Below, piece by piece: positions 1 to 16,353 of a stretch of DNA of 16,353 bases. Origin of the DNA: Oligoflexales bacterium (GTDB taxonomy: Bacteria; Bdellovibrionota_B; Oligoflexia; Oligoflexales; Bog-1112). The DNA lies in assembly GCA_045105515.1 (NCBI GenBank), contig JBGCDR010000120.1, forward strand, positions 1 through 16,353. Reading direction: 5' to 3'. The position numbers and the translations under genes are program-made. Positions within the stretch are counted from its first letter, which is position 1; each line of letters starts with the position of its first letter. The notes beneath the pieces are model-generated. The model had not been told where the DNA came from and ran no database searches. It saw only the letters and a list, made by a program, of their open reading frames with translations.

Positions 1-136
1 AGTCAATTAAGTCATCTTGAAGCTAGTCAATTAAGTCATCTTGAAGCTAGTCAATTAAGTCATCTTGAAGCTAGTCAATTAAGTCATCTTGAAGCTAGTC
101 AATTAAGTCATCTTGAAGCTAGTCAATTAAGTCATC
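1..136. repeat. 24-bp tandem repeat (AGTCAATTAAGTCATCTTGAAGCT), 5 perfect copies plus a partial sixth, running off the left edge
   Basis: Identical units start at 1, 25, 49, 73 and 97. The sixth starts at 121 and diverges after AGTCAATTAAGTCATC. There are no unique spacers. Confidence 0.97.
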
Positions 137-158
137 CCGAAGCCTGTCGAGGGATCTC
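131..158 (+). repeat. REP-like palindromic element GTCATCCCGAAGCCTGTCGAGGGATCTC (GTCA/CGTC-headed type)
   Basis: An ATCCC...GGGAT stem follows a GTC head and ends in a GATCTC tail. It lies about 30 bp beyond the stop codon of the glutathione peroxidase gene. Confidence 0.6.
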
Positions 159-189
159 CCGCTGACAAAAAGCAGGTTCAAGCAAAAAC

Positions 190-738
190 CTACGATCCAG
201 CCTTCACCAACCTTTCTATATCTTGCAGTACGTTTGGATCATTAGGCTTGATTGAGGAAGGATAATGCTTTACCACCTTCCCACTGGCATCCACTAAGAA
301 TTTCTCAAAATTCCAGTTTACTCCACTCTTCTTGGGCGAATTGCTGGTCAAATATTTGTAGATGGGATCAATGTTCTTACCCTTAACATGTACCTTCTTA
401 AATATGGTAAAGTCCACTCCGTAGTTTCGCTTACAGAATTCTCCTATTTTTACGCCAGCAAGAGGTTCTTGGTTAAAATCGTTAGATGGAAAGCCGACGA
501 CTTCAAAGGCAGCTTTTTTATACTTTGTATGTAGGGTTTGCAGGCCCTTGAGCTGAGGGGTATACCCGCACTTGGAGGCGATGTTAGCCACCAGCAATAC
601 CTTTCCCTTGAACTGTTTAAAGTCAATTTTTTTACGTTCGATAGTTTCAGCTTTAAAGCCATGGAAGGACCCCTTAGCCATCAGCGGACTTGTCATCATT
701 GCAATCATGATGCTTACAGTACCGATTTTCTTTAGCAT
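190..738 (-). CDS. gpx: Glutathione peroxidase family protein (Cys-type, probably thioredoxin-dependent) with an N-terminal signal peptide
   Basis: GPx motifs GKVLLVANIASKCGYTPQ (TGC Cys codon, not Sec), VVGFPSNDFNQEP and WNFEKFLVD; second Cys in FCKRNYG. The N-terminus MLKKIGTVSIMIAMMTSPLMA is basic then hydrophobic. An AGGAG SD-like motif lies upstream. Confidence 0.93.
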   Translation of the reverse strand: MLKKIGTVSIMIAMMTSPLMAKGSFHGFKAETIERKKIDFKQFKGKVLLVANIASKCGYTPQLKGLQTLHTKYKKAAFEVVGFPSNDFNQEPLAGVKIGEFCKRNYGVDFTIFKKVHVKGKNIDPIYKYLTSNSPKKSGVNWNFEKFLVDASGKVVKHYPSSIKPNDPNVLQDIERLVKAGS

Positions 739-1225
739 ACTTCCTGCTCCTCTAGTTTAGTTTAAAGATTACCTTGGGTGAGAATTTGCCTTATCATAGC
801 ACTTTAGGGATTGGTCAATATAGAACATTTGTTTTAAAAAGGTGTGTGCTAGTTTTCGTGGATGTTGTGTTCTTTGCCTAAGGATTTTTAATGCCCTTGA
901 TTTGCACAGCGGTATTAGCTATGAATGCATAGCTGGATGCCATTCATTATGTGTCGTATGGATTTTACAAAAAATTCAAATTTGACGACGCTCTAAAATC
1001 AGAGATTGCAATACCAAAGTGAAGGAAAATAGTTGAATTATTGTCCTTTCATCCAGCTTTTGAGAAACTACTTTCAATTTCTGGTCACTACAAATGAAAA
1101 TGGCAGGAATAAAATAAAACAATATTTTAAGTAATTTATTGAAAAAGCTAGCCATGTTTTTTGTGTCGAGAAAGGAGATGAGCCAACTTTTTTAAGCGTT
1201 TGGTCAGACACCTTTACCCCAGCAG

Positions 1226-1820
1226 ATGATACTTCTGAGCAGCAACTCTACTCCGAAACCTTCAAACCACGTCGATCACGACCACCAAAAACCCTATTTC
1301 ATGCTCAAGCCACTTCTGAGTACCTTTGAGCAAGAGCAGGACCTAGATAAAGTAAAGTTACGTGCTAAGCAAGCAAAAAAGCAGCTTGATTCTACCTTGA
1401 AATCGACTAAAGAGATGATGCGAATATTCAGGATGCGAGCTTAGAACAATCCTTGAGGTCTAAGCCTGAATGCCTTAGTCCCCTGCTTAAGGAATGCCTT
1501 GAAGAAAAATTTCTTACGAGTGATCTTGAATTTGCATTTTCCAATGATCTCAAGCATCAAAAGCTTCTAGATATAGACCGAGAAAAGGTAAAGCGGGTCA
1601 TTAATAATGCCTTACAAAACATCCTCACGGCAGTGGACCCAGATGCAAACATCCAGATTCACTTTTCATCCTCCAGGAGGATGGTGAGCTGTAAGGAATT
1701 GGACTCAAGGCTAAAAAATAAAGAGCAGAACAGAAAAATTTTTTTTCATTGTTGCCATATGAAGTGGAAGAAAGTCCCTGTAACTTGCACCTGATGTTTT
1801 ATGCCTCAGGGAGGCTAAGA
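1226..1820 (+). pseudogene. Degenerate sensor histidine kinase remnant (HisKA plus partial HATPase)
   Basis: ORF 1226..1444 has an H-box-like HDHQKPYFMLKPLL followed by a helical segment. Frame +1 is open from 1411 and continues as ANIQDAS...PECLSPLLKECLEE...DLKHQKLLDIDREKVKRVINNALQN (N-box-like), so one frameshift between 1411 and 1441 joins them. The G1/F/G2 boxes are eroded. Boundaries are approximate. Confidence 0.55.
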
Positions 1821-1990
1821 AGCCACATAGAACTATTTATCTTCACATTGAGTTGATTATCGAGGCAAAATAAATTTAGAAAAGCGGGTATGGACTTCAT
1901 CTCCGAAAAGCCCGTCTACTATGAGCAATTGTTGAAGTTTTCTAAATGAGGGTATATTTGATAGGATTTCAATGCTAAACACTGTCGTGT

Positions 1991-2158
1991 CTAATTTGAT
2001 CCACCACCTCCGTGATCTTCACAACTATCTTCATTTTGTTTGATTCCATTGTCAGTTTCTTGGTTTTGCAGGGATCCAGTATCAGCCAAAATTTTAGTTG
2101 GTTGAGAGGTCCAAGTTGTTAACACTGCTAGAATTATTAATGCTTTCAATATTCTCAT
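1991..2158 (-). CDS. 55-aa putative secreted peptide: signal peptide, acidic mature region, Gly-rich C-terminus HGGGGSN
   Basis: The ATG at 2158 lies 19 nt after the stop of the upstream gene and is preceded by AAAGGGTATACAG (SD-like). MRILKALIILAVLTTWTSQPTKILA looks like a Sec signal. The longer 85-aa call overlaps the upstream gene and is less likely. Confidence 0.6.
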   Translation of the reverse strand: MRILKALIILAVLTTWTSQPTKILADTGSLQNQETDNGIKQNEDSCEDHGGGGSN

Positions 2159-2177
2159 CTGTATACCCTTTGCGAAC

Positions 2178-2957
2178 TTAATTAGAAAAACTATCAAAAC
2201 ACACAGTAGCGAAAACGGGAATATCCCCTTTATTGGCTTCATTGTCAATCAGTTCATTCACTTTTTGAACATATTCTTTGTGCAAATCATCGAGGTTTTT
2301 TAGAGTCTGCCCGTTTACGTTCTGGTAATATAATCCAATGTATTTGCTTTGCTTTGTATCAGTATTTACCGAATAAAATCTTTTAATTATCTCTGTAATG
2401 TGAGCATGAGTAAGTCTCGTAGAAACTCTGGGAAAAGCGCCCATTTTTCCCAATAAAAGGTCGTTTTCCTCAAAGATTATACCACTCTCTATGAGGTTAT
2501 TAATCTTGTAGTGCATTTTTGGGAAAACGCATTTTTCGATGATGGACCTTTTAGTGCCCCCAGGAATTGAGGATAAGATAAATATAATAAAAGTATCAAA
2601 GTCTTCTAAAAGCTCATCTAGTTCAGGATTAGTCTCGATTTTCTGGTTGGCTGCAAAGTCACACTGATAATCTGCACCAAATGCTTTAAGCAAAAGACTG
2701 CGAATCTCTTCACTGGAATTATCGATAGTTTCTTTTAAGGTGTCAGAAGCTGTCAAAAACTTTGCAAGTAACAAAACTTGGGAAAAATCTAGGGATGATG
2801 CCTTGCTATCCTCATCACTGAGGATTTTGCTGAGGAAGTAACGGTTCACATTAGAGCGTTTGGCAATAGCCCGGATCGAGAGGTTAGGCCTCTTTTCGCG
2901 ATAATCTTCTAGCTTATTGCGCAAAGCTATGATTACGTCTGAAACCTCTTGACTCAT
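2178..2957 (-). CDS. TIGR02147/DUF4423-like protein: N-terminal HTH, central winged helix, C-terminal alpha/beta domain; putative transcription regulator
   Basis: The N-terminal LEDYREKRPNLSIRAIAKRSNVNRYFLSKIL is an HTH-like pattern. The central IIEKCVFPKMHYKINNLIESGIIFEEND is wHTH-like. The C-terminus (VNGQTLKNLDDLHKEYVQKVNELID...PVFATVCFDSF) and the 259-aa length fit the family layout as I recall it. Confidence 0.62.
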   Translation of the reverse strand: MSQEVSDVIIALRNKLEDYREKRPNLSIRAIAKRSNVNRYFLSKILSDEDSKASSLDFSQVLLLAKFLTASDTLKETIDNSSEEIRSLLLKAFGADYQCDFAANQKIETNPELDELLEDFDTFIIFILSSIPGGTKRSIIEKCVFPKMHYKINNLIESGIIFEENDLLLGKMGAFPRVSTRLTHAHITEIIKRFYSVNTDTKQSKYIGLYYQNVNGQTLKNLDDLHKEYVQKVNELIDNEANKGDIPVFATVCFDSFSN

Positions 2958-3164
2958 GCCGAAACTGTTCCCTAGATTTAATATTTGTCAATTATTTTAG
3001 CTGGATAAGACGATTGGCGTCTACTCTGTACCCAAGGCGAGGATCAATAATCAAGCATTTTGTCGTATTTTTCAAGTGTAAACAATGAGAGAAGCTTTTA
3101 GCGGTGCTTATCGTTGGTAAATTTTTTCCAGATTGTGCTTGGTGCAAAAAAATAGAACGTGTGA

Positions 3165-3557
3165 GACCTCTCCACTCGCTTCGCTCGGTCGTGGTGACGG
3201 GTAATTTGAGGGGGGACTTCTCCATGCGCTTCGCTCGGTCGTGGTGACGGGTAATTTGAGGGGGGACTTCTCCATACGCTTCGCTCGGTCGTGGTGACGG
3301 GTAATTTGAGGGGGGACTTCTCCATACGCTTCGCTCGGTCGTGGTGACGGGTGATTTGAGGGGGGACTTCTCCATACGCTTCGCTCGGTCGTGGTGACGG
3401 ATGATTTGAGGGGGGACCTCTCCACTCGCTTTGCTCAGTCGAGGTGACTGGGGATTTGAGGGGGACCACTCCACGAATGATGAGATGACAGAAGTTGGTC
3501 GAGGTAACGAGGGGTTTGAGGAAGTTCTCTCCATGAGCTTCGCTCGGTCTAAGTGAG
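3165..3557. repeat. 50-bp tandem array of REP-like hairpin units: 5 near-identical, 1 moderately diverged and 2 degenerate copies
   Basis: Units start at 3165, 3215, 3265, 3315, 3365 and 3415, with consensus GACTTCTCCATACGCTTCGCTCGGTCGTGGTGACGGGTAATTTGAGGGGG. Degenerate copies lie at about 3464 (with an internal replacement/insertion) and about 3523. The minus-strand core reads CGTCACCACGACCGAGCGAAGCGTATGGAGAAGTC. Confidence 0.95.
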
Positions 3558-3560
3558 AGA

Positions 3561-4751
3561 CTAGATAAACGTCAAAAAGATCTGAATCACCAGGGCATTG
3601 GCAATATCGATAAAAAATGCCCCGACTATCAGTACAATAAACATCCCGTAGGGGGAAGGTCCATAGCGATTGGTTACGGACTCAATGTTAGCTAATGCAG
3701 TTGGGGTAGCTCCTAAGCCAAAACCACAGTGCCCACTGACAATGGTAGCTGCCTGGTAGTCTTTACCAAGGAGCCTAAAGGTCACATGGATGGTGTAGAG
3801 GATGATGCAGAAGGTCTGAACCCCAATGATTACGAACAAGGGGATTGCCATATCAAGAAGTTGCCAAAGCTTTAAACTCATCATAGCTATGGATAAGAAC
3901 AAAGATAAGGAAATCATATTCACCAAGTCGAGGCTCTGTTGCTGGAATTGCATCTTCTTTGACAACTCAAAGACGTTGGTGATGATAATTCCAATAAATA
4001 AGACGCTGATAAATGAAGGAATTGTAAGGCCTAAAGTGACCAAATATTTGGTAAGTTCAGATCCAAGGAATATTGCCGCAAAAGAAGAAAGCAAAACCTG
4101 CAAAATTGAAGAGGTGGTTACCAATTCAGGTTCGTTAAAACCGTGCTCTTTTAAAGCTCCATCTGGGTTGTTAACCTTATCCTCAGGAGCAAGTTTATGC
4201 TTGGATATTAGCCATTCAGAAACAGGTCCACCAATGATACCCCCTAGTACTAATCCCATGGTTGCACAGGCCATCGCAACTTCTAAGGCTCCATCAATGT
4301 GAGTAAACTTGGTAGCATAAGATGCTCCGGTTCCATGACCTCCTGATAAGGTAATAGAGCTAGCAAGCATGCCAAGGTGAGGATCTACTCCAAGGAGATG
4401 GGATAAACCTACTCCGATAAAATTTTGAATAAACAGATAGGCGACACAAACCAAAAAGAAAATCATCAGCTTTGAACCTCCTTTCTTAAACAGTGAGAAC
4501 TTTGCATTCATTCCCACGGTAGCAAAAAAGGTGAGCATTAAATCGTCACGAATCTCGTTATCAAGGCTCAGGTTTACACCAAAAAATTGATATAAAACCG
4601 TTAACACCAAAGCAAATACCAGTCCTCCAATGACCGGTTCAGGGATATTGAATTTTTTAAATGTATAAACCATTGAGTGGAGGAAGGTTCCGAGAAAGAA
4701 AACACACATTGCGAGGAGCAAGGTTTGTGCTTGATTCAATACTATGTCCAT
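3561..4751 (-). CDS. gltS: Sodium/glutamate symporter (GltS/ESS family)
   Basis: Motifs KFNIPEPVIGGL, LMLTFFATVG, SITLSGGHGTGASY, AMACATMGLVLGGIIGGPV, GHCGFGLGATPTALAN and VGAFFIDIANA. Multi-pass hydrophobic protein with an AGGAGA SD upstream. Confidence 0.95.
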   Translation of the reverse strand: MDIVLNQAQTLLLAMCVFFLGTFLHSMVYTFKKFNIPEPVIGGLVFALVLTVLYQFFGVNLSLDNEIRDDLMLTFFATVGMNAKFSLFKKGGSKLMIFFLVCVAYLFIQNFIGVGLSHLLGVDPHLGMLASSITLSGGHGTGASYATKFTHIDGALEVAMACATMGLVLGGIIGGPVSEWLISKHKLAPEDKVNNPDGALKEHGFNEPELVTTSSILQVLLSSFAAIFLGSELTKYLVTLGLTIPSFISVLFIGIIITNVFELSKKMQFQQQSLDLVNMISLSLFLSIAMMSLKLWQLLDMAIPLFVIIGVQTFCIILYTIHVTFRLLGKDYQAATIVSGHCGFGLGATPTALANIESVTNRYGPSPYGMFIVLIVGAFFIDIANALVIQIFLTFI

Positions 4752-4844
4752 AGGCAGTCTCCTGTCTTATCTATCTTAATACATTGACAATTTTTGGAAA
4801 AATTAGACAATCTTGTGAAAGTACGAATCTACAGCTTGGGAGTT

Positions 4845-7709
4845 TTAGGACGTGGTCAATGCCTCTAGTAAATATCTACCAGTATAGCTTTTCTTAACTT
4901 TTACAAGCTTTTCAGGGCTACCAGTTCCGATAATCTGACCGCCTTTTTCTCCACCTTCTGGACCTAGATCGATAATCCAATCAACGGTTTTAATCACATC
5001 TAGGTTATGTTCAATCAGAAGAATGGTGTTGCCCTTATCCACTAAGCTTTGTAGTACTTCCAATAACTTTCGAATATCTTCAAAATGTAAGCCTGTCGTT
5101 GGCTCATCAAGAATGTATAAGGTTTTTCCTGTATCCTTTTTTGCGAGTTCTTTTGCAAGTTTTATCCTTTGCGCTTCACCTCCCGACAAGCTAGTTGCTG
5201 ACTGGCCCAGCTTGATATAATCCAGACCCACTGCCATCAGGGTATCTAGTATGCTGGTGATAGTCCGATGATTGGTAAACAATTCCCTTGCCTTTCTTAC
5301 TGAAAGGTCGAGGACATCCGCAATCGAGTGGCCTTTATAGTTAATTTCTAAGGTTTGTTCGTTAAAACGTTGACCTTTGCAGTCTTCACATGGAACAAAC
5401 ACATCCGCTAGAAAGTGCATTTCTACCCGCACATAGCCATCACCTTTGCAGGTTTCGCAGCGGCCGCCTTTTACGTTAAACGAGAAACGTCCCTTAGAGT
5501 ATCCGCGCATCTTCGACTCTGGCAATGCAGCAAAGACATCCCGGATGGGTTCGAAGACCTTAACATAGGTTGCAGGGTTAGAGCGAGGAGTTCGTCCGAT
5601 AGCTTGCTGCGTGATGTGAATGACCTTGTCCAATAAGTCGTAGCCTTCAACGCCCTCATGCTGTCCTACCCTAAGCTGCGCACCCATTAGCTGGTTTGCA
5701 AGAAAGGGATGAATGATGTCTCCCACCAAGGTAGACTTGCCAGCGCCTGATACACCCGTAATACAATTAAGTAAGCCTAAGGGGATTTCAACGGTAATTT
5801 CTTTTAGGTTGTGCTCACTAGCGCCACTGATCATCAGCATAGAATTTTTATTCGGTTTGCGGCGTTTGGCAGGGATGGGGATATCTAAGCCACCACTCAA
5901 ATACTTGCCTGTGAGCGAATTTTTATTTTTGTAGATCTGTTTGGGAGTGCCCTCAGCGACCACTTCTCCCCCCAATAAACCTGCTCCTGGGCCAATGTCT
6001 ACGACCCAATCACTACGATCAATGGTTTCCCGGTCATGTTCAACCACTATGAGTGAATTGCCCAGATCCCGTAAGTGCAAGAGGGTATTGAGTAAACGCG
6101 TATTATCCCTCTGGTGCAAGCCGATTGAGGGTTCATCTAGGATGTAGATGACGCCAGTGAGTTCACTACCAATCTGTGACGCTAAGCGAATACGCTGTGC
6201 CTCTCCTCCTGAAAGAGATGGTCCGTAGCGATCAAGGGAAAGGTAGTTAAGGCCTACATTTAATAGGAAGCCTAACCTAGACATAATTTCTTTAATCAGC
6301 TCCCCAGCAATGATTAACTGTTGTTTATTCCATTTAATCTTTGAGAGAAAGGCATGAGCCTCTTCAATGGTGAGTGAACAAACATCCATAATAGAATGCT
6401 CGTCAATGTAGACGTGCAAAAGGTCTTGTTGGAGGCGTTTACCTTCACATGCGTCACAGTCCAGTCGGGACATAAAGCGTGCATACTTGTTCTTCATGAT
6501 ATCAGAAGAAGTTTGTTGGTAACGGCGCATAAGCCGGTTCACTAGGCCTTCTTCCTCACTTTTCCAAGAACCACTGCCTTTTTGTGAATTCCACTTGATG
6601 ACTAGCTGTCGGTCTTTTTCAGTCTTGGGTCCGTAGAGAATCCAATCGCGCATTTTTTTTGACAGTTTTTTCCATGGGGTATCAAGGTTGAGCTTCCATT
6701 GCTTTTGCATTGCTTGGATGCGCCGACGTCCCCATGACTCTTTATTGTCTTCTTTTTCGAAAAAGCTTTGCCAAGGAATGACAGCTCCATCGCGGATACT
6801 CAAGCTTTGGTCGAGTACGATCTTTGCAGCATCCATTTTTAAGATGCTACCCAAGCCCTGGCAACTAACACACATGCCTTGAGGAGAATTAAAGGAAAAA
6901 TGTGAAGGCTCTAAATCTCTGTAAGCGGTATTGCAGCAGGTGCGTTTTTCGCTCATAGTGTGATCTTTTTTCTCTGCAATTCGGTGGATAATGATCTCAC
7001 CTTTGCCAAGTTTCAAAGCTGTTTCTACTGAGTCAGATATGCGTTTTTTGAAGGCCACTCCAGACTTAATGACGAGCCGGTCAATCACAGCCTCTATGGT
7101 GTGCTTTTTGTTTTTTGCGAGTGCCTGAACTTGATCGATTTCTTGTACTACACCATTTAGGCGAATTCTGATGATGCCTTGGGCTTTTAGGCCCGACAGT
7201 ATGTCTTTGTGCTCGCCTTTGCGATTATCAATCAGCTTTGCTAATACTAGAATCTTTTCATTAAGTCCCATGTTCAGGATATGCTTCACCATGCTAGCAG
7301 CATTACCTACGCCAACTTGCTTTCCGCAATGGATGCAGTGTTGGGTGCCTAGGCGAGCGAAGAGGACGCGAAGGTAGTCATAGACCTCTGTTATGGTTCC
7401 TACCGTTGAACGGGGGTTTTTGCTTGCTGATTTTTGCTCGATAGCAATGGTGGGAGAAAGGCCACGAATCGTATCAAAGTTGGGTTTTTCCATAAGACCG
7501 AGGAATTGCCTGGCATAAGAGGATAGCGATTCTACATAGCGACGTTGGCCTTCAGCATAAATCGTATCAAAGGCTAAGCTTGATTTACCTGATCCAGAAA
7601 CCCCTGTAAAAACAACGAGTTTGTTCTTAGGTATCATTAGTTCAACGTTTTTTAAGTTGTGTTCTCTTGCTCCTTTAACGAGCAATTTCCCTTTGAGATT
7701 GGAATCCAT
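4845..7709 (-). CDS. uvrA: Excinuclease ABC subunit A
   Basis: GAREHNLKN, Walker A motifs GVSGSGKSSLAFDTIYAEGQRRY and GVSGAGKST, two LSGGEAQRI signatures, FSFNVKGGRCETCKGDG zinc finger, LYILDEPTTGLH; 954 aa. Confidence 0.99.
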   Translation of the reverse strand: MDSNLKGKLLVKGAREHNLKNVELMIPKNKLVVFTGVSGSGKSSLAFDTIYAEGQRRYVESLSSYARQFLGLMEKPNFDTIRGLSPTIAIEQKSASKNPRSTVGTITEVYDYLRVLFARLGTQHCIHCGKQVGVGNAASMVKHILNMGLNEKILVLAKLIDNRKGEHKDILSGLKAQGIIRIRLNGVVQEIDQVQALAKNKKHTIEAVIDRLVIKSGVAFKKRISDSVETALKLGKGEIIIHRIAEKKDHTMSEKRTCCNTAYRDLEPSHFSFNSPQGMCVSCQGLGSILKMDAAKIVLDQSLSIRDGAVIPWQSFFEKEDNKESWGRRRIQAMQKQWKLNLDTPWKKLSKKMRDWILYGPKTEKDRQLVIKWNSQKGSGSWKSEEEGLVNRLMRRYQQTSSDIMKNKYARFMSRLDCDACEGKRLQQDLLHVYIDEHSIMDVCSLTIEEAHAFLSKIKWNKQQLIIAGELIKEIMSRLGFLLNVGLNYLSLDRYGPSLSGGEAQRIRLASQIGSELTGVIYILDEPSIGLHQRDNTRLLNTLLHLRDLGNSLIVVEHDRETIDRSDWVVDIGPGAGLLGGEVVAEGTPKQIYKNKNSLTGKYLSGGLDIPIPAKRRKPNKNSMLMISGASEHNLKEITVEIPLGLLNCITGVSGAGKSTLVGDIIHPFLANQLMGAQLRVGQHEGVEGYDLLDKVIHITQQAIGRTPRSNPATYVKVFEPIRDVFAALPESKMRGYSKGRFSFNVKGGRCETCKGDGYVRVEMHFLADVFVPCEDCKGQRFNEQTLEINYKGHSIADVLDLSVRKARELFTNHRTITSILDTLMAVGLDYIKLGQSATSLSGGEAQRIKLAKELAKKDTGKTLYILDEPTTGLHFEDIRKLLEVLQSLVDKGNTILLIEHNLDVIKTVDWIIDLGPEGGEKGGQIIGTGSPEKLVKVKKSYTGRYLLEALTTS

Positions 7710-7726
7710 GGCGTTTCCTATTTGCT

Positions 7727-7777
7727 ATTTTGCTTTTTTCTCATACATAATAATGAAACAGATGAGAATAGCAAAAT
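7727..7777 (-). promoter_or_regulatory. Putative sigma70-type promoter of uvrA (TTGCTA-N16-TATTAT) embedded in an imperfect inverted repeat
   Basis: The minus strand reads ATTTTGCTATTCTCATCTGTTTCATTATTATGTATGAGAAAAAAGCAAAAT, ending about 17 nt before the uvrA ATG. The arms are ATTTTGCT..TTCTCAT and ATGAGAA.AGCAAAAT. Confidence 0.35.
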
Positions 7778-8176
7778 CCTCTTAATGTTCGGCGAGTTGG
7801 GCGAGAACTTATCCTCAAATATCCTGTTTTGCTAGCATGATCATAGTTACTGCGAAAATTAAATGATATTTATACCCACCTAGATATCCCGTGAATAAAT
7901 AAGTGTAAAATTAATTATAAAAGTTAATGCTAAACTCTATGTCCTCTCCTTCCGAAAAGCTTAAATATGGAGGGTTCTAGTTGGCAGAATCCAAGGAAAA
8001 GGACTTATAGTTACCAGAAGGAGTGCAAAGTAATGTTGCAGCAACAAGGTTTATCTACATCTCATGTATTGACCAAGTATGAGCGTGAACCTTATGGGGT
8101 TTATGAAGAGGGAATCGTTGTTAAGCTCTTGATGGCATTAACAATTTGTACCTGTACTTAAGCAGCTTTTGCAAGC

Positions 8177-8212
8177 GTTCTCGGCCTTTTTGCTATGGGC
8201 TTTACCGAGAAC
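8177..8212 (-). terminator. Hairpin downstream of the amino-acid dehydrogenase gene, possible terminator or 3' stabiliser
   Basis: GTTCTCGG (8177-8184) and CCGAGAAC (8205-8212) form a perfect 8-bp inverted repeat about 40 nt after the stop. The loop is long and there is no clean adjacent U tract. Confidence 0.3.
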
Positions 8213-8249
8213 TTCAGCTCAGTAATTGGTTTTCTTCCTTAAACATTTT

Positions 8250-9377
8250 TCACCCTGAGGCCTGCTTTCGATGCTTAGGAGAGATCCAGCTTTGGTTGTC
8301 GTAGGTATTGGTTAATTTTCTGTCTCCCTGCTTTTTTTGCTCCGAAATGATAGATTGAGCATATATATTGCTGGCTTCCAGGGTTGAGATCTGTTTTTTA
8401 TTAGCTTCCCTAAAGATATCTAGCAGTGCATCGTAGATTTTTTCTGCATCTGCTTTTGCTGCCGATTCGTTGTATCCCTTTAGTTCATGGCTGACGTTGA
8501 TAAGCCCTCCAGCATTGATGACGTAATCGGGAGCGTACAGGATCTGTTTTTCTTCAATCATCTGCATATGTTTGTTTTCGTCGAGCAGTTGGTTGTTGGC
8601 AGCTCCAGCAATAATGCCTGCCTTAATTTCGGGAATTGTTTTATCATTTAGACTTGCGCCAAGGGCACAAGGTGCATAAATGTCCACTTCCTGGCTATGA
8701 ATTTCTTCAAGTGGGACCACTTGTGCTCCAAAATTTTTTTGTATTTTTTTCAGAGCAGCTTCGTTTATATCAGAAATAAACAACTTAGCACCATGTTCAT
8801 GTAGCATCTCACACAGGTTTCCACCAACGGATCCTATGCCTTGAACAGCAACCTTCACGCCTTTTAAATCAGTTTTTTGATATTTGAATTGCATGCATGC
8901 ATTGATTCCTTGGAAAACCCCGTAAGCAGTCACTGGGGATGGGTTACCTGAGCCACCTTCTTGCATGCTTTTACCGGTAACATAGTTAGTTTCACTGGCA
9001 ATATGACCGATATCTTCTTCATTCATATTTACATCTTCAGCGGTAATGTAGCGACCATTTAAGCTTTGTATAAATCTGCCAAAGCGTTTAAATAAAAGAG
9101 GGTTCTTGAGTTTTTTAGGGTCTCCCATAATGACTGCTTTGCCACCCCCTAAACTGAGTCCAGCCACCGCTGCTTTATAGGTCATACCCCGAGATAAACG
9201 CAGTACATCAAAGACAGCTTCATCTTCATTACCATAGTTCCAGAAACGACAACCTCCCAAAGCTGGTCCCAATGTTGTATCATGGATAGCTATGATTGCC
9301 TGCAGTTCCGTTTCTGTATCTTGGCAAAACACCACTTGCTCATGACCCAATTTTTTTATCATCTCCGAGATAACCAT
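8250..9377 (-). CDS. ldh: Leucine dehydrogenase (Glu/Leu/Phe/Val dehydrogenase family)
   Basis: HEQVVFCQD, IIAIHDTTLGPALGGCR, LRLSRGMTYK, LGGGKAVI, YITAEDV, SGNPSPVTAYGV, Rossmann VAVQGIGSVG, APCALG, AGAANNQL, YAPDYVINAGGLI. Confidence 0.9.
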   Translation of the reverse strand: MVISEMIKKLGHEQVVFCQDTETELQAIIAIHDTTLGPALGGCRFWNYGNEDEAVFDVLRLSRGMTYKAAVAGLSLGGGKAVIMGDPKKLKNPLLFKRFGRFIQSLNGRYITAEDVNMNEEDIGHIASETNYVTGKSMQEGGSGNPSPVTAYGVFQGINACMQFKYQKTDLKGVKVAVQGIGSVGGNLCEMLHEHGAKLFISDINEAALKKIQKNFGAQVVPLEEIHSQEVDIYAPCALGASLNDKTIPEIKAGIIAGAANNQLLDENKHMQMIEEKQILYAPDYVINAGGLINVSHELKGYNESAAKADAEKIYDALLDIFREANKKQISTLEASNIYAQSIISEQKKQGDRKLTNTYDNQSWISPKHRKQASG

Positions 9378-9673
9378 AAAAAAATATCCTTATGCTGCGA
9401 TTCTTCTCTGGTGTGTGAGTCTTTTCTAAAGGTTTAAGATCCGACAACACCTTAAAGAATATGACCGTGAAACGAGCGAATTCTAATTGAGTATAGGCTG
9501 TAATGTGTTAATAAAAAAACCAAAAAGAGCAGCCTCTTTACCAGGAGGGTCCCGATTTTCTTCTTTATAGAGCAGCTTTAGAGAGGTGCAAACATAGTTG
9601 ACTTAGCGATTGTTAGCTTGTTACTTTAATGCCTTATTTGTCCTTGAACTGCTTCAATTGTAAGGGAGAAACA

Positions 9674-10951
9674 TTGCAGACATTAAACAGGTTTTTGAGA
9701 GTCCTAGGACCTGGTTTACTCTATGCAGGTGCAGCGATTGGTGTTTCTCATATTGTTCAGTCCACGAGGGCAGGTGCTTCTTATGGGTTTCAACTTGTGT
9801 GGGTAATTATCCTTGCGAATCTTCTTAAGTACCCTTTCTTTGAGCTCGGTCCTCGCTTCGCTGCCGTCACCGGTAAGAGTCTTCTTGAAGGCTACGAGTC
9901 TTTGGGTAGGTGGGCGCTTCCTCTGTTTTTGCTCATGACCATGGCTTCGATGTTTATTACCATAGCTGCAATAACCCTCGTTACTGCAGGGATTTTTCAA
10001 AGTATCTTTAATCTTCCATATAGCACTGTGGTTTGGTGTTTTGTTACTCTTGGTGTAAGTGTTTCGATTCTCTTGAACGGTCACTATGCTGTCTTGGATC
10101 GGATTACTAAGTTCGTTGTTTTGCTCTTGAGTTTAACCACTCTTACAGCAGTAATTTTAGTATTTAGTAAACAGAGTAATTTTGACTTTAAACACTCCAA
10201 TCAATTCGTATTTCATAATAAGGATGATTTGTTTTTTCTTCTTGCTTTTATGGGATGGATGCCTGCTCCCATAGAGATTTCTGTTTGGCACTCACTTTGG
10301 ACTTTAGAGAATAAGAAATTAAAGAATGATAAAATTTCATTAAAGGAAGTGCTCACTGACTTCAATGTGGGCTTTTGGGGTACTATTATCTTAGCCTTGG
10401 CTTTTGTTAGTCTCGGAGCTTGTCTGATGTATCCAACAGGTATCCGTTTTTCCCCGCAAGCAATCCCATTTTCTGAGCAGTTTATCGGCCTATATACCAA
10501 AAGTATCGGTGATTGGACTTATCCAATCGTCGCTTTTTCAGCCTTAGCGACAATGTTTAGTACAATGCTTACTTGTCTCGATGCGTACCCGCGGGTGACT
10601 GCTAGTGCAATGAATTTGTGGATAGGAAAATGGCTTGAGCAACAGGAAAATCGGAGTGCTTCTTTGTTGCTGACCTACCGTTTTTGGATGGGAGTCATTG
10701 TCTTAGGTTCCGGATTCAATTTATTGTTCCTTACAAATAATATGAAAACTCTTGTAGACTTTGCAACTTTTGTTGCTTTTATCTTTGCTCCAGTACTTGC
10801 TGGGATGAACCTAATGTGTGCCCACAAACATCGTCTTAAATGGCAACAACTAACAAGGCCTTTTTGGCTTGTTGCATTAAGTCATGTAGGCATGGTTTAT
10901 CTCGTTGGGTTTAGTCTCTACTTCATACTGATCCAATTTATTACTTTGTAA
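9674..10951 (+). CDS. NRAMP-related (APC-superfamily) membrane transporter, substrate uncertain
   Basis: LGPGLLYAGAAIGVSHIVQSTRAGASYG, LKYPFFELGPRF, MGWMPAPIEISVWHSLW, ATMFSTMLTCLDAYPR; many TM segments. The start is moved to the in-frame TTG at 9674 because AAGGGAG (SD) precedes it. Confidence 0.8.
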   Translation: MQTLNRFLRVLGPGLLYAGAAIGVSHIVQSTRAGASYGFQLVWVIILANLLKYPFFELGPRFAAVTGKSLLEGYESLGRWALPLFLLMTMASMFITIAAITLVTAGIFQSIFNLPYSTVVWCFVTLGVSVSILLNGHYAVLDRITKFVVLLLSLTTLTAVILVFSKQSNFDFKHSNQFVFHNKDDLFFLLAFMGWMPAPIEISVWHSLWTLENKKLKNDKISLKEVLTDFNVGFWGTIILALAFVSLGACLMYPTGIRFSPQAIPFSEQFIGLYTKSIGDWTYPIVAFSALATMFSTMLTCLDAYPRVTASAMNLWIGKWLEQQENRSASLLLTYRFWMGVIVLGSGFNLLFLTNNMKTLVDFATFVAFIFAPVLAGMNLMCAHKHRLKWQQLTRPFWLVALSHVGMVYLVGFSLYFILIQFITL

Positions 10952-10975
10952 GGTGCTCAGGTTTTTAGTATTCAT

Positions 10976-12031
10976 TTAGGCAAAAAGAGAGTCATCAATC
11001 AACTCAATTTTTTTTCGCGAAGGTGCGAACGTTTTAATGAGGCTCTCTAGTTGGTCGTCGCCTAGCAAGAGCTTATTTTGGATCATTTTTAGAGCTTCAT
11101 CGTTAATTTCATGGGGCTTTAGGCGGACCCAATGATCAATGATTGTTGCCAATTCGATGCATTCAAAAATATGAAGCTTTTTTGAATTAGAAGGTAATGG
11201 ATGCCTGTCGCGAAAGTAGTGGAACATATTTGCTAAGTTTTGGGGTAAGCCCCACATGGCGACTGCAACCTCTCCAAGCACATACTCGTTAGGTAAACCC
11301 AAAAAATTGGCAGTTTCATTCCAGCTGGTTTCGACCTTAGGCCTGGACATTAGCATCACAAGCTCATCAACCTTTTCTGGAAAACATATGGCAGCTAGTA
11401 ACTTGCCAATATTAACAAAGCAGCCGAGGAGGTAAGGATGTGTCGGTTCATTTTTGTTGTCGTCCTCAAAGCCGTAGCGAGCAAACACTTCCCGAGCAGC
11501 CTGACCAATCATAAGTGCGCGTTTCCAGTGAGCACTTACACGGTAGGTTTTTGTTTTTAAAGGAAGATTTACCAAAGATGCTGATAGTAAGATTCCAGAT
11601 AAGGTGTTGCGTCCTAGCAGAGCAACGGCATGTTCAATGTCAGTAAGTTCACTCCCTTGCTGAGCCATGCCAGATGCAATTTTCAGGGTAAGGAGGGCTA
11701 ATCCTGGAGACTGCTCCAGCTCATCTTTAATTGTTCGGAAAGTGCTGCTGGGGTCTTCAATTACCTTCTGGAGGTTCATGATCCGGGTGTGGATGCAAGG
11801 GATCTTATTGGATAAGTCGTTTTGCGAATATACTTTTCGGGCTTCGTGTCCCATGAGTAAGGTTGGAGAAAACCAATCAAAGTCACCAGCTTGAATAAAG
11901 AAAGTGGATCCACAGGGACAGTTGAACCAGAGGTTTCTGTCTTCGCATACTCTAATTCTATTACCGCGGTTCACAATGTCATTATTTGTCGCGAACTGGG
12001 TACCGCATGATTTACACTGAACCATAGACAC
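10976..12031 (-). CDS. HDOD-domain signalling protein with a Cys-rich (putative Zn-binding) N-terminal extension
   Basis: HDOD pattern: IP...LQKVIEDPSSTFRTIKDELEQSPGLALLTLKIAS, DIEHAVALLG, HWKRA, YLLGCFVNIGKL, LGEVAVAMWGLP. The N-terminus has CKSC...C...WFNCPCGST. Confidence 0.8.
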   Translation of the reverse strand: MSMVQCKSCGTQFATNNDIVNRGNRIRVCEDRNLWFNCPCGSTFFIQAGDFDWFSPTLLMGHEARKVYSQNDLSNKIPCIHTRIMNLQKVIEDPSSTFRTIKDELEQSPGLALLTLKIASGMAQQGSELTDIEHAVALLGRNTLSGILLSASLVNLPLKTKTYRVSAHWKRALMIGQAAREVFARYGFEDDNKNEPTHPYLLGCFVNIGKLLAAICFPEKVDELVMLMSRPKVETSWNETANFLGLPNEYVLGEVAVAMWGLPQNLANMFHYFRDRHPLPSNSKKLHIFECIELATIIDHWVRLKPHEINDEALKMIQNKLLLGDDQLESLIKTFAPSRKKIELIDDSLFA

Positions 12032-12074
12032 CTTACCGTAGCTTGTTACTAGATTGTTTATGTTTCATTATAGC

Positions 12075-12917
12075 TCAAACATCGTCAGCGTTCTGTTTTA
12101 CAGTGCTTTTAAAACTATATTTTCGGCTTAAAATTGGGTTGCTATTGCCTTGAATTATGAAAATGCGTTTAGCTCGTTTGATTTCTTGGGAGCTAGGAGG
12201 GTAACTGCGATCCCATGCTTCAAACAGTTTGGTATTCTTGCGAGAAATAATGCCATGACCAGGATAGGCATGTTGCATATACTGATAGGTGCGGGCGATA
12301 AACCCCTTAACTTGATCGCGGGGCTCAATCATTCCAGCACCAATTCGGGTATTACAGTTACCAAAACTAAGGGACTCTCCAGTTAAAATCCCCATGGGTA
12401 GGTTACTGCGACGCATGTTAACTTCACCAATCGCAGGCACTAAATTGTAAAGATCTGATTCCATAAGCTTGAATTTAGAAGACGCTTTGCGAGCGCATTT
12501 CCGGCCCTTATATTTTTTTCCTTTGGAGTTTATGCAGTCCGGATGCCCTTTGCGCCATGACACAAAAGAACGGCCAAAATCGTATGCTGGGACAACATGC
12601 TCCCACTCAACTCGGTAGGAACGTTCATCTTCTTGAATTGGTTTAAAACCGCAGGAATGATGATTCACCACTTTGTCTTTGAAGCTGCATCCGCAATAGA
12701 ATGTTGTTTCCATGCCTTTATAGAGTTCATGAGCTTTCTTTTTTGCCTGATAGAAGCTTTTTATCGTTTTATTACCTGCTTGCGAATTATTCAGTGTTTT
12801 AGGTTTGTCATTTTGTCCTGTGAACTTTATTAAATTAGGTTCGAGGACTCTAACATAGACAACGATTCCTAATATCATTGCAAAAAGGGCTGCAGTCATT
12901 GTCTTGGGATTATGCAC
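12075..12917 (-). CDS. endA: Endonuclease I family (EndA/Dns/Vvn-like) exported DNase with an N-terminal membrane anchor or signal
   Basis: TFYCGC, RVEWEHVVPA, GRKCA, MESDLYNLVPAIGEVNMRRSN, EPRDQVKGFIARTYQYM, LFEAWDRSYP. The likely start is GTG at 12917, 5 nt after a perfect TAAGGAGG SD. Confidence 0.9.
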   Translation of the reverse strand: MHNPKTMTAALFAMILGIVVYVRVLEPNLIKFTGQNDKPKTLNNSQAGNKTIKSFYQAKKKAHELYKGMETTFYCGCSFKDKVVNHHSCGFKPIQEDERSYRVEWEHVVPAYDFGRSFVSWRKGHPDCINSKGKKYKGRKCARKASSKFKLMESDLYNLVPAIGEVNMRRSNLPMGILTGESLSFGNCNTRIGAGMIEPRDQVKGFIARTYQYMQHAYPGHGIISRKNTKLFEAWDRSYPPSSQEIKRAKRIFIIQGNSNPILSRKYSFKSTVKQNADDV

Positions 12918-13043
12918 ACGAACCTCCTTAGAAACTTTACAGGGCATTATATAGCCGCAGATATTAAAACTCTAAATATATTACGGCAAGACTATCAGAA
13001 ATGCAGTGTGCTATACTGGCAAAAAAAGATAAGTGAGGGCACT

Positions 13044-13465
13044 ATGAAATTTCTCTTTCCTCTTGAGATCGCGCTGATAGATGATGAGCCTGATATTGTT
13101 GAAATGACTAATATGGCAGTGTCTCGCGCTTTGAAGAGTTTACCCCTCTTTGTTTTAGTGATGGGGCAGAGGCACTCAAAGTGATTGAGGAAAGAAAAGT
13201 CAGAGTTATCTGCACTGACCTTTTAATGCCTGGTACCGATGGTCAGGATATTATTGATGCGTGCAAGAATTTCTCGTGGAACACTGACATCATTGTAATG
13301 ACAGGTATTGCTAACATCGAGAGAGCATTCAAGTGCTTTGACTCTGGAGCATGGGAAGTCTTATTAAAGCCAGTTGATCTTTCAAGAATTTGTGCTGCCC
13401 TTAACCGAGTGGTAGATCGCTATCAGCTTTGGCATGCGACTTGCGATAGGCTGGGTATTGAATAA
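13044..13465 (+). pseudogene. Single-domain response regulator (receiver) interrupted by a 1-nt frameshift near 13130; recent pseudogene or sequencing error
   Basis: ATG 13044 follows GAGGG and gives MKFLFPLEIALIDDEPDIVEM...VSRA. The -1 frame continues FEEFTPLCFSDGAEALKVIEERKVRVICTDLLMPGTDG...IIVMTG...LLKPVD. The span is 422 nt, so one added base gives an intact 140-aa receiver. Confidence 0.85.
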
Positions 13466-13472
13466 AAGCTTC

Positions 13473-14186
13473 TTAAAGTGCATTCAAACCATTTTGGCTA
13501 CGTTTCTGATATAAACGATTTGTAAGCAGTAAAACAAAAGATAGGACCAATGAGACTAAGGCCAAGGTCCAAGCTTCGGTATCTCTGCCATTAATTGTGC
13601 GAGCGTAAATGGCAAGAGAAAGAGTTTCAGTTTGCCCAGGGATCAGTCCTGCTACCATAATAGTCGAACCAAATTCGCCTAAAGACCTTGCTACTGCAAG
13701 AACGCAGCCGTTGGTGATGCCAGGTAAAGCAAGAGGAATCGTAACTTGAGTGAAGGTTTGACGCTTGGTTAAACCGAAAGACTTTGCAAGCTCCTCTAGG
13801 CTGTCGGGGATTTGCGCAAATGATTGTTGGCAGGCTCGCATTAATAGCGGGAAGCTTACAAATGCAGCAGCGACCACAGCAGCTTTCCAGTTGAGCAGTA
13901 AATTTATGCCAAAGTACTTGAAGAGTAAGCCTCCCAGTATTCCTTCGGGAGATAGGATAGTTAGCAGGAGTAGGCCACAGCTAGAAGGCGGCAAGACCAT
14001 AGGCAGAAGTAATATGGCTTCGCCGATGCTTACCAAAGGGCCTTTTTTATGAGAGAGCCACCACCCTATTGAAATGCCAGGGGCTAGAATTGAAAGTAAT
14101 GCACACAAGCTTACTTTCAAAGAAAGTAGGCTGATCGAACTTAGCTCATTGATAGGCAACCTGTGACCCAGCCCCTCTAAAGCCAT
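13473..14186 (-). CDS. modB: Molybdate ABC transporter permease
   Basis: LSLKVS, LLPMVLPPS, WKAAVVAAAFVSFPLL, EAA-like loop LEELAKSFG, VTIPLALPGI, ARSLGEFGSTIMVAGLIPGQTETL. It overlaps the end of modA; the exact start is uncertain. Confidence 0.92.
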   Translation of the reverse strand: MALEGLGHRLPINELSSISLLSLKVSLCALLSILAPGISIGWWLSHKKGPLVSIGEAILLLPMVLPPSSCGLLLLTILSPEGILGGLLFKYFGINLLLNWKAAVVAAAFVSFPLLMRACQQSFAQIPDSLEELAKSFGLTKRQTFTQVTIPLALPGITNGCVLAVARSLGEFGSTIMVAGLIPGQTETLSLAIYARTINGRDTEAWTLALVSLVLSFVLLLTNRLYQKRSQNGLNAL

Positions 14187-14952
14187 GTTTACTAAAGATA
14201 GCTTGCCCCTGTGATGAACCCAAAAAGTCCAAATAAGAATTTGCGATATTTCGTAAATCCTTACCTGAACGTGTTAGAATCAAACCAAGATATTCAATAG
14301 GAGGATGATCTTTTGGAGAGGCTTCTTTGATCACTTTAACTCTCTTGGAATCGGAAAATGCATCAGTAAGGTACACAAAACCATATGTAGTTGTTTTGTT
14401 TGCTACCATTCCTAATATACTCCTAGCATGGTCAGTATAAACAAACTTTGGTTTAAACTGTTCGAACAGGCCAAGATGACGCAAATAGTTTTGTGCATAA
14501 AAGCCTATAGGGACTGCTATATCGCACATGGCTATTTTCACGTTAGCAGTTTTTACTATCTTTTCTAGGCTTATATTCTGCAACTTATTTTCAATAGAGC
14601 TGACAAGTACTAAGCGATTAGAAGCAATTGATTTTAGGCTCTTTTTTATTCCAAGCTGGATTCTAATGATTTCATCTGCTGGTTCCCTAGCGGCAGAAAT
14701 AAAGATATCAAGGGGAGCACCCCATTTGATTTGTCTAATGAGGGTCGAGGTTCCAGCAAAATTGTAGGTGGGCTTTGCTGTTACTCCTGAGCTTTTCACC
14801 CAGGATTCACCTACTTCTTTCAGTACATCTTGAAGCGAAGCTGCAGCACCTATGTTTAGCTGATCCTGAGCAGCTTCGAGATTGGTGCCAAACAATGCTA
14901 AAAAATTACATACTATTAGTAGGATGATGACAATTTTACCCAGCATAAACAT
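14146..14952 (-). CDS. modA: Molybdate ABC transporter substrate-binding protein
   Basis: Signal peptide, then AAASLQDVL, NFAGTSTLIRQIKWGAPLDIFISA, IASNRLVLV, VPIGFYA, GFVYLTDA and HPPIEY. Confidence 0.92.
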   Translation of the reverse strand: MFMLGKIVIILLIVCNFLALFGTNLEAAQDQLNIGAAASLQDVLKEVGESWVKSSGVTAKPTYNFAGTSTLIRQIKWGAPLDIFISAAREPADEIIRIQLGIKKSLKSIASNRLVLVSSIENKLQNISLEKIVKTANVKIAMCDIAVPIGFYAQNYLRHLGLFEQFKPKFVYTDHARSILGMVANKTTTYGFVYLTDAFSDSKRVKVIKEASPKDHPPIEYLGLILTRSGKDLRNIANSYLDFLGSSQGQAIFSKHGFRGAGSQVAYQ

Positions 14953-15025
14953 TAGACCCTTTACTAAGCCAAGCTTAAGTATAGTCCTAATACTATATTG
15001 GAGTTATTTTTACAAAGCGAAAAGC

Positions 15026-15712
15026 TTAGACAGCAATGAGTCTGGGAATTACTTCTTGGACGCTTTTTTCTATCAAGCCTCCATGTCCAATGATAATCCG
15101 GTCAATCTTCCACTGTTCGAGTTTTCTAATTGCTTCGTTATATTTCTGCTTGTCCCTAATAAAATATCTAAATAGCCTGGATTGAGATGGTTTGCTCCCA
15201 TCGATTCCCATAATTGGAAATAGCAGTTTATGCCAAAAACCTTGATTCTTTTTTAAATTAAATAAGAGGTCGCTGGCAATGAGTGTGCACGATGCCTTAT
15301 GATAAAACACATATTCATTAACAAAAGGCATTCCAGTGATAGCCAGGATTTCTAACTCATCAGACCATGCAGGCTTACTGTCGAAGCTTAGTGCACTGCT
15401 ATTTTTGATCTTAGAAATCATTTTAGGTTTTTTCTTCTCAAGGCCTGGAGCATAGAAATAATGTGCGTCAGAAAATTTGTCCATGAAATATTCTGCATAG
15501 AGATGGTGAAAAGTATTTGGAGAGACAACGGAATTTACTGGACCGAGTGAATCCAAATGCCTGATGAGCTCGTCGCTTGGCTCAATAGGGGAATGAATCC
15601 AAAGTGAATGGTCTTGCAAGCGAATAATGGTCATGACGGTCCCAAAATCTATTCCGAGTAGATTCAATGGTTGTCTAACTATCCATAAATTATCATGAAG
15701 ATATTCAAGCAT
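15026..15712 (-). CDS. DUF4336 family protein (metallo-beta-lactamase-like fold)
   Basis: MTIIRLQDHSLWIHSPI, LGPVNSVVSPNTFHHLY, EYVFYHKASCTLIASDLLFN, IIIGHG. The likely start is ATG at 15712, preceded by GGGAG, rather than 15820. Confidence 0.85.
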   Translation of the reverse strand: MLEYLHDNLWIVRQPLNLLGIDFGTVMTIIRLQDHSLWIHSPIEPSDELIRHLDSLGPVNSVVSPNTFHHLYAEYFMDKFSDAHYFYAPGLEKKKPKMISKIKNSSALSFDSKPAWSDELEILAITGMPFVNEYVFYHKASCTLIASDLLFNLKKNQGFWHKLLFPIMGIDGSKPSQSRLFRYFIRDKQKYNEAIRKLEQWKIDRIIIGHGGLIEKSVQEVIPRLIAV

Positions 15713-16091
15713 GGATTGCTCCCAGCTAGTGTGACAGATCAGATATTTCCTAGGGGGAAATACGTAGGCTTTAAAAACTGTTTCATTACTATAGGCTACA
15801 TAGTTCCTGTATTGAGCCAATAAAGCAAGTCATAAGTTGAAAATCTAAAAAAGAACTGTTGCTGAAGGGATAATAACCATAGGATCATATAGTTGAAACT
15901 CCGATCACGCTTCCTTTTTAGCTTTAACAAGAAATTGTTCCACCTGCATTTTATATTTACATAAGAATGCAAAAATTAAGAGTTTCTATAACTATTATTT
16001 TATTTTCATGGACTTGGTTTTAAAAAATAATAATTTCTAAAGAAAAATTGTTCTAATCCGAAGGGTCTGCAGATTGTTTGGGATTTGAACG

Positions 16092-16353
16092 ATGGAACAA
16101 CAGCCTTCTAATATTCTGGATTTCGTAGCCTCAAAGGTTCAGCACTCTGTTCCTTTGGAAGTGCCACTTTGCGTCGATCTAGATGGGACTCTTGTAAATA
16201 CCGATACATTATGGGAGTCATTTCTCTTACTTTGTAAAAAAAATCTCGGTTCTGCATTTCTCACCCTCTTTTATATCTTTAAGGGGAAACAGTTTTTTAA
16301 AGCGAACATTGCAAATAAGATTCATCTCGATCCAGATTTTTTACCATATAACC
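16092..16353 (+). CDS. 5' part of a HAD-like domain protein, probably the HAD-UbiA prenyltransferase fusion; truncated by the window edge
   Basis: Not in the ORF track. Manual translation from ATG 16092 gives MEQQPSNILDFVASKVQHSVPLEVPLCVDLDGTLVNTDTLWESFLLL...GKQFFKANIANKIHLDPDFLPYN, open to the edge. PLCVDLDGTL..TD.L.ES and LPYN are typical of that fusion. Confidence 0.8.
   Translation, partial: MEQQPSNILDFVASKVQHSVPLEVPLCVDLDGTLVNTDTLWESFLLLCKKNLGSAFLTLFYIFKGKQFFKANIANKIHLDPDFLPYN

Follow-up and report, generated by a model that had tools for sequence, protein, structure and literature searches.

A helix-turn-helix regulator and a small, putatively exported Gly-tailed peptide form a conserved gene pair in the Oligoflexales

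Described regulator/peptide systems and the layout of the locus

In Firmicutes and their phages, peptide circuits built from a regulator and a propeptide are textbook knowledge. We know of no established circuit of this kind in Gram-negative bacteria, and a limited literature search for Gram-negative regulator/propeptide systems returned Firmicute systems only. Small ribosomal peptides that act outside the cytoplasm also occur in metal handling, as with methanobactin and the periplasmic His/Gly-rich metal proteins of enterobacteria, and the loci of such metal-peptide systems also encode a binding protein of the family-5 type and a regulator of their own. In the RRNPP systems (PlcR-PapR, Rap-Phr, NprR-NprX, AimR-AimP and ComR-ComS), an intracellular regulator of 250–500 aa with an N-terminal XRE-type HTH directly adjoins the propeptide gene, and the criteria in the available portion of PMC10075063 include a propeptide of 10–100 aa, a receptor of 250–500 aa and adjacency of the two genes.

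The window (the whole stretch of 16,353 nt that was analysed) holds a pair of this arrangement (Table 1). A 259-aa ORF, a 19-nt gap and a 55-aa ORF with its own ribosome-binding site were found where the original prediction had placed them. The small gene, P0002, encodes MRILKALIILAVLTTWTSQPTKILA followed by DTGSLQNQETDNGIKQNEDSCEDHGGGGSN. In its leader, a basic N-region leads into a hydrophobic core and then an I-L-A site, and its mature part contains seven acidic residues, one basic residue and one Cys. The start resembles a signal peptide, as expected, and the acidic mature part, with its single Cys, ends in EDHGGGGSN, with Sec export of P0002 and its counterparts called by our own heuristic only.

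Table 1. Positions in the window of the gene pair and of the adjoining operon remnants
Feature	Position	Strand	Size	Remark
Remnants of a decayed convergent operon	1090..1940	+		tblastn of G014:C57 proteins onto the window
Second family regulator, remnant	1090-1229	+		operon intact in sister genome
Hybrid histidine kinase, fragments	1301-1677, 1761-1847, 1881-1940	+		intact in sister genome
Small, putatively exported peptide gene P0002	1991..2158	-	55 aa + stop	
C-terminal tail of P0002, E-D-H-G-G-G-G-S-N	1994..2020	-		conserved peptide part across the family
Signal-peptide-like part of P0002	2084..2158	-	residues 1-25	MRILK, hydrophobic core, ...KILA
Spacer, regulator stop to peptide start	2159..2177	-	19 nt	read from sequence
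Shine-Dalgarno-like AAGGG	2166-2170	-		7 nt 5' of the peptide ATG
Regulator gene P0001	2178..2957	-	259 aa	ORF and translation

The layout had been likened to that of the RRNPP systems. Judged by the criteria in the available portion of that source, the likeness stands for three of five (small propeptide, receptor length and adjacency), and the TPR domain is missing. The P0002 product also resembles the RRNPP propeptides, as that portion describes them, in being a predicted Sec-type pre-peptide of 10–100 aa with a short conserved C-terminal part, export here being heuristic. In both cases an oligopeptide-type binding protein lies near some of the loci. Instead of TPR repeats, however, P0001 has a winged HTH and two helices, and because it lacks a TPR domain the pair is not an RRNPP system. 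Furthermore, the host is Gram-negative, unlike the Firmicutes that carry RRNPP systems, and the tail of the cassette peptide is acidic and rich in Gly and His, whereas RRNPP pheromones are short and hydrophobic or basic.

The regulator and its family

The AlphaFold2 model of P0001 (pLDDT 76.5) consists of an HTH, probably of XRE type, at residues ∼3–93, a disordered linker (95–108) and a winged HTH (111–170). The C-terminal half continues with long helices at 180–194 and 216–238 and a conserved G-D-I-P-x-F tail; G244 and F249 are conserved in the regulator family. Structure alignment with VIA-align gave Z values of 6.4–7.4 for the N-domain (residues 1–97) against the ChiS DBD, HigA and lambda cI, and of 6.0–6.8 for the middle domain (residues 106–190) against BigR, SmtB, ArsR, CadC and CzrA. 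The Pfam matches of P0001 alone were under the cut-offs (HTH_19, E 0.05; HTH_31, E 0.18), and across 117 family members HTH_3 was matched by 22 of the 117, HTH_24 by 14, HTH_26 by 9 and HTH_31 by 7. The HTH and winged HTH foreseen in the 259-aa protein are thus confirmed by the model, the structure alignment and the family-level Pfam matches. No TPR family matched P0001, nor was one present among the 25 of 33 matched families listed for the 117 members. A Foldseek search of P0001 against the PDB gave nothing at E ≤ 1e-3, and a family-profile sequence search of solved structures gave nothing usable (best E 0.027). No Cys or His is invariant or nearly invariant in the 19-sequence alignment of the family. 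Clustered at 50% identity, the family comprises 761 clusters, almost all of which come from Bdellovibrionota-like sources, and neither Pfam nor NCBIfam has a model for the family. What is defined here is an unannotated regulator family, each member being linked to a gene whose product is small and putatively exported.

P0001 resembles the TIGR02147/DUF4423 proteins (PF14394; Fibrobacter and Bdellovibrionota) in phylum, in its similar length and in having an N-terminal HTH followed by a central winged HTH; in their case, too, an exported protein is often encoded just downstream. The membership of P0001 in this group proposed by the original prediction was not upheld, since at E ≤ 1 it matches no NCBIfam model at all and, in Pfam, not DUF4423. 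Elsewhere in this genome the TIGR02147 model scores above its cut-off at 12 places, none of them the P0001 gene, and DUF4423 is matched by 0 of the 117 family members at E ≤ 0.01. Using hhalign, alignment A2 was compared with seven TIGR02147 paralogs of the same genome, giving E 0.24, and the deeper alignment A4 gave a weak match to those seven (E 8e-4, probability 24.6%, 204 collinear columns). Among the language-model (atlas feature) neighbours of P0001 are DUF4423 clusters at 0.92–0.94. A tie between the two families is thus weakly suggested, by this profile match and these neighbours only.

Conservation of the pair and evolution of the peptide

The gene of the cytoplasmic, DNA-binding regulator and the peptide gene are a real two-gene cassette, conserved across one Oligoflexales (Bdellovibrionota) family. 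The small ORF recurs beside homologs of the regulator: in 15 of the 17 full-length relatives in family f1, by reading by eye (a stricter automated filter re-extracted 9 of the 15), an ORF with a signal peptide and a Gly-rich stretch adjoins the regulator on the same strand. Weak cases within the 15 are L022 (tail GPDTYGSGV), L018 (whose hydrophobic core comes after a long N-region) and L043 (which lacks His). The pairing is present in seven of the eight genera with an intact regulator. The peptide gene lies downstream in 10 pairs and upstream in 5, and since the pairing survives this flip in gene order, selection seems to act on the pair. The pre-peptide is short everywhere in the close family (43 to about 85 aa), so that the 55-aa ORF is not the truncated form of a longer gene, an outcome for which the original prediction had allowed.

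Both regulator paralogs in the same genome are directly followed by a small signal-peptide ORF ending in EDHGCGGGNG. A Gly/His tail was found in 5 of the 1183 signal-peptide-like ORFs of 35–90 aa in the window's own genome, and 3 of those 5 adjoin its three family regulators. A fourth, on C128, lies after a small HTH-like ORF, which matches the family profile with E 0.0041 over 27 columns only, and before SBP_bac_5 and hybrid kinase genes. As a control, the loci of true TIGR02147 paralogs were inspected, and such a peptide was present at none of the eight. A scan of genome contigs returned the sister MAG alone, as two loci, and a scan of metagenome contigs with profile A1 gave 476 pattern matches, of which none was confirmed.

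The pre-peptides share a predicted Sec-type signal sequence. Their hydrophilic middle part evolves fast, and a Gly-rich stretch at the C-terminus or close to it is conserved and in most members follows the motif (acidic)-x-H-G-x-G-(H/G/C)-G. The tails include EDHGCGGGNG (L002, L003), CEDAGGGAGGGN (L012), HGGGHG (L017), HGTGHG (L016, L021), HGNGHG (L014), HGHGHG (L018) and HGGGCG (L019). H-G-x-G is present in 11 of the 15 peptides, extended to H-G-x-G-H-G in 5 of these; several have a Cys in or beside the tail, and acidic residues precede it. The Gly stretch contains no His in four of the 15 (L012, L015, L043 and L045), the mature L045 peptide has neither His nor Cys, and the direct ortholog of P0002 has Ala at the position of the window's His.

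Comparison of the two paralog copies gave 28 identical, 15 synonymous and 10 non-synonymous codons for the peptide (n = 53), with the tail unchanged, and 131 identical, 89 synonymous and 43 non-synonymous codons for the regulator (n = 263). The regulators of the window and of G014 are 77% identical, yet their peptide genes no longer align as DNA, and both peptides keep the signal peptide, the acidic middle and a C-E-D-x-G-G-G tail. This is the pattern that a pro-peptide with a short active end would leave.

More distant members of the regulator family (hmmsearch E 1e-20 to 1e-57) are followed by a signal-peptide ORF of 59–187 aa in 15 of 24 cases, one of which, the 187-aa ORF of L039, looks spurious; as a base rate, 48 (roughly 8%) of 600 ORFs of comparable size, picked at random from this genome, were so followed. 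The stop and start of the distant regulator and partner genes often overlap. The partners are varied secreted proteins with no obvious sequence in common with the short peptides.

Genes for SBP_bac_5 proteins and/or a hybrid kinase adjoin five loci of genus g1 (G000 C329, C28 and C128; G014 C278 and C57) and are confined to this genus, the neighbours in other genera being tRNA synthetase/SLT or heme-synthesis genes. The hybrid kinase at L051:1164-2273 matches Pfam HATPase_c and Response_reg. No ABC permease lies beside the SBP genes, and no metal transporter consistently adjoins the cassette. Every NCBIfam match of the neighbouring SBP_bac_5 proteins is far under the curated cut-off, which assigns them neither to the peptide-specific nor to the nickel-specific type; the best match of one of them, a very weak one, is NikA (E 1.2e-5; 24 bits, where the cut-off is 393). 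Palindromes are present upstream of both paralog regulators (AAAACCAAA/TTTGGT...); in the operator search, none of the paralog palindromes recurred in the upstream region of the window.

Possible functions of the cassette

The conserved pair suggests an undescribed signalling or metal-handling unit in an uncultured Oligoflexales bacterium. The reading that we tentatively favour is an auto-regulated feedback cassette of a regulator and an exported peptide. The two genes would form one operon controlled by that regulator, and the peptide would be exported and cleaved to about 30 residues. The His/Gly tail would be the active part, an extracytoplasmic cue that feeds back on the regulator. Such a loop, one of autoinduction or of envelope feedback, would share its logic with the Gram-positive regulator/propeptide pairs but have a different receptor fold. 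At the g1 paralog loci, this read-back could pass via the adjoining family-5 solute-binding protein and hybrid histidine kinase. As the kinase has decayed in the window locus, reading the peptide there would fall to the regulator itself or to factors from other loci.

Several observations count against feedback. The tails of the same-genome paralogs are almost alike (EDHGGGGSN and EDHGCGGGNG), and cross-talk would then be expected in a pheromone system. In a Gram-negative cell the peptide would reach the periplasm, not the medium. In addition, SBP_bac_5 and the kinase are found only in g1 and without an ABC permease, and the receptor has no TPR domain. The original prediction had suggested that the C-terminal domain of the regulator may sense the peptide. 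When the regulator, with an alignment of 19 rows, and residues 26–55 of the peptide were modelled as a complex, the score was 0.00 in both runs, without controls, and carries no weight either way. The public sequencing runs listed comprise three DNA runs of one study, which may be the source sample, and no RNA data for the cassette. We consider it unlikely that the pair is the founding example of a peptide feedback or cell-to-cell signalling system in this Gram-negative, predatory-lineage phylum, with a non-TPR HTH/winged-HTH family reading an exported His/Gly-tailed peptide. In such a system the peptide might be read directly after re-import, or via divergent family-5 binding proteins and hybrid kinases, and it could be a Cu- or Ni-loaded ligand, that is, a ribosomal, unmodified metallophore-signal.

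In view of the likeness between HGGG and the Cu(II) site of the prion protein, the pair may also be a metal-handling cassette, an explanation that we regard as somewhat unlikely. The peptide would be a periplasmic or secreted binder of Cu, Ni or Zn, with the His and glycines chelating the ion, aided by nearby Cys, Asp and Glu, and the regulator would switch it with metal status; the peptide with its metal would be the ligand of the family-5 binding proteins encoded at the paralog loci. Operons that combine a regulator with a small protein that binds metal are common. The tail HGGGG in the window and the tails HGGGHG and HGGGCG in relatives have the His and three glycines of the prion octarepeat site HGGGW, and the prevalent H-G-x-G units, the Cys at several tails and the acidic residues before them would suit a metal site. 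The prion site (its chemistry is treated in the available part of PMC2663819) is, however, eukaryotic, repeated four times and has a Trp after the glycines, so the likeness is a chemical analogy without homology. The peptides without a tail His, L045 without His or Cys and the Ala of the ortholog also speak against metal binding. The winged HTH does align with ArsR/SmtB-type sensors, but with Z values that are under 8 and generic for winged helices, and the conserved metal-ligand Cys and His of those sensors are absent from the P0001 family, which has no invariant Cys or His of its own. Similarly, the NikA match of one neighbouring SBP favours a metal role, but the SBP matches are far under the curated cut-offs and no metal transporter consistently adjoins the cassette. 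Unlike methanobactin-type loci, the cassette has no adjoining modification enzymes, TonB receptor or ABC permease.

The varied secreted partners of the distant members, of 59–187 aa, raise a simpler explanation, since the family-wide principle may be a regulator plus an exported target rather than signalling. The peptide would then be a small protein that is secreted or exported to the envelope, for instance a factor in predation or host association, and would exert no feedback; the Gly-rich tail would be a flexible or structural feature. A lipoprotein gene follows four of the eight TIGR02147 paralogs, so placing an exported product after an HTH regulator may be a superfamily-wide habit. However, a conserved tail of 6–10 residues on a freely evolving 30-residue peptide fits a structural protein poorly, the pairing outlives the inversion of gene order, and signalling-type neighbours (SBP and hybrid kinase) are present in the expanded genus. 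On balance, we find this explanation somewhat doubtful. That the small ORF is no gene, only a frame left open by chance in the regulator's 3' region, is highly improbable. A word-based protein search with P0002 found itself alone and the atlas search gave scores of 0.78–0.82 only, as a chance frame would predict, but the three-part design recurs in the relatives, three of the five genome-wide motif matches fall beside the three regulators, synonymous changes outnumber non-synonymous ones and the ribosome-binding site lies at the right distance.

Other peptide classes were ruled out. A GlyGly-CTERM or MYXO-CTERM sorting signal would have a transmembrane helix after the glycines, which is absent, and a lipoprotein would have a lipobox Cys, likewise absent. 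A double-glycine-leader microcin or thiazole/oxazole peptide does not agree with the predicted Sec-type leader and the lack of modification or export genes nearby.

The Oligoflexales product, a predicted mature peptide of ∼30 residues with an H-G-G-G tail like a copper site, gives two cheap, testable hypotheses, signal or metal binder. They concern uncultured bacteria that live with hosts or prey, a lineage in which very little has been described about regulation. The TIGR02147/DUF4423 paralog families, long uncharacterised, show the same habit of a regulator followed by an exported partner and may be approached from here, although the partners of TIGR02147 members are lipoproteins of 360–468 aa, unlike the Gly-tailed peptides of the P0001 family. 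One TIGR02147 member, Bd3700, is listed as upregulated during growth in prey in the available part of PMC12546842.

The regulator and its peptide

P0001, the 259-aa regulator, is followed on the minus strand by P0002, a 55-aa small pre-peptide of sequence MRILKALIILAVLTTWTSQPTKILA then DTGSLQNQETDNGIKQNEDSCEDHGGGGSN. In its N-terminal part, as read from sequence, P0002 shows basic residues first, then a hydrophobic core and the site I-L-A; export is predicted from these features. The predicted mature form of 30 residues carries 7 acidic residues, 1 basic residue and one Cys, and has the tail EDHGGGGSN. The two genes probably form one operon, given the 19-nt gap in the window, the overlaps in relatives and the lack of a predicted terminator in window 1700-3600.

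The window lies on contig C120 of G000, a 6.29-Mb MAG of 461 contigs. P0001 had no significant match in Pfam or NCBIfam (HTH_19 at E 0.05). A word-based search of 5.8 billion proteins returned 7 relatives besides the query, one of them labelled as an Oligoflexales MAG protein. A profile built from 19 family members and run against 1.84 billion representatives gave 761 family clusters at E <= 1e-3; tightening the limit to 1e-10 left 365, and 1e-30 left 41. With the AlphaFold2 model (pLDDT 76.5), Foldseek found nothing at E <= 1e-3. In VIA-align comparisons, all scoring below the tool's advised trust level, the N-domain resembled the XRE-type domains of ChiS DBD, HigA and lambda cI (Z 6.4-7.4) and the middle domain resembled ArsR/SmtB/MarR-type winged helices (Z 6.0-6.8).

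We read P0001 as a regulator that combines an HTH with a winged HTH and belongs to a family without annotation. The original prediction described the ORF pair correctly in every particular readable from sequence, but its TIGR02147/DUF4423 label for P0001 is wrong in the strict sense. P0001 is not a member: a Pfam scan of 117 family members found DUF4423 in none (HTH_3 in 22, HTH_24 in 14), and P0001 is not among the 12 TIGR02147 matches above cut-off in G000. The family is possibly a remote cousin; profile-profile comparison with the TIGR02147 paralogs of G000 gave E 0.24 with a shallow alignment and E 8e-4 (probability 24.6%, 204 collinear columns) with a deep one, and the protein atlas neighbours of P0001 include DUF4423 clusters (0.92-0.94). 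The one paper that a literature search on TIGR02147/DUF4423 brought up (PMC12546842) only lists the DUF4423 protein Bd3700 as upregulated while Bdellovibrio grows in prey.

Coordinates of features in the window, the P0001 model and related loci
Feature	Position	Strand	Basis or remark
P0001 regulator ORF, 259 aa	window 2178-2957	minus	ORF reading
P0002 peptide ORF, 55 aa	window 1991-2158	minus	ORF reading
P0001-P0002 spacer, 19 nt	between 2178-2957 and 1991-2158 ORFs	minus	AAGGG 7 nt ahead of ATG
P0001 helical N-domain	residues 3-93		AlphaFold2 model
P0001 disordered linker	residues 95-108		AlphaFold2 model
P0001 winged helix	residues 111-170		AlphaFold2 model
P0001 two long helices	residues 180-194 and 216-238		AlphaFold2 model
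P0001 unstructured tail	C-terminal to helices		AlphaFold2 model; G-D-I-P-x-F, most conserved motif of family
Broken remnants, second family regulator and hybrid histidine kinase	window 1090-1940	+	comparison with G014
Tandem repeat, 50-bp unit, 6.0 copies, 94% matches	window 3165-3464		between GltS gene and regulator's upstream region
G014 second family regulator	L051:419-1093		one TAG; intact or nearly so
G014 hybrid histidine kinase	L051:1164-2273		intact or nearly so
Fourth locus of like design	G000:C128:11650-16470 (L066:4958-9870)	all one strand	ORF reading and domain scan
Palindromes, candidate operators	L002:2303-2339; L003:2304-2341		just upstream of two paralog regulators

Conservation of the pair

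P0001 has two paralogs in G000 (28-30% identity), each with a small ORF overlapping the regulator end that has a signal-peptide-like start and the tail EDHGCGGGNG. A profile search of the phylum's 131 genomes gave strong full-length matches in 12 of 15 other genomes in f1, the family to which G000 belongs, and flanks were read by eye at 17 loci with an intact or near-intact regulator (L024, with a fragmentary regulator, was left out). At 10 of these the regulator is directly followed by a small signal-peptide ORF that contains a Gly-rich stretch: the window locus (L001), the G000 paralog loci (L002, L003), L012 (CEDAGGGAGGGN), L013 (DAGHGFGAG...), L015 (CPPYGGGG), L019 (HSHGGGCG...), L022 (GPDTYGSGV, a weak case), L043 (GFGGDIGSNADYGGSSNG) and L045 (GQVGVGGGG). 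At five more this ORF immediately precedes the regulator, in the same orientation: L014 (LHGNGHGF), L016 (FHGTGHGA), L017 (SHGGGHGVGK), L018 (EHGHGHGS, start doubtful) and L021 (AHGTGHGV). The flanks of L020 and L044 contain no such ORF. The predicted regulator-peptide module is real and conserved, with an adjoining peptide ORF at 15/17 f1 loci and the pair in seven of the eight genera having an intact regulator. H-G-x-G occurs in 11 of the 15 peptides. The regulator of the window shares 77% identity with that of G014, a sister genome of the same genus (g1). Their peptide genes can no longer be aligned as DNA, yet the three-part design is kept in both.

It is very unlikely that the small ORF is a chance open frame. 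Our signal-peptide heuristic passes 1183 G000 ORFs of 35-90 aa, of which five have a Gly/His tail, and three of these five adjoin the three family regulators. Between the L002 and L003 copies, 28 of 53 peptide codons are identical, 15 differ synonymously and 10 non-synonymously, with the tail unchanged; the regulator codons (n = 263; 131, 89 and 43, respectively) show a similar ratio. None of eight TIGR02147 paralog loci of G000 has a Gly-tailed peptide; four of the eight are instead followed by a 360-468 aa lipoprotein, a candidate partner family for TIGR02147. The lipoprotein gene at these loci (L004, L006, L007, L009) comes immediately after the TIGR02147 gene or overlaps it, and all four products have a similar N-terminus (lipobox ...CGT then GNP).

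Distant members in other families of the order were matched by hmmsearch at E 1e-20 to 1e-57 with a deep profile. Of 24 such members, 15 precede a signal-peptide ORF of 59-187 aa whose start often overlaps the regulator stop; one of the 15 is doubtful (the 187-aa ORF at L039 is not like a real secreted protein), and the heuristic undercounts, at least two further partners having been noticed by eye. Since only 48 of 600 random 220-320 aa G000 ORFs (8%) pass the same test, 30 of them with a partner of <=90 aa, an exported product after the regulator is a family-wide trait, and the short His/Gly-tailed peptide is its f1 form. The mature start of the downstream proteins is often Gly-rich or G-(D/N)-G-(S/E) (L025, L026, L027, L032, L034, L037, L040, L048), as in SGDGSAI, GGNGSTV, RNGETGIL, GQTGGGGG and GVIGGGGS; because the Gly stretch opens the mature part, the glycine motif stands at the opposite end of the partner in distant members.

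Possible roles of the pair

Since an HTH regulator usually acts on the operon that encodes it, the natural reading is that the P0001-P0002 cassette would be auto-regulated. The peptides combine a fast-changing middle with a short conserved tail, as would suit a pro-peptide whose end is the active part. A feedback or signalling loop, to which we give somewhat less than an even chance, follows the layout rules given for Firmicute RRNPP systems in PMC10075063 as regards size, gene adjacency and the length of the receptor, and the SBP_bac_5 peptide-type binding proteins and kinases of the expanded genus g1 also agree with it; however, the regulator lacks the TPR of RRNPP receptors, and paralog tails within one genome are nearly identical. 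That the tail instead chelates a metal seems rather unlikely. H-G-G-G is the Cu(II)-binding unit of the prion octarepeat, acting via His and the following glycine amides (PMC2663819), and in the peptides it has Cys and acidic residues grouped close by, but the His is missing from 4 of the 15 peptides and the regulator conserves neither Cys nor His. We are similarly doubtful that the peptide is a plain regulated target, although the diversity and greater size of the partners in distant members speak for this reading.

The original observation of the pair is confirmed and strengthened. Its peptide-regulator interpretation finds partial support: the module stands, the family label in the strict sense does not, the RRNPP analogy holds in layout but not beyond, and sensing of the peptide is a proposed step. 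We would place the cassette under the regulator/exported-peptide theme, within a regulator family of Bdellovibrionota that carries no annotation. No description of such a pair was found in the non-subscription literature searched; among the matches listed, RRNPP papers sought for Gram-negative bacteria dealt with Firmicute systems throughout, those on Oligoflexales/Oligoflexia described no such cassette, and those on ZraP and glycine-rich motifs gave nothing usable.

Neighbouring genes and paralog blocks

The pair alone is constant among locus neighbours. Paralog loci of g1 (G000, G014) also carry divergent SBP_bac_5 proteins, with no ABC permease beside their genes, and hybrid histidine kinases; in other genera the neighbours are a class-Ib tRNA synthetase and an SLT/LysM transglycosylase, or heme-synthesis genes. 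At the orthologous G014 locus two genes run convergent to the peptide gene, one encoding a hybrid kinase and the other a second family regulator that contains a single in-frame TAG; most of the middle of the window's kinase remnant is gone. The rest of the window gives no functional hint (glutathione peroxidase, GltS, UvrA, amino-acid dehydrogenase, NRAMP-type transporter, HDOD protein, endonuclease I, DUF4336, and ModAB-like ORFs named by eye only). The 50-bp repeat is open in three minus-strand frames, giving spurious ORFs of 105-180 aa, the 180-aa one having no Pfam match.

The palindromes upstream of the two paralog regulators (AAAACCAAA / TTTGGT..., and ATTTTGGT / ACCAAAAT) are candidate operators, with no counterpart upstream of the window regulator. 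L064 and L065 (G000:C329, C28) are near-duplicate 5-gene blocks of a 189-aa ORF, a kinase-like 468-470 aa protein, regulator, peptide and a convergent SBP_bac_5 protein. Their regulators differ at 132/263 codons, 89 of the changes being synonymous; the blocks could stem from a duplication not long ago, or two strains could have been binned together (G000 contamination 4.83%). The fourth locus, on C128, contains in order a 135-166 aa HTH-like ORF, an 89-aa signal-peptide ORF, an SBP_bac_5 protein of 533 aa, an uncharacterised 297-aa ORF and a hybrid histidine kinase. Its tie to the regulator family is tentative, the HTH-like ORF matching the family profile at E 0.0041 over 27 columns. The 89-aa ORF, ending ...TTGGGGGGTGGVCSSE, is the fourth of the five Gly/His-tailed ORFs of G000.
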